From NCBI RefSeq assembly GCF_016903815.1, contig NZ_CP069973.1: a stretch of 64,000 bases of DNA; one strand, 5' to 3'. The position numbers and the translations under genes are program-made. The notes beneath the pieces are model-generated. The model had not been told where the DNA came from and ran no database searches. It saw nothing but the letters and a program-made list of their open reading frames with translations. The stretch is from Escherichia coli (GTDB lineage: Bacteria; Pseudomonadota; Gammaproteobacteria; Enterobacterales; Enterobacteriaceae). Within the stretch, counting starts at the first letter, position 1; each line of letters begins with the position of its first letter. This document shows positions 1 through 64,000 of the stretch, piece after piece.

Positions 1-358
1 AATCAGGAAAAATGTCTGAAGGAAAAGCAAAACTTTTGAAACCCTGGTTAGTCGCAATCTCATTTGCAGCAATAGCAACATATCCAATCGGTGCCCGGCT
101 ACTAAAAAGTATAGTGCCTTTGGGCATTAGTTTTGCTGAACAAGAGGAATAGCCTAGTGTAGTTAAATCTCTGGCACCATGTGAGATATATTTCTCTTTA
201 TAACCGCTCAAATCGGCAGGCGTAAGCCAGGCGACTCCCTCACCCGAAGGTGCAAAATTTTCAGCGACTCCCGATTTTGGTGTCCCACCAGAGATGACAT
301 CAGCAATGTCGCCTATTTCAATCTGTTCCCACCCCTCCGGCAATTTCCCAGCACTCAT
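1..358 (-). CDS. hsdS: Type I restriction-modification specificity subunit HsdS, 5' part only (gene continues beyond the window start)
   Basis: Reverse-strand translation from the ATG at 358-356 reads MSAGKLPEGW..., the conserved HsdS N-terminus; start overlaps the hsdM stop (ATGA); no stop before the window edge, so absent from the ORF track. Confidence 0.75.
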   Translation of the reverse strand, partial: MSAGKLPEGWEQIEIGDIADVISGGTPKSGVAENFAPSGEGVAWLTPADLSGYKEKYISHGARDLTTLGYSSCSAKLMPKGTILFSSRAPIGYVAIAANEIATNQGFKSFAFPSDIFPD

Positions 359-1944
359 TCCTTCACCCCACCAAATGCTTCTTCCAGCAACTGGCGCTGC
401 GCATCCGCCTCATCGCTCGCCCCCAGTTCACGCATCAGCGCATCCAGTTCAGACAGCGCCTGTACCAGTTCACCCATCGCTTCTGCCGCTAATACATCCG
501 GCTCCGGCAGGTTGTCGGCATCAATACTGTCTTTATCTTTCAGCCAGGAGATATCCAGCGAATCGGATTTCGCGGTGCGGATCCACTCGCGGCTGAACTT
601 GCGCCAGCGGCTGGTAGCAAGATGCTGGTCGGTGTTTTTGTTCTCTTCGCTGTCGGCAATTTCCGTCTCTTCGGCGTTAAAACTCCATTCACCTTCAGTG
701 CGCGGGCTTAAGCCGTGCGGGTCTTCGCCAAACACGCGCTCAAACGGTTGCAAATGCTCGTCGGTAAACGGCGTGCGTTTACCAAAGCTCGGCATATTGG
801 TCCGCAGGTCGTACACCCACACGTCATCGGTGCAGTTCTTATCCTGATTCGGGTTCGCCACCGTCCCTTTGGTAAAGAACAGCACGTTGGTCTTCACGCC
901 CTGCGCGTAAAAAATACCGGTCGGCAGACGCAGAATAGTGTGCAGATGACACTTATCCATCAGGTCACGACGGATGTCCGTACCTTTGCCGCCTTCAAAC
1001 AGCACGTTATCCGGCACCACCACCGCCGCACGACCGCCGGGGTGCAGCGTTTCGATAATATGCTGCATAAAGCACAACTGTTTGTTGCTGGTCGGGTGAA
1101 CAAAGGTGCGGGTAATGTTGGTGCCTGCGGCGCTGCCAAACGGCGGGTTAGTGGCGACAATATGCGCCTTCGGCAGGTTTTCGCCGTCGCTGCCCAGGGT
1201 GTTGCCCAGACGGATTGCGCCGCCGTGGTCGAGGTTGCCTTCAATATCGTGCAGCAGGCAGTTCATCAGCGCCAGACGACGGGTGCCGGGCACCAGTTCG
1301 AGGCCGATAAACGCGCGGTGGATCTGGAAATCCTGCGTGTCGCCATCAAGGTCGTCCAGATCGTTAGTCTGCGACTTAACGTAGCGGTCGGCTTCAATCA
1401 AAAAGCCCGCCGTACCGGCTGCCGGATCCTGTACCACTTCACGTGGCTGCGGTTTCAGCAGATGAATAATGGTTTTAATCAGCGGACGCGGGGTGAAGTA
1501 CTGGCCCGCGCCAGACTTGGTTTCATTGGCGTTCTTCTGCAGCAGCCCTTCGTACATATCGCCGAAGTCATCGCGCGACTTACCGTGCGCACCGTTGTAC
1601 CAGTCCAGTGAATCCATATTGCTGACCAGTGCGGTTATTTGTTTCGGCTCGGTGATGGTGGTACTAACATTATGAAAAACTGCCTGTACCAGCTTTTTGT
1701 CATCTTCGCCTAAATGCACGAGCATTTTTCGGTAGAACTGCAACTGCTCCTGGCCGATGCGGGATTTCAGGTCATCCCAGCGGTAACCTTCCGGCAGGTA
1801 TTCCGCTTCCTGCCCGGTCTCTTTACACATTTTCAAAAACAGCAGCGAGGCGAGTTCATTGACGTAGTTTTGATAGGAAACGCCGCCATCGCGCAGGTTG
1901 TCGCACAGCTTCCACAGCTTCGCGACCAGATCGTTATTGTTCAT
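355..1944 (-). CDS. hsdM: Type I RM DNA methyltransferase subunit HsdM (529 aa)
   Basis: ORF track 529 aa; N-terminus MNNNDLVAKLWKLCDNLRDGG and NPPFG methyltransferase motif; length as recalled for E. coli HsdM. Confidence 0.93.
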   Translation of the reverse strand: MNNNDLVAKLWKLCDNLRDGGVSYQNYVNELASLLFLKMCKETGQEAEYLPEGYRWDDLKSRIGQEQLQFYRKMLVHLGEDDKKLVQAVFHNVSTTITEPKQITALVSNMDSLDWYNGAHGKSRDDFGDMYEGLLQKNANETKSGAGQYFTPRPLIKTIIHLLKPQPREVVQDPAAGTAGFLIEADRYVKSQTNDLDDLDGDTQDFQIHRAFIGLELVPGTRRLALMNCLLHDIEGNLDHGGAIRLGNTLGSDGENLPKAHIVATNPPFGSAAGTNITRTFVHPTSNKQLCFMQHIIETLHPGGRAAVVVPDNVLFEGGKGTDIRRDLMDKCHLHTILRLPTGIFYAQGVKTNVLFFTKGTVANPNQDKNCTDDVWVYDLRTNMPSFGKRTPFTDEHLQPFERVFGEDPHGLSPRTEGEWSFNAEETEIADSEENKNTDQHLATSRWRKFSREWIRTAKSDSLDISWLKDKDSIDADNLPEPDVLAAEAMGELVQALSELDALMRELGASDEADAQRQLLEEAFGGVKE

Positions 1945-2145
1945 TGTGAGTTCCGTAAATTAAACAACGGCCCGCATTGTTTGGGGCCGCAGAAGAAGAA
2001 ATTGCCGAGGGTAATATACACAAAATCATTCAGGTTGCATCAAGGCGGCAAGTGAGTGAATCCCCGGGAGCGTACAGAAGTACGTGACCGGGGTGAACGA
2101 GCGCAGCCAACGCAGAGGCAGCCTGAAGGATGAAGTGTATACGTG

Positions 2146-5100
2146 TCAGGCCAGCTCGTCCCAGATATAATCGCTGAATTTATCAAGCAGGTTGTCGAGA
2201 TTATCGTCAAAGGTTCTTTGTAGCATCGCCTTACCGCCGCGGCGGTGGAAGTTGCCGGTTTTGAAGACATCGTCGTCGAGCACCACTTTCTCTTTCAGCG
2301 CCTGCGCTAAACGATCGAGCCAGCTTAATTGCTCGCTGCTCCAGTCGTTTTCACCCTTAATGCGCGTCAGCGCGTGATCGACACGTTCCTCAAACGGTTT
2401 CAGCGCATCGCCCACCGCAGCGCGGCGAATATGACCAATCAGCCGGGCGGCGATATCTTCATTGCGCGTCTCTTTCCATGCTTTGCGCAGGGAAGATTCC
2501 TCAAAATGCTGGCGGTCAAACCACTCCTGGAGCTCGACCAGCCCTTTACGGGTGAGATCGCGCGGGCGATTGATCACCGCCTGCAATGCCGGCTGCGCGT
2601 TCGGGGAACGTTGCACCAGCGAGTCAAAGGCTTCGAGGAAATCCTGCGGCGTGTCGTAATCACCGTACAGCGATTTTACACTCACCACTTCATCGTCGAT
2701 ATCGAGGAAGATCGGCGCATCATTCAGGTTGTTGATGTCCGTTTTCAGCTTTTCCAGACGGGCGATAAAGCCAGGCAGTTTGTTAAAGACTTCGGCGCTC
2801 CAGTGCGGCCCTTTTTCCCGCAGGCGCGAGGCGAAGCCGTTAAAGTTCACGCCCGCCGCGTCCTGGCATAGCTCATCCAGACGACGCACCTGTTTATCTA
2901 TCGTTTCGCTGCGGTCACGGTTAAACGTGGCCAGGCCGATGATGCGCTGGAGCTTCGCCACCAATTGTTCATGGCTGTGCTCGGCAAAGCTACGGCCATC
3001 CGCTTCGGTGATTTTATAGGTTTCTGAATCGGTAATTTCATTGACCAGCGTTTGCAGTTCCACCTTCGGACGCACCACCACCGGACGCATGGTGTCGACG
3101 CTCTCCAGCGTGCTGTAGATATCGACACAGTCGAAAATCTTAAAGCTGGTTTTATTCACGTCCGGGCATAAGCGCGTGGCGCGGCCTTTCATCTGCTCGT
3201 ACAGAATACGGCTGCGTACTTTACGCAGGAACACGATATTACAGATCGACGGAATATCGACGCCGGTTGTCAGCAGGTCGACGGTTACCACGATATTGGG
3301 CAGCCGCTCTTTATTGAAGCGGGTGATCATGGTCTGCACTTTGCGCGCGTCTTTATCGGCATCACCGGTGATCTTGATGATCGCGTCGTGCTCCAGTTGC
3401 GGATACTTTTTCTTGAACGCGGTACGCAACTCTTCCACCACCATATCGGCATGGGCATTGGTAACGCAGAAGACCAGCGTTTTTTGCGACCCGGTCGGGT
3501 CAAGGTAGTTGGTGAGCTCGTTACAGACGGCGCGGTTAAACGCCGGGATCACCAGGCCACGGTTAAAGTCGGCGACCTCAAAATCCTGATCGTCTTCCAG
3601 GGTATCGTTGATCACTTCTCCCTGCGGGCTGATGCGCTCTACCTGTTCGCCCTTGGAGAGATAAACCCCCTCCTGGGCGTTGCGGGTGATGATCTGAATC
3701 GGCGGATCCTGGTCGATCAGAAAACCGTCGATAACCGCGGTACGGTAGGTATAACGGTAAACCGGCTCGCCGAAAATCTGCACCGTATGCAGCGCCGGGG
3801 TGGCGGTGAGGGCGATTTTTACCGCATCGAAGTGATCGAGAATGCGACGGTAGGCAGAAACGTAATCCAGCTGGCTGCGGAACTGCAGCTCGCCTTCGGT
3901 CTGCTCTTTATCGAGAATATAGCCGCGATGCGCTTCATCGACGACGATACAGTCGTAACGGGCCACCGGCATCGGTTCATCTGATTGTAGGGTGCGTTTC
4001 ACCAGCGACTGTACGGTGGCAACGTGAATTTTGGTGCTGTCTTCGGGGAATTTATCCGTCAGCCCTTTAATGTCGAAAATGCTGTTGAAGGTGTCGCCGT
4101 TAATACGCGTATCTTCAAACGCCCCCAGTGCCTGCTCGCCAAGAGAACGGCGATCGACAAGGAAGAGAATGCGTTTAAAACGCTGGGACTGGATCAGGCG
4201 GAACATCATGGCAATTGCGGTGCGGGTTTTACCGGTACCGGTCGCCATCGCCAGCAGGATCTCTTGTTGACCCTTGACGATTGCCTTTTCCACCGCGCGG
4301 ACGGCATCTTCCTGGTAATAACGCAGGCCCAGCTCGCTCATGCCCGGGTTATCGGCAAACCACTGATTCTGTTTTTGCGGTTCGCTGCCGAGCATTTCCA
4401 GCAGCTCTTCCGGGCGATGCCACTCGGGTAAGGCTTTCGACATATTGCGGGTATCACGCACGTCGCGATACCAGATGCCACTTTTAGTCTTCATTGCTGC
4501 GCGATATTCGCGCCCGTTGGTGGAGTAGCAGAAGGGGATTTTAAACCGTTGTTGGCCGCTGGTGTCCTGCCAGCTAGTTTCATACTCCGGCACAGCTTCA
4601 TGCACTTCATCCGGTGAGTAATGCTCAAGCAAGGTTTCCCGCAGGAAGCCATTATCGAAGCATTTGCTGTAGCGATACGACTCATTGAGCTTGCCGGGAA
4701 CGTCGATATTTTTACGTTTCGCCTCTACCACCGCGATGGGCTTGAGGCCGACAAACAGCACATAATCCGCAAAGCCCTGATTACCCGTTTCATCTTTCCC
4801 GGTCGGCCATTCGGCAATGGCTTTATTGACGCCGGGTTCCGGGCGTGCGCCTTTGGAGAAGCGCAGGGTTTTGCTATCGGCCTGCCAGCCTGCTTTACGC
4901 AGTTGCGCGTCAATCAGGAAGCGACTCTCTTCTTCGCTAAGGTTGAGTGTGCGCTTGATGGCCTGATCGGTAATTTCTTTGTGGTAAGCCTTACGTTCCT
5001 GTTCGGTCTGTTTGGCCAGCTCCGCGTTCTTCTCGGCGAGCTGTGCTTCCAGCGCCGCAAGGCGAGCCTGGGTTTGCGCTTCTGTTTCCTGCTGTTTGCC

Positions 5101-5658
5101 TTCCAGAATGGCGATATAGCCGTTCAGGGCAACCAGCTTCTGCTGTTGCGCTTCGACTTCTGCCTGAGTCTGCGCTTTTTCTCGCGCCTGCTGTTCAAGC
5201 TGTTGTTTTAGCGTCAGCACTTCCTGGTGATAGAGGTTTTCGCCACGTTCCGGCAACACAAATACCGGCACCGGGAAGTCATAATCTTTGGTGACCAGAC
5301 GGTAGTACCAGACAGCCAGGCGGAACCCGAGTCGCAGGCACATCTGGGCATCGTCGAGATCGTTATGGTATTCGTGCACCGCCTGGTTACCAATGCGGCG
5401 TAATTTGTGGAATACAGAGAGAATGTTGTCATCAACGAAGGCGATTTTGCCGAGTTCGCGCAGGAGATCGTGTTGATTCTCACAAGGGGGGATGTTGAGT
5501 AACAGACCAAGATGTTTCGCTGTAGCTTCGCCAAACATACGCATTTTAATCAGCGTCGTGTTGGGATCATCCGGGTAGTTATTTTCCGCCGCACAGGCGA
5601 TGGCATAAGTGAAGTCGTTGACGCCCTTCAGGAATTCGAAGTTGGATTTATTCATCAT
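2146..5658 (-). CDS. hsdR: Type I RM restriction endonuclease/helicase subunit HsdR (1170 aa)
   Basis: ORF track 1170 aa; Walker A (MATGTGKT) and DEAH-like (VVDEAH) helicase motifs; sits upstream of hsdM-hsdS on the same strand. Confidence 0.93.
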   Translation of the reverse strand: MMNKSNFEFLKGVNDFTYAIACAAENNYPDDPNTTLIKMRMFGEATAKHLGLLLNIPPCENQHDLLRELGKIAFVDDNILSVFHKLRRIGNQAVHEYHNDLDDAQMCLRLGFRLAVWYYRLVTKDYDFPVPVFVLPERGENLYHQEVLTLKQQLEQQAREKAQTQAEVEAQQQKLVALNGYIAILEGKQQETEAQTQARLAALEAQLAEKNAELAKQTEQERKAYHKEITDQAIKRTLNLSEEESRFLIDAQLRKAGWQADSKTLRFSKGARPEPGVNKAIAEWPTGKDETGNQGFADYVLFVGLKPIAVVEAKRKNIDVPGKLNESYRYSKCFDNGFLRETLLEHYSPDEVHEAVPEYETSWQDTSGQQRFKIPFCYSTNGREYRAAMKTKSGIWYRDVRDTRNMSKALPEWHRPEELLEMLGSEPQKQNQWFADNPGMSELGLRYYQEDAVRAVEKAIVKGQQEILLAMATGTGKTRTAIAMMFRLIQSQRFKRILFLVDRRSLGEQALGAFEDTRINGDTFNSIFDIKGLTDKFPEDSTKIHVATVQSLVKRTLQSDEPMPVARYDCIVVDEAHRGYILDKEQTEGELQFRSQLDYVSAYRRILDHFDAVKIALTATPALHTVQIFGEPVYRYTYRTAVIDGFLIDQDPPIQIITRNAQEGVYLSKGEQVERISPQGEVINDTLEDDQDFEVADFNRGLVIPAFNRAVCNELTNYLDPTGSQKTLVFCVTNAHADMVVEELRTAFKKKYPQLEHDAIIKITGDADKDARKVQTMITRFNKERLPNIVVTVDLLTTGVDIPSICNIVFLRKVRSRILYEQMKGRATRLCPDVNKTSFKIFDCVDIYSTLESVDTMRPVVVRPKVELQTLVNEITDSETYKITEADGRSFAEHSHEQLVAKLQRIIGLATFNRDRSETIDKQVRRLDELCQDAAGVNFNGFASRLREKGPHWSAEVFNKLPGFIARLEKLKTDINNLNDAPIFLDIDDEVVSVKSLYGDYDTPQDFLEAFDSLVQRSPNAQPALQAVINRPRDLTRKGLVELQEWFDRQHFEESSLRKAWKETRNEDIAARLIGHIRRAAVGDALKPFEERVDHALTRIKGENDWSSEQLSWLDRLAQALKEKVVLDDDVFKTGNFHRRGGKAMLQRTFDDNLDNLLDKFSDYIWDELA

Positions 5659-5845
5659 TGTTATTAATCCATTGCTGTGTGGGCCTGTCCAAATATTTAA
5701 GGCCCATAACGCCCTATCTTAGCTTTCTGTACCTTTCCGGGCAATGACCGGAGTCACAGCAACTGACTCATTTCTAACGTGTTCGTCTATTTTGGTAGTG
5801 TTATAGTAGCCGAAAAACATCTACCTGATTCTGCAAGGATGTACT

Positions 5846-6760
5846 ATGACGGTTCCTACCTATGACAAATTTATTGAACCTGTTCTGCGTTATCTGGCAA
5901 CAAAACCGGAAGGTGCAGCCGCGCGTGATGTTCATGAGGCTGCCGCGGATGCATTAGGACTGGATGACAGCCAGCGATCGAAAGTCATTACCAGCGGACA
6001 ACTTGTTTATAAAAATCGTGCAGGCTGGGCACATGACCGTTTAAAACGTGCCGGGTTGTCGCAAAGTTTGTCGCGTGGCAAATGGTGCCTGACTCCTGCG
6101 GGTTTTGACTGGGTTGCGTCTCATCCCCAGCCAATGACGGAGCAGGAGATGAACCATCTGGCCTTCAATTTTGTGAATGTCAAACTTAAGTCACGGCCGG
6201 ATGCCGTCGATTTAGATCCGAAAGCCGACTCTCCCGATCATGAAGAACTTGCAAAGAGCAGCCCGGACGATCGGTTAGATCAGGCGCTAAAAGAGCTTCG
6301 TGATGCGGTGGCTGATGAGGTTCTGGAAAACTTATTGCAGGTTTCTCCTTCGCGCTTTGAAGTCATTGTTCTGGATGTTTTGCATCGCCTGGGGTATGGC
6401 GGCCACCGTGATGATTTGCAGCGTGTTGGCGGTACTGGAGATGGTGGCATCGATGGTGTGATATCGCTTGATAAACTTGGCCTGGAGAAAGTTTATGTTC
6501 AGGCAAAACGTTGGCAGAATACTGTAGGCAGGCCAGAATTACAGGCATTTTACGGCGCACTGGCTGGGCAAAAAGCGAAACGTGGGGTGTTTATTACCAC
6601 TTCTGGATTTACTTCTCAGGCGCGTGACTTTGCCCAATCCGTCGAGGGTATGGTGTTGGTTGATGGGGAACGCCTGGTGCACTTAATGATCGAAAACGAA
6701 GTAGGGGTTTCTTCACGTTTGTTGAAGGTGCCGAAACTGGATATGGATTATTTTGAGTGA
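5846..6760 (+). CDS. mrr: Mrr type IV methylation-dependent restriction endonuclease (304 aa)
   Basis: ORF track 304 aa beginning MTVPTYDKFIEPVLRYL; divergent from hsdR as in the E. coli immigration-control region. Confidence 0.88.
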   Translation: MTVPTYDKFIEPVLRYLATKPEGAAARDVHEAAADALGLDDSQRSKVITSGQLVYKNRAGWAHDRLKRAGLSQSLSRGKWCLTPAGFDWVASHPQPMTEQEMNHLAFNFVNVKLKSRPDAVDLDPKADSPDHEELAKSSPDDRLDQALKELRDAVADEVLENLLQVSPSRFEVIVLDVLHRLGYGGHRDDLQRVGGTGDGGIDGVISLDKLGLEKVYVQAKRWQNTVGRPELQAFYGALAGQKAKRGVFITTSGFTSQARDFAQSVEGMVLVDGERLVHLMIENEVGVSSRLLKVPKLDMDYFE

Positions 6761-6765
6761 AATAT

Positions 6766-6796
6766 CAGGCCGGATGCGGCTGCGCCTTATCCGGCC
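6766..6796. repeat. REP (repetitive extragenic palindrome) between convergent mrr and yjiA
   Basis: Sequence aggccggatgcggctgcgccttatccggccc has the gccggatgcg / ccttatccggc REP signature. Confidence 0.6.
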
Positions 6797-6805
6797 CATA
6801 ACCCC

Positions 6806-7762
6806 TTACTTCCTCAACCCCGCAAACGCCGCCCGAATCTCATCCTCCGGCAGCTGAATCCCGATAAACACCATCGTGCTATGCGGTTTTTCATCGCCCC
6901 ACGGCCTGTCCCAGTCGGCGCTGTAGAGGCGCTGGACGCCCTGGAACAGCAGGCGGTTAGGTTCGCCGTCAATCCACAGCATCCCTTTGTAACGCAGCAG
7001 TTTATCTGCCGATTCCAGCAGCAGGTTTTCCATCACGCGGGAAACTTCGCTGATATCTACCGGGTAATCCAGTTCCACCACAATCGACGAAATATCGTTT
7101 TGTTTGTCCGCGATAAAGTGAAAACGTGGCTTGGTGCTGACGACGTTTTCTTCCAGCATAAAACCGTTGGTGTTGAACAACAGGCCCAGGTCGATGTCGC
7201 CGTGGGTGACGGTGTAGACCGGTGCACGGGCGTTGATGCGCGCCAGGCGTTCACGCAGTTTTTCTGCTTCGCCTGCGACGTCGGTTTTAGTCAGCAGAAT
7301 ACGGTCGGCGTAGCCAACCTGGGACTGGGCGATGGTGAACTGGTTCATCTGCTCATCGGCATGTACCGCATCCACCAGCGCAATCACGCCATCCAGCAGG
7401 TAACGCTGGCATAAAATCTCATGGGAGAAAAAGGTCTGAATAATCGGGCCGGGATCGGCCATGCCGGTGCATTCAATGACCAGACGGTCGAACTGAATAT
7501 TGCCCTTGTCGAGATTATCCAGCAGGTCGAGTAGGGCGTCTTCCAGCTCGTTGGAGCGCGAACAGCAGATGCAGCCGTTGGTCAGCGTTTTGATCTGCGT
7601 GGCGCGGTCGCCAATCAGTTGATCATCAACGGAGACTTCGCCGAATTCGTTTTCAATCACGGCAATCTTGTAGCCGTGTTGTTCGTTAAGAATATGGCGC
7701 AGCAGGGTGGTTTTTCCTGCGCCTAAAAAACCGGTGAGTAGGGTAACTGCAATCGGGTTCAT
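6806..7762 (-). CDS. yjiA: CobW/HypB-family P-loop GTPase YjiA (about 318 aa)
   Basis: ORF track 346 aa; the internal Met giving MNPIAVTLLTGFLGAGKTTLL (Walker A) matches the recalled YjiA length; upstream extension is probably not translated. Confidence 0.8.
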   Translation of the reverse strand: MNPIAVTLLTGFLGAGKTTLLRHILNEQHGYKIAVIENEFGEVSVDDQLIGDRATQIKTLTNGCICCSRSNELEDALLDLLDNLDKGNIQFDRLVIECTGMADPGPIIQTFFSHEILCQRYLLDGVIALVDAVHADEQMNQFTIAQSQVGYADRILLTKTDVAGEAEKLRERLARINARAPVYTVTHGDIDLGLLFNTNGFMLEENVVSTKPRFHFIADKQNDISSIVVELDYPVDISEVSRVMENLLLESADKLLRYKGMLWIDGEPNRLLFQGVQRLYSADWDRPWGDEKPHSTMVFIGIQLPEDEIRAAFAGLRK

Positions 7763-7772
7763 GCTCTCTCCA

Positions 7773-7976
7773 TTAACAACAGCGCATACCGCCTTTACCA
7801 TCGCCGCCGTAGCGCGCGTTCTGGCGTTCGCGGAAGAATTCTTCATAGCTCATGTACGGCTTGTCGGGATGGTTGGTCTTCATATGCTCGACGTAGTTGT
7901 CGTAGTCTGGAATGCCAATCAACATCTTCGCCGCCTGGCCGAGATATTTTTTTGCCTGTCCTAAGTTACCAAACAT
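7773..7976 (-). CDS. yjiX: YjiX, DUF466 small protein, partner of the BtsT transporter (67 aa)
   Basis: ORF track 67 aa [31 protein letters not shown]...; immediately downstream of btsT, the same arrangement as cstA-ybdD. Confidence 0.8.
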
Positions 7977-8019
7977 TTTGCCTTCCAGATATGCGTAAAG
8001 CCCGGAAGGTCCGGGCTGG

Positions 8020-8093
<74 letters not shown>

Positions 8094-10244
8094 TTAGTGG
8101 TGCGAAGAGATCTTCACGCCGCCTTCCGGGATTGGAACGTACGGTGTTTCTTTGTCAGTACGTTTGTCGCTGTTACGCACCTTCAGCCAGGTTTTGAAAC
8201 CGTAGAAGATGATGCTGTACACCACAATCAGGAACAGAATACTCAGGCCTGCGTTGGTGTAGTTGTTCACAACGATGTGGTTCATGTTGGCAATCTGCTG
8301 CGCCGTCAGGTCAGTACCGTTAGCAATCTTCTCTTTGTACTGGCTCGCCATGTAGAAGAAGCCTTCCATCTGCGGGTTGGTGCTGAACAGTTTCAGGCCC
8401 AGCGCCCAGGTGGTGCAGATAAGCAGCCATACTGCCGGGATAACGGTAACCCAGATGTATTGGGTGCGCTTCATCTTAATCAGTACAACGGTGCCCAGTA
8501 CCAGCGCCACGGCTGCCAGCATCTGGTTGGAGATACCGAACAGCGGCCACAGGCTCTTAACGCCGCCCAGCGGATCGACCACGCCCTGATACAGCAGGTA
8601 GCCCCACAGACCCACACAGCCCGCAGTACCGATGATACCGGCAACCAGAGAGTCGGTTTTTTTCAGGAACGGGATGAAGTTACCCAGCAGGTCTTGCAGC
8701 ATAAAGCGGCCAGAACGGGTACCCGCATCCAGCGCGGTCAGGATGAACAGGGCTTCGAACAGAATACCGAAGTGATACCAGAAGCCCATGTCAGCCATCG
8801 GCAGCACTTTGTGGAACACGTGAGCGATACCTACCGCCAGCGTTGGCGCACCACCTGCACGGTTCAGGACAGAAGGCTCACCAATGTCTTTCGCGGTTTG
8901 CAGGATCTGCTCTGGCGAAATCACGAAGCCCCAGGAGCTGACGGTCGCTGCCGCGTGTGCGGTAACGTCTTTCAGCTGTGCCATGATGATCGGCGCGTTC
9001 TCGCCACCCATTTCATGCAGGTTAGGCATGGTGATGCCGAGGCCAGCAGGCGGGGTGTTCATCGCGAAGTAAAGACCCGGTTCGATGATGGACGCAGCAA
9101 CCAGCGCCATAATCGCCACGAAGGACTCCATCAGCATTGCGCCGTAGCCGATGAAACGCGCGTCGGTTTCATTAGCCAGCAGTTTCGGCGTCGTACCGGA
9201 AGAGATCAGCGCGTGGAAGCCAGATACCGCACCACAGGCGATGGTGATGAACAGGAACGGGAACAGAGCGCCTTTCCACAGCGGGCCAGTACCGTCAATG
9301 TACTGGGTCATGGCAGGCATTTTCAGTTCCGGGTTCAGCACCACGATACCCAGCGCCAGGCCGACGATAACGCCGATTTTCAGGAAGGTTGCCAGATAGT
9401 CGCGCGGTGCGAGGATCAGCCACACTGGCAGCAGTGCGGAAACAAACGCATAGCCAATCAGCGCGAAAGTAATGGTGGTATCTTTAAAGGTCAGTGCCGG
9501 ACCCCAGTACGGATCGTGAGCAATCACGCCACCGAAGTAGATAGAGGCAACCAGCAGCACGATACCAATGACAGAGACTTCACCCACACGCCCCGGACGA
9601 ATAAAGCGCATGTAGATACCCATAAACAGCGCAATCGGTACGGTTGAGCAAACGGTGAAGACCCCCCACGGACTTTCGGCCAGGGCTTTAACCACAATCA
9701 GTGCCAGAACGGCGAGGATGATGATCATGATTAAGAAACAGCCAAACAGCGCGATAGTCCCCGGTACTGGTCCCATCTCTTCTTTGATCATCTCACCAAG
9801 AGATGCGCCGTTACGGCGAGAGGAGATAAACAGCACCATAAAGTCCTGAACCGCACCGGCCAGCACGACCCCCGCCAGCAGCCACAGCGTGCCAGGCAGG
9901 TAGCCCATCTGCGCGGCGAGAACCGGACCCACCAGCGGACCAGCACCGGCGATAGCGGCGAAGTGGTGACCAAACAACACGTAACGGTTGGTCGGAACGT
10001 AGTTCAGACCGTCGTTGTTAATAACCGCAGGCGTCGCGCGCGTGGGGTCGAGTTTCATCACCTTCTGGGCGATGTACAGACTGTAGTAGCGATACGCCAC
10101 CAGATACACCGACACAGAGGCGACCACGATCCACAGGGCGCTGACGTGCTCCCCCCGACGTAATGCAACTACCGCGAGGCAGAATGCACCGATGATTCCG
10201 AGAATCACCCAGGGTATGTGCTTGAATATCTTTTTAGTATCCAT
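8094..10244 (-). CDS. btsT: CstA-family pyruvate/H+ symporter BtsT (YjiY), about 716 aa
   Basis: ORF track 721 aa; start set to the internal Met (MDTKKIFKHIPWVILG) to match the recalled length; multi-pass membrane protein. Confidence 0.85.
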   Translation of the reverse strand: MDTKKIFKHIPWVILGIIGAFCLAVVALRRGEHVSALWIVVASVSVYLVAYRYYSLYIAQKVMKLDPTRATPAVINNDGLNYVPTNRYVLFGHHFAAIAGAGPLVGPVLAAQMGYLPGTLWLLAGVVLAGAVQDFMVLFISSRRNGASLGEMIKEEMGPVPGTIALFGCFLIMIIILAVLALIVVKALAESPWGVFTVCSTVPIALFMGIYMRFIRPGRVGEVSVIGIVLLVASIYFGGVIAHDPYWGPALTFKDTTITFALIGYAFVSALLPVWLILAPRDYLATFLKIGVIVGLALGIVVLNPELKMPAMTQYIDGTGPLWKGALFPFLFITIACGAVSGFHALISSGTTPKLLANETDARFIGYGAMLMESFVAIMALVAASIIEPGLYFAMNTPPAGLGITMPNLHEMGGENAPIIMAQLKDVTAHAAATVSSWGFVISPEQILQTAKDIGEPSVLNRAGGAPTLAVGIAHVFHKVLPMADMGFWYHFGILFEALFILTALDAGTRSGRFMLQDLLGNFIPFLKKTDSLVAGIIGTAGCVGLWGYLLYQGVVDPLGGVKSLWPLFGISNQMLAAVALVLGTVVLIKMKRTQYIWVTVIPAVWLLICTTWALGLKLFSTNPQMEGFFYMASQYKEKIANGTDLTAQQIANMNHIVVNNYTNAGLSILFLIVVYSIIFYGFKTWLKVRNSDKRTDKETPYVPIPEGGVKISSHH

Positions 10245-10453
10245 AGTAAAACCTGGCATGTATTGATTAATAGTTGGCCGAAGCCGTTCTAGGTTTGCGT
10301 TGCGTTTGAGGAGGTAAATTGACCGCTATCCTGCAGTGATGTTGCCAGAGTTACGCGCGCGTAAAGTAAGGTAAATAACTGAGTGGTTATTTTAGGGACG
10401 TAAGCGGTCAGGAATGGCGGTGAGCGGCAAAGGCGTCGTTTAAGTGACCATAA

Positions 10454-10475
10454 ATATGTGATTTATATCACATAT
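10454..10475. promoter_or_regulatory. Near-consensus CRP binding site in the btsT/tsr divergent intergenic region
   Basis: atatgtgatttatatcacatat contains TGTGA-N6-TCACA and matches the 22-bp CRP consensus AAATGTGATCTAGATCACATTT at most positions. Confidence 0.6.
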
Positions 10476-10620
10476 TTATATTGCGAATAATTTATGTAAA
10501 TAATGGCTTTTTAAATTCAGGGGGTGAATAAAATTACTCGGCGTCATCTCCGCGGGATTTTCATAAAGTTTTTCCTTTCCAGGCCGAAAATCTTGCATCG
10601 GTCCACAGGAAAGAGAAACC

Positions 10621-12285
10621 ATGTTAAAACGTATCAAAATTGTGACCAGCCTACTGCTGGTTTTGGCCGTTTTTGGCCTTTTACAACTGACTTCAGGCGG
10701 TCTGTTCTTTAATGCCTTAAAGAACGACAAAGAAAATTTCACTGTTTTACAAACCATTCGCCAGCAGCAATCCACGCTGAATGGCAGCTGGGTCGCTTTG
10801 TTGCAGACGCGTAACACCCTCAACCGCGCGGGTATCCGCTACATGATGGATCAGAACAATATTGGTAGCGGTTCAACCGTTGCTGAGCTGATGCAGAGTG
10901 CCAGTATTTCGCTGAAACAGGCGGAAAAAAACTGGGCGGATTACGAAGCGTTGCCGCGTGACCCGCGTCAGAGCACCGCCGCAGCGGCAGAGATCAAACG
11001 TAATTACGATATTTATCACAATGCGCTGGCGGAGCTGATACAACTGTTAGGTGCAGGCAAAATCAACGAGTTCTTTGATCAGCCGACCCAGGGATATCAG
11101 GACGGTTTCGAGAAGCAGTATGTGGCTTACATGGAGCAAAACGATCGGCTCTATGATATCGCCGTCAGCGATAACAATGCCTCCTACAGCCAGGCGATGT
11201 GGATTCTGGTAGGCGTGATGATCGTCGTACTGGCGGTCATCCTCGCCGTCTGGTTCGGTATTAAAGCCTCGCTGGTAGCGCCAATGAATCGCCTGATTGA
11301 CAGCATTCGTCATATTGCAGGCGGCGATCTAGTGAAACCGATTGAGGTGGATGGCTCTAATGAGATGGGGCAACTGGCAGAGAGTTTGCGCCATATGCAG
11401 GGAGAGCTGATGCGTACCGTCGGTGATGTGCGCAACGGGGCCAATGCCATCTATAGCGGTGCCAGCGAAATCGCCACCGGCAATAACGATCTCTCTTCGC
11501 GCACCGAGCAACAGGCCGCTTCGCTGGAAGAGACGGCAGCCAGCATGGAGCAACTGACCGCAACGGTGAAACAGAATGCCGAAAATGCGCGCCAGGCCAG
11601 CCATCTGGCGTTAAGTGCTTCCGAAACGGCGCAACGCGGCGGCAAAGTGGTGGATAACGTGGTGCAGACCATGCGCGATATCTCCACCAGTTCGCAGAAA
11701 ATCGCCGATATTATCAGCGTAATTGACGGCATTGCCTTCCAGACCAATATTCTGGCTTTGAACGCGGCGGTTGAGGCTGCGCGTGCGGGTGAGCAAGGAC
11801 GCGGTTTTGCGGTGGTCGCGGGAGAAGTGCGTAATCTGGCCCAGCGTAGCGCTCAGGCTGCTCGTGAAATTAAAAGCCTGATTGAAGACTCGGTGGGGAA
11901 AGTGGATGTTGGCTCTACGCTGGTCGAAAGCGCCGGGGAAACAATGGCGGAGATTGTCAGTGCCGTGACCCGCGTGACGGACATTATGGGCGAAATTGCT
12001 TCTGCTTCTGATGAGCAGAGCCGTGGTATCGATCAGGTTGGCTTAGCGGTTGCTGAGATGGACCGGGTAACTCAACAGAACGCCGCGCTGGTGGAAGAAT
12101 CTGCCGCCGCCGCCGCCGCGCTGGAAGAACAGGCCAGTCGCCTGACCGAAGCAGTGGCAGTGTTCCTGATTCAGCAACAGCAGCAACAGCAGCGTGAAGC
12201 ATCGGCTGTGGTAAAAACCGTGACGCCAGCTACGCCGCGCAAAATGGCCGTGGCAGATAGCGAGGAGAACTGGGAAACGTTTTAA
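10621..12285 (+). CDS. tsr: Methyl-accepting chemotaxis protein I, serine chemoreceptor Tsr (554 aa, poly-Gln tract longer than I recall for K-12)
   Basis: ORF track 554 aa; HAMP and methyl-accepting signalling domains; C-terminal NWETF pentapeptide. Confidence 0.92.
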
Positions 12286-12294
12286 CGTAATGAT

Positions 12295-12324
12295 GCCGGA
12301 TGAGTATTTCATCCGGCGTTTTTA
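12295..12324. terminator. Bidirectional rho-independent terminator between convergent tsr and the TRAP permease gene
   Basis: gccggatgagtatttcatccggc hairpin followed by a T-run (A-run on the other strand). Confidence 0.6.
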
Positions 12325-12327
12325 TTA

Positions 12328-13599
12328 TTAAACCAGGAACAGTGAAATCGCCGGGATATATGTCACCAGCATTAGCATTAACAGTAGAGCCGCCAGTAGG
12401 GGCAGGGATTGTTTAAAGAAATTTCCCACCGAAACTTGCGTGATATTACATACCAGCAGCATCACGGTACCTACCGGTGGCGTGAATGCGCCAATCGACA
12501 GGTTGAAGATCATGATGATGCCAAAATGCACCGGATCGATGCCAAAGTGTTCGACCACCGGTTTTAATAGTGGTACCAGGATCAGCAAAATGGCGTTTCC
12601 TTCCAGAAACATCCCCAGCGTCAGCAGCAATATGTTGATAATCAACAGGAACATGTATTTGTTTTCGGTCAGCGAAGTCACAAAATTCGCCACTGCGACA
12701 CCAGCATGTTCCATTGAGAAAATCCATCCCAATGCGGCGCTGGCCATGATTACCAGCATCACCGATGCGGTTGCGCGTGCCGTTTCGCCCAATGCTTTGA
12801 CGACATGAGAAATCCGCATTTCACGATAGATAAAAAAGCCAATCGCCAGCACGATTAGCACCGCTACTGCACCTGCTTCTGTTGGGGTGAAAATGTTAGC
12901 GCGAATACCACCCACCACAGCAAAAATGAGGAACAGCGCAGGCCAGGCCTGTCCCAGCGAGAACACCATCTCTTTGCCCGTAGGCCAGCTTTCACGCGAG
13001 GGTTTAGCGTTAGTTTTGCGGGCGACAAGGTAGACGGTAAACATCAGTACGACTGCGCATAGCAAACCAGGTACCAGTCCGGCGATAAACATTTTTCCGA
13101 TAGAGACATCGGCAACCAGACCGTAAATAATCAGGGCTATTCCAGGCGGTATGATCGGGGTGACTAACGAGCCACCAGCGGTAATGGCGGCGGCAAACGC
13201 GCGATTGTAGCCTTTACGTTCCATCTCCGGCACCATCATGCGCGACAGCATCGCCGCGTCAGCAAGGTTAGAGGCGCTGACGCCGCCCATCATGGTGCTG
13301 ACGAGAATGTTTGCCACGCCCAGTCCGCCGCGCATTTTCCCCACCAGAACGTTGGCAATGTGCAGGATGCGTTCGGCAATGCCGGTGTAGCTCATTAGTG
13401 TGCCGAGCAAGATAAAAAACGGAATTGCCAGCAATGATGGGCTTTGCGTTGGCGCGATTAGTCTTTGCACGGCAATTTCAATCGGTACGCTGGAGAAGAA
13501 TAAAAAGTAAGCGATGATGCCAATAAACATCGCCAGATAGACCCGAATGTTGAGAAACAAACAGACGATCATTAGCGGAATAATCAATAACCAACTCAT
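12328..13599 (-). CDS. TRAP transporter large permease subunit (DctM family), 423 aa
   Basis: ORF track 423 aa polytopic membrane protein with DctM-like sequence; 4-bp ATGA overlap with the upstream DctQ-like gene. Confidence 0.8.
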   Translation of the reverse strand: MSWLLIIPLMIVCLFLNIRVYLAMFIGIIAYFLFFSSVPIEIAVQRLIAPTQSPSLLAIPFFILLGTLMSYTGIAERILHIANVLVGKMRGGLGVANILVSTMMGGVSASNLADAAMLSRMMVPEMERKGYNRAFAAAITAGGSLVTPIIPPGIALIIYGLVADVSIGKMFIAGLVPGLLCAVVLMFTVYLVARKTNAKPSRESWPTGKEMVFSLGQAWPALFLIFAVVGGIRANIFTPTEAGAVAVLIVLAIGFFIYREMRISHVVKALGETARATASVMLVIMASAALGWIFSMEHAGVAVANFVTSLTENKYMFLLIINILLLTLGMFLEGNAILLILVPLLKPVVEHFGIDPVHFGIIMIFNLSIGAFTPPVGTVMLLVCNITQVSVGNFFKQSLPLLAALLLMLMLVTYIPAISLFLV

Positions 13600-14069
13600 T
13601 GCATTTTGTCTCCGCTATCGGATTGTTTTGTATCGTTTATTAACCAGTAGAGGGTATAAATAGCCGTTGCCAGTGCGCCGACAGGGACCGCCAGATCGAT
13701 CCAGAACCAGGAAACTTTCAGAATTTGTGTCACTTTAAACTGCGCCATTTCGGCTAGTCGGTAGCCCAGCCAGGCCATATAAAGCAGCAGTGCGATGGAG
13801 AGAAGGGCGACCAGTACTGCAATAACACGCCTGAGTTTGCCTGGAAGCATCTCCATCAGGAAGGGAATGGTCAGGTGCGCCCTGTCACGTTCCGCCACCA
13901 CTCCACCTAACATCACCACCCAAATCATCAGCATTCCCGACATTTCTTCTGTCCATTGAAGCGGTTGGCCGATGAAATAACGCATAAATACCGCTCCAAT
14001 TGTCACCACAACCAGAACGAATAGCGCAAAGGCAGCACTAAATTCTGCCACTTTGCCAAAAAGACGCAT
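13596..14069 (-). CDS. TRAP transporter small permease subunit (DctQ family), 157 aa
   Basis: ORF track 157 aa, four predicted TM segments, lies between DctP-like and DctM-like genes. Confidence 0.75.
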   Translation of the reverse strand: MRLFGKVAEFSAAFALFVLVVVTIGAVFMRYFIGQPLQWTEEMSGMLMIWVVMLGGVVAERDRAHLTIPFLMEMLPGKLRRVIAVLVALLSIALLLYMAWLGYRLAEMAQFKVTQILKVSWFWIDLAVPVGALATAIYTLYWLINDTKQSDSGDKMQ

Positions 14070-14132
14070 GAAACCTCCTGTTAGTGCGTGTCCTGCCTAA
14101 GAGAGATGAGGCAGGACGCTGAGCATTAATGC

Positions 14133-15104
14133 TTATTGCAGTTGCTGTTGAATGGTTTCGTACAGACCTGGTGTCCATTCCGGGAATTGAGAGTAAACTT
14201 CGCGTGCTTTCTTCTGGAATGGTCCAGTATCGGGATAGATCACTTCGACGCCGGCTGCCTGCATGGTTTTCAACATTTCGGCATCACGCTCAAGAGTGAG
14301 TTTCTGGCTATAGACACCCGCTTCATAGCCGGTCTGGTGGATCATCTCCAGTTGTTCTGGTGAAAGGGTGCTAAAGAAGGCTTCACCACCTATCCACACT
14401 GAGGTATTTGTCAGGTAGTTAACCATTGTCAGATATCTTGCCTGCTCATACAGTTTTTGCCCTTGCAGCACTGAAATTGGGTTTTCTACGCCGTCAATAA
14501 CGCCCTGGGTTAATGCGGGATAAACTTCGCCTAATGGCATGGGAGTTGGTGTTGCCCCCATCGCCTGAATGGCTTTTATTTGCATGACGTTATTAGGAAC
14601 GCGAATTTTTAAACCTGCGAGATCGTCAACGGTGCGAATGGGTTTTTTCGAAATAATCTGTCGAGTGCCATAGAGATAATTATTCATTACCACATGAATT
14701 CCCTTTTTCTTCAGACTTTCATTTTTTTGTTTAAACCAGTCGCTTTCATATATTTTGAACAGTTTTTGCGGATCGTCAGTCAGATACGGTCCAAACAAAA
14801 TCCCCAAATCGGGTTCATAATCGGCAAGAAAAGCCACATCACTCAAGGTTATGACATTCATGCCCATCATGGCTTGCTCGGTGACATCCTGTTTTGATCC
14901 CAATTGGGAGCTGGGATAGAGCGCAAGTGTTATTTCGCCATTACTTTTTTTATTTAATAGGTCTGCCCAGTAACGCATGACCACATCCAGGGGTTCTCCA
15001 GGGTTATTTTCATAGGCAACTTTTATTGAAATAGGTTTTGCCTGGATTATTGACGGTAAAAAAAGGGTACTGACAGTAATTAGCATCGCTATTATTTTGC
15101 TCAT
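14133..15104 (-). CDS. TRAP transporter periplasmic solute-binding protein (DctP family), 323 aa
   Basis: ORF track 323 aa with N-terminal signal peptide (MSKIIAMLITVSTLFLPSIIQA) and DctP-like body; first gene of the dctPQM-type operon. Confidence 0.8.
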   Translation of the reverse strand: MSKIIAMLITVSTLFLPSIIQAKPISIKVAYENNPGEPLDVVMRYWADLLNKKSNGEITLALYPSSQLGSKQDVTEQAMMGMNVITLSDVAFLADYEPDLGILFGPYLTDDPQKLFKIYESDWFKQKNESLKKKGIHVVMNNYLYGTRQIISKKPIRTVDDLAGLKIRVPNNVMQIKAIQAMGATPTPMPLGEVYPALTQGVIDGVENPISVLQGQKLYEQARYLTMVNYLTNTSVWIGGEAFFSTLSPEQLEMIHQTGYEAGVYSQKLTLERDAEMLKTMQAAGVEVIYPDTGPFQKKAREVYSQFPEWTPGLYETIQQQLQ

Positions 15105-15794
15105 CTTTACTTACTCCATGCTAAGGAAATAAAACTCCAACATTGTTGTCGGGAGTGAAACCTTATGAAAAAGCAGTCATTACTGAAAAGTAGTCAGCGA
15201 ATAGCAGAATGGCTGCAGATGTATCATAAATTCGTGCACCGGGTAATACTTTGCTGCTTTTAATCGGTTTTTAATGCATTTTTTGATTGTATATCTTAAA
15301 GTTATGTAATGCATGACGTTACAAGGAACACCCTCTGATGAGTTTAGTTACCGCTGATAAGATCTCTTATTCTGTTGATGATTTATTAAAAATAAAATCA
15401 TTAATTTGGCTGCGGCCATTTTAAATTGTCAATACAGATAAAAACTAAGTGTTGACGCAGAATGGTGGTATCCATTAAATTTATTTAGTGCTGATTTAAT
15501 ACATTTGCTGAACGTATAATTCATGCTGATATTAAAAGAAAACCGTCATTCACTAAATAACTTGTTCGGCAAGGAAATCAGAGAGTAACGGATGATTCGT
15601 TACAACGGGGAAAGGCAGTAAATATTCACGTGGTGAATTTGTTATCAACTTGAAAACTCATTTTACTGGGTTCCTTCTGATCATGTGAGTGAACGCAGTG
15701 ATTAATGATTAACGTTAAGTGCTAACCAGAGCGCTTTTTATGAAGTTAAATTAATAATATCCATTATTTATGAATGAGGAAGCCTGTTTATTAT

Positions 15795-17447
15795 ATGGAA
15801 ATACTTTTAACAATTTTAATTCTTACGTTGGTAGTATCATTAACCAGCGTGCTTACACGTCTGTCTCCTGTCCAGATACCACTTCCTTTAATCCAGATTG
15901 CCGCTGGCGCAGTACTGGCCCAGCCTATATTTGGTCTGCATGTGGAATTCAATCCTGAACTTTTTCTCTTATTGTTTATACCACCCCTGTTGTTTGCTGA
16001 AAGTTCAAAAATACAACCTAAAGAATTGATCAAGCACAGCCGGGAAATTATCAGCCTGGCACTTGTGTTGGTACTAATCACTATTTTTGGTGTCGGCTAT
16101 GTGATTCATTTACTCTTACCGAATGTGCCGCTCATCGCTGCTTTCGCATTAGCCGCCGTGTTGTCGCCTACCGATGCCGTGGCGTTGCTGGGGATTGTCG
16201 GGAAAGGGCGTATCAGCAAAAACATCCAGGAAGTGCTCGAAGGCGAAGCGTTGATGAATGATGCTTCCGGCCTGGTGGCGTTGAAATTTGCTGTTGCAGT
16301 GACGATGGGAACGATGGAATTCAGCGTTCATGGCGCAACCATTGCGTTTTTTGTCGTTGCGTTGGGCGGTATTGCCGTGGGGATCGCTGTTACCTGGTTA
16401 TATGGTAAAGGGCTGCTGTTGATCAGCCGATATGCTCACGATGAACCTTCCATTCAGATTGTATTGATGCTTCTGTTGCCGTTTATTGTTTATCTGGTTG
16501 CGGAACATTTTGGCTTATCTGGCATTCTTGCCGCTGTCGCCGCGGGGTTAACAACCAGTCGCATTGGTGTAGTCCACCACGCGCCTATTCGCCTGAGAAT
16601 TAAAGCTAAAAGTAGCTGGTCGATGCTTGAATATGTCTTTAACGGCATGGTGTTTCTGATTTTAGGCTTACAACTGCCGGGCATTATTTCGGAATCACTG
16701 ATCCGTGCAGAAAACGATCCACTGGTGGACACCGGATCGCTGCTCCTTGATGTCATTTGGATCTACCTGGCGTTAATGGTTGTGCGCCTGGGCTGGCTTT
16801 GGCTGATGCGTCTGTATAGCCGTAAACGACCCGGCAAACATCCGATGCTGTTTGCTGGATATAAAACGCGTCATATGCTGCTGGCGACCTTTGCGGGGGT
16901 GCGCGGAGCTATCACGCTTGCGGGGGTGCTTTCTATCCCGTTATTGCTGCCGGATGGCACACCTTTTCCCGGGCGTTACTTGCTGGTATTTCTCGCCACA
17001 GGTGTGATCCTCTTTTCGCTGGTTTGCGGCATTATTATTCTGCCGTTATTACTGGGGAAAAATGTGGGGATTTTCAGCGATAACCGACAAAAAGAAGAGG
17101 AAGCTGCCGATCTGTTTATGGCTAAAATGGCCATACTGAGTGTGCAAAAGACCGAGCAACGTTTGCTGCGCGCCAGAACAGAAAACCTCGATAACGAGTT
17201 GATTATGGAAACGGGGGCCAGAGTTATCGGTTATATGCGACATAGTGAAGAGGATATGTCGCCTAATGATAATTCCCTGCATATGCAGCGTGCGAAGCTG
17301 GAAAGAACATTTAATCTGGCGGCGTTAAATGCCAAACGCGCGGCTATTTACCAGATGCGCGCAAGGCAAGAAGTCAGTGATGAAACACTGGCAAAAATAG
17401 TCAGTGAATTAGATGTGCTGGAAACGTTAATCATGGATAGCCGATAA
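15795..17447 (+). CDS. CPA1-family Na+/H+ antiporter (NhaP type), about 550 aa
   Basis: ORF track 557 aa from 15774; I place the start at the second Met (MEILLTILILTL, 15795), which is preceded by aggaag; transmembrane exchanger domain plus cytoplasmic C-terminal tail; an alternative start is at 15774. Confidence 0.75.
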   Translation: MEILLTILILTLVVSLTSVLTRLSPVQIPLPLIQIAAGAVLAQPIFGLHVEFNPELFLLLFIPPLLFAESSKIQPKELIKHSREIISLALVLVLITIFGVGYVIHLLLPNVPLIAAFALAAVLSPTDAVALLGIVGKGRISKNIQEVLEGEALMNDASGLVALKFAVAVTMGTMEFSVHGATIAFFVVALGGIAVGIAVTWLYGKGLLLISRYAHDEPSIQIVLMLLLPFIVYLVAEHFGLSGILAAVAAGLTTSRIGVVHHAPIRLRIKAKSSWSMLEYVFNGMVFLILGLQLPGIISESLIRAENDPLVDTGSLLLDVIWIYLALMVVRLGWLWLMRLYSRKRPGKHPMLFAGYKTRHMLLATFAGVRGAITLAGVLSIPLLLPDGTPFPGRYLLVFLATGVILFSLVCGIIILPLLLGKNVGIFSDNRQKEEEAADLFMAKMAILSVQKTEQRLLRARTENLDNELIMETGARVIGYMRHSEEDMSPNDNSLHMQRAKLERTFNLAALNAKRAAIYQMRARQEVSDETLAKIVSELDVLETLIMDSR

Positions 17448-17617
17448 TTTTATCGCTGCCAGTAATAGGGAATTAAATGATGGCTGAGAGTAATACTTCC
17501 AGCATCGTTTATTCCCTATGTATTTCCTTATGGGCAGAACAATCGCCTGGATTAATACTGCATTAATACAACATAGTGATATAAACCAAGAATCAATGTT
17601 TTTAATCTGTACTTAAT

Positions 17618-18523
17618 TTATCGGTGATGTTGCCTGATGGAACGAATCATTGATTGTTTGGCGGTATCCAGATGGTTTCGCAACGCCGTTATTGCATCTA
17701 AATCGCTACGGCAAATCAGGGCGCTGAGAATGGTCATATGTTCATCAACAGCAATGATATTGCGCTGTTTGAGATCGCTTTCATCCCATTGATAGTGAAA
17801 ATGAAAGATCACCGATATAATTTCAAGTGATTGATTAAAAAAGATGTTGTCAGCAGCGGATAACAGCATGGCATGAAAATCACGGTCTAATTGAGAAAAC
17901 ATTCGAAAGTTGCTGCCAATGCTGTCGCGCAATGTCCTGTGACGTTCGAGCATGGTTTTCGCCTGCAACCAGCGAGGGTCATCATCGGGAAGGTTGAGAA
18001 AGTGTTGCAGGGAATGTGTTTCGAGCATTTCGCGTAGCTCAAACAGCTGCTCGGCGTAGGATTGATCGAACTGCTTCATGCTCCATTGGCCGCGCTTTTC
18101 GCTTTGAATAAGATTATAACGACCGAATTTCAAAAGATATTCTCGTACCACTACCGGACTGACGCTTGCCGCTCGCGCCAGCTGAAGTTCGGAAAAGCTT
18201 TCTCCGGCGCGTAACTGGCGCAGGTTAATCATGGTGAAAAATGCCTGCTCGAAAAGACGGTTTTGCTCTTTCAGCGAGGCCGTGATGCAATCAAATCCAT
18301 CGTTCTGTTCGGGTTTGCGGGCGATAACATAATTTTTCCCCACCAGGGTGAGCACGCCACATGCGCTTAAATGCTGGAGTATGTGGCGTACCGTAGTGCG
18401 ACTGATGTTATACATTTCTGCCAGTCCGCTTTGTGAAGGCAGCGGAGAAGGAATATTGCCCCTCGCCATATCTTCAATCACCTGATTTATGACGCTATGA
18501 CGTAAATTCTGCGAACGACTCAT
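17618..18523 (-). CDS. lgoR: GntR-family transcriptional regulator LgoR (YjjM)
   Basis: ORF track 301 aa with N-terminal winged-HTH (AEMYNISRTTVRHIL); divergent from lgoD as in K-12. Confidence 0.8.
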   Translation of the reverse strand: MSRSQNLRHSVINQVIEDMARGNIPSPLPSQSGLAEMYNISRTTVRHILQHLSACGVLTLVGKNYVIARKPEQNDGFDCITASLKEQNRLFEQAFFTMINLRQLRAGESFSELQLARAASVSPVVVREYLLKFGRYNLIQSEKRGQWSMKQFDQSYAEQLFELREMLETHSLQHFLNLPDDDPRWLQAKTMLERHRTLRDSIGSNFRMFSQLDRDFHAMLLSAADNIFFNQSLEIISVIFHFHYQWDESDLKQRNIIAVDEHMTILSALICRSDLDAITALRNHLDTAKQSMIRSIRQHHR

Positions 18524-18566
18524 TCTTCCCTCCAGTCCGGCATTAAAAGCCGATTTAAAACATTTT

Positions 18567-18584
18567 TATGCGCGATCATCCGCA
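18567..18584. promoter_or_regulatory. Inverted repeat in the lgoR/lgoD divergent promoter, candidate GntR-type operator
   Basis: ATGCG-cgatcatc-CGCAT palindrome; position only, no known consensus applied. Confidence 0.3.
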
Positions 18585-18661
18585 TATTTTATGGGTAAAT
18601 TCAGGCGCTCTTATAAATTCGACGATATCTGAAAGTCATAAAATAAAAGGAGCGGTGAATC

Positions 18662-19684
18662 ATGTCCACAATGAAAGTATTAATTTGTCAGGAAATAAAG
18701 AATTTAGTATGGGAAGTCCGGGAAAGACCGGTGCCAGGCGATAATGAAGCATTAATTAAAATTAAAACTGTCGGGATTTGCGGTACAGATATTCATGCCT
18801 GGGCGGGCAATCAGCCATTTTTTAGTTATCCACGCGTTTTAGGCCATGAAATATGTGGGGAGATTATTGAATCAGGAAAAAACATTCACAATTTTAATAT
18901 CGGACAGCAAGTTGCGGTAATTCCGTATATTTCTTGTCAGCAATGCCCGGCGTGTAAAAGCGGTCGTACCAATTGCTGTGAAAAAATTTCAGTCATTGGC
19001 GTGCATCAGGATGGCGGTTTTAGTGAGTATTTGAGCGTGCCGGTGGCGAACATTTTGCCCGCAGACGGTATTGACCCGCAGGCGGCAGCATTGATTGAAC
19101 CTTTCGCTATTAGCGCTCATGCGGTGCGTCGTGCCGCCATTGCACCCAGCGAGCAGGTGCTGGTGGTCGGGGCGGGGCCAATCGGTCTGGGCGCGGCGGC
19201 AATCGCTAAAGCCGATGGCGCGCAGGTGGTGGTGGCGGATACCAGTCCGGCGCGTCGTGAACATGTGGCAACGCGTCTGGAATTACCTGTTCTGGACCCG
19301 TCAGCCGAAGATTTTGACGCGCAGCTGCGGGCGCAGTTTGGTGGTTCGCTGGCGCAGAAAGTGATTGACGCGACAGGTAATCAACATGCGATGAATAACA
19401 CCGTAAATCTGATTCGTCACGGCGGCACGGTGGTATTTGTCGGCCTGTTTAAAGGTGAGTTGCAGTTCTCCGATCCGGAATTCCATAAAAAAGAAACGAC
19501 GATGATGGGCAGCCGCAACGCCACGCCGGAAGATTTCGCTAAAGTCGGTCGATTGATGGCGGAAGGGAAAATCACTGCCGACATGATGTTAACCCATCGC
19601 TATCCGTTCGCCACGCTGGCAGAAACCTACGAGCGCGATGTGATTAACAATCGTGAGTTGATTAAGGGTGTAATTACTTTCTGA
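18662..19684 (+). CDS. lgoD: Zn-dependent L-galactonate 5-dehydrogenase LgoD (YjjN), 340 aa
   Basis: ORF track 340 aa; MDR/alcohol dehydrogenase fold with GHEICGE zinc motif and GAGPIGLG NAD-binding motif. Confidence 0.88.
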   Translation: MSTMKVLICQEIKNLVWEVRERPVPGDNEALIKIKTVGICGTDIHAWAGNQPFFSYPRVLGHEICGEIIESGKNIHNFNIGQQVAVIPYISCQQCPACKSGRTNCCEKISVIGVHQDGGFSEYLSVPVANILPADGIDPQAAALIEPFAISAHAVRRAAIAPSEQVLVVGAGPIGLGAAAIAKADGAQVVVADTSPARREHVATRLELPVLDPSAEDFDAQLRAQFGGSLAQKVIDATGNQHAMNNTVNLIRHGGTVVFVGLFKGELQFSDPEFHKKETTMMGSRNATPEDFAKVGRLMAEGKITADMMLTHRYPFATLAETYERDVINNRELIKGVITF

Positions 19685-19822
19685 TAAGGCGAGATTATTA
19701 AAGTTGCCATGCAGCGTCCGGGGAAGTGTTGGGCGCTGTTTTTTTCTGTTTCTCAATGATGTTTTGTAGGCCGGAGAAGGTGTGTAGGTCGCACCTTATG
19801 CGACCTACACATCAGTCAGGAA

Positions 19823-22114
19823 TTACCCTTCACGTTCCACAACTTTAATTTCCACCATGCCGATCCCGAGCTTACGCGGCGAGTGTCCGAGGATATTCCC
19901 TTCGTTGGTTGAGACAGGTTCCGGCGGCACAATTACCAGTGTGTCGGCATCGGTTGGGTTATCGAAATGCAGTGTGGTGGTGGTTACTTCATTGCCCAGC
20001 ACAAGAGTTTGTTCTTCATTGCCTACGCGTACCGGAATAGGACGGCTGGCGTTATTGCCGTATGCTTTGGCGGTAATCACCAGGTCAAATTTCTTCGGCA
20101 GCGGATGCTTGTACTCGATTTTTACTTCATCGCCCAGCTGAGCGTTGGACCAGCGGCCCCACGACTCCGGACGGGAAATCCCGCTAAACTGTTTCACCTC
20201 TTCTGGCGCACCGGCGACGTTGAAGATGAAACTGTCGGCTTTGTAGCGAATATCGTTATCAACAATTTTCAGCGTATCGACATTGCTTTTGTAACGCGCC
20301 ATGTCGATGACCGTATCTTTAAATGCCGTTTTGCCCTTCCACATTGTTTTATCAACATGCTGGACAATTTGCTGACCGCCAAGCTGCCCTTGCGAGACAC
20401 ACCAGTCGGTGGAGAGTGCCAGTTCCAGAGCCCAGAGTTGTGCCATCTTGTAGCAACGGTCAACCCAGACGAAATTGTCGCGTGGAGCGAAATCTGCCAG
20501 CTGGAAACGCAGCGGTGCTGAGTATTCGCTTTCCGGCAGCGGTTCCACGCGTTTGTCTGAAACCCGCAACAGCAGCGGCAAACGGAAATGGCTACCTGAG
20601 AAGGCAATCATGTTTTTCTGCTGGTCGATGGTGAACTCTTTCATCTCTTTAGGGAATTTCCACAGGCGGATGATATCCGGCTTCCACGCCAATGTTTTCT
20701 CTTTGATATTGAGGAAGATTTCCGACATCGACTGCCCGGATAAACTGCTACGGCCAAGTCCGAGATAGTTATCGCCACCGAGAATGTCCAGCACCGTCGC
20801 GCCGTTATCCATCGTATTACGCTTCACTGCCAGCGTCTCTTGCTGCGGCTTGTCGCCACGGATGACAAAAAACAGGTTATTGCGATCCTGCTTATTAAGG
20901 TATTTCCACGCCGTATTGTTCATCGCTAAATGGTCAGAAGAGACGACGATGACGGTATCTTTAAACCACGGTGACGCTTTGATTTTGTTGATAAACGTCG
21001 CAATATTCTCCTGGCTGCAACTTACCGCGCTGAATGACTGATTCGGCTTACCGTCAAAATCATATTTTTTGCGGTTACAGGTGCGCGAGATAAAACCATC
21101 CGGGTGATGGGTATCGACTGTCAGGGTAAACAGTGAGAATCGCTGACCTGAGCGGGAAAGCTCTTCAAATTTTTTCCACGCTTCATCGAGAACGGTATCG
21201 TCGTAGAATCCCCAGTCGTTGCGATAGTGCGGGTCGGCCACCACGCTTTTCAGCTCTTCTGAGCCGTATAAGTGGTCGAAGCCGTGCGATTTCAGGAACA
21301 CATCTTTACCGGCAAAACGCAGATTCGCGCCCTGCACGAAATAGTTCTGATAACCCGAGTTTTTCATAATATCGCCCAGACAGATGTTCTGCGGGAAGAA
21401 GCTGGAAACAGAAGCGGAGGCGTTGCCTTCAAATGGGGCAAACAGCGGTATGCCGCACTGAGAAGCCACCATGCCCGCAATCGTGTAATCCGTTCCTGGC
21501 AGCTGCTGCGTGTGGCTGAAATCCAGGCCTTCATTTTTCAACGCGCCCAGTTCAGGCGTGAGATCCGGGAAAGCCTCGTTATCAAAATAGGTCCGCTCGA
21601 GACTTTCGCCGTAGATATAAACCAGGTTGAGTTTCGGGTCAGGGATAGTTTTCGACGGCTCTTTATAATAAGCCGCAAAGTCCGGGTCGCCGTCGCGTGA
21701 CTGGGATTTCACCAGTTCCGTTATCTGACGAAATGCCGGGCTGGCATCCACTGAACCCAGCGCCAGTAAGAGTGCCAGCAGGCTGTAACCAAAATGGTGC
21801 GGATGATGACGACGACGGCGCAGGATCCAGCCCAGCGCACCGAACACCGCCGCCAGCCCCAGCACAATGCCGATACCAGGCAGGATGTATTTGCTGACAC
21901 CAGCACCGGTCAGGCTGTTGGTTAAGGTATAGAGAACCGCGTCGTTAATACCATCGCCAGTAAAATAGTCGCTGGCAAACAGGGTGATATTTAAAACGAC
22001 AAATAGCCCCAGTACCGTTAATGTGGCTGCAAACCACCAGGTGTTACGTCCCGCTTTCCATGCGTAAATCAGCACAGAGGCGAGAAAAAGGGCGAAAGAG
22101 AGTAGTTCTGACAA
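19823..22114 (-). CDS. opgB: Phosphoglycerol transferase I OpgB (MdoB), 763 aa
   Basis: ORF track 763 aa, N-terminal membrane segments plus sulfatase-like domain; length as recalled for K-12. Confidence 0.88.
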
Positions 22115-22367
22115 CGGGCGATCCTCACTAAACCGGGCCGTTTAGCCAACGTTTAAGCTTTTTGAGAAGCACAATGTAATGGCGTCGCCATATTGCTGCA
22201 ATTCTAGTGTCAAAAAAATGCGATGTTGTTAGGAATTAGTTTATAAACAGACTTTTTTGATCGCGGTCACTTCCCGTGTAACAGGGGTAAAACCGTCCAG
22301 GAGCAGGGAAAAGGGCAGGAGAGAGCCGCGTCAGCCGGGTAACAGCTAAAACGCGGCGTTTCGCGGT

Positions 22368-22865
22368 TCAGGAAATGAAGTTCAGCCCCTGCTTTAACAC
22401 CAGATCGCAGGCTTTGGTTTTCACCTTTTCTGCCAGCGGAGTCGTTCCAATATTATCCAGATTGAGTTGCTGACCATCTTTGGTTTTCAGCAAACCCTGA
22501 ATGCCATCCAGATAGTTGGTGTCTTCTTTTTGCTCTTCACTGTTCAGGCCCAGTTTTTCCAGTACCTGATTCTTGATGTTTTCGGCATCGGTTACCGAAG
22601 CCAGCTTTTGCTTCGCGCAGTATTGCAGAATGCCTGCGGCGTTGTTCATGTTATCTGCGCTTAAGGCCTGGTTCCCGTTGCTAAGCAAGTTAGTTAATGA
22701 CGCGAGCGACCAACCGCCTTCCTGTGTCGTGTTGTTTTGGTTGCCAAGTTCGCTGGCGGCGCTGGAGAGCGCATCTTTCCAGGACGCAGCATGCACCCCG
22801 GTGGAAATTAATGCGCTGGCGGCAATGGCACAGCACAGAAGATGTTTAATAGTTTTCATCATCAT
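22368..22865 (-). CDS. yjjA: YjjA, DUF2501 periplasmic protein (about 164 aa)
   Basis: ORF track 165 aa with signal peptide; start may be the second or third Met. Confidence 0.75.
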   Translation of the reverse strand: MMMKTIKHLLCCAIAASALISTGVHAASWKDALSSAASELGNQNNTTQEGGWSLASLTNLLSNGNQALSADNMNNAAGILQYCAKQKLASVTDAENIKNQVLEKLGLNSEEQKEDTNYLDGIQGLLKTKDGQQLNLDNIGTTPLAEKVKTKACDLVLKQGLNFIS

Positions 22866-22910
22866 TACTCAAGGTTGAATTGTGTCGCAGTATACCGCCA
22901 TAAACGGGGA

Positions 22911-23648
22911 TTAATACTCTTTACCTGTTACACGGCTACGGTAGCTATCCCAGTTGAAGATCACCCACAAACTGTTACCCAGGCGCATACGGTCCATCAC
23001 GCGTTCGCCCAGCAACTTGGTCATCTCTTCCATATTACTGTTGGTCAGCATCCCGGTTGGGCGTTTGGAAGAAGAGCGGCGATCGACGATCTGGTTGATG
23101 ATCACTTTTTCGTATTTCGATTCGGTCTGCACGCCGATCTCATCGATCACCAGCAGATCAACGTTACTCAGATCGTTAAGCAGTTGTTCTTCGCTGGTAC
23201 CGCTATTCCTGAAGGTATCTTTCATCGCCGACATAATATCGGCCACGGTGATGATCAATACGGATTTACCGCGTAGCAGCAGCTCGTTGCAGATTGCCGC
23301 CGCCAGATGGTTTTTGCCGGTTCCTGGCTTGCCAGAAAAGATGAAGCTGGCGATGTTGCCGTCAAACTCTTCGACATACTGGCGCGCTTTGCTTAACGCA
23401 TTCATTTGCCCTTCACACTCAACGCGATAGTTCTCAAAGGAGCAGTTCTGATGCAGTGGACGAATACCGGAGCGGTTAAAGGTGCGCTGCATTTTCATCG
23501 CCCGATTTTCACGTTCGAGAGCGGCGGAGCGGATCGCCCCTTGTTCTTTCTGCCAGGCCAGTAATTCTTCACCCGTTTTGAAAGCAGGTTTGATATGGGC
23601 AGGCATCATTTTTTGCAGGCGTTGCATCAGGTCGCCAACGTTTTTCAT
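22911..23648 (-). CDS. dnaC: DNA replication helicase loader DnaC (245 aa)
   Basis: ORF track 245 aa, Walker A GKPGTGKNHLAAAI; operon with dnaT. Confidence 0.93.
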   Translation of the reverse strand: MKNVGDLMQRLQKMMPAHIKPAFKTGEELLAWQKEQGAIRSAALERENRAMKMQRTFNRSGIRPLHQNCSFENYRVECEGQMNALSKARQYVEEFDGNIASFIFSGKPGTGKNHLAAAICNELLLRGKSVLIITVADIMSAMKDTFRNSGTSEEQLLNDLSNVDLLVIDEIGVQTESKYEKVIINQIVDRRSSSKRPTGMLTNSNMEEMTKLLGERVMDRMRLGNSLWVIFNWDSYRSRVTGKEY

Positions 23649-23650
23649 CG

Positions 23651-24190
23651 TTACCCTCTGAATCCTGGTGGAATTTGGCTGTCAGGTTCACTGACCGTAT
23701 TCACATCTCGTTTCGGCAGTCCGCCGTTGCTGGCACGACCGATTTGCAGGCTGCGCGCCAGTTTTTGTTGCCACTGCACATGGTGAAAGACTTTGCCTTC
23801 CGCCTGCCAGTAGGCAATGAATGACGCCAGTTCTTCGGCGGTCACCGACTCTCTTAGTGCCACGCCCCATAGCGCCGCCAGGCGGATAAAGTCGGCATCG
23901 GGTTGCCAGTCTGGGTACATGGCAAATTTCCCCATGGGTACGGCAACGGGAGCGGTTTGCGGTTCCTGATAGAGTTGATCGTCCAGAGCGACATCGCTTC
24001 CCGGACGCGCCAGCTTTTCTTCCAGCGCCAGCAGTTCAGCCAGGCGTGCAGGAGTGATGGCATAAAACGCCGGGGCATTGTTAGCAAATACGGCAACCAC
24101 ACCGCCTTCAGCTTTTGCCAGAACGGTTTGGTGATCGTGTACCAGGGCGTCAATACCAACGACGTCCGGGGTCAAAACTCTGGAAGACAT
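23651..24190 (-). CDS. dnaT: Primosomal protein DnaT (about 179 aa)
   Basis: ORF track 183 aa; start set to the internal Met ([14 protein letters not shown]) to match the recalled length. Confidence 0.88.
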
Positions 24191-24297
24191 ACTGTTTCTC
24201 AAATATGGAACGATGAACGAGAAGGGAGATAACTTTTATAGTAACACACGGAGGAGAGGAGGCTGTCTCTCATCCGCGTGCTTTAAGTGAGGCAATT

Positions 24298-25532
<1,235 letters not shown>

Positions 25533-26151
25533 AACTCGCCCTTTGTCATAGACGTGCTGCGTATTGTTCAGATAATGAGAATCCATTTGTATCATGAAGC
25601 ACGGTTGTTTTGCGGTAGGTTAAGATCAAAATTGCGCTGATTAATCCTGGTTATCGGGAGATGCTCGGTGATAAAAAGCGAATTATCTCTCGCCGTAAAC
25701 AAACTATCGCATGAATATTATCACTATAATGAATTTGTTATTTGGCCTTTACGAGTCAGGATAATAGATAGCTGGGCGCGTTTTTTTATGTTAACAAGTT
25801 AAAACCATCAGATTTTATTGAATAAATATTGATTGTGTGATTCCCGCACTCTGCGGGAAGGGATATCATTTAATTATAAATTAAATGAATGTGATTTCTG
25901 TTTTTCATTAAGTATTCCTAACAACTTAATGTAGATATTTTAAATGTCTCCAGGCTATTTCACCAGGTTATCATTTGATGCTAACCTTCTGACACATGCA
26001 GTGGAGTTGTTGTGCAGCAGGAGTATGCTGATATGAAAGTGAATGCTAAGGATAATTTATTCGCTTAATCTATTAATTTGCTGGAAACATTTAAGGAATG
26101 AATATCCTGAATAAACCATCATGATTTTTAGACAGTGGATGTGGAGGAAAT

Positions 26152-26877
26152 ATGTTGCCAGGATGCTGCAAAAATGGAATTGTTATCAGTAAAATACCTG
26201 TTATGCAAGCAGGGTTAAAAGAGGTCATGAGGACTCACTTCCCTGAATATGAAATAATATCCAGCGCCTCTGCGGAGGACCTTACCTTATTACAATTACG
26301 TCGTTCCGGATTAGTCATTGCTGATTTAGCCGGTGAAAGTGAAGATCCACGTTCTGTTTGTGAACATTATTATTCTTTAATCTCACAATATCGGGAAATT
26401 CACTGGGTTTTCATGGTGTCACGCTCCTGGTATTCCCAGGCAGTAGAATTGCTCATGTGCCCTACGGCGACGTTATTGTCTGATGTTGAACCCATTGAGA
26501 ATCTGGTCAAGACCGTACGTTCCGGCAATACGCACGCAGAGCGTATCAGCGCCATGCTGACCTCTCCGGCAATGACTGAAACTCATGATTTTAGCTATCG
26601 CTCCGTCATTCTCACTCTTTCAGAGCGCAAGGTACTGCGGCTATTAGGTAAAGGATGGGGCATCAACCAGATAGCTTCGTTGCTTAAGAAAAGTAATAAA
26701 ACTATCAGCGCCCAAAAAAACAGTGCGATGCGTCGACTGGCAATTCACAGCAACGCTGAAATGTATGCATGGATAAATAGCGCGCAGGGTGCAAGAGAAC
26801 TTAACTTGCCTTCTGTTTATGGAGATGCCGCAGAATGGAACACAGCCGAATTAAGAAGAGAAATGTCGCACTCATAG
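26152..26877 (+). CDS. yjjQ: LuxR/FixJ-type transcriptional regulator YjjQ (241 aa)
   Basis: ORF track 241 aa with C-terminal LuxR-type HTH; follows a long AT-rich region; overlaps bglJ. Confidence 0.82.
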
Positions 26878-27512
26878 AAAAATGCGTCATGAGCAGTATC
26901 GGTATTGAGAGTTTATTCAGAAAGTTTGCGGGTAACCCTTATAAGCTCCATACCTATACCAGTCAGGAGTCATTTCAGGATGCCATGTCGCGGATCTCAT
27001 TTGCGGCGGTCATTTTTTCTTTTTCTGCCATGAGAAGTGAGCGCAGAGAGGGATTATCTTGCCTGACTGAACTGGCGATTAAGTTTCCGCGTACCCGGCG
27101 TTTAGTTATTGCGGATGATGATATTGAAGCTCGGCTGATTGGTTCATTGTCGCCATCACCGCTGGACGGTGTATTAAGTAAAGCGTCAACGCTGGAGATT
27201 TTTCATCAGGAACTCTTTTTGTCATTAAATGGTGTACGTCAGGCGACCGACCGACTGAACAATCAGTGGTACATTAACCAAAGCCGGACGTTAAGCCCGA
27301 CGGAGAGAGAAATATTGCGCTTTATGTCGCGTGGCTACTCAATGACACAAATTGCCGAGCAGCTTAAACGCAATATCAAAACGATCCGTGCACATAAATT
27401 TAATGTGATGTCGAAACTGGGCGTCAGTTCTGATGCAGGGTTGTTGGAGGCCGCAGATATTCTGTTATGTATGCGGCATTGCGAAGCAAGTAATGTGTTG
27501 CATCCCTATTAA
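26835..27512 (+). CDS. bglJ: LuxR-type regulator BglJ (225 aa)
   Basis: ORF track 225 aa with C-terminal LuxR HTH ([24 protein letters not shown]); co-operonic with yjjQ. Confidence 0.82.
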
Positions 27513-27549
27513 TCCGCATTATGCCGGGTTTACTTCCCCGGCAGTGCTT

Positions 27550-28338
27550 TCATTTCAGCGTACAATCGCCACATTGCTGCACATCCGGTAAGCGATAACG
27601 CTGGCAGCAAGTGCGGCGCACCAGCAGGCCGTCGCGCAGTACCACGGTACGCCAGAGTGGATTATCTTCACCGGTAGAAAGCGTTTTCTCAAAAAAGAGG
27701 GCATGGCGCAGCGATTCAACCGTCGCCTCGCCGAGCAGTTGCTTCATCTCAGTGAGATACCAGTTGATCAAATAACCGGTATTACTCCAGATAAGTTTGC
27801 CGTTGATCTCTCCGGTCGCTTCTAGTGCCTGCACAACCGGAACCAGCGCCTGGCTGATTAACGTTTCCATTCGCTGCTGCGGCGAATGTGGTGTTGCGTT
27901 TTTATCTTCACACACATCGACCCAGAAACAGGCGGCACGGCCGGTTTCGTGAAACTCAGCATGGAAATGTTCCGGCGACACATCTAATGCCTTTTCCTGC
28001 GTCAGTAGCGCCAGCATTAATGGTGGCACCATCAGGCCGATATACCATTGTGCCCATAGCGAGATCAGCGGTTTGTTCTCGCGGATCATCGTTGGTTGGT
28101 TGCGATAGATATGATCGGAATAGACCGCGAGTAGAGAACTTAGCGCATTCGGTGATGACCATTGCGCCAGCGTCATGGCGTTAAGCGGAGCGGGTTCATC
28201 CAGGCGGATAAACTCCAGCAAATGTTCACGATGTTCGGCGATCGTCGCACGTACGGCTTGTGCAAGCCCAGCATCCTGTGGCTGGAGATGCGTTCGCCAG
28301 ATAACATCTTCATAGAGCGGTGCGGAACGATAGGCCAT
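27550..28338 (-). CDS. fhuF: Ferric-siderophore reductase FhuF (262 aa)
   Basis: ORF track 262 aa with C-terminal 2Fe-2S cysteine cluster (CCQRYRLPDVQQCGDC). Confidence 0.88.
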   Translation of the reverse strand: MAYRSAPLYEDVIWRTHLQPQDAGLAQAVRATIAEHREHLLEFIRLDEPAPLNAMTLAQWSSPNALSSLLAVYSDHIYRNQPTMIRENKPLISLWAQWYIGLMVPPLMLALLTQEKALDVSPEHFHAEFHETGRAACFWVDVCEDKNATPHSPQQRMETLISQALVPVVQALEATGEINGKLIWSNTGYLINWYLTEMKQLLGEATVESLRHALFFEKTLSTGEDNPLWRTVVLRDGLLVRRTCCQRYRLPDVQQCGDCTLK

Positions 28339-28354
28339 AATCGGGATAGTAATC

Positions 28355-28465
28355 TAAATGATAATGATTGCTAATCCTAGCGATAGGTTTATCCGATAGC
28401 AAGGGATTTCTCTGGCTTGCAAATGATAAAAATTATCATATGATATTGGTTATCATTATCAATGA
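28355..28465. promoter_or_regulatory. Fur boxes in the fhuF/yjjZ divergent promoter
   Basis: aatgataatgattgctaat and aatgataaaaattatcatatgatattggttatcattatc match the Fur consensus GATAATGATAATCATTATC. Confidence 0.7.
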
Positions 28466-28478
28466 AAGAGATGAAACC

Positions 28479-28715
28479 ATGTTGCAACGTACGCTGGGCA
28501 GTGGCTGGGGAGTGTTGCTGCCAGGATTGCTGATTGCAGGGCTGATGTATGCGGATTTATCACCGGATCAGTGGCGGATTGTCATTCTGATGGGATTAGT
28601 ATTGACGTCGGTGATGCTGTATCACAAACAGTTACGGCATTACGTTTTGCTACCATCGTGCCTGGCGCTTATTGCTGCCATCATGCTGATGATAATGAAT
28701 TTGAATCAGGGATGA
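28479..28715 (+). CDS. yjjZ: YjjZ small membrane protein (78 aa)
   Basis: ORF track 115 aa; start set to the internal Met (MLQRTLGSGWGVLL) to give the recalled 78 aa. Confidence 0.65.
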   Translation: MLQRTLGSGWGVLLPGLLIAGLMYADLSPDQWRIVILMGLVLTSVMLYHKQLRHYVLLPSCLALIAAIMLMIMNLNQG

Positions 28716-28743
28716 AAAATCAAGGAAGAAACAAGAAAGGAAG

Positions 28744-28830
28744 TAAAGATAATTGGTGCGAGGGGGGGGACTTGAACCCCCACGTCCGTAAGGACACTAA
28801 CACCTGAAGCTAGCGCGTCTACCAATTCCG
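28744..28830 (-). tRNA. leuV: tRNA-Leu (anticodon CAG), 87 nt
   Basis: Reverse complement reads GCGAAGGTGGCGGAATTGGTAGACGCGCTAGCTTCAGGTGTTAGTGTCCTTACGGACGTGGGGGTTCAAGTCCCCCCCCTCGCACCA, anticodon loop CTTCAGGTG, long variable arm, encoded CCA. Confidence 0.92.
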
Positions 28831-28874
28831 CCACCTTCGCACAGTCATCTTACTTTTTTTGATATCGCCTCGTT

Positions 28875-28961
28875 TGGTGCGAGGGGGGGGACTTGAACCC
28901 CCACGTCCGTAAGAACACTAACACCTGAAGCTAGCGCGTCTACCAATTCCGCCACCTTCGC
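28875..28961 (-). tRNA. leuP: tRNA-Leu (anticodon CAG), 87 nt, with one base difference in the variable arm
   Basis: Same sequence as the flanking copies except GTGTTC instead of GTGTCC in the variable-arm stem. Confidence 0.9.
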
Positions 28962-28989
28962 CCAGTGCGAGCAATATCAACGTGGTTTT

Positions 28990-29076
28990 TGGTGCGAGGG
29001 GGGGGACTTGAACCCCCACGTCCGTAAGGACACTAACACCTGAAGCTAGCGCGTCTACCAATTCCGCCACCTTCGC
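28990..29076 (-). tRNA. leuQ: tRNA-Leu (anticodon CAG), 87 nt
   Basis: Identical to the first copy; the three genes are separated by about 28-44 bp spacers. Confidence 0.92.
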
Positions 29077-29204
29077 ATACCATCAATTCTTAAAAAGAAT
29101 TGCTACCACGGAGGCGCATTCTAGTGGTTTTCAGCTTTTCGTCAATAGTTAATTATCGCCGGAGGTGTAATTGCTGGAAAAATGTCCATCAGGAAACTAG
29201 CGTG

Positions 29205-29335
<131 letters not shown>

Positions 29336-29343
29336 CGAGATAA

Positions 29344-30375
29344 TTAACCTTTCTTCGCCTGGCGGGTCATAATGGCGCGATACACCTTGAAACGCCCGGT
29401 TTGCGCAATCACTTCATGGAAGCCAAATGTCTCATCCAGCACGTCCGGGTAAGGCAGGAAGGCGTTCGCTACAATTCGCAGCTCGCCGCCGCTATTAAGA
29501 TGACGCACCGCGCCGCGAATCAGCGTTTGCGCCGCATCCAGGCTGGTTTGCATCCCATCGTGGAACGGCGGGTTGGAGATGATCATATCAAAACGACCTT
29601 TCACCTCGGAAAAGACGTTGCTGGCAAAGACTTCACCTTCAACACAGTTGGCCGCAAGTGTTGCGCGGCTGGCTTCTACCGCTGGCGCAGAGACATCGCA
29701 CAAGGTGAGACGAATTTTCGGCGAATGGCGCGCAAAGGCAACTGAAAGCACCCCCGCGCCACAGCCGACATCCAGCACTTTACCTTTCGTGTGCGGGGTT
29801 AACGTCGAGAGTAACAACTGGCTACCGACATCCAGACCGTCGCGGCTAAACACGCCAGGCAGCGTTTTGACCGTCAGGCCATCGACGCTGTATTCGCCCC
29901 AGAATTTATCCGCATCAAATACTGGCTGTTTTTCCAGACGACCAAAATAGAGGCCACAGCGACGAGCGCTGTCGACTTTATTCAACGGCGCATAATCTGC
30001 CAGCATCTGCTCGGCGCTGCGCACGCCGCTGCGGTTCTCGCCAACGACAAAAATATCCGTCCCCACCGGCAGCAGAGAAAGTAAATTCATCAACTGGAAC
30101 TGGGCTTCCGGTTTGTTCTTCGGCCAGTAGTAAATCAGCGTATCGCAATCTGCGACGTCATCCGCCGTGGCGACCAGACTGAAACGGGCGTTATCCCCCA
30201 TCTGGCGGCTTAATACCTGCCAGTGGTGGAATTGCTGGGTATGAGCACGGCTGGCCGCGGTATCTAAACGCGCGGGCAGGTCATCCTGTAAGTCTCCGGC
30301 AAACAGAATACGGCTTTGTTCGAAATCATCACTGTGACGCAGCAAGACTTCACTTGCCGGGGTAAATGCAGACAT
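29344..30375 (-). CDS. rsmC: 16S rRNA (guanine1207-N2)-methyltransferase RsmC (343 aa)
   Basis: ORF track 343 aa with SAM-binding motif [11 protein letters not shown] and NPPFH catalytic motif. Confidence 0.88.
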
Positions 30376-30477
30376 GGAATGCTCCTCAATTGATACTGGC
30401 GGCGATTATAGCCATATGTTGGCGCGGTATCGACGAATTTGCTATATTTGCGCCCCTGACAACAGGAGCGATTCGCT

Positions 30478-30891
30478 ATGACATCCCGACGAGACTGGCA
30501 GTTACAGCAACTGGGCATTACCCAGTGGTCGCTGCGTCGCCCTGGCGCGTTGCAGGGGGAGATTGCCATTGCGATCCCGGCACACGTCCGTCTGGTGATG
30601 GTGGCAAACGATCTTCCCGCCCTGACTGATCCTTTAGTGAGCGATGTTCTGCGCGCATTAACCGTCAGCCCCGATCAAGTGCTGCAACTGACGCCAGAAA
30701 AAATCGCGATGCTGCCGCAAGGCAGTCGCTGCAACAGCTGGCGGTTGGGTACTGACGAACCGCTATCATTGGAAGGCGCTCAGGTGGCATCACCGGCGCT
30801 CACCGAATTACGGGCAAACCCAACGGCACGCGCCGCGTTATGGCAACAAATTTGCACATATGAACACGATTTCTTCCCTCGAAACGGCTGA
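30478..30891 (+). CDS. holD: DNA polymerase III psi subunit HolD (137 aa)
   Basis: ORF track 137 aa MTSRRDWQLQQLGITQW; divergent from rsmC, overlaps rimI. Confidence 0.88.
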   Translation: MTSRRDWQLQQLGITQWSLRRPGALQGEIAIAIPAHVRLVMVANDLPALTDPLVSDVLRALTVSPDQVLQLTPEKIAMLPQGSRCNSWRLGTDEPLSLEGAQVASPALTELRANPTARAALWQQICTYEHDFFPRNG

Positions 30892-31306
30892 TTTACCAGC
30901 GGCTTACCATATTGAACAACGCGCCCACGCCTTTCCGTGGAGTGAAAAAACCTTTGCCAGCAACCAGGGCGAGCGTTATCTCAACTTTCAGTTAACGCAA
31001 AACGGCAAAATGGCGGCGTTTGCGATTACGCAAGTGGTGCTGGATGAAGCTACATTGTTCAATATTGCGGTCGATCCTGACTATCAGCGTCAGGGATTGG
31101 GAAGGGCGCTGCTGGAACATCTGATCGACGAACTGGAAAAACGCGGCGTGGCGACACTATGGCTGGAAGTCCGTGCTTCAAACGCTGCCGCCATTGCCCT
31201 GTACGAAAGTTTAGGCTTTAACGAGGCGACAATTCGCCGCAATTACTACCCCACCACGGACGGTCGCGAAGACGCCATCATCATGGCGTTGCCAATCAGT
31301 ATGTAA
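30860..31306 (+). CDS. rimI: Ribosomal protein S18 alanine N-acetyltransferase RimI (148 aa)
   Basis: ORF track 148 aa with GNAT motif [13 protein letters not shown]. Confidence 0.88.
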
Positions 31307-31320
31307 GACAAGGTGGAATA

Positions 31321-31998
31321 ATGAAGTGGGACTGGATTTTCTTTGATGCCGATGAAACGCTGTTTACCTTTGACTCATTCACCGGCCTGCAGCGGATGTT
31401 TCTTGATTACAGCGTCACCTTTACCGCTGAAGATTTTCAGGACTATCAGGCCGTTAACAAGCCACTGTGGGTGGATTATCAAAACGGCGCGATCACTTCA
31501 TTACAGCTTCAGCACGGGCGGTTTGAGAGCTGGGCCGAACGGCTGAACGTCGAGCCGGGTAAACTCAACGAAGCCTTTATTAATGCGATGGCGGAAATCT
31601 GTACGCCGCTGCCGGGCGCGGTTTCTCTGCTTAACGCCATTCGTGGCAACGCTAAAATTGGCATCATCACCAACGGCTTTAGCGCCTTGCAGCAAGTGCG
31701 TCTGGAACGCACGGGCCTGCGTGATTATTTCGATTTGCTGGTGATTTCCGAAGAAGTTGGCGTTGCCAAACCGAATAAGAAAATTTTCGATTATGCGCTG
31801 GAACAGGCGGGCAATCCTGACCGTTCACGCGTGCTGATGGTTGGCGACACTGCCGAGTCCGATATTCTCGGTGGCATCAACGCCGGGCTTGCGACCTGCT
31901 GGCTGAATGCGCACAATCGCGAGCAACCAGAAGGCATCGCGCCCACCTGGACCGTTTCTTCGTTGCACGAACTGGAGCAGCTCCTGTGTAAACACTGA
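31321..31998 (+). CDS. yjjG: HAD-family pyrimidine 5'-nucleotidase YjjG (225 aa)
   Basis: ORF track 225 aa with HAD motif [10 protein letters not shown]. Confidence 0.88.
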
Positions 31999-32088
31999 TT
32001 GCCTCCCCCCCGTTGATGGGTAAAATAGCCGCAATTTTTCGTTTTCAACAAGCGCGGCGCGATGCCGCTTACTCAAGAAGAAAGAATT

Positions 32089-33678
32089 ATGACGTTGTCT
32101 CCTTATTTGCAAGAGGTGGCGAAGCGCCGCACTTTTGCCATTATTTCTCACCCGGACGCCGGTAAAACAACCATCACCGAGAAGGTGCTGCTGTTCGGAC
32201 AGGCCATTCAGACCGCCGGTACAGTAAAAGGCCGTGGCTCTAACCAGCACGCTAAGTCGGACTGGATGGAGATGGAAAAGCAGCGTGGGATCTCCATTAC
32301 CACGTCTGTGATGCAGTTTCCGTATCACGACTGCCTGGTTAACCTGCTCGACACCCCGGGGCACGAAGACTTCTCGGAAGATACCTATCGTACCCTGACG
32401 GCGGTGGACTGCTGCCTGATGGTTATCGACGCTGCAAAAGGTGTTGAAGATCGTACCCGTAAGCTGATGGAAGTTACCCGTCTGCGCGACACGCCGATCC
32501 TCACCTTTATGAACAAACTTGACCGTGATATCCGCGACCCGATGGAGCTGCTCGATGAAGTTGAGAACGAGCTGAAAATCGGCTGCGCACCGATCACCTG
32601 GCCGATTGGCTGCGGCAAGCTGTTTAAAGGCGTTTACCACCTTTATAAAGATGAAACCTATCTCTATCAGAGCGGTAAAGGCCACACGATTCAGGAAGTC
32701 CGCATTGTTAAAGGGCTGAATAACCCGGATCTCGATGCTGCGGTTGGTGAAGATCTGGCGCAGCAGCTGCGTGACGAACTGGAACTGGTGAAAGGCGCGT
32801 CTAACGAGTTCGACAAAGAATTATTCCTTGCGGGCGAAATCACTCCGGTATTCTTCGGTACTGCGCTAGGTAACTTCGGCGTCGATCATATGTTGGATGG
32901 CTTGGTGGAGTGGGCACCTGCGCCGATGCCGCGTCAGACCGATACCCGTACTGTAGAAGCGAGCGAAGACAAATTTACCGGCTTCGTATTTAAAATTCAG
33001 GCCAACATGGACCCGAAACACCGCGACCGCGTGGCGTTTATGCGCGTGGTATCCGGTAAATATGAAAAAGGCATGAAGCTGCGCCAGGTGCGCACCGCGA
33101 AAGATGTGGTGATCTCCGACGCGCTGACCTTTATGGCGGGCGACCGTTCGCACGTTGAAGAAGCGTATCCGGGCGATATCCTCGGCCTGCACAACCACGG
33201 CACTATTCAGATCGGTGACACCTTTACCCAGGGTGAGATGATGAAGTTCACCGGTATTCCGAACTTCGCGCCGGAACTGTTCCGTCGTATCCGCCTGAAA
33301 GATCCGCTGAAGCAAAAACAGCTGCTCAAAGGGCTGGTACAGCTTTCCGAAGAGGGTGCGGTGCAGGTGTTCCGTCCGATCTCCAACAACGATCTGATCG
33401 TTGGTGCGGTTGGTGTGCTGCAGTTTGATGTGGTGGTAGCGCGTCTGAAGAGCGAATACAACGTTGAAGCAGTGTATGAGTCAGTCAACGTTGCCACTGC
33501 CCGCTGGGTAGAATGTGCGGACGCGAAGAAATTCGAAGAGTTCAAGCGTAAGAACGAAAGCCAACTGGCGCTTGATGGCGGCGATAACCTCGCTTACATC
33601 GCTACCAGCATGGTCAACCTGCGCCTGGCGCAGGAACGTTATCCGGACGTTCAGTTCCACCAGACCCGCGAGCATTAA
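32089..33678 (+). CDS. prfC: Peptide chain release factor 3 (RF3), about 529 aa
   Basis: ORF track 538 aa; start set to the internal Met ([14 protein letters not shown]); GTPase G1 motif SHPDAGKTT. Confidence 0.9.
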
Positions 33679-34070
33679 TTCTTGCCTCCAGGGCGCGGTA
33701 GCCGCTGCGCCCTGTCAATTTCCCTTCCTTATTAGCCGCTTACGGAATGTTCTTAAAACATTCACTTTTGCTTATGTTTTCGCTGATATCCCGAGCGGTT
33801 TCAAAATTGTGATCTATATTTAACAAAGTAATGACATTTCTGACGGCGTTAAATACCGTTCAATGCGTAGATATCAGTATCTAAAGCCGTCGATTGTCAT
33901 TCTACCGATATTAATAACTGATTCAGAGGCTGTAATGGTCGTTATTCATCACCCATCGCTTTTGTGATGGCGACCATTGACTTCTGTAGAGGGTGAAGTC
34001 TCTCCCTATTCAGCAATGCAACCTCGTGTTGCCAGGCTCAAATTACGAGCAAACATACAGGAATAAATCG

Positions 34071-34676
34071 ATGACTATGACAAGACTGAAGATTTCGAAA
34101 ACTCTGCTGGCTGTAATGTTGACCTCTGCCGTCGCGACCGGCTCTGCCTACGCAGAAAACAACGCGCAGACTACCAATGAAAGCGCAGGGCAAAAAGTCG
34201 ATAGCTCTATGAATAAAGTCGGTAATTTCATGGATGACAGCGCCATCACCGCGAAAGTGAAGGCGGCGCTGGTGGATCATGACAACATTAAGAGCACCGA
34301 TATCTCTGTCAAAACCGATCAAAAAGTCGTGACCCTGAGCGGTTTCGTTGAAAGCCAGGCTCAGGCCGAAGAGGCAGTGAAAGTGGCGAAAGGCGTTGAA
34401 GGGGTGACCTCTGTCAGCGACAAACTGCACGTTCGCGACGCTAAAGAAGGCTCGGTGAAGGGCTACGCGGGTGACACCGCCACCACCAGTGAAATCAAAG
34501 CCAAACTGCTGGCGGACGATATCGTCCCTTCCCGTCATGTGAAAGTTGAAACCACCGACGGCGTGGTTCAGCTCTCCGGTACCGTCGATTCCCAGGCACA
34601 GAGCGACCGTGCTGAAAGTATCGCCAAAGCGGTAGATGGTGTGAAAAGCGTTAAAAATGATCTCAAAACTAAGTAA
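34071..34676 (+). CDS. osmY: Osmotically inducible periplasmic protein OsmY, two BON domains (about 201 aa)
   Basis: ORF track 227 aa; start set to the internal Met ([17 protein letters not shown], signal peptide). Confidence 0.88.
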
Positions 34677-34802
34677 TTCGTCGTAATTCGTCCTCCCGAA
34701 CTTTGTCGGGAGGCGCGATGTGCACCACACTAAAAATATCGCATTGTGTGATTTTCACGCTCATATCAAGCGGTGACATTAACTATGGTAAAGGAGACGC
34801 TT

Positions 34803-34964
34803 ATGTTTCGTTGGGGCATCATATTTCTGGTTATCGCGTTAATCGCCGCCGCACTTGGGTTTGGTGGTCTGGCCGGTACCGCTGCAGGCGCAGCTAAAAT
34901 TGTCTTTGTCGTCGGGATTATTCTGTTCCTGGTGAGTTTGTTCATGGGCCGAAAACGACCCTAG
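34803..34964 (+). CDS. ytjA: YtjA, DUF1328 small membrane protein (53 aa)
   Basis: ORF track 63 aa; core [22 protein letters not shown] is a typical DUF1328 sequence. Confidence 0.65.
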
Positions 34965-34994
34965 ATTTCAGACCATTAAGAAAATTTTATCCAA

Positions 34995-35027
34995 AGCCAG
35001 TCCAGCGGACTGGCTTTTGTGGTTTTA
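34995..35027 (+). terminator. Rho-independent terminator after ytjA
   Basis: agccagtccagcggactggct hairpin followed by ttttgtggtttt. Confidence 0.55.
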
Positions 35028-35085
35028 GCGAATAATAAATTGCGTTACTTTGTCATTCTTTCACAACAAAAACAGGAAGGCAGAG

Positions 35086-36159
35086 GTGGGGCAGCGAATA
35101 CCTGTAACGCTTGGTAATATTGCGCCGTTGTCGCTAAGGCCGTTCCAGCCTGGACGAATAGCTCTGGTGTGCGAAGGCGGCGGACAGCGTGGAATTTTCA
35201 CGGCTGGCGTGCTGGATGAGTTTATGCGCGCGCAGTTTAATCCTTTCGATCTTTATCTCGGCACATCTGCCGGGGCGCAGAACCTCTCGGCGTATATCTG
35301 CAATCAGCCCGGTTACGCGCGCAAAGTCATCATGCGCTATACCACAAAACGCGAATTTTTCGATCCATTGCGCTTTGTCCGTGGAGGAAATCTTATCGAT
35401 CTCGACTGGCTGGTGGAGGCCACTGCAAGCCAGATGCCGTTGCAAATGGATACCGCCGCGCGGTTGTTTGACAGCGGCAAATCGTTTTATATGTGCGCCT
35501 GTCGTCAGGATGACTATGCGCCGAATTACTTTTTACCAACCAAACAAAACTGGCTGGATGTGATTCGCGCCTCCAGTGCGATACCTGGCTTTTATCGTAG
35601 CGGAGTGTCGCTGGAAGGCATTAACTACCTGGATGGCGGGATCAGTGATGCGATTCCGGTTAAAGAGGCGGCAAGGCAGGGAGCAAAAACCTTGGTCGTC
35701 ATCCGCACCGTGCCGTCGCAAATGTACTACACGCCGCAGTGGTTCAAACGCATGGAACGCTGGCTGGGTGACAGTAGCCTGCAGCCGCTGGTCAATCTGG
35801 TGCAGCATCATGAAACCAGCTATCGTGACATTCAGCAATTTATTGAGAAACCACCGGGCAAACTGCGGATATTCGAAATTTATCCGCCGAAGCCATTGCA
35901 TAGTATCGCGCTTGGCAGTCGGATTCCGGCGCTGCGTGAAGACTATAAACTTGGGCGTTTATGCGGTCGTTATTTCCTGGCAACGGTTGGCAAGCTATTA
36001 ACTGAAAAAGCGCCGCTAACCCGCCATCTGGTGCCAGTGGTGACGCCGGAATCGATTGTCATTCCGCCTGCGCCAGTCGCCAACGATACGCTGGTTGCCG
36101 AAGTGAGCGACGCTCCGCAGGCGAACGACCCGACATTTAACAATGAGGATCTGGCTTGA
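35086..36159 (+). CDS. yjjU: Patatin-like phospholipase YjjU (about 357 aa, GTG start)
   Basis: ORF track 369 aa; GTG at 35086 is preceded by aggaagg and gives the recalled length; patatin motifs GGGQRG and GTSAG. Confidence 0.78.
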   Translation: MGQRIPVTLGNIAPLSLRPFQPGRIALVCEGGGQRGIFTAGVLDEFMRAQFNPFDLYLGTSAGAQNLSAYICNQPGYARKVIMRYTTKREFFDPLRFVRGGNLIDLDWLVEATASQMPLQMDTAARLFDSGKSFYMCACRQDDYAPNYFLPTKQNWLDVIRASSAIPGFYRSGVSLEGINYLDGGISDAIPVKEAARQGAKTLVVIRTVPSQMYYTPQWFKRMERWLGDSSLQPLVNLVQHHETSYRDIQQFIEKPPGKLRIFEIYPPKPLHSIALGSRIPALREDYKLGRLCGRYFLATVGKLLTEKAPLTRHLVPVVTPESIVIPPAPVANDTLVAEVSDAPQANDPTFNNEDLA

Positions 36160-36935
36160 TTTGCCGTTTTATCGATACCCACTGCCATTTTGATTTCCCG
36201 CCGTTTAGCGGCGATGAAGAGGCCAGCCTGCAACGCGCAGCACAAGCGGGCGTAGGCAAGATCATTGTTCCGGCGACAGAGGCGGAAAATTTTGCCCGCG
36301 TGCAGGCGTTAGCGGAAAAATATCAACCGCTGTATGGCGCGTTAGGGTTGCATCCGGGGATGTTAGAAAAACATAGCGATGCATCGCTGGAGCAGTTACA
36401 GCAGGCGCTGGAAAGGCATCCGGCGAAGGTGGTGGCGGTGGGGGAGATCGGCCTGGATCTCTTTGGCGACGATCCGCAATTTGAGAGGCAGCAGTGGTTA
36501 CTCGACGAACAACTGAAACTGGCGAAACGCTACGATCTGCCGGTGATCCTGCATTCACGGCGCACGCACGACAAACTGGCGATGCATCTTAAACGCCACG
36601 ATTTGCCGCGTACTGGCGTGGTTCACGGTTTTTCCGGCAGCCTGCAACAGGCTGAACGGTTTGTACAGCTGGGCTACAAAATTGGCGTAGGCGGCACTAT
36701 CACCTATCCACGCGCCAGTAAAACCCGCGATGTCATCGCAAAATTACCGCTGGCATCGTTGTTGCTGGAAACCGACGCGCCGGATATGCCGCTCAACGGT
36801 TTTCAGGGGCAGCCTAACCGCCCGGAACAGGCCGCGCGGGTGTTTGCTGTGCTTTGTGAGTTACGCTTGGAACCCGCAGATGAAATTGCCGAAGTGTTGC
36901 TTAATAACACGTATACGTTGTTTAACGTGCTGTAG
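36156..36935 (+). CDS. yjjV: TatD-family metal-dependent hydrolase/DNase YjjV (259 aa)
   Basis: ORF track 259 aa with N-terminal DTHCH metal-binding motif; 4-bp overlap with yjjU. Confidence 0.82.
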   Translation: MICRFIDTHCHFDFPPFSGDEEASLQRAAQAGVGKIIVPATEAENFARVQALAEKYQPLYGALGLHPGMLEKHSDASLEQLQQALERHPAKVVAVGEIGLDLFGDDPQFERQQWLLDEQLKLAKRYDLPVILHSRRTHDKLAMHLKRHDLPRTGVVHGFSGSLQQAERFVQLGYKIGVGGTITYPRASKTRDVIAKLPLASLLLETDAPDMPLNGFQGQPNRPEQAARVFAVLCELRLEPADEIAEVLLNNTYTLFNVL

Positions 36936-37050
36936 GCCGGATAAGGCGTTCACGCCGCATCCGGCAGTTGGCGCACAATGCCTGATGCGACGCTTGACGC
37001 GTCTTATCATGCCTACAAGTCTGTGCCGAACTGTAGGCCACATCCGGCAT
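36936..37050. repeat. REP palindromic units between yjjV and yjjW
   Basis: ggccggataaggcgttcacgccgcatccggca, gcctgatgcgacgcttgacgcgtcttatcatgcctac, gtaggccacatccggca. Confidence 0.6.
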
Positions 37051-37051
37051 G

Positions 37052-37915
37052 TCACAAATACAGCGCCGGAAATATCAACCGGCTCACCCCGCGCACCTTT
37101 AACGCATCAGCCAACGGCTCAACGTCTTCCGGCGTGGCGCTCGCCCAGCTTTGGGCCTCGCCATACACGCCGTGGGCATGAAACGCGTTCAGGCGTACCG
37201 GAACATCGCCAAGTCCCTTGATAAACGCCGCCAGTTCTTCGATGTGTTGCAAATAATCCACCTGGCCAGGGATTACCAGCAAACGCAGTTCCGCCAGCTT
37301 GCCGCGCTCTGCCAGCAAATAGATGCTGCGCTTAATCTGCTGATTATCGCGTCCGGTTAACTGTTGATGACATTCGCTACCCCACGCTTTGAGATCGAGC
37401 ATCGCGCCGTCGCACACCGGGAGCAATTTTTCCCAGCCGGTTTCGCTCAACATACCGTTACTGTCCACCAGACAGGTGAGATGGCACAGTTGCGGATCAT
37501 TTTTGATAGCAGTAAACAGCGCCACCACAAACGGTAGCTGGGTCGTGGCTTCGCCGCCGCTTACCGTTATCCCTTCGATAAACAGCACTGCTTTGCGGAT
37601 ATGGCTAAGCACCTCATCCACGCTCATGGACTGCGCCATTGGCGTGGCATGTTGCGGACACATCTTCAGGCAGGTATCACATTGCTCGCAGACCACAGCG
37701 TTCCACACCACTTTGCCGTCAACAATCTGCAACGCCTGATGCGGACACTGTGGCACGCACTCCCCGCAATCATTGCAACGTCCCATCGTCCACGGATTGT
37801 GACAGTTTTTGCAGCGCAGATTGCAGCCCTGCAAAAACAGAGCCAGACGACTGCCTGGCCCGTCAACGCAGGAGAAGGGGATAATCTTACTGACTAAAGC
37901 GCATCTGCTGTTCAT
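37052..37915 (-). CDS. yjjW: Glycyl-radical enzyme activating protein YjjW (radical SAM), 287 aa
   Basis: ORF track 287 aa with CxxxCxxC radical-SAM cluster ([11 protein letters not shown]) and additional ferredoxin-like cysteine motifs. Confidence 0.82.
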
Positions 37916-39437
37916 GGCTTATCACGCGCGGCTGGCGTTCCAGAATACGAGTGTTACGTGCGGCTTCTTCTCCCAGCCAGGTGGTGTTGGTACGTGAGCC
38001 TTCGGCACGATATTTTTCCAGATCCGACAAACGCACCATATAACCAGTAACGCGAACCAGGTCGTTACCGCTGATATTGGCGGTAAATTCACGCATTCCG
38101 GCTTTAAAGGCACCGAGGCAAAGCTGTACCAGCGCCTGCGGATTACGTTTGATGGTTTCGTCGAGCGTCAGAATGTCGCTGATGCCGGAATAATAATAAG
38201 CATGATGCGGGGCGACGGTTTGCAGATGGGTGATCGGATCTGGCTCATCACCATACGGCAAACGTGCGCCCGGCGTGGTGCCGATATCGGAACTTATCCC
38301 CGACTGTGCGTGTAACATGGCGCGTTTTTGCCAGCCATATTTCACGGGGGTATTGGCGACAAACTCCGCCAGTTGCGCGCTGATGCGATAACCCACTTCA
38401 TTTGCGGCGGCCTCTTTACCGTAGCGCGCGGCAATCCCCTCTTTTTCACACAGCAAGTTAACCGCTTCCGCCAGCCCATACATGCCAAACATTGGCACAA
38501 AACGTTCAGGGTTAATCAGCCCTTCTTTCACCAGGAAGCTATTCTCAAAGAAGTGTGATTGTTGATAGAGGAATTCACACCGCGCATCGATGATGGCGAT
38601 CTGCTGCTGGCAGTAGTGCGGTAGAGTGCGCGTAAAGAAGTCTTCCAGCGATTCGCTGCGCTCGGCAATGGCTTTCAGGTTAAGGCGTACCAGCGTGCTG
38701 CCACCACCCGCCAGCGGCAGTGAGTTGTAACAGCTCACAATCCCGTAGCCCCCTTTTGTGAAAATTTTATCATGCACCGGACCGTTGGCGATGTGCGGTT
38801 TGCTACATTCACAGATGTTCTTCGCCACTTCCAGCAGTAGGTCATCAGGGGTGATTTCAGGATCGTAGATAAAGGTCAGGTTCGGTGAAACCTGCTTCAA
38901 CTCTGCGTCTGCACGTAAGATCGCGCGGGTAATGGGCGAATCAGACGGGCCGATATTGGCGTGCATAAAGGCGTCTGGCAGGGTTCTGTCGAGGTAACGC
39001 CAGAAACGTTTTATTCGAATATCGATCTCGTCTTGTGTTAGAATTCTAACATACGGTTGCAACAACGCATCCAGTTGCCCCAGGTAGACCGGCATCGATG
39101 TGACCGACGGTACGTGGTGGTAAAGAATGGTCAGCAGAGAGAGTGCGTCATCAAGATCTTTCGCGCCTTCCAGCTCCAGCCATTCGGAACCGTTCGCCAG
39201 AAAACGGGCGTAATCGGGTAAGACATAGCGCGGTTTGTACGGCGCATGACCTTCAAACATATCGCAGATTACACCCTCATCCAGCGCGTGGCGGGCTTCG
39301 GCAGGAAGCTGCGGATAAGGCAGATTGTTTTCTGCTTCCAGCGCCAGAAAATGGCGCTTCTGCTCCGGGCTAAGCACCGGGCTGGTGACAATTTGCTGGC
39401 AACGTTGTTGCAGTGCATTTTCATGAGAAGTGGGCAT
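37887..39437 (-). CDS. yjjI: YjjI, glycine-radical-enzyme-like protein (DUF3029), 516 aa
   Basis: ORF track 516 aa; overlaps yjjW; paired with an activase. Confidence 0.8.
39036..39051. promoter_or_regulatory. DeoR operator O1 (deoP1), inside the yjjI coding region
   Basis: Palindrome TGTTAGAATTCTAACA; lies 599 bp upstream of the second operator, the known deo O1-O2 spacing. Confidence 0.7.
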
Positions 39438-39634
39438 CTTCTTTTCCTTTTATGCCGAAGGTGATGCGCCATTGTAAGAAGTTTCGTGAAGTTCACTTTG
39501 ATCCTGATGCGTTTGCCACCACTGACGCATTCATTTGAAAGTGAATTATTTGAACCAGATCGCATTACAGTGATGCAAACTTGTAAGTAGATTTCCTTAA
39601 TTGTGATGTATATCGAAGTGTGTTGCGGAGTAGA

Positions 39635-39650
39635 TGTTAGAATACTAACA
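39635..39650. promoter_or_regulatory. DeoR operator O2 (deoP2), with CRP/CytR-type TGTGA motifs just upstream
   Basis: TGTTAGAATACTAACA about 45 bp upstream of the deoC start; ttgtgatgtatatcgaagtgtgttgcgg precedes it. Confidence 0.7.
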
Positions 39651-39694
39651 AACTCGCAAGGTGAATTTTATTGGCGACAAGCCAGGAGAATGAA

Positions 39695-40474
39695 ATGACT
39701 GATCTGAAAGCAAGCAGCCTGCGTGCACTGAAATTGATGGACCTGACCACCCTGAATGACGACGACACCGACGAGAAAGTGATCGCCCTGTGTCATCAGG
39801 CCAAAACTCCGGTCGGCAATACCGCCGCTATCTGTATCTATCCTCGCTTTATCCCAATTGCTCGCAAAACGCTGAAAGAGCAGGGTACCCCGGAAATCCG
39901 TATCGCTACGGTAACCAACTTCCCACACGGTAACGACGACATCGAAATCGCGCTGGCAGAAACCCGTGCGGCAATCGCCTACGGTGCTGATGAAGTTGAC
40001 GTTGTGTTCCCGTACCGCGCGCTGATGGCGGGTAACGAGCAGGTTGGTTTTGACCTGGTGAAAGCCTGTAAAGAGGCTTGCGCGGCAGCGAATGTACTGC
40101 TGAAAGTGATCATCGAAACCGGCGAACTAAAAGACGAAGCGCTGATCCGCAAAGCGTCTGAAATCTCTATCAAAGCGGGTGCTGACTTCATCAAAACCTC
40201 TACCGGTAAAGTGGCAGTGAACGCGACGCCGGAAAGCGCGCGCATCATGATGGAAGTGATCCGTGATATGGGCGTAGAAAAAACCGTTGGTTTCAAACCG
40301 GCGGGCGGCGTGCGTACTGCGGAAGATGCGCAGAAATATCTCGCCATCGCCGATGAACTGTTCGGCGCTGACTGGGCCGATGCGCGTCACTACCGCTTTG
40401 GCGCTTCCAGCCTGCTGGCAAGCCTGCTGAAGGCTCTGGGCCACGGCGACGGTAAGAGCGCCAGCAGCTACTAA
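39695..40474 (+). CDS. deoC: Deoxyribose-phosphate aldolase DeoC (about 259 aa)
   Basis: ORF track 267 aa; start set to the internal Met ([29 protein letters not shown]). Confidence 0.9.
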
Positions 40475-40551
40475 GGCTTGATTTGCCGGATGACGCAGCG
40501 ATGCTCATCCGGTTCCCCGATTACCTCGTCTCTTTTCCACGGGAGGTTACC

Positions 40552-41874
40552 TTGTTTCTCGCACAAGAAATTATTCGTAAAAAACGTGATGGTCATGCGC
40601 TGAGCGATGAAGAAATTCGTTTCTTTATCAACGGTATTCGCGACAACACTATCTCCGAAGGGCAGATTGCCGCCCTCGCGATGACCATTTTCTTCCACGA
40701 TATGACAATGCCTGAGCGTGTCTCGCTGACCATGGCGATGCGAGATTCAGGAACCGTTCTCGACTGGAAAAGCCTGCATCTGAATGGCCCGATTGTTGAT
40801 AAACACTCGACCGGCGGCGTCGGCGATGTGACTTCGCTGATGTTGGGGCCGATGGTCGCAGCCTGCGGCGGCTATATTCCGATGATCTCCGGTCGCGGCC
40901 TCGGTCATACTGGCGGTACGCTCGACAAACTGGAATCCATCCCTGGCTTCGACATTTTCCCGGATGACAACCGTTTCCGCGAAATTATTAAAGACGTCGG
41001 CGTGGCGATTATCGGTCAGACCAGCTCACTGGCTCCGGCGGATAAACGTTTCTACGCGACCCGTGATATTACCGCAACCGTGGACTCCATCCCGCTGATC
41101 ACTGCCTCGATCCTGGCGAAGAAACTGGCGGAAGGTCTGGATGCGCTGGTGATGGACGTGAAAGTGGGTAGCGGTGCATTTATGCCGACCTACGAACTTT
41201 CTGAAGCCCTTGCCGAAGCGATTGTTGGCGTAGCTAACGGCGCGGGCGTGCGTACCACCGCGCTGCTCACCGATATGAATCAGGTACTGGCCTCCAGTGC
41301 AGGTAACGCGGTTGAAGTTCGTGAAGCGGTGCAGTTCCTGACGGGTGAGTATCGTAACCCGCGTCTGTTTGATGTCACGATGGCGCTGTGCGTAGAGATG
41401 CTTATCTCCGGCAAACTGGCGAAAGATGACGCCGAAGCGCGCGCGAAATTGCAGGCGGTGCTGGACAACGGTAAAGCGGCAGAAGTCTTTGGTCGTATGG
41501 TAGCGGCACAAAAAGGCCCAACCGACTTCGTTGAGAACTACGCGAAGTATCTGCCGACAGCGATGCTGACGAAAGCAGTCTATGCTGATACCGAAGGTTT
41601 TGTCAGTGAAATGGATACCCGTGCGCTGGGGATGGCAGTGGTTGCAATGGGCGGCGGACGCCGTCAGGCATCTGACACCATCGATTACAGCGTCGGCTTT
41701 ACTGATATGGCGCGTTTGGGCGACCAGGTAGACGGTCAGCGTCCACTGGCGGTTATCCACGCGAAAGACGAAAACAGCTGGCAGGAAGCGGCGAAAGCGG
41801 TGAAAGCGGCAATTAAACTTGCCGATAAAGCACCGGAAAGCACACCAACTGTCTATCGTCGTATCAGTGAATAA
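40552..41874 (+). CDS. deoA: Thymidine phosphorylase DeoA (about 440 aa, TTG start)
   Basis: ORF track open from 40483; the recalled DeoA N-terminus (M)[20 protein letters not shown] begins at TTG 40552, preceded by gggagg. Confidence 0.85.
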
Positions 41875-41904
41875 CGGTATACTGATCTGATCATTTAAAT
41901 TTGA

Positions 41905-43149
<1,245 letters not shown>

Positions 43150-43205
43150 TGGATTTGGGCGGAGCGTTGACTCCGCCTTTGTTATGTCACAAAAAGGATA
43201 AAACA

Positions 43206-43925
43206 ATGGCTACCCCACACATTAATGCAGAAATGGGCGATTTCGCTGACGTAGTTTTGATGCCAGGCGACCCGCTGCGTGCGAAGTATATTGCTGAAAC
43301 TTTCCTTGAAGATGCCCGTGAAGTGAATAACGTTCGCGGTATGCTGGGCTTCACCGGTACTTACAAAGGCCGCAAAATTTCCGTAATGGGTCACGGTATG
43401 GGTATCCCGTCCTGCTCCATCTACACCAAAGAACTGATCACCGATTTCGGCGTGAAGAAAATTATCCGCGTAGGCTCCTGTGGCGCTGTTCTGCCACACG
43501 TAAAACTGCGCGACGTCGTTATCGGTATGGGTGCCTGCACCGATTCCAAAGTTAACCGCATCCGTTTTAAAGACCATGACTTTGCCGCTATCGCTGACTT
43601 TGACATGGTGCGTAACGCAGTAGATGCAGCTAAAGCACTGGGCATTGATGCTCGCGTTGGTAACCTGTTCTCCGCTGACCTGTTCTACTCTCCGGACGGC
43701 GAAATGTTCGACGTGATGGAAAAATACGGCATCCTCGGCGTGGAAATGGAAGCGGCTGGTATCTACGGCGTCGCTGCAGAATTTGGCGCGAAAGCCCTGA
43801 CCATCTGCACCGTGTCTGACCACATCCGTACTCACGAGCAGACCACTGCCGCTGAGCGTCAGACCACCTTCAACGACATGATCAAAATCGCACTGGAATC
43901 CGTTCTGCTGGGCGATAAAGAGTAA
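43206..43925 (+). CDS. deoD: Purine nucleoside phosphorylase DeoD (about 239 aa)
   Basis: ORF track 258 aa; start set to the internal Met ([31 protein letters not shown]). Confidence 0.9.
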
Positions 43926-43957
43926 TTGTGTTTTGCTGAAAGGCGATTGCCTTGTGA

Positions 43958-43987
43958 AGCCGGAGCGGGAGACTGCTCCGGCTTTTT
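43958..43987 (+). terminator. Rho-independent terminator of the deo operon
   Basis: agccggagcgggagactgctccggct hairpin followed by ttttt. Confidence 0.7.
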
Positions 43988-44085
43988 AGTATCTATTCAT
44001 CAATAGCAACTGATTTATAGATTTACTATTATTTTTCATATGGATAGAAAATAAAATCCATTCAAGTATCTATTCACGAATCTAT

Positions 44086-44349
44086 TCATTTATGTTCAGC
44101 CGTCATCCAGGAAGGGCATATCAGCAACTCTGGTGGACAACCATAAATTTCTGCCATTTTGCTTTTGATGTTTGAGCTAAGCCGTTCCGTCTTTTCGATC
44201 TGTTTTAGAGAATTAATCGAGATACCTAACATTTTACTTACTTCAGCAAGCGATAATTTATGCCTGATACGCACGGCGGCTAGCCAGGAAATACGCTGGC
44301 TGAACATTAAATTGATAATCTCCCGTTCCTGGTTTTCCAGATCGATCAT
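44086..44349 (-). CDS. Small Xre-type helix-turn-helix protein (87 aa) at the position K-12 uses for yjjJ
   Basis: ORF track 87 aa with HTH segment LSLAEVSKMLGISINSLKQIE; ATG preceded by agggaagga; 31 bp downstream of lplA on the same strand; no kinase domain follows. Confidence 0.55.
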   Translation of the reverse strand: MIDLENQEREIINLMFSQRISWLAAVRIRHKLSLAEVSKMLGISINSLKQIEKTERLSSNIKSKMAEIYGCPPELLICPSWMTAEHK

Positions 44350-44380
44350 ATTTCCTTCCCTGGATATTTTAATCAGCGAG

Positions 44381-53944: not shown

Positions 53945-54115
53945 AACGTTAAGCGGGAACCATGAGTTCCCGCTTGATTTGAGATGTCAGTCCGCATCTG
54001 AGCTAATACGCTTAAAGAGAATTCTGCCTTTTCGGGGACTCATCATTTAACTAATACCGGATGCGATGCTGGCTGAACTGCACCCCAAATGTTGGACATA
54101 ATCTGACATCTGAAG

Positions 54116-54646
54116 GTGCAGTTTATGAAACATTCATTTGAAGTAAAAATTGCCGCTGTAAATCATTACCTGGCCGGTCATGCAGGCATCATTTCTACGG
54201 CAAAACTCTTTCAACTTTCTCACACCAGCCTCTCACACTGGATTAATCTTTTTCTTCTTCACGGTCCTCAGGCACTGGATTGCAGACACAAGCGTAGCTA
54301 TTCTCCTGAAGATAAACTTTGCGTGGTTCTTTATGCTCTCGGGCATTCTGAGTCTCTACCCCGGGTAGCTGCCCGGTTTAACATTCCCAGCCACAACACG
54401 GTTAAAAACTGGATAAAAGGCTACCGCAAATCTGGTAATGAGGCCTTTATCAGGCGCAGGAAGGAGAAAAGCATGACCCGTTCTGATGATACCCATGAAA
54501 ACGAGGCAAACATGACGCCGGAAGAGATGAAGAATGAGCTGCGTTATCTTCGCGCAGAAAATGCATATCTGAAAGCCATGCAGGAGCATCTCCTGGAAAA
54601 AAAGCGCCAGGAGCTGGAGAAAAAACGAAAGTCATCCGGAGCCTGA
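54116..54646 (+). CDS. IS3-family transposase OrfA (HTH/leucine-zipper part), 176 aa
   Basis: ORF track 176 aa MQFMKHSFEVKIAAVNHYLAGH...; ends just after an A-rich slippery run near 54621. Confidence 0.8.
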   Translation: MQFMKHSFEVKIAAVNHYLAGHAGIISTAKLFQLSHTSLSHWINLFLLHGPQALDCRHKRSYSPEDKLCVVLYALGHSESLPRVAARFNIPSHNTVKNWIKGYRKSGNEAFIRRRKEKSMTRSDDTHENEANMTPEEMKNELRYLRAENAYLKAMQEHLLEKKRQELEKKRKSSGA

Positions 54647-54750
54647 GGTGCGGACACTGCCAGTCTGACCTGTTAAAGGCTGCAGGGCTGGCCAGAAGCA
54701 CGCTGTACTACCAGCTGTCACTGCAGAAGGCTAAGGACAAGTATGCTGAT

Positions 54751-55506
<756 letters not shown>

Positions 55507-55533
55507 GGCGCGCCGCATCCGGCATTTTACGCA

Positions 55534-57201
55534 TTACTTCGCAATACGCTTGTACTTGATACGCTTCGGCTCCAGCGCGTCTGCGCCCAGCGTGCGTTTC
55601 TTGTACTCTTCGTACTCGGTAAAGTTACCTTCGAAGAACTCAACTTTACCTTCATCCTGGTAATCCAGGATGTGCGTGGCGATACGGTCGAGGAACCAAC
55701 GGTCGTGCGAGATAACCATCGCACAGCCCGGGAACTCCAGCAGGGCGTTTTCCAGCGCGCGCAGGGTTTCGATATCCAGGTCGTTGGTTGGTTCGTCGAG
55801 CAGCAGCATGTTGCCGCCAACTTGCAGCAGCTTCGCCAGATGCAGACGACCGCGCTCACCGCCGGAGAGTTCACCAACGCGTTTACCCTGATCAACCCCT
55901 TTAAAGTTAAAGCGGCCAACGTAGGCGCGGCTTGGCATCTCGGTGTTGCCGATTTTCATGATATCCAGCCCGCCGGAAACTTCTTCCCAAACGGTTTTGC
56001 TGTTATCCATTGAATCACGGAACTGATCAACCGATGCCAGTTTCACCGTTTCACCCAAAGTGATGGTGCCGCTGTCCGGCTGTTCCTGACCGGAGATCAT
56101 ACGGAACAGGGTCGATTTACCCGCACCGTTCGGACCGATGATCCCGACGATCGCCCCTTTCGGGATCGAGAAACTCAGATCATCAATCAGCAGACGATCG
56201 CCATAGGATTTACGCAGATTGCTGACTTCCAGCACTTTGTCGCCCAGACGCGGTCCAGGTGGAATAAACAGTTCGTTGGTTTCGTTACGTTTCTGATATT
56301 CGGTGCTGTTCAGCTCTTCAAAGCGTGCCAGACGTGCTTTACCTTTCGACTGACGGCCTTTAGTCCCCTGACGTACCCACTCCAGCTCTTTCTCGATCGA
56401 CTTACGACGCGCCGCTTCTTGTGAAGCTTCCTGCGCCAGGCGCTGATCTTTCTGCTCCAGCCAAGAGGAGTAGTTACCTTCCCACGGAATACCTTCACCG
56501 CGGTCCAGTTCGAGGATCCAGCCCGCCACGTTATCGAGGAAGTAACGGTCGTGGGTAATCGCCACAACGGTGCCTTCGAAGTCGTGCAGGAAGCGTTCCA
56601 GCCAGGCCACGGATTCGGCATCCAGGTGGTTGGTCGGTTCGTCGAGCAGCAGCATGTCTGGTTTTTCCAGCAGCAGGCGGCACAACGCTACGCGACGACG
56701 CTCACCACCGGAGAGGTTAGCGATTTTCGCGTCCCAGTCCGGCAGACGCAGCGCATCCGCCGCACGCTCCAGCTGAACGTTCAGGTTGTGACCGTCGTGA
56801 GCCTGAATGATCTCTTCCAGACGGCCTTGTTCAGCGGCCAGCTTGTCAAAATCGGCATCCGGATCGGCGTACAGCGCATACACTTCATCCAGGCGTTTCA
56901 GGGCGTTAACCACTTCAGAAACCGCTTCTTCAATGGACTCACGCACGGTGTGTTCCGGGTTCAGCTGCGGTTCCTGCGGCAGATAACCAATCTTGATATC
57001 CGGTTGCGGACGCGCTTCGCCTTCGATGTCTTTATCAATGCCCGCCATAATGCGCAGCAGGGTGGACTTACCCGCGCCGTTCAGACCCAGGACACCAATT
57101 TTTGCCCCAGGGAAGAAACTCAGAGAGATGTTTTTCAAAATATGACGTTTCGGCGGAACAACTTTGCCGACACGATGCATGGTATAAACGAATTGAGCCA
57201 C
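55534..57201 (-). CDS. ettA: Energy-dependent translational throttle EttA (YjjK), ABC-F ATPase, 555 aa
   Basis: ORF track 555 aa with two ABC cassettes (GLNGAGKST, GPNGAGKST). Confidence 0.9.
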   Translation of the reverse strand: MAQFVYTMHRVGKVVPPKRHILKNISLSFFPGAKIGVLGLNGAGKSTLLRIMAGIDKDIEGEARPQPDIKIGYLPQEPQLNPEHTVRESIEEAVSEVVNALKRLDEVYALYADPDADFDKLAAEQGRLEEIIQAHDGHNLNVQLERAADALRLPDWDAKIANLSGGERRRVALCRLLLEKPDMLLLDEPTNHLDAESVAWLERFLHDFEGTVVAITHDRYFLDNVAGWILELDRGEGIPWEGNYSSWLEQKDQRLAQEASQEAARRKSIEKELEWVRQGTKGRQSKGKARLARFEELNSTEYQKRNETNELFIPPGPRLGDKVLEVSNLRKSYGDRLLIDDLSFSIPKGAIVGIIGPNGAGKSTLFRMISGQEQPDSGTITLGETVKLASVDQFRDSMDNSKTVWEEVSGGLDIMKIGNTEMPSRAYVGRFNFKGVDQGKRVGELSGGERGRLHLAKLLQVGGNMLLLDEPTNDLDIETLRALENALLEFPGCAMVISHDRWFLDRIATHILDYQDEGKVEFFEGNFTEYEEYKKRTLGADALEPKRIKYKRIAK

Positions 57202-57411
57202 GTTGGACTTCGCCTCTATGTTTATCGTGATGATGAGTTTTCAAAGGCGAAGTGTAGCCTTTTTCCCCGCCTAATCCCAGCCGGTCGATCACCCTCGCAG
57301 TAAAAGTAAAAAAGTGTCCGTAACGTGGCGTAAACGGCAATGACTGGTTAGCATAAATCTATTACGCGGCATGACGCTGCATTGATGTATTTACACTTAG
57401 AGGATGCGCTT

Positions 57412-59349
57412 GTGGAAAAAGCCAAACAAGTTACCTGGCGGCTGTTGGCTGCCGGTGTCTGTCTGCTGACGGTCAGCAGCGTGGCGCGAGCCGACTCACT
57501 GGATGAGCAGCGTAGCCGCTACGCCCAAATCAAGCAGGCCTGGGATAATCGACAAATGGATGTGGTCGAACAAATGATGCCTGGACTGAAGGATTATCCG
57601 CTTTATCCCTACCTGGAATACCGTCAGATCACCGATGACCTGATGAATCAACCGGTGGTGACGGTCACTAACTTTGTTCGCGCTAACCCCACGCTTCCTC
57701 CCGCTCGCACGCTGCAATCTCGTTTCGTCAATGAACTGGCGCGGCGTGAAGACTGGCGTGGCTTGTTAGCCTTTAGCCCGGAAAAGCCCGGAACTACCGA
57801 AGCGCAATGTAATTACTACTATGCGAAATGGAACACCGGGCAGAGTGAAGAAGCCTGGCAAGGGGCGAAAGAGCTGTGGCTAACCGGCAAGAGCCAGCCT
57901 AACGCCTGTGACAAGTTATTTAGCGTCTGGCGTGCGTCAGGTAAACAAGATCCGCTGGCGTATTTAGAGCGTATCCGTCTGGCGATGAAAGCGGGTAACA
58001 CTGGCCTGGTAACAGTGCTGGCAGGGCAGATGCCTGCCGATTACCAGACTATCGCTTCGGCAATCATTTCACTGGCGAACAACCCTAATACGGTACTGAC
58101 CTTCGCGCGTACAACCGGAGCGACCGATTTTACCCGTCAAATGGCGGCGGTGGCGTTTGCCAGTGTGGCGCGGCAGGATGCTGAAAATGCACGGCTGATG
58201 ATCCCGTCGCTTGCCCAGGCGCAGCAGCTTAATGAAGATCAGATTCAGGAGCTGCGCGATATCGTCGCCTGGCGTTTGATGGGCAATGATGTCACCGATG
58301 AGCAGGCGAAATGGCGCGATGACGCCATTATGCGTTCGCAATCTACTTCGCTTATTGAACGGCGCGTGCGAATGGCGCTTGGCACCGGCGATCGTCGCGG
58401 CCTGAATACCTGGCTGGCGCGTTTGCCGATGGAGGCGAAAGAGAAAGATGAATGGCGTTACTGGCAGGCGGATTTACTGCTGGAACGCGGACGTGAAGCT
58501 GAAGCAAAAGAGATTTTGCATCAACTCATGCAACAGCGTGGTTTCTACCCGATGGTTGCAGCACAACGCATCGGCGAAGAGTATGAGCTGAAGATTGATA
58601 AAGCGCCGCAGAATGTTGACAGCGCCCTGATTCAGGGGCCGGAGATGGCGCGCGTGCGCGAGTTGATGTACTGGAATCTCGATAACACCGCGCGTAGCGA
58701 GTGGGCCAATCTGGTGAAGAGCAAGTCTAAAACAGAGCAAGCTCAACTGGCGCGGTATGCTTTCAACAACCAATGGTGGGATCTTAGCGTTCAGGCAACG
58801 ATCGCCGGGAAGCTGTGGGATCATCTGGAAGAACGATTCCCGCTGGCCTACAACGATCTTTTCAAACGTTACACCAGTGGGAAGGAGATCCCGCAAAGCT
58901 ATGCGATGGCGATTGCCCGTCAGGAGAGTGCCTGGAATCCGAAAGTGAAATCGCCGGTAGGGGCCAGCGGCCTGATGCAGATTATGCCGGGCACGGCGAC
59001 CCATACGGTGAAGATGTTCTCTATTCCTGGTTATAGCAGCCCAGGACAATTGCTGGATCCGGAAACGAACATCAACATTGGCACCAGTTACCTGCAATAT
59101 GTTTATCAGCAGTTTGGTAATAACCGTATTTTCTCCTCAGCAGCTTATAACGCCGGACCAGGGCGGGTGCGAACCTGGCTTGGCAACAGCGCCGGGCGTA
59201 TCGACGCAGTGGCATTTGTCGAGAGTATTCCGTTCTCCGAGACGCGCGGTTATGTGAAGAACGTGCTGGCTTATGACGCTTACTACCGCTATTTCATGGG
59301 GGATAAACCGACATTGATGAGCGCCACGGAATGGGGACGTCGTTACTGA
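57412..59349 (+). CDS. slt: Soluble lytic murein transglycosylase Slt70 (about 645 aa, GTG start)
   Basis: ORF track 655 aa; GTG at 57412 gives (M)EKAKQVTWRLLAAGVCLLTVSSVARA signal peptide; C-terminal lysozyme-like domain. Confidence 0.88.
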   Translation: MEKAKQVTWRLLAAGVCLLTVSSVARADSLDEQRSRYAQIKQAWDNRQMDVVEQMMPGLKDYPLYPYLEYRQITDDLMNQPVVTVTNFVRANPTLPPARTLQSRFVNELARREDWRGLLAFSPEKPGTTEAQCNYYYAKWNTGQSEEAWQGAKELWLTGKSQPNACDKLFSVWRASGKQDPLAYLERIRLAMKAGNTGLVTVLAGQMPADYQTIASAIISLANNPNTVLTFARTTGATDFTRQMAAVAFASVARQDAENARLMIPSLAQAQQLNEDQIQELRDIVAWRLMGNDVTDEQAKWRDDAIMRSQSTSLIERRVRMALGTGDRRGLNTWLARLPMEAKEKDEWRYWQADLLLERGREAEAKEILHQLMQQRGFYPMVAAQRIGEEYELKIDKAPQNVDSALIQGPEMARVRELMYWNLDNTARSEWANLVKSKSKTEQAQLARYAFNNQWWDLSVQATIAGKLWDHLEERFPLAYNDLFKRYTSGKEIPQSYAMAIARQESAWNPKVKSPVGASGLMQIMPGTATHTVKMFSIPGYSSPGQLLDPETNINIGTSYLQYVYQQFGNNRIFSSAAYNAGPGRVRTWLGNSAGRIDAVAFVESIPFSETRGYVKNVLAYDAYYRYFMGDKPTLMSATEWGRRY

Positions 59350-59373
59350 TCCGCACGTTTATGATATGCTATC

Positions 59374-59394
59374 GTACTCTTTAGCGAGTACAAC
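59374..59394. promoter_or_regulatory. TrpR operator in the trpR promoter (autoregulation)
   Basis: cgtactctttagcgagtacaa, inverted GTAC...GTAC arms matching the TrpR operator pattern. Confidence 0.65.
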
Positions 59395-59423
59395 CGGGGG
59401 AGGCATTTTGCTTCCCCCGCTAA

Positions 59424-60286
<863 letters not shown>

Positions 60287-60325
60287 TCAGAAAATTAACG
60301 TTACAGCAGTATACGGAAAAAAAGC

Positions 60326-60973
60326 ATGTTACAGGTATACCTAGTCCGCCACGGTGAAACGCAGTGGAACGCCGAGCGACGTATTCAGGGCCAGTCTGAC
60401 AGCCCGCTGACCGCCAAAGGTGAGCAACAGGCGATGCAGGTGGCAACCCGTGCCAAAGAGCTTGGCATTACGCATATCATCAGTAGCGATTTAGGACGCA
60501 CCCGGCGTACGGCGGAAATCATCGCCCAGGCCTGCGGCTGTGACATCATCTTTGATTCTCGCCTGCGTGAATTAAACATGGGTGTGCTGGAAAAAAGACA
60601 TATCGATTCTCTGACCGAAGAAGAAGAGAACTGGCGTCGGCAGCTGGTCAATGGCACCGTTGACGGGCGTATTCCTGAAGGCGAGTCAATGCAGGAGCTC
60701 AGCGATCGCGTCAATGCGGCACTGGAATCTTGCCGGGACTTACCGCAGGGAAGCCGACCGCTGCTGGTGAGCCACGGTATTGCACTGGGATGCCTGGTGA
60801 GTACGATTCTCGGATTACCAGCATGGGCAGAGCGTCGCTTACGTCTGCGTAACTGTTCTATTTCGCGCGTGGATTATCAGGAAAGCCTGTGGCTGGCGTC
60901 TGGTTGGGGCGTTGAAACCGCAGGGGACATCTCGCATCTGGACGCCCCTGCATTAGATGAGCTGCAGCGTTAA
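60326..60973 (+). CDS. gpmB: Histidine-phosphatase-family protein GpmB (YtjC), 215 aa
   Basis: ORF track 215 aa with RHGETQWN catalytic motif. Confidence 0.88.
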   Translation: MLQVYLVRHGETQWNAERRIQGQSDSPLTAKGEQQAMQVATRAKELGITHIISSDLGRTRRTAEIIAQACGCDIIFDSRLRELNMGVLEKRHIDSLTEEEENWRRQLVNGTVDGRIPEGESMQELSDRVNAALESCRDLPQGSRPLLVSHGIALGCLVSTILGLPAWAERRLRLRNCSISRVDYQESLWLASGWGVETAGDISHLDAPALDELQR

Positions 60974-61839
60974 CGACGGATCGGAATCAGCAGTTCACAG
61001 CGCAGATTAATTGGGCGATCTCCCGCTTTGGCATCTTCTGCCGGGTAGTATCGCTCAATATCCTGACCTTTACGGCGCGTCAGGTTGAGCATTGGCATAC
61101 ACGTTCCGTATACCGTCAGGATAAACTCCTGCACGCCGGTTCCCAGACCTTCATAGGTAAACATCACATATTCGCCGCCCTGCAGCATCACCGGATGCCC
61201 CGTCAGTACATAGCCATCTGCCTGATCCTGGGCTAACGCGGTGGTATAGAATACTTCTTGTTCGTCGTCTTTATCCTGACTCGGACGCGTTTCATTCAGG
61301 CCGTAGAGCACCGGCGGAATGGTCGGCGCGTTGCCGAGAAAATCGTGCCAGAACTGATAACGCATTTCATGGCGGAAATCAGAGATTTGCTCCAGCGAAC
61401 AGGAGTAGCTCTGGGTAACACCAATCAGCGGCGTATCTTCCAGGGTGACAAATTTGTGCTCTGGCATAGTGAATTCACCCAGACGTAGCGGCGGGCGAAT
61501 ACCAAAGGCGCTCCATTCAGGAGAACGGCGGTAAAGTGCAGGAGTCTGGGCAAACTGCTTCTTGAATGCGCGGGTAAATGTCTGTTGAGAGTCGAAGCGG
61601 TATTGCAGCGCGATGTCCAGAATCGGACGCGCAGTCAGGCGTAGTGCGACCGCCGATTTCGACAAACGACGAGCACGAATATACGCGCCAATAGCATGGC
61701 CAGTGACATCTTTAAACATTCTCTGTAAGTGCCACTTGGAATAACCTGCTTTCGCCGCTACATTGTCGAGCGACAGGGGCTGATCCAGATGACCTTCCAG
61801 CCAGATTAAAAGGTCGCGAATAATGCCGGCCTGATCCAT
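60970..61839 (-). CDS. rob: AraC/XylS-family right origin-binding protein Rob (289 aa)
   Basis: ORF track 289 aa MDQAGIIRDLLIWLEGHLDQPLSLDNVAAKAGYSKWHLQRMF. Confidence 0.9.
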   Translation of the reverse strand: MDQAGIIRDLLIWLEGHLDQPLSLDNVAAKAGYSKWHLQRMFKDVTGHAIGAYIRARRLSKSAVALRLTARPILDIALQYRFDSQQTFTRAFKKQFAQTPALYRRSPEWSAFGIRPPLRLGEFTMPEHKFVTLEDTPLIGVTQSYSCSLEQISDFRHEMRYQFWHDFLGNAPTIPPVLYGLNETRPSQDKDDEQEVFYTTALAQDQADGYVLTGHPVMLQGGEYVMFTYEGLGTGVQEFILTVYGTCMPMLNLTRRKGQDIERYYPAEDAKAGDRPINLRCELLIPIRR

Positions 61840-62049
61840 AAAATATCCTCATCCTTTCAACAACGAGCACCTGACATCAGGTAATTGGATAATAGCATTT
61901 TTTGCTGTTTTAGCATTCAGTGTTTTTTTCTTAGTAGAGTATGTTTTAGGACTTGACGGAAATAAAAGTATTGAGATTTTGTTCTTAATCAATATGTTAT
62001 TTACCGTGACGAACTAATTGCTCGTGTAATAGATAAAAATGGTAACAAT

Positions 62050-62523
62050 ATGAAATACAAGCATTTGATCCTGTCTTTAAGCCTGATAATGCTGGGGCCA
62101 TTGGCTCATGCAGAAGAGATTGGTTCGGTCGACACCGTATTTAAAATGATCGGCCCGGATCACAAAATTGTTGTGGAAGCCTTTGACGATCCCGATGTGA
62201 AAAATGTCACCTGTTATGTGAGCCGGGCGAAAACCGGTGGTATTAAAGGGGGATTGGGCCTGGCAGAAGATACCTCCGATGCGGCCATTTCTTGTCAGCA
62301 AGTCGGGCCGATTGAACTGTCGGATCGTATTAAAAACGGCAAAGCTCAGGGCGAGGTAGTATTCAAAAAACGCACGTCCCTGGTCTTTAAGTCGTTACAG
62401 GTCGTGCGCTTTTATGATGCCAAACGCAACGCGCTCGCTTATCTGGCTTACTCCGACAAAGTTGTAGAAGGTTCGCCGAAAAACGCGATTAGCGCGGTTC
62501 CTGTCATGCCGTGGCGGCAATAA
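62050..62523 (+). CDS. creA: CreA periplasmic protein (157 aa)
   Basis: ORF track 157 aa with signal peptide; first gene of creABC. Confidence 0.85.
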
Positions 62524-62535
62524 CAGAGGCGATTT

Positions 62536-63225
62536 ATGCAACGGGAAACGGTCTGGTTAGTGGAAGATGAGCAAGGGATAGCCGACACGCTGGTCTACAT
62601 GTTGCAGCAGGAAGGTTTTGCCGTCGAGGTCTTTGAGCGAGGCTTGCCGGTGCTGGATAAAGCTCGCCAGCAGGTACCCGACGTCATGATTCTCGATGTT
62701 GGTCTGCCGGATATTAGCGGCTTTGAATTGTGCCGCCAGTTACTGGCGCTCCATCCGGCGTTACCTGTACTGTTCCTGACGGCCCGAAGTGAAGAGGTCG
62801 ATCGCCTGCTTGGGCTGGAAATTGGCGCTGACGACTATGTGGCTAAACCGTTTTCACCCCGCGAAGTGTGCGCCAGGGTGCGCACCTTACTGCGTCGGGT
62901 GAAGAAGTTCTCGACGCCGTCTCCCGTCATCCGTATTGGACATTTTGAATTGAATGAACCCGCGGCGCAGATCAGCTGGTTTGACACGCCATTAACGCTG
63001 ACGCGGTATGAGTTTTTATTGCTGAAGACGTTACTCAAGTCGCCAGGCCGCGTCTGGTCCCGCCAGCAACTGATGGATAGCGTGTGGGAAGATGCGCAGG
63101 ACACATACGATCGCACCGTCGATACCCACATTAAAACGTTGCGTGCCAAGCTGCGCGCCATCAACCCCGATCTTTCACCGATTAATACTCATCGCGGCAT
63201 GGGATATAGCCTGAGGGGCCTGTAA
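62536..63225 (+). CDS. creB: Two-component response regulator CreB (229 aa)
   Basis: ORF track 229 aa, receiver domain plus OmpR-type winged helix. Confidence 0.9.
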   Translation: MQRETVWLVEDEQGIADTLVYMLQQEGFAVEVFERGLPVLDKARQQVPDVMILDVGLPDISGFELCRQLLALHPALPVLFLTARSEEVDRLLGLEIGADDYVAKPFSPREVCARVRTLLRRVKKFSTPSPVIRIGHFELNEPAAQISWFDTPLTLTRYEFLLLKTLLKSPGRVWSRQQLMDSVWEDAQDTYDRTVDTHIKTLRAKLRAINPDLSPINTHRGMGYSLRGL

Positions 63226-64000
63226 TGCGTATCGGCATGCGGTTGCTGCTGGGCTATTTTTTACTGGTGGCGGTGGCAGCCTGGTTCGTACTGGCCATTT
63301 TTGTCAAAGAAGTTAAACCGGGCGTGCGAAGAGCAACGGAGGGGACGTTGATCGACACCGCAACGTTGCTGGCAGAGCTGGCGCGTCCCGATTTGCTCTC
63401 TGGGGACCCAACGCATGGGCAACTGGCGCAGGCGTTTAATCAGCTACAGCATCGCCCGTTTCGCGCCAATATCGGTGGCATTAACAAAGTGCGCAATGAA
63501 TATCATGTCTATATGACCGATGCGCAGGGCAAAGTATTGTTCGATTCGGCAAATAAAGCCGTTGGACAGGATTATTCGCGCTGGAATGACGTCTGGCTAA
63601 CGTTGCGTGGTCAGTATGGTGCGCGCAGCACGTTGCAAAATCCTGCCGATCCCGAAAGTTCTGTGATGTATGTTGCCGCGCCGATTATGGACGGCTCGCG
63701 GCTTATTGGCGTTTTGAGCGTAGGCAAACCGAACGCGGCGATGGCTCCGGTCATTAAGCGCAGCGAGCGGCGAATTTTATGGGCCAGCGCCATTTTGTTG
63801 GGGATTGCACTGGTGATTGGCGCAGGCATGGTTTGGTGGATCAACCGCTCCATTGCCCGGCTCACTCGCTATGCTGATTCCGTCACTGACAATAAGCCCG
63901 TTCCTCTTCCTGAACTCGGCAGTAGCGAACTGCGTAAGCTTGCGCAGGCGCTGGAAAGTATGCGCGTGAAGCTGGAGGGGAAAAACTATATTGAGCAATA
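63225..64000 (+). CDS. creC: Sensor histidine kinase CreC, 5' part only (gene continues beyond the window end)
   Basis: ATG at 63225 overlaps the creB stop; translation MRIGMRLLLGYFLLVAVAAWFVLAIF... is open to the window edge, so absent from the ORF track. Confidence 0.8.
   Translation, partial: MRIGMRLLLGYFLLVAVAAWFVLAIFVKEVKPGVRRATEGTLIDTATLLAELARPDLLSGDPTHGQLAQAFNQLQHRPFRANIGGINKVRNEYHVYMTDAQGKVLFDSANKAVGQDYSRWNDVWLTLRGQYGARSTLQNPADPESSVMYVAAPIMDGSRLIGVLSVGKPNAAMAPVIKRSERRILWASAILLGIALVIGAGMVWWINRSIARLTRYADSVTDNKPVPLPELGSSELRKLAQALESMRVKLEGKNYIEQ

Follow-up and report, generated by a model that had tools for sequence, protein, structure and literature searches.

Interleaved deo control elements and coding sequence at the yjjI-yjjW glycyl radical enzyme locus of Escherichia coli

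The window we have analyzed is a stretch of 64,000 nt from an E. coli chromosome. It contains the yjjI-yjjW gene pair and, on the other strand, the beginning of the deoCABD operon. Several E. coli chromosomes match the region from 36900 to 39750 with 100% identity; it is found in 5422 of 5426 complete genomes, where it is annotated as yjjW, yjjI and deoC. The genes are the following:

37052..37915, minus strand: yjjW, radical-SAM activase, 287 aa (ORF, TIGR04041, Radical_SAM and Fer4 Pfam matches, RefSeq annotation)
37887..39437, minus strand: yjjI, YjjI-family glycyl radical enzyme, 516 aa (ORF, PF11230, TIGR04040)
37887..37915, minus strand: overlap of the yjjI 3' end and the yjjW start, 29 nt, with the ATG within ...CATGAA... 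(sequence)
39695..40474, plus strand: deoC, first gene of deoCABD, divergent from yjjI (ORF, RefSeq annotation)

The locus is already annotated, and it is the type member for PF11230 and TIGR04040 (YjjI) and TIGR04041 (YjjW). The yjjIW pair is found head-to-head with deoCABD in the Enterobacteriaceae, Hafnia and Edwardsiella. The 29 nt overlap is likely to couple the translation of yjjI and yjjW; synonymous variation is low in the yjjI codons within it (510-516). An Rfam search of the yjjI-deoC region matched no RNA family.

An earlier note on this DNA described the pair as a glycyl radical enzyme and its activase. The family models, the active site residues and the predicted fold all agree with this description. 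YjjI matches TIGR04040 over its full length (787.6 bits, cutoff 498.3) and PF11230 (E 3e-220, 732 bits, cutoff 23). The best model for YjjW is TIGR04041 (397.6 bits, cutoff 250.2), followed by PflC/PflE-type activases. YjjW has a CX3CX2C motif (C31-x3-C35-x2-C38), plus two ferredoxin-type CX2CX2CX3C motifs (C47..C57 and C76..C86). The predicted radical sites of YjjI are:

38043..38045, minus strand: codon of G465, predicted glycyl radical site in RVTGY (motif shared by at least 90% of the family's representatives; alignment)
38730..38732, minus strand: codon of C236, predicted thiyl radical cysteine in an S-C-Y-N loop (invariance in the family, alignment with PFL C419)

RVTG465Y aligns with RVSG734Y of PFL and RITGY of NrdD. 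Conservation is at least 90% for both R462 and G465, which do not vary in A3; C236 is the sole invariant or near-invariant cysteine across the family. The AlphaFold model of YjjI (pLDDT 92) is a compact glycyl radical barrel, a ten-stranded alpha/beta structure with two finger loops.

The class III ribonucleotide reductase NrdD ranks top in both of two fold searches. A PDB sequence search with the single YjjI protein matched no entry, and a profile search among solved structures gave marginal matches to PFL (E 0.001) and NrdD (E 0.011). The glycyl loop resembles that of NrdD (RITGYLV), and faint NRDD Pfam matches are recorded for some YjjI homologues. On the other hand, YjjI is about 150-200 residues shorter than NrdD, with an identity of about 14-17%, and has no ATP cone. 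The profile alignment skips NrdD residues 682 to 709 (27 residues without a YjjI counterpart), a segment which we take to be the zinc ribbon. There is no conserved cysteine near the YjjI C-terminus: the Cys4 zinc ribbon that precedes the glycyl loop in NrdD is missing. The second active-site cysteine of the NrdD-type reductive half-reaction is also absent among the conserved residues. Nor is the activase NrdG-like: YjjW scores 47-64 bits with the NrdG models, whose cutoffs are 126-131.

The PFL-type glycyl radical enzymes (PflB, PflD, YbiW, glycerol and propanediol dehydratases, CutC) have 750-850 aa, compared with 516 in YjjI. Their cysteine loop is C-C-V-S instead of S-C-Y-N, with G-C-V-E as an alternative. 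Neither PF02901 nor PF01228 is found in YjjI at threshold, PF11230 being its only Pfam match at E <= 0.01; faint, precomputed PFL-like matches are present in some homologues. Among these enzymes, PflD and YbiW are sugar-phosphate dehydratases; the PDB now contains ligand-bound structures of both.

Among the anaerobic catalysts of the gut, glycyl radical enzymes are of major importance, and to our knowledge YjjI is the only one of those in E. coli to which no substrate has yet been assigned. The earlier note had also considered the substrate unassigned, while allowing that a substrate and pathway might already be established. Both NCBIfam models, TIGR04040 and TIGR04041, are of the 'hypoth_equivalog' type, no PDB sequence matches, and neither a function for yjjI or yjjW nor an established substrate or pathway is given in what we retrieved under gene, locus-tag and family names, partly as titles and abstracts. 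A role of yjjI in nitrogen assimilation has been proposed from biclustering (PMC3228777); we have set this proposal aside, as it is based on co-expression only.

The control elements of the deo operon extend into yjjI. The DeoR operator of deo is the 16 bp palindrome TGTTAGAA.TTCTAACA, and the elements related to it are:

38757..38772, unstranded: DeoR operator OE, TGTGAAAATTTTATCA, inside yjjI codons 222-227 (12 of 16 positions match O1)
39036..39051, unstranded: DeoR operator O1, perfect palindrome TGTTAGAATTCTAACA, inside yjjI codons 129-134 (exact match)
39039..39044, plus strand: deoP1 -10 hexamer TAGAAT, preceded by TGT (extended -10), inside O1 (read from sequence)
39635..39650, unstranded: DeoR operator O2, TGTTAGAATACTAACA, with the deoP2 -10 TAGAAT at 39638..39643 (one mismatch, 599 bp from O1)

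O1 and O2 are the only matches with at most three mismatches in the 64 kb, where 0.21 are expected. OE has four mismatches to the palindrome, and its centre is 279 bp upstream of O1. These spacings, 599 and 279 bp, are those given for the deo operators. They agree with the published geometry, about 600 bp between O1 and O2 and about 300 bp further upstream for OE (PMC8053113). DeoR forms loops among the three operators (PMC8053113; PMC5326754).

The earlier note placed O1 about 400 bp inside the 5' part of yjjI, with deo control elements and coding sequence interleaved. This is right: O1 occupies nt 387-402 of the coding sequence, where it is read as T|GTT AGA ATT CTA ACA (Y-V-R-I-L-T). The interleaving goes further than the note stated, however: the yjjI ORF also holds OE and the entire deoP1 core, and the predicted yjjI promoter falls between O1 and O2. 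The arrangement TGTTAGAAT is common to O1/deoP1 and O2/deoP2. The start of deoP1 is inferred to be near 39051-39052, so its transcript would be antisense to yjjI codons 1-129. The starts of deoP1 and yjjI, as well as the FNR site described below, are placed from conservation and geometry only; a generic promoter scan called none of the deoP1, deoP2 and yjjI promoters.

Synonymous variation was compared in 69 enterobacterial yjjI genes adjoining deoC, using six-codon windows and 2000 permutations. Significant troughs are found at O1 and OE and nowhere else in the gene. The one at O1 is the strongest, with a deficit of -6.31, beyond all 2000 permutations (minimum -5.21), while the deficit at OE is -4.65 (1% quantile, -4.38). 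Codons 135-146, upstream of the deoP1 -10, are synonymously constrained as well. O1 is kept at the same codon positions, with at most two mismatches, in all 76 enterobacterial loci outside Proteus; the divergent upstream deoC is visible in 74 of them, and upstream sequence is missing in the other two. OE is identical in 57 of 69 species, while O2 is more variable between genera than O1. Proteus is a different case: its four loci have yjjIW without an adjacent deoC, and both O1 and OE are absent. At the O1 segment the Proteus protein has a similar peptide, whose codons are freely chosen and form no palindrome. Rare codons (AGA131, CTA133, CGA141, ATA142, AGA151) cluster around the O1 segment of yjjI. 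Across the whole family the O1 and OE segments of the protein both vary, the former also with indels.

These results show that selection for DeoR binding freezes synonymous positions at O1 and OE. It also appears to dictate residues of YjjI: R, K or G at position 131 tracks AGA, AAA or GGA, and I132 is fixed. Such site-specific purifying selection lends indirect support to DeoR binding and looping at these sites.

The region between yjjI and deoC was aligned in 19 species. It contains the following elements:

39471..39476, minus strand: predicted yjjI promoter -10, TACAAT (conserved TGTA block in the alignment; inferred start near 39464)
39498..39511, unstranded: candidate FNR site TTGAT-CCTG-ATGCG (centre about 41 bp upstream of the start inferred for yjjI; TTGATCC half-site nearly invariant across genera)
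39549..39564, unstranded: deoP2 distal CRP site TTTGAACCAGATCGCA, with an FNR-like TTGA left half (conserved in the alignment)
39602..39617, unstranded: deoP2 proximal CRP site TGTGATGTATATCGAA (conserved in the alignment)

The CRP sites, at about -41 and -94 of deoP2, fit what we take to be the architecture of this promoter. An FNR ChIP peak presumably falls near 39530 of the window, a position computed with K-12 deoC coordinates that we have assumed. The peak is upstream of yjjI, and the operon is directly activated by FNR and more expressed anaerobically (PMC3688515). The yjjI gene is found in an FNR-activated cluster with nrf genes (PMC2634741) and is induced 4.3-fold anaerobically in Yersinia intermedia (PMC3792023). 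In co-expression data it groups with nitrate/nitrite respiration genes, including narG and nrf, and not with deo (PMC3228777). Published data thus show that yjjIW is activated by FNR and switched on anaerobically. We have found no report of an effect of DeoR, CytR or nucleosides on yjjI.

The 16-mer TGTGATGTATATCGAA lies under a yjjI/deoC CRP ChIP-seq peak in ETEC (PMC4287617). The same work gives a CRP motif inside yjjI, at 39099..39114, which we rejected as a selected site: its codons show normal synonymous variation. This signal could be due to cross-linking through the DeoR loop.

A YjjW-like activase adjoins the yjjI homologue, or is near it, in 37 of 42 distant lineages. In 11 of the 32 lineages with a flank of at least 3 kb, a PnrA/Bmp nucleoside-binding protein, an IU-nucleoside hydrolase or DeoC is found within 5 kb. 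ORFs for this census were called with a crude tool in metagenomes biased toward gut bacteria, and the enrichment has a rough P of 1e-9 to 2e-4 at assumed backgrounds of 3-10%. In nine lineages a cluster-associated gene (generic ABC, permease and LacI genes included) directly flanks yjjI-yjjW on the same strand. Lineage L172 has a divergent Bmp-ABC operon followed by YjjI-YjjW-Cdd-Pdp-DeoC-DeoB-PNP, a full cdd-pdp-deoC-deoB-deoD operon; L126 has PNP, then LacI-YjjI-YjjW-amidohydrolase-IUNH-ABC, and L093 has a NupC-type transporter after yjjW. The nucleoside-linked lineages, whose proteins are 37-43% identical to E. coli YjjI, are spread over five of eleven deep clades. Nucleoside genes were not seen nearby in about half of the full-flank lineages, including archaeal and actinobacterial-like contexts.

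Neither the earlier note nor the retrieved descriptions of PF11230, TIGR04040 and TIGR04041 mention a nucleoside context of the family in other organisms.

The presence of yjjI-yjjW in nucleoside uptake and catabolism clusters of distant lineages suggests that the deo adjacency in E. coli is probably functional. We consider it somewhat probable that YjjI takes part in anaerobic nucleoside catabolism, with yjjIW likely under the control of both DeoR and FNR. The pathway-level link to nucleosides and the cross-control of yjjI by DeoR are both things that we infer. The YjjI family would be part of the catabolism of the pentose moiety of nucleosides under anaerobic conditions. YjjW would generate the radical on G465 and C236 would then become the thiyl radical, attacking a nucleoside-derived, probably anionic substrate. 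As a guess, the reaction may be like the first half-reaction of ribonucleotide reductase: hydrogen abstraction followed by loss of a neighbouring leaving group, with no full reduction.

As regards control, the predicted yjjI promoter (about 39464) would have O2 about 180 bp upstream, and O1 and OE at about +420 and +700. Since it would be placed between these operators, DeoR loops would enclose it. DeoR at O1 or OE might also act as a roadblock to yjjI transcription, while deoP1 would fire head-on into the gene. With enclosing loops, a roadblock and a convergent promoter, deoxyribose-5-phosphate/DeoR control is likely to reach yjjIW besides that by FNR. A more detailed version of this proposal is a tentative one: YjjI may be a minimal NrdD-like enzyme acting on the ring of a nucleoside or pentose phosphate and feeding the Deo pathway, in the DeoR (possibly CytR/CRP) regulon through its internal operators, with deoP1 as a convergent antisense promoter.

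The interleaving might also be accidental. The yjjIW and deoCABD genes would then be unrelated, the deo control region having grown into two tolerant loop segments; the YjjI substrate would be unrelated to nucleosides, for example linked to nitrate/nitrite respiration, and any effect of DeoR on yjjI would be negligible. The FNR-type motifs point in this direction, as does the co-expression of yjjI with narG and nrf genes (PMC3228777; PMC2634741). So do the many family members without nucleoside neighbours and the case of Proteus, which keeps yjjIW without an adjacent deo operon. Operators within neighbouring coding sequences are also known elsewhere, with no shared function implied. Nevertheless, an accident does not account well for links to nucleoside transporters, hydrolases, kinases and a complete deo-type operon that recur in several deep clades with rearranged gene orders, nor for NrdD being the closest fold, and we regard this explanation as possible but doubtful.

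A different reading of the fold is that YjjI is a stripped-down reductase of the class III ribonucleotide reductase type, which would, for example, use formate to make the 2-deoxy form of a ribonucleoside or of ribose-5-phosphate and so feed DeoC. The rank of NrdD in both fold searches, the NrdD-like glycyl loop, the faint NRDD matches and the presence of DeoC, DeoB and phosphorylases among the neighbours would agree with it, but the single conserved cysteine argues against a true reductase, and we think it improbable. As for the palindrome inside yjjI being a by-product of the protein sequence or chance, or yjjI a decayed ORF in a long deo leader, this is an abstract possibility with the uncalled deoP1 in its favour. 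It is already contradicted by the data, and we give it hardly any credence. The 599 bp spacing matches the published looping data, O1 and OE are the only places where synonymous positions are frozen, and Proteus has a similar peptide without the palindrome. Moreover, yjjI is intact, its conservation extends from archaea to enterobacteria, its predicted fold is confident and it is transcribed under FNR control.

An assignment of YjjI to nucleoside catabolism narrows the candidate substrates to a short list which is cheap to try: nucleosides, ribose, deoxyribose and the phosphates of these. The regulators to be expected from it are FNR, DeoR and CytR. Apart from this, the same DNA serves as operator of a looping repressor, as promoter of one operon and as codons on the other strand, an unusually clean natural example with Proteus as a built-in phylogenetic control. 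Since synonymous changes can remove both O1 and OE, the locus lends itself to measurements of what such dual coding costs.

Auxiliary operators within coding sequences are found in other systems, such as lac O2 in lacZ and gal OI in galE. What yjjI has in common with them is a looping repressor with a site several hundred bp away inside an ORF; in fact, the position of O1, at about +420 from the predicted yjjI promoter, is close to that of lac O2 at +401. Unlike the lac and gal sites, O1, OE and the whole deoP1 promoter sit in a gene running opposite to their known operon, and these elements appear to constrain the amino acids encoded by their host gene yjjI.

Several E. coli chromosomes match the segment 36900-39750 of the window at 100% identity, and the segment occurs in 5422 of the 5426 complete genomes of the species. 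In RefSeq its genes are labelled yjjV, yjjW, yjjI and deoC. The E. coli search gives many extra places per genome because of a REP-type repeat at 36935..37013, between the convergent yjjV and yjjW, which matches Rfam naRNA4 (RF02564) with 76.6 bits on the plus strand and 54.2 bits on the minus strand. The features discussed here are the following:

Features of the yjjW-yjjI-deoC region
37052..37915, minus: yjjW, 287 aa, its ATG 29 nt ahead of the yjjI stop codon
37887..39437, minus: yjjI, 516 aa
39695, plus: start of deoC
39036..39051: DeoR operator O1, TGTTAGAATTCTAACA
39635..39650: DeoR operator O2, TGTTAGAATACTAACA, 599 bp from O1
38757..38772: site assigned to DeoR operator OE, TGTGAAAATTTTATCA, 12/16 match, centre 279 bp from O1
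39602..39617 and 39549..39564: proximal and distal CRP sites of deoP2, at about -41 and -94 if TGTTAGAAT is the extended -10
39471..39476: candidate yjjI -10, TTGTA(A/G), TACAAT on the yjjI strand, from conservation
39497..39504: conserved spacer block, TTTGATCC

The earlier note described a glycyl radical enzyme and its radical-SAM activase, with the deoP1 operator inside yjjI, so that deo control and coding sequence are interleaved. This finding is real and was correctly read. The locus itself already carries annotation, and mapping of the operators dates back decades. Our additions are evidence for dual coding with a natural control (Proteus), the inclusion of OE and a predicted promoter geometry, and a pathway-level lead for YjjI, an orphan enzyme.

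The enzyme-activase pair is borne out by family models, cysteine and glycine motifs and a confident structural model. YjjI hits Pfam PF11230 (Glycyl radical enzyme YjjI-like) at E 3e-220 and, with 788 bits, passes the NCBIfam TIGR04040 cutoff of 498. For YjjW the best model is TIGR04041 (398 bits against a cutoff of 250), followed by models of PflC/PflE-type activases at scores under their cutoffs. The YjjW translation contains C31-x3-C35-x2-C38 and two CX2CX2CX3C ferredoxin motifs. Immediately ahead of the radical-SAM cysteines, codons 23-29 (R-L-A-L-F-L-Q) form an exact sigma-54 promoter-like motif in sense orientation, CTGGCTCTGTTTTTGCA, at 37830..37846 (minus), which corresponds to IS57, published as a strong intragenic site of sigma-54 binding (FAT 17; PMC4591121).

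O1 is an exact TGTTAGAATTCTAACA at nt 387-402 of the yjjI coding sequence, and O1 and O2 are the only window sites with at most 3 mismatches (0.21 expected). In the yjjI frame O1 reads T|GTT AGA ATT CTA ACA (Y129-V-R-I-L-T134); OE covers codons 222-227 (H-D-K-I-F-T). In published work O1 and O2, at tandem promoters, are separated by about 600 bp, OE lies some 300 bp beyond them on the upstream side, and electron microscopy shows looping among the three operators (PMC8053113, PMC5326754). The window spacing reproduces this geometry. O1 and O2 share the extended -10 TGTTAGAAT, and the CRP positions agree with the deoP2 architecture in the literature. The proximal CRP site is the motif beneath the yjjI/deoC CRP ChIP peak (PMC4287617). 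By analogy, deoP1 would start near 39051-39052, and its transcript would then cover in antisense the yjjI promoter and the first ~386 nt of the gene. The sole promoter-scan match in the region, 38764..38791 (minus, yjjI sense strand), overlaps OE: It reads TCGCCA-16-TAAAAT with TG upstream, and its -10 lies within OE (TGATAAAAT), thus an extended -10-like element is present in all three operators. OE could mark a DeoR-controlled internal promoter directed toward the yjjI 3' end and yjjW.

In order to study selection on these sites we used a one-genome-per-species scan, which gave 80 Enterobacterales loci with yjjI. An O1-like site (at most 2 mismatches) is found at exactly nt 387-402 in all 76 loci outside Proteus. 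Divergent deoC lies upstream in 74 of them, the other two having no upstream sequence. The four Proteus loci, with full flanks, have neither adjacent deoC nor an O1-like site, and OE is also absent there. At the O1 position Proteus encodes P-Y-V-G-(E/N/S)-L-T with freely varying codons; deo-adjacent genes are fixed at GTT (AGA/AAA/GGA) ATT CTA ACA, residue 131 (R, K or G) tracking the operator variant and I132 being invariant.

We also aligned the codons of 69 deo-adjacent genes and compared synonymous-codon entropy with the gene-wide mean per amino acid. Set against 2000 within-amino-acid permutations, only two six-codon windows drop under the 1% quantile: O1, at codons 129-134 (-6.31, permutation minimum -5.21), and OE, at 222-227 (-4.65, quantile -4.38). 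Synonymous variation is also low in the upstream region of deoP1 (codons 135-146) and where yjjI overlaps yjjW (510-516). Of the 69 genes, 57 share an identical OE, and the rare codons AGA131, CTA133, CGA141, ATA142 and AGA151 are grouped in the O1/deoP1 stretch. Both operator-bearing segments are variable across the wider YjjI family, with indels also in the O1 segment; the structural model places them at the H122-129/H135-152 junction and the end of helix 219-226. The non-coding O2 is more variable between genera than O1, and across genera the two sites lie 568 to 612 bp apart, which suggests that helical phasing is not tightly kept. In summary, deoP1/O1 and OE lie in the open reading frame under site-specific purifying selection, which overrides codon choice and some residue choice.

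Another intragenic site, TGTGACCGACGGTACG at 39099..39114 (codons 108-113), is the reverse complement of the CRP motif published for an ETEC ChIP-seq peak within yjjI (PMC4287617). Across genera, synonymous variation is normal there, so it does not look selected; the peak might be produced by cross-linking via the loop that DeoR forms between O1 and O2.

Alignment of the yjjI-deoC spacer across 19 genera shows two conserved blocks which deoP2 does not explain, 39471..39476 and 39497..39504. If the former is the -10, yjjI would start near 39464, and a candidate FNR site (TTGAT-N4-ATGCG) would be centred ~41 bp upstream, as is typical of class II FNR sites. By K-12 deoC coordinates the published FNR peak would lie near 39530, flanked by this candidate site and the distal CRP site, which is FNR-like. 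The predicted promoter would be back-to-back with deoP2 (~187 bp), face-to-face with deoP1 (~412 bp) and within the O1-O2 and OE-O2 DeoR loops. Hafnia (L072) and Edwardsiella (L075) have ~200 bp extra between O2 and the deoC start, sharing a conserved block (...GGTGAGATGGATCTCA...TTCAAGGAACCAAGTCCGCTCGCCAACGT...) absent from E. coli.

As the earlier note supposed, YjjI still has no assigned substrate: Both NCBIfam models (release June 2026) are typed 'hypoth_equivalog', the PDB has no YjjI entry by sequence, and the literature excerpts retrieved under gene, locus-tag or family names give no function for YjjI or YjjW. In first look-ups, every distant YjjI homologue had a radical-SAM activase next to it, and there were some signs of nucleoside genes. 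Metagenome contigs were scanned with an alignment of distant members, and the resulting 80 loci form 42 lineages (YjjI under 80% identical). We called ORFs, clustered all neighbours within 5 kb and named the families by Pfam scan, likewise the unnamed neighbours in lineages L172 and L126.

Neighbour families, lineages of 42
YjjW-like activase: 37
ABC ATPase: 11
BPD_transp_2 permease: 10
Bmp/PnrA nucleoside-binding lipoprotein (PF02608): 8
IU-nucleoside hydrolase, IUNH (PF01156): 5
PfkB (ribokinase-like) kinase: 5
LacI regulator: 4
DeoC: 2
Amidohydrolase: 2

Gene orders, which vary between lineages
L102: IUNH-Bmp-ABC-perm-perm-YjjI-YjjW
L142, L114: YjjI-YjjW-Bmp-ABC-perm-perm
L126: PNP, then LacI-YjjI-YjjW-amidohydrolase-IUNH-ABC
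L150: PfkB-YjjI-YjjW-x-IUNH
L172: Bmp-ABC operon divergent from YjjI-YjjW-Cdd-Pdp-DeoC-phosphopentomutase-PNP

Among the 32 lineages whose flanks reach at least 3 kb, 11 have Bmp, IUNH or DeoC nearby. In nine lineages the pair has directly beside it, on the same strand, a gene associated with these clusters (generic ABC, permease or LacI genes counted). YjjI of the nucleoside-context lineages shares 37-43% identity with the E. coli protein and 35-67% between lineages; these lineages are spread over 5 of 11 clades (55% identity). Enrichment of nucleoside genes has P from 1e-9 to 2e-4, assuming a background of 3-10% per lineage and with lineages not fully independent. An enterobacterial relative has a NupC-type transporter directly after yjjW. 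We found no paper linking glycyl radical enzymes with these nucleoside genes. L102, a 12-locus lineage which includes human-gut-metagenome contigs (L105, L106), encodes another YjjW-like activase at ~11.5-14.7 kb, downstream of its IUNH-Bmp-ABC-YjjI-YjjW cluster, along with a protein of 747 aa that shows the PFL hallmarks CIACCVSAM and RVSGYAV: Two glycyl radical systems are therefore found in one neighbourhood.

We infer, with moderate confidence, that the YjjI family works in nucleoside catabolism, so that yjjIW, head-to-head with deoCABD, would be a functional unit. The main rival is that yjjIW and deo are unrelated neighbours, the real substrate being something else. No nucleoside context is seen in about half of the well-flanked lineages, nor in Proteus (L078-L081), where smp-serB-radA-nadR directly adjoins yjjI upstream. 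In E. coli these genes lie beyond deoCABD-yjjJ-lplA, therefore the deo block is the difference between both arrangements, by insertion or loss. Published co-expression also points to nitrate and nitrite respiration: yjjI belongs to an FNR-activated cluster alongside nrf genes (PMC2634741) and co-clusters with narG, for which a speculative role in nitrogen metabolism was put forward (PMC3228777). ChIP places FNR upstream of yjjI, whose anaerobic induction depends on FNR (PMC3688515), and in Yersinia intermedia anaerobic induction is 4.3-fold (PMC3792023). If the family does work in nucleoside catabolism, yjjIW would plausibly be modulated by DeoR, through looping or a roadblock, and by deoP1, through convergent transcription. 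More speculatively, the thiyl radical would attack the pentose ring and a neighbouring group would leave, a chemistry akin to the first half of the ribonucleotide reductase reaction or to diol dehydratase.

The YjjI family is small, with 539 representatives (E at most 1e-3), many of them fragments, among 1.84 billion 50%-identity cluster representatives. In alignments of diverse members the sole invariant cysteine is C236, in an S-C-Y-N loop, and the RVTG465Y motif is present; conserved polar residues are R251, E305, H376, Q378, D384, R392, D123 and H159. A single conserved Cys with invariant Glu, His and two Arg would suit an eliminase with an anionic substrate more than a reductase, although this is speculative. 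The AlphaFold2 model (38-sequence alignment) is confident (pLDDT 91.9, pTM 0.91). In the family profile S235-C236 pairs with PFL C418-C419, and the glycyl loop with PFL RVSG734Y and NrdD RITGYLV. The alignment passes over 27 NrdD residues right before the glycyl motif, which we take to be the zinc-ribbon segment. YjjW scores far below the cutoff of the NrdG models. Unlike NrdD, YjjI thus has no zinc-ribbon counterpart, no second Cys and no NrdG-type activase: It is a genuine but minimal glycyl radical enzyme, about equally distant from both known branches, PFL and NrdD.

Follow-up and report, generated by a model that had tools for sequence, protein, structure and literature searches.

A short array of direct repeats lies between deoD and lplA in a 64,000-nucleotide stretch of Escherichia coli DNA (hereafter the window). 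Our comparative analysis indicates that these repeats are probably a conserved operator array for autoregulation of the kinase toxin HipH (YjjJ), orphaned and slowly decaying in the window genome. We consider the array an orphan operator because the adjacent hipH coding sequence has been replaced there by a 286-bp segment carrying a small helix-turn-helix (HTH) gene.

A 12-bp direct-repeat array between deoD and lplA

The window covers the deoCABD-lplA-ytjB-serB region of E. coli. The features of the deoD-lplA interval are listed below in window coordinates; box positions are also given relative to the relic hipH start codon, whose first base is 44092.

43206-43925, plus strand: deoD (purine nucleoside phosphorylase), the upstream neighbour, from the ORF and the annotation of identical genomes
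43957-43987, plus strand: intrinsic terminator of deoD, a perfect 10-bp stem (43957-43966 / 43975-43984) followed by a T run
43992-43999, plus strand: distal box TCTATTCA, exact match, at -100, directly after the deoD terminator hairpin
44000-44056, plus strand: 57-nt spacer, the diverged remains of the hipH promoter region
44057-44064, plus strand: tandem box 1, degenerate (TCCATTCA), one mismatch, at -35
44069-44076, plus strand: tandem box 2 TCTATTCA, exact match, at -23
44081-44088, plus strand: tandem box 3 TCTATTCA, exact match, at -11, its last three bases being the stop codon of the small HTH gene (minus strand)
44086-44349, minus strand: 87-aa HTH_3 (Xre-type) gene, an ORF with a Pfam HTH_3 match (E = 8e-7), annotated in 4068 genomes
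44092-44094, plus strand: relic hipH start ATG, from alignment with the K-12-type locus L001, in which hipH starts at this ATG
44095-44380, no strand: form-specific segment of 286 bp, in the place of the 1.33-kb hipH coding sequence
44381-45397, minus strand: lplA (lipoate-protein ligase), from the ORF and annotation, the right-hand conserved flank

The mechanical deoD ORF begins at an in-frame upstream ATG (43149), and the annotated 239-aa deoD begins at 43206 (window 43149-43205). A simple terminator scan did not list the deoD terminator, which is known from its inverted repeat and the sequence itself.

The 12-mer AGTATCTATTCA was found again at 43988-43999 and 44065-44076, and TCTATTCA at 44081-44088, exactly where the initial annotation had placed them. 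As that annotation also stated, the last copy overlaps the TGA stop codon (44086-44088, minus strand) of the 87-aa HTH ORF. Its count of three copies holds for exact matches, but it overlooked a fourth copy, TCCATTCA at 44057-44064, which differs from the box at one position. The tandem boxes at 44057, 44069 and 44081 follow each other head to tail with a strict 12-bp period, and the distal box stands separately at 43992. An inverted-repeat scan showed that the boxes are direct repeats and not half-sites of palindromic operators. Box 1 reads TCTATTCA in K-12-type genomes and in O104:H4, and K-12, whose first tandem box is perfect, carries four exact copies. The tandem array is present in 5422 of 5426 complete E. 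coli genomes, once per genome and always at the deoD-lplA locus.

In the 64-kb window, the 12-mer AGTATCTATTCA occurs twice against 0.14 copies expected, and none of 100 shuffled sequences contained two or more. The count of the exact 8-mer TCTATTCA is unremarkable alone (three copies against 1.34 expected, a number reached by 17 of 100 shuffles); what is notable is that all three exact copies fall inside 97 bp. The consensus sequences of TorR, OxyR, ArcA, PhoB and IHF were considered as well, and none fits the 12-bp direct-repeat geometry.

Two forms of the locus in E. coli

Comparison with K-12, which the initial annotation had proposed, was decisive. The small-HTH form, to which the window belongs, is found in 4068 of 5426 complete E. 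coli genomes (~75%). The hipH (yjjJ) form, with the gene on the plus strand, is found in 1348 (~25%), at 1349 places, and includes K-12 MG1655. The two forms together make up 5416 of the 5426 genomes, and from these counts the window strain almost certainly lacks hipH. Alignment with the K-12 form shows that the two forms share deoD, its terminator and the distal box. The following 57-nt spacer is equal in length and only 44% identical, and the 35-bp array block ATTCAAGTATCTATTCACGAATCTATTCATT is identical between the forms. Homology ends after the hipH ATG (44094); from the lplA stop codon (44381) onwards the forms are again homologous. On the minus strand, the relic ATG encodes His86 of the small HTH gene, whose end CAT AAA TGA (the last two codons and the stop) is formed from the complements of the hipH ATG and box 3. 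The gene order deoD > hipH < lplA is common across Enterobacteriaceae, and the small HTH gene was found in no hipH locus. Since this arrangement is widespread and the small HTH gene is absent from it, we take hipH to be the ancestral occupant and the window form to be derived.

In one hipH-form locus, that of E. coli XJ5.2 (L003, about 4139-5730), IS200C and IS1A lie between the deoD terminator and the distal box, and homology to the window ends at 43987.

In hipH-bearing species the spacer is about 57 nt long and contains a sigma-70-like pair, CTTTAC / 17 nt / TATAAA, ending just before box 1. This geometry is not recognisable in the window spacer, in which a simple promoter scan also found no plus-strand promoter-like site. 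When the window spacer was compared with 33 hipH spacers, the best match was 56% identical and K-12 44%, against a shuffle mean of 30% (sd 6); no close donor was found among the 33. The degree of divergence suggests that the spacer, the array and the HTH block may have come from a long-diverged lineage, the flanks having later been homogenised by recombination. The window spacer also contains two inverted box-like words, TCTATCCA (minus strand) at 44011-44022 and ATCTATAAATCA at 44041-44048, the latter being an imperfect inverted repeat of the distal box. These words are not 12-bp periodic and may be due to chance.

The array accompanies hipH across species

A scan based on a YjjJ alignment, with one genome per species, yielded 80 loci. 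The same structure precedes a hipH homologue in 32 Enterobacterales species, including E. albertii and members of Pseudocitrobacter, Leclercia, Kluyvera, Citrobacter, Pluralibacter, Siccibacter, Dryocola, Cedecea, Buttiauxella, Enterobacter, Silvania, Erwinia, Pantoea, Yersinia, Serratia and Rahnella. In these 32 enterobacterial loci, boxes with at most one mismatch lie at about -100/-35/-23/-11 from the hipH ATG, the distal box being at -97 to -100 in 27 of them. The 150 nt ahead of hipH contain 24.4 boxes per kb, compared with 0.146 per kb over both strands of the remaining locus sequence, an enrichment of ~170-fold. A column profile of the hipH loci shows near-invariant boxes, a moderately conserved promoter-like pair and a freely variable remainder. 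Within E. coli, the 44-nt array is the K-12 version in 1335 of 1348 hipH genomes, despite a divergence of hipH itself of up to 4%.

The array is retained where the upstream gene is not deoD (Siccibacter, Pantoea), as it is in Kluyvera, which has deoD at a greater distance upstream; because it is present without an adjacent deoD, the array evidently travels with hipH. More distant HipH homologues (37-43% identity) from Betaproteobacteria and other Gammaproteobacteria likewise have three AT-rich boxes, spaced at 12 bp, just ahead of the start codon. Many of these loci belong to GC-rich genomes, such as those of Herbaspirillum and Variovorax, and in one metagenome-assembled genome (MAG) the sequence upstream of the hipH homologue reads ATCTATTCA tttATCTATTCA caaATCTATTCA. 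We regard it as very likely that the boxes are a hipH-associated element. The window has four boxes in the hipH geometry, directly after the upstream terminator and with a 57-nt spacer, and the array is followed not by hipH coding sequence but by the 286-bp small-HTH segment. Since hipH has been replaced, the window array would be a relic of this family and not a working member.

Two further observations were made at these loci. In Candidatus Pantoea persica (L088), hipH contains an in-frame stop and is probably a pseudogene in a reduced symbiont genome; upstream of it, the distal box and two of the proximal boxes remain intact. No Shine-Dalgarno sequence can be recognised ahead of the hipH ATG (L001 2708-2745, and all enterobacterial hipH loci), box 3 ending 1-3 nt upstream of this codon. 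The hipH leader consists mostly of boxes, which suggests either an unusual mode of translation initiation or a coupling of operator occupancy to translation.

The winged helix of HipH as candidate reader

The product of hipH is a HipA-family Ser/Thr kinase toxin with an N-terminal winged-helix domain. No relative of YjjJ was found in the PDB by sequence, and Pfam gave only a sub-threshold MarR_2/HTH_20 match to the HipH N-terminus. In an AlphaFold model of residues 1-110 (pLDDT 93), residues 1-55 form a winged helix of three helices and a beta hairpin. This domain superposes on those of the ArsR/SmtB family (SqrR, HlyU, CzrA, BigR, NolR) with an rmsd of 1.6-2.2 A over 52-55 residues.

The box sequence was observed to covary with the recognition helix. 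Helices of the type S-Q-[A/P]-T-x-[S/T]-R are paired with an ATTCA core: 12-bp-spaced ATTCA pairs were found in 63 of 73 such loci, the other 10 having no clean pair at this spacing. The helices SPATLSR (Pantoea sp. A4, which is nested among normal Erwiniaceae) and SR[A/P]TLAR (two betaproteobacterial MAGs) go with boxes ATCGTTTCA, and DRST[I/V]TR (Rheinheimera, Alishewanella, Alkalimonas) with boxes AT[C/T]GATGCA. None of the six non-Q helices is accompanied by an ATTCA pair (Fisher p = 3e-5, uncorrected for phylogeny, with about three independent lineages).

This match between helix and box makes HipH's own winged helix the predicted binder, one domain per box and head to tail, an assignment that we hold to be reasonably likely. 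In such a scheme, each winged helix would occupy one box, and bound HipH would cover the start-site and leader region and so repress its own transcription; the distal box may add cooperativity or looping. The arrangement would be the counterpart, in a single gene, of antitoxin-mediated autoregulation in type II toxin-antitoxin modules. In genomes such as that of the window, replacement of the hipH coding sequence, from just after the ATG to the lplA stop, would have left the array as an orphan operator, probably without function there, and subject to slow decay.

The small HTH gene and the state of the array

The small HTH gene follows lplA on the same strand after 31 bp, and a Shine-Dalgarno-like sequence, AGGGAAGGAAAT, precedes its ATG. 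Its homologues are essentially confined to Escherichia/Shigella, with weak matches to phage and plasmid Xre-type proteins at 30-38%. NCBIfam and PADLOC searches with the protein gave generic HTH matches only, and no similarity to HipH was found. A homologue of equal length and 44% identity occupies the lplA-deoD position in an enterobacterium (L096, Logan DRR526040) whose LplA is 89% identical; the order there (864-1371) is lplA > 87-aa HTH homologue < deoD, with REP-like palindromes. No intact boxes are present at that locus, only TGAACAGA overlapping the HTH stop codon, which may be the last trace of box 3. In E. coli, the gene is a pseudogene in O104:H4 2011C-3493 (L008 537-800) and MS20675 (L005 525-787), one strain having an internal stop and the other a frameshift. 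Because both strains keep the array, the small HTH gene seems dispensable.

Several apparent homologues were set aside. P0033 (72% identity), considered as an HTH from a second species, proved to be an artefact of C-to-T converted E. coli contigs; L013 and L014 (Logan SRR13921544 and SRR18740011) are almost C-free, as in bisulfite data, and their low LplA and DeoD identities are artefactual. P0029 and P0050 are indel-bearing variants from E. coli. In L012 (3205-3306; ENA ERZ13691167), short internal duplications at the HTH 3' end extend the ORF to 101 aa and may be an assembly artefact or real slippage.

The boxes show some signs of decay in small-HTH genomes. Box 1 reads TCC in most small-HTH lineages, the distal box has undergone two independent substitutions (AREA_505/L100; L097), box 2 is altered in L097, and MS20675 and L099 have each lost an entire 12-bp unit. 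In L099, a divergent small-HTH genome, ~13 of 57 spacer positions are changed and none of the surviving 24 box bases. L097 shows the opposite pattern, with a spacer identical to that of the window, diverged flanks and changed boxes. Since the locus is a recombination mosaic, as L097 and L099 together illustrate, we go no further than to say that the boxes may be under residual constraint; the L099 pattern is the strongest point for residual box function in the small-HTH form. Box 3 is also constrained by the stop and last codons of the small HTH gene.

Published data on the hipH promoter

Gerdes et al. (2021) described the N-terminal HTH of HipH as perhaps DNA-binding or a cis antitoxin, with no operator described (PMC8262856). 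The HTH has since been reported to be required for toxicity and nucleoid localisation (PMC11452175). In a ChIP-exo survey in K-12, C-terminally myc-tagged YjjJ gave no peaks at all (PMC8464067). This result is the chief counter-evidence to HipH as the reader; it could be due to low expression or to a true absence of binding by HipH.

Reg-Seq (Ireland et al. 2020) identified two repressor-type sites at K-12 yjjJ, numbered from a predicted start at 4621716 (PMC7567609 supplement): one at -24 to +18, assigned to MarA, and one at +30 to +45 without an assigned factor (PMC7567609). With the hipH ATG at 4621769, box 1 falls at +18 to +25, box 2 at +30 to +37 and box 3 at +42 to +49 in this numbering, so that the +30 to +45 site corresponds to box 2 and the start of box 3. 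The mutagenised region ends inside box 3, cutting off this site. As Reg-Seq measures mRNA, the effect seen there could also arise from the leader or from stability and not at the DNA level. The site assigned to MarA (K-12 4621692-4621734; L095 143-185) covers the hipH -35/-10 region suggested by the cross-species comparison. The predicted start at 4621716 should probably be placed about 20 nt further downstream. A search for the marbox AYnGCACnnWnnRYYAAAY with up to three mismatches found no match in the K-12 deoD-hipH region.

In a uropathogenic strain, c-di-GMP raises hipH transcription via the promoter region (PMC11452175). As a matter of speculation, these data would fit a ligand-responsive occupancy by HipH of its own operator. 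No description of the boxes was found in the literature searched, and a text search for the motif returned unrelated primer sequences only. The array appears to be undescribed in the searchable literature, the principle of toxin-module autoregulation being already familiar; its direct-repeat layout together with a toxin-fused winged helix is unusual.

Alternative explanations for the boxes

Chance clustering of an AT-rich 8-mer in AT-rich intergenic DNA would agree with the 8-mer count in 64 kb, which is not significant (3 against 1.34 expected), and with one-mismatch copies across the window, which show no excess (28 against 39 expected). It does not account for the duplicated 12-mer, which 0 of 100 shuffles reproduced, for the strictly 12-bp period, for an array identical in two otherwise unalignable locus forms, or for the ~170-fold enrichment of boxes upstream of hipH across species. 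The same four observations bear out the earlier judgement that the repeats are unlikely to have arisen by chance, and the chance reading, with a probability that we put close to nil, is already refuted. The initial annotation had also suggested a relic of a recombination junction, and the array does adjoin the left boundary of the hipH-replacing segment; it belongs, however, to the older hipH region and was not created by the swap. If the repeats were scars of the exchange between hipH and the small HTH gene (target duplications, att-like sites or slippage) with no regulatory meaning, one could understand why 3 bp separate the array from the left boundary at which the forms diverge, why the number of 12-bp units differs by exactly one in two strains, as slippage would give, and why IS200/IS1 inserted beside the distal box in XJ5.2. 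Yet K-12, E. albertii and at least 30 further species, whose genomes were never subject to the swap, carry the same array with the same geometry. Moreover, no box copy, even with one mismatch, lies near the right junction at lplA (44380), and conservation across orders and covariation with the HipH helix are incompatible with a scar origin. As the origin of the repeats, a junction scar is already refuted by the hipH-bearing genomes, and we regard this explanation as very improbable.

The third suggestion made at the outset, that the repeats could be binding sites, with the adjacent HTH protein as an example of a binder, finds strong comparative support as far as an operator-type array is concerned, but the small HTH protein is an unlikely binder and HipH is the predicted one. 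The boxes could be operators of the 87-aa Xre-type protein, serving regulation at the 3' end of its gene or insulating the convergent deoD and lplA-HTH units. The protein has a genuine HTH_3 domain, its gene ends with a stop codon within box 3, most of the 4068 small-HTH genomes have retained the boxes, and in L099 the surviving boxes are unchanged beside a heavily changed spacer. Nevertheless, the boxes predate the gene at this locus and are kept with hipH in >70 loci that lack it; they lie downstream (3') of the gene, with none near its 5' end; the distant homologue in L096, at the same position, is without intact boxes; some strains in which the gene is a pseudogene still carry the boxes; the boxes themselves have undergone substitutions and deletions of units; and the small protein does not resemble HipH. 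The small HTH gene is tied to the boxes by adjacency alone, and such a role is quite improbable. We give a low but appreciable probability to the boxes being read by some factor other than HipH, such as a conserved host transcription factor, or to the three proximal boxes acting as an RNA element of the hipH leader (UCUAUUCA three times) that governs stability or translation. This would be consistent with the ChIP-exo data, in which YjjJ binding was not seen (PMC8464067), with the RNA readout of Reg-Seq and its proposal of MarA for the neighbouring site (PMC7567609), with the probable location of the three proximal boxes in the transcribed leader before an ATG without a Shine-Dalgarno sequence, and with c-di-GMP-responsive control at the hipH promoter, which could involve a separate factor. 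An RNA element is, however, difficult to reconcile with the distal box, which at -100 lies upstream of the promoter and is therefore not in the RNA, and no Rfam match at E <= 1 was found in 43700-44600. The box sequence covaries with a recognition helix encoded in cis, which argues against an unrelated factor, and the boxes persist in Betaproteobacteria, where a MarA-type regulator would not be expected. The Reg-Seq site attributed to MarA (-24 to +18) corresponds to the spacer and not to the boxes, and no marbox with up to three mismatches was found. Lastly, the array may have been co-opted in hipH-less E. coli. Its retention in ~75% of genomes would then reflect a continuing binder, for instance the small HTH protein or a HipH-type protein acquired in trans, and the occupied array would serve as a protein roadblock or would insulate the convergent deoD and lplA-HTH units from each other. 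In addition, the hipH/small-HTH dimorphism would be an old polymorphism, imported from another lineage and maintained by selection. We consider this combination unlikely. Altogether, HipH autoregulation is the favored reading of the array.

Discussion

The proposed hipH operator array resembles the hipBA/HipB system of E. coli K-12 in having several operator copies in the promoter of a HipA-family kinase toxin (PMC8262856), and in that an HTH of the same module is presumed to repress its own transcription. It differs in layout, since the HipB sites are palindromes bound by the Cro/Xre-type HipB dimer within a HipA2B2 complex (PMC8262856), whereas the hipH boxes are direct repeats and the domain predicted to read them, an ArsR-like winged helix, is part of the toxin itself. 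No antitoxin gene adjacent to hipH was found in any locus. Tandem head-to-tail short repeats, one per winged-helix domain, are known from PhoB/OmpR-type boxes and plasmid iterons. Unlike those, the hipH array has a period of 12 bp, compared with about 10-11 bp for PhoB/OmpR boxes and about 22 bp for iterons, and involves neither a receiver domain nor a replication function. Domains of the ArsR/SmtB type, for their part, normally bind inverted repeats as dimers, in contrast to the direct repeats found here. The K-12 hipH promoter studied by Reg-Seq is the same DNA, but the repeat, its binder and its conservation were not identified there, and the window lacks the downstream gene.

Like other orphan cis-sites after gene loss, the window array looks intact, has lost its cognate gene and is beginning to show decay. 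Unlike usual orphan sites, it is orphaned in the majority form of the species (~75% of complete genomes) and has partly been built into the 3' end of the replacing gene, as its stop and last two codons. What this means for the window is modest: its motif would be an orphan regulatory relic.

HipH/YjjJ is a single-gene toxin without an antitoxin gene (PMC8262856); c-di-GMP control has been placed at the hipH promoter, with neither site nor factor named (PMC11452175). The box array, with its fixed geometry and its match to the HipH helix, provides a concrete operator candidate for this control and accounts for the +30 to +45 repressor site seen by Reg-Seq in K-12. We hypothesize that HipH represses itself and that release could come from a ligand or from its phosphorylation state. 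Among complete E. coli genomes, three quarters, with O157:H7, O104:H4 and Nissle 1917 as examples, are without hipH and have kept the operator, and this hipH-less majority matters for generalising results on HipH-dependent persistence obtained in K-12 and uropathogenic E. coli.

What the first reader, a model, noticed from the sequence alone, without database searches (positions are those of the whole stretch)
44086..44349. Free-standing 87-aa HTH gene at the position K-12 uses for the HipA-like kinase yjjJ
From the K-12 map I recall a roughly 1.3 kb gene (yjjJ, an HTH domain fused to a HipA-like kinase) between deoD and lplA. Here the deoD-lplA interval is only about 455 bp and holds just an 87-aa Xre-type HTH ORF, with its own RBS and not overlapping lplA. 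Either the kinase domain has been deleted leaving the DNA-binding module, or this lineage carries a different small regulator at a toxin-type locus. Both are biologically interesting.
Basis: partly seen in the sequence, partly recalled or inferred. Interest (0 to 1): 0.5.

Follow-up and report, generated by a model that had tools for sequence, protein, structure and literature searches.

The report
Orphan antitoxin-like regulator replacing hipH
Between deoD and lplA this E. coli carries a small stand-alone DNA-binding protein gene, derived from the DNA-binding half of a mobile-element antitoxin, where K-12 has the toxin kinase gene yjjJ/hipH; this is the common state in E. coli (about 75% of complete genomes), so it is real and uncharacterised but fairly ordinary.

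Summary
An 87-aa Xre-type HTH ORF lies at 44086-44349 (-), 31 bp downstream of lplA, in a 455-bp deoD-lplA interval. K-12 has the 1332-bp yjjJ/hipH there on the opposite strand.

The ORF is not a leftover of YjjJ: it is on the other strand and shows no sequence similarity. It is the majority allele, present in 4062 of 5426 complete E. coli genomes. yjjJ is in 1348, and the two counts sum to 5410, so the alleles appear mutually exclusive.

The window still carries the yjjJ upstream region. This is one distal plus three tandem ATCTATTCA repeats and the yjjJ ATG, the same layout found upstream of yjjJ in Citrobacter, Salmonella and another genus. So the yjjJ coding sequence was replaced and its regulatory DNA was left as a relic.

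The 87-aa protein matches the C-terminal HTH half of ~120-aa antitoxins (hhalign 99.5%, E 4e-22). In all four phage and plasmid examples inspected, those antitoxins directly follow a ParE/RelE toxin gene. The E. coli protein lacks their N-terminal ~50 residues and has no toxin partner.

A 44%-identical 87-aa ortholog also follows lplA in another enterobacterial genus. dN/dS is about 0.1-0.7, and some lineages carry disrupted copies.

Most likely it is a solitary small transcription factor co-transcribed with lplA. Its target is unknown.

The parts
43207..43925 (+). deoD (purine-nucleoside phosphorylase). This is the left conserved flank of the variable site.
43957..43984 (+). deoD terminator hairpin (10-bp arms, 8-nt loop) followed by TTTTT. 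It is shared by both alleles and is the only hairpin downstream of the 87-aa ORF on the minus strand.
   Evidence: (I6)
43991..43999 (+). Distal ATCTATTCA repeat of the yjjJ/hipH upstream region. It is conserved in both E. coli alleles and upstream of yjjJ in Citrobacter, Salmonella and locus L012.
44001..44055 (+). Allele-specific ~55-bp spacer at the position of the yjjJ promoter. It is only 41% identical to the K-12 spacer, which is as diverged as the spacers are between genera, but its length is conserved.
44056..44088 (+). Three tandem repeats with a 12-bp period (ATCCATTCA, ATCTATTCA, ATCTATTCA). They are a relic of the yjjJ/hipH operator-like block, and the last copy contains the stop codon of the 87-aa ORF.
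   Evidence: Copy number drops to two in L017, L010 and L011.
44092..44094 (+). Relic yjjJ start codon. Homology with the K-12 allele ends here.
44086..44349 (-). The 87-aa Xre-family HTH gene (ECs_5344 type). It is homologous to the C-terminal HTH half of antitoxins that are paired with ParE/RelE toxins.
44353..44361 (-). Shine-Dalgarno-like GGGAAGGA upstream of the ATG, conserved across the lineages compared.
44350..44380 (-). 31-bp lplA-ORF spacer. No terminator was found, and the only promoter-like match overlaps the start codon. Co-transcription with lplA is inferred from this.
44381..45397 (-). lplA, the right conserved flank. Homology with the K-12 allele resumes at its stop codon, which is TAA here and TAG in yjjJ alleles.
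44001..44381 (.). The whole allelic cassette that differs from K-12-type genomes: spacer, conserved repeat island and the 87-aa gene. In K-12 the matching stretch is spacer, repeats and yjjJ, about 1.4 kb.

Best explanation
The ORF is a real, taxonomically restricted gene for a solitary Xre-family helix-turn-helix protein. It descends from the DNA-binding (C-terminal) half of an antitoxin of a toxin-first ParE/RelE toxin-antitoxin pair of the kind carried by phages and plasmids. It has lost, or never had, the N-terminal toxin-neutralising segment and the toxin gene. It sits as the last gene of the ytjB-lplA transcription unit. In the majority E. coli lineage it occupies the place of the hipH/yjjJ coding sequence, whose promoter/operator repeats and start codon remain as a slowly decaying relic.

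Shown: gene identity, homology, population frequency, break points, and conservation of the repeats with yjjJ across genera. Inferred: the protein is made from read-through lplA transcripts, forms a dimer, and acts as a small DNA-binding repressor or regulator of an unknown target. It is not a working toxin-antitoxin module and not a YjjJ fragment.
For: Pfam HTH_3 hit at 1.2e-6. The AF2 model has pLDDT 88, with an N-terminal helix followed by a five-helix HTH. Foldseek best matches are CylR2, SinR, restriction-modification controller (C) proteins and P22 c2.

Profile-profile match to the ~120-aa family: 99.5%, E 3.7e-22, residues 9-77 aligned to 55-123. phrog_7241 matches at 3.4e-10. Four of four annotated relatives on phages and plasmids directly follow an 86-93-aa RelE/ParE-annotated toxin gene; Pfam ParE_toxin was confirmed on the one that was scanned, at 6e-11. 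The complete pair occurs in 11 E. coli genomes, annotated as a RelE toxin plus an HTH protein.

Population counts: 4062 genomes carry this allele and 1348 carry yjjJ, of 5426. Break points lie at the yjjJ ATG and the lplA stop codon. The same repeat architecture lies upstream of yjjJ in Citrobacter, Salmonella and L012.

An 87-aa ortholog with 44% identity also lies directly downstream of lplA in another genus, where LplA is 89% identical. dN/dS is 0.12-0.26 in most pairs. GC content is 41.7% against 52-57% in the flanks, which fits a foreign origin.
Against: There is no expression data, and no paper in the library mentions ECs5344 or Z5987. No own promoter or operator was found. dN/dS reaches 0.5-0.7 on one branch. 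Disrupted copies exist: a frameshift in L017, an internal deletion in L003, and what look like insertion-disrupted forms P0040 and P0074. The gene is therefore dispensable in some lineages. The Shine-Dalgarno-to-ATG spacing is short. The exhaustive search found only one full-length relative outside Escherichia, so conservation rests on few independent lineages.
Confidence: 0.72

Rival explanations
1. Remnant of YjjJ/HipH: the kinase domain was deleted and the ORF is YjjJ's own N-terminal HTH module.
For: The yjjJ upstream repeats and ATG are retained immediately next to the ORF. One genome (WB61) is annotated with a truncated yjjJ labelled 'transcriptional regulator'.
Against: The ORF is on the opposite strand. 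There is no protein similarity and no DNA similarity. The ORF has its own ortholog beside lplA in a genus with no yjjJ relic. The WB61 sequence contains NN at the junction, so that case is probably an assembly gap.
Confidence: 0.02
2. Decaying passenger: a non-functional fragment of a mobile-element antitoxin gene. It is kept only because it is short and linked to lplA, and has no role of its own.
For: It lacks a toxin partner and the neutralising domain. GC content is low. Frameshifted, deleted and interrupted copies exist. dN/dS reaches 0.7 on one branch. No dedicated promoter was found.
Against: The 87-codon frame is intact in 7 of 10 sampled lineages, including cryptic Escherichia clades. 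Synonymous changes outnumber non-synonymous ones per site in most pairs. An ortholog of exactly 87 aa persists in the same position in another genus at 44% identity, with the HTH core residues kept. The start codon and Shine-Dalgarno-like sequence are conserved.
Confidence: 0.2
3. Local regulator of the retained repeats: the 87-aa protein binds the ATCTATTCA repeats downstream of its stop codon. For example, it could silence the relic hipH promoter and prevent antisense transcription into itself and lplA.
For: The repeats lie within 100 bp of the gene and are well preserved in the window. In the HTH allele the distal repeat forms a 12-nt imperfect palindrome with allele-specific spacer DNA, 43991-44002 with 44011-44022 (I7). 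yjjJ-lplA is listed as a convergent excludon in K-12 (PMC12288877).
Against: The repeats are equally or better conserved upstream of yjjJ in genomes that have no 87-aa gene. The ortholog locus in the other genus has no such repeats. One 12-bp unit is lost in three HTH-allele lineages. They are direct repeats with a 12-bp period, which is not the palindrome typical of Xre dimers.
Confidence: 0.08
4. Trans-acting anti-addiction or immunity factor: the orphan HTH represses or interferes with incoming phage or plasmid ParE/RelE toxin-antitoxin operons of the related family.
For: It is homologous to the DNA-binding domain of those antitoxins. Such pairs do occur in E. coli prophages.
Against: Identity to them is only 32-38%, so shared operator specificity is unlikely. 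It lacks the neutralising N-terminal region. The related pairs are rare in E. coli, in 11 of 5426 genomes.
Confidence: 0.05

Closest known systems
HigA-type (toxin-first) antitoxins paired with ParE/RelE-superfamily toxins on phages and plasmids. Examples are phrog_7241, Pasteurella phage Pmp14 gp33, phage PPyecE_EH1910 gp290, Leclercia pZ96-1_2 WP_225988006 and Serratia WP_129941838.
   Same: The Xre HTH domain and the preceding helix are homologous (hhalign 99.5%, E 3.7e-22; 32-38% identity over residues 3-77). The conserved motifs are the same: SxLAAxR, IEK, AxIYGC.
   Different: These antitoxins are about 120 aa, with an N-terminal ~50-aa segment (YINDxxG...VLPIEEY) that is absent here. 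They directly follow a ParE_toxin gene, whereas this gene follows lplA and has no toxin. This gene is chromosomal and fixed at one site.
YjjJ/HipH (HTH-HipA-like Ser/Thr kinase toxin, clade X of Gerdes et al. 2021, PMC8262856).
   Same: It occupies exactly the same chromosomal slot between deoD and lplA. The window keeps its upstream repeat array and start codon.
   Different: There is no sequence similarity. It is on the opposite strand, is 87 aa rather than 443 aa, and has no kinase domain.
HipB (88-aa Xre-type antitoxin of hipBA).
   Same: Similar size and the same broad HTH_3 superfamily.
   Different: The 87-aa protein gave no NCBIfam HipB (PRK09726) hit at E <= 1, and there is no adjacent hipA.
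Small solitary Xre/Cro-type regulators such as CylR2, SinR N-terminal domain, restriction-modification C proteins and P22 c2/434 Cro.
   Same: The predicted fold matches (Foldseek probability 1.0, TM 0.5-0.6 over 53-60 residues).
   Different: Sequence identity is 20-30% and E-values are only 0.02-0.1. This protein has an extra N-terminal helix and a C-terminal tail. Its operator and partners are unknown.

Membership tests
Xre/Cro-C1 HTH (Pfam HTH_3 PF01381) | Significant match to the family profile | tested here: met
   HTH_3 at E 1.2e-6 over residues 23-76. HTH_19, HTH_31 and HTH_25 also match below 1e-3.
Xre/Cro-C1 HTH (Pfam HTH_3 PF01381) | Five-helix lambda-repressor-like fold | tested here: met
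   AF2 pLDDT 88 with helices 22-29, 34-41, 45-54, 59-69 and 73-76. Foldseek top hits are CylR2, SinR, 434 Cro and P22 c2.
Xre/Cro-C1 HTH (Pfam HTH_3 PF01381) | Sequence-specific DNA binding as a dimer | not testable with these tools
   No operator was identified, and an experiment is needed.
Type II antitoxin of a toxin-first ParE/RelE pair (HigA-like) | Homology to the antitoxin's HTH domain | tested here: met
   hhalign 99.5%, E 3.7e-22. tblastn hits at 1e-6 to 7e-7.
Type II antitoxin of a toxin-first ParE/RelE pair (HigA-like) | Cognate toxin gene immediately upstream in one operon | tested here: not met
   The upstream gene is lplA at a 31-bp distance, and no ParE-like ORF lies in 43926-44380. 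The relatives inspected all have one.
Type II antitoxin of a toxin-first ParE/RelE pair (HigA-like) | N-terminal toxin-neutralising segment (~50 aa) | tested here: not met
   In alignment A4 the 87-aa protein starts at about residue 55 of the long forms.
YjjJ/HipH | Sequence similarity to YjjJ (HTH residues 1-100 or HipA_C kinase core) | tested here: not met
   The best BLASTP result is E 0.21 over 6 residues. There is no HipA_C hit.
YjjJ/HipH | Same strand and collinear with the conserved upstream repeat array and ATG | tested here: not met
   The ORF is on the minus strand and reads towards the repeats.
HipB antitoxin | NCBIfam HipB equivalog (PRK09726) above cutoff, and an adjacent hipA | tested here: not met
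   No HipB model hit at E <= 1, and there is no hipA-like neighbour.

The most novel reading that the evidence does not exclude
The deoD-lplA slot may be an old two-state locus kept polymorphic across Escherichia, and possibly in other enterobacteria. In this reading, a HipH toxin-kinase state and an orphan-antitoxin-HTH state are functional alternatives. The HTH protein, or antisense transcription from the retained hipH promoter/operator, would take over a regulatory role at lplA or elsewhere that matters when hipH is absent. The inter-genus-level divergence of the promoter spacer between the two E. coli alleles (41% identity) would then reflect long-term balancing selection or repeated introgression rather than a single neutral replacement.
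Probability: 0.1. Interest if true: 0.55.

Novelty: new member of a known kind. Interest (0 to 1): 0.3.

Why it matters
Three points follow.

1. hipH/yjjJ is studied in K-12 and some UPEC strains as a persistence and genotoxicity toxin. About three quarters of complete E. coli genomes lack it and carry an unrelated small regulator in its place, so conclusions about HipH do not transfer to most strains.

2. The comparison shows a strongly conserved repeat array (ATCTATTCA, one distal copy plus three tandem copies abutting the ATG) upstream of hipH in at least four genera. This is a concrete candidate operator for a gene whose regulation is unresolved. Reg-Seq found two repressor sites in the promoter, and ChIP-exo of YjjJ found no binding.

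3. The 87-aa gene is an example of a solitary HTH derived from an antitoxin and fixed in a housekeeping operon. This is a known kind of event, but this protein is uncharacterised.

Tried and rejected
The scan with A3 returned only two Escherichia loci, so the cross-genus distribution of the 87-aa gene could not be mapped. The genus of the L007 ortholog stays unknown: its lplA is about 80% identical at the DNA level to those of E. coli, Citrobacter and L012, and 78% to Salmonella's.

2. Consensus promoter scans were uninformative. They miss even the K-12 yjjJ promoter, so I cannot say whether the relic promoter is active.

3. The listing of cluster members gave no organism names for the 70%-identical YjjJ group or for P0079.

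4. The '72%-identical homolog' P0033 (L005, L006) was rejected. All its differences from the E. coli sequence are C-to-T type, so it looks like an assembly of bisulfite-style reads.

5. The WB61 'truncated yjjJ' allele was rejected as evidence for a kinase-deleted form, because NN sits at the junction.

6. NCBIfam and PADLOC gave only generic sub-threshold HTH hits. The PDB sequence searches gave only generic Xre repressors.

7. The literature searches found nothing on ECs5344 or Z5987, and nothing on the alternative allele in the yjjJ papers I looked at.

Full report
**Observation**

The window is E. coli and is 100% identical to strain 7/2 across the site. deoB, deoD (43207-43925, +), an 87-aa ORF (44086-44349, -), lplA (44381-45397, -), ytjB and serB follow one another. 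The deoD-lplA interval is 455 bp. The ORF has an ATG start, a GGGAAGGA Shine-Dalgarno-like sequence, and a 31-bp gap to the lplA stop codon.

Pfam HTH_3 matches residues 23-76 at E 1.2e-6. PGAP annotates the same ORF as a helix-turn-helix domain-containing protein (WP_000566150.1), and it is ECs_5344 in O157:H7 Sakai. An ORF this long arises in 1.7% of shuffles of the interval, so the case rests on homology and conservation rather than length. K-12 MG1655 does carry yjjJ (1332 bp, 443 aa, + strand) between deoD and lplA.

**Population survey**

A 901-bp probe across the site finds 4062 of 5426 complete E. coli genomes with the whole window-type allele. The yjjJ coding sequence is found in 1348 genomes, always on the chromosome. 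The two counts sum to 5410, so the alleles behave as mutually exclusive, although per-genome overlap could not be checked.

The small-ORF allele is the majority. It is present in Nissle 1917, O157 Sakai, NCTC86 and the E. coli C derivative WG5. The yjjJ allele is present in K-12, ST131 and other lineages, with 96-100% identity among them.

**Is it a YjjJ remnant?**

No. The ORF is on the opposite strand. BLASTP against YjjJ gives nothing better than E 0.21 over six residues. BLASTN with 7-nt words finds no similarity between the swapped segments.

**Break points**

Homology between the alleles runs from deoD to window position 44094 and resumes at 44382. The left end is the yjjJ start codon (44092-44094). 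The right end is the lplA stop codon, which is TAA here and TAG in yjjJ alleles. The last two codons and the stop codon of the 87-aa ORF lie in the shared flank.

The shared flank is itself a mosaic. The deoD terminator and a first ATCTATTCA copy (43991) are nearly identical in both alleles. A spacer of about 55 bp (44001-44055) is only 41% identical but has the same length. A block of three tandem 12-bp repeats plus the ATG (44056-44094) is 95% identical.

**What the repeats are**

yjjJ also lies between deoD and lplA in Citrobacter freundii, in Salmonella enterica and in an unidentified genus. All of them have the same upstream layout: ATCTATTCA, a variable spacer of about 55 bp, then three tandem repeats ending 3-4 nt before the ATG. 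The spacer carries TTGACA in Salmonella and L012, and in L012 there is a 10/12 promoter match just before the tandem block.

Spacer identity between any two genera is 35-55%, while the tandem block is 80-100% identical. The repeats are therefore a constrained cis element of yjjJ/hipH. Their position at and after the -10 region suggests an operator; this is an inference.

The literature neither confirms nor contradicts this. Reg-Seq reports two repressor sites in the yjjJ promoter (PMC7567609). hipH transcription responds to c-di-GMP through its promoter region (PMC11452175). ChIP-exo of tagged YjjJ found no binding under the conditions used (PMC8464067).

The window keeps the whole array plus the ATG, so its allele derives from a chromosome that once had yjjJ. 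Only the coding sequence was replaced. In three small-ORF lineages (L017, L010, L011) one 12-bp unit has been lost, which fits relaxed constraint on a relic.

The window's spacer is as far from K-12's as the spacers of different genera are from each other. The two E. coli alleles therefore coalesce deeply, either by introgression from a diverged relative or as an old polymorphism. I could not resolve which.

**What the 87-aa protein is**

Word-indexed and exhaustive searches of billions of proteins find it almost only in Escherichia and Shigella, at 86-99% identity. The exception is one 87-aa protein at 44% identity (P0079). That protein is also encoded directly downstream of lplA and upstream of the deoD 3' end, in a metagenomic contig from another enterobacterial genus. 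There LplA is 89% identical and lplA DNA about 80% identical, and no yjjJ repeats are present. The lplA linkage is therefore older than Escherichia, or was transferred with flanking homology.

Weaker hits are proteins of 95-133 aa whose C-terminal halves align with residues 9-77, and phrog_7241 matches at 3.4e-10. tblastn finds such proteins on a Pasteurella phage, an enterobacterial phage, and Leclercia, Serratia, Xenorhabdus and Pasteurella plasmids.

In all four annotated cases I opened, the gene sits immediately after an 86-93-aa RelE/ParE-annotated toxin gene. Pfam ParE_toxin was confirmed on the one that was scanned, at 6e-11. The complete pair occurs in prophage-like DNA of 11 E. coli genomes, annotated as a RelE toxin plus an HTH protein.

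Profile-profile comparison of the 87-aa family with these antitoxins gives 99.5% probability and E 3.7e-22. The E. coli protein starts at about residue 55 of the long forms. It therefore lacks their N-terminal segment (YINDxxG...VLPIEEY), which by analogy with toxin-first HigA-type antitoxins is the toxin-binding part. That assignment is an inference from established knowledge and was not tested here.

AF2 gives a confident model (pLDDT 88) with an N-terminal helix, a five-helix Xre domain and a short C-terminal helix. The nearest solved folds are CylR2, SinR, restriction-modification controller (C) proteins and P22 c2/434 Cro. PDB sequence searches give the same generic family. GC content is 41.7% against 52-57% in the flanks, and the other-genus ortholog shows the same contrast. 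This is consistent with a mobile-element origin.

**Is it functional?**

Seven of ten sampled lineages keep the 87-codon frame, including cryptic Escherichia clades. Pairwise dN/dS is 0.12-0.26 for most pairs and 0.5-0.7 on the L011 branch, though the counts are small. The start codon and Shine-Dalgarno-like sequence are conserved.

Disrupted copies also exist. L017 has a frameshift and is flagged as a pseudogene by PGAP. L003 has an internal deletion. P0040 and P0074 look like forms interrupted by insertions. The gene is therefore under moderate constraint and is dispensable in some backgrounds.

No separate promoter or terminator lies in the 31-bp gap after lplA. I infer co-transcription with ytjB-lplA. 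No paper in the library mentions the gene.

**Mechanism, with its status**

Shown: it is an Xre-type HTH homologous to an antitoxin DNA-binding domain, it has no toxin partner and no neutralising segment, and it replaced the hipH coding sequence while leaving hipH's cis elements.

Inferred: it is a small dimeric DNA-binding regulator made from lplA read-through transcripts, with an unknown target. Binding to the neighbouring repeats is unlikely, because those repeats belong to yjjJ and are absent from the ortholog locus in the other genus.

Rivals kept: a non-functional passenger (about 0.2), a local regulator of the relic (about 0.08), and a trans-acting interferer with related mobile toxin-antitoxin pairs (about 0.05). 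The YjjJ-remnant idea is refuted.

**Verdict**

The finding is real and correctly located, but its framing is reversed: K-12 is the minority and this window is the norm. It is a new, uncharacterised member of a known kind, a solitary antitoxin-derived Xre regulator. The most useful by-products are the frequency of hipH absence in E. coli and the conserved repeat array upstream of hipH. Interest is modest.

Noticed in passing
window 43991-44094; L001 3292-3395; L014, L016 and L012 upstream of position 4001: A conserved ATCTATTCA array (one distal copy, a spacer of about 55 bp, then three tandem 12-bp copies abutting the ATG) lies upstream of yjjJ/hipH in E. coli, Citrobacter, Salmonella and one more genus. 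It is a candidate hipH operator, and none of the papers I read mentions it.
   Followed up: partly
window 44092-44175 (+): From the relic yjjJ ATG a 27-codon ORF (MFSRHPGRAYQQLWWTTINFCHFAFDV) runs antisense to the 3' end of the 87-aa gene. If the relic promoter is still active, it would produce an RNA antisense to the 87-aa gene and lplA.
   Followed up: no
L005, L006 (Logan SRR18740011, SRR13921544); protein P0033: The apparent 72%-identical homolog differs from the E. coli sequence only by C-to-T type changes (R to W/C, A to V, S to F/L, P to L). The flanks are about 77% identical to the window. It looks like an assembly of bisulfite-converted reads rather than a real divergent lineage.
   Followed up: partly
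L022 (E. coli WB61, NZ_CP020025.1 673687-673878): yjjJ is annotated as a truncated 'transcriptional regulator', with only about 140 bp left. The sequence has NN at the junction with lplA, so this is probably an assembly gap and not a true kinase deletion.
   Followed up: partly
L025 (E. coli XJ5.2, NZ_CP074354.1): IS200C and IS1A are inserted between deoD and yjjJ, in or next to the yjjJ upstream region.
   Followed up: no
last 120 bp of lplA, window 44381-44500, compared with L017-L024: The 3' end of lplA is unusually polymorphic among E. coli strains (90-99% identity), and the pattern does not follow the yjjJ/HTH allele class. K-12 is 99% identical to the window while Sakai-type strains are 94%. 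This suggests frequent recombination at this site.
   Followed up: partly
L026 (O157:H7 Sakai NC_002695.2 5480027-5481715): ECs_5345 'lplA' is annotated as 1689 bp and spans both lplA and ytjB. This is probably an annotation artefact in that record.
   Followed up: no
L012 2860-3823: In the unidentified genus that carries yjjJ, the deoD-yjjJ interval holds an array of REP-like repeats and a 163-aa ORF that looks like a REP-associated tyrosine transposase.
   Followed up: no
window 49825-52000: Downstream of nadR the window carries a small block of accessory-looking genes on the minus strand: a 126-aa ORF, a 138-aa ORF and a 299-aa ORF that looks like a short-chain dehydrogenase. The reference AIEC strain NRG857c is reported to have a ParE/YiaG toxin-antitoxin islet a few kb from yjjJ (PMC7232551), and Sakai has a 168-bp 'transcriptional regulator' there (ECs_5781). 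This may be another variable slot.
   Followed up: no
proteins P0040 and P0074 (E. coli genomes): Some E. coli genomes encode chimeric ORFs that share only the first ~57 residues (P0040) or the last ~32 residues (P0074) of the 87-aa protein. This suggests an insertion inside the gene in those strains. One of them is named 'GhoT/OrtT family toxin' by its source, which looks like a misannotation.
   Followed up: no
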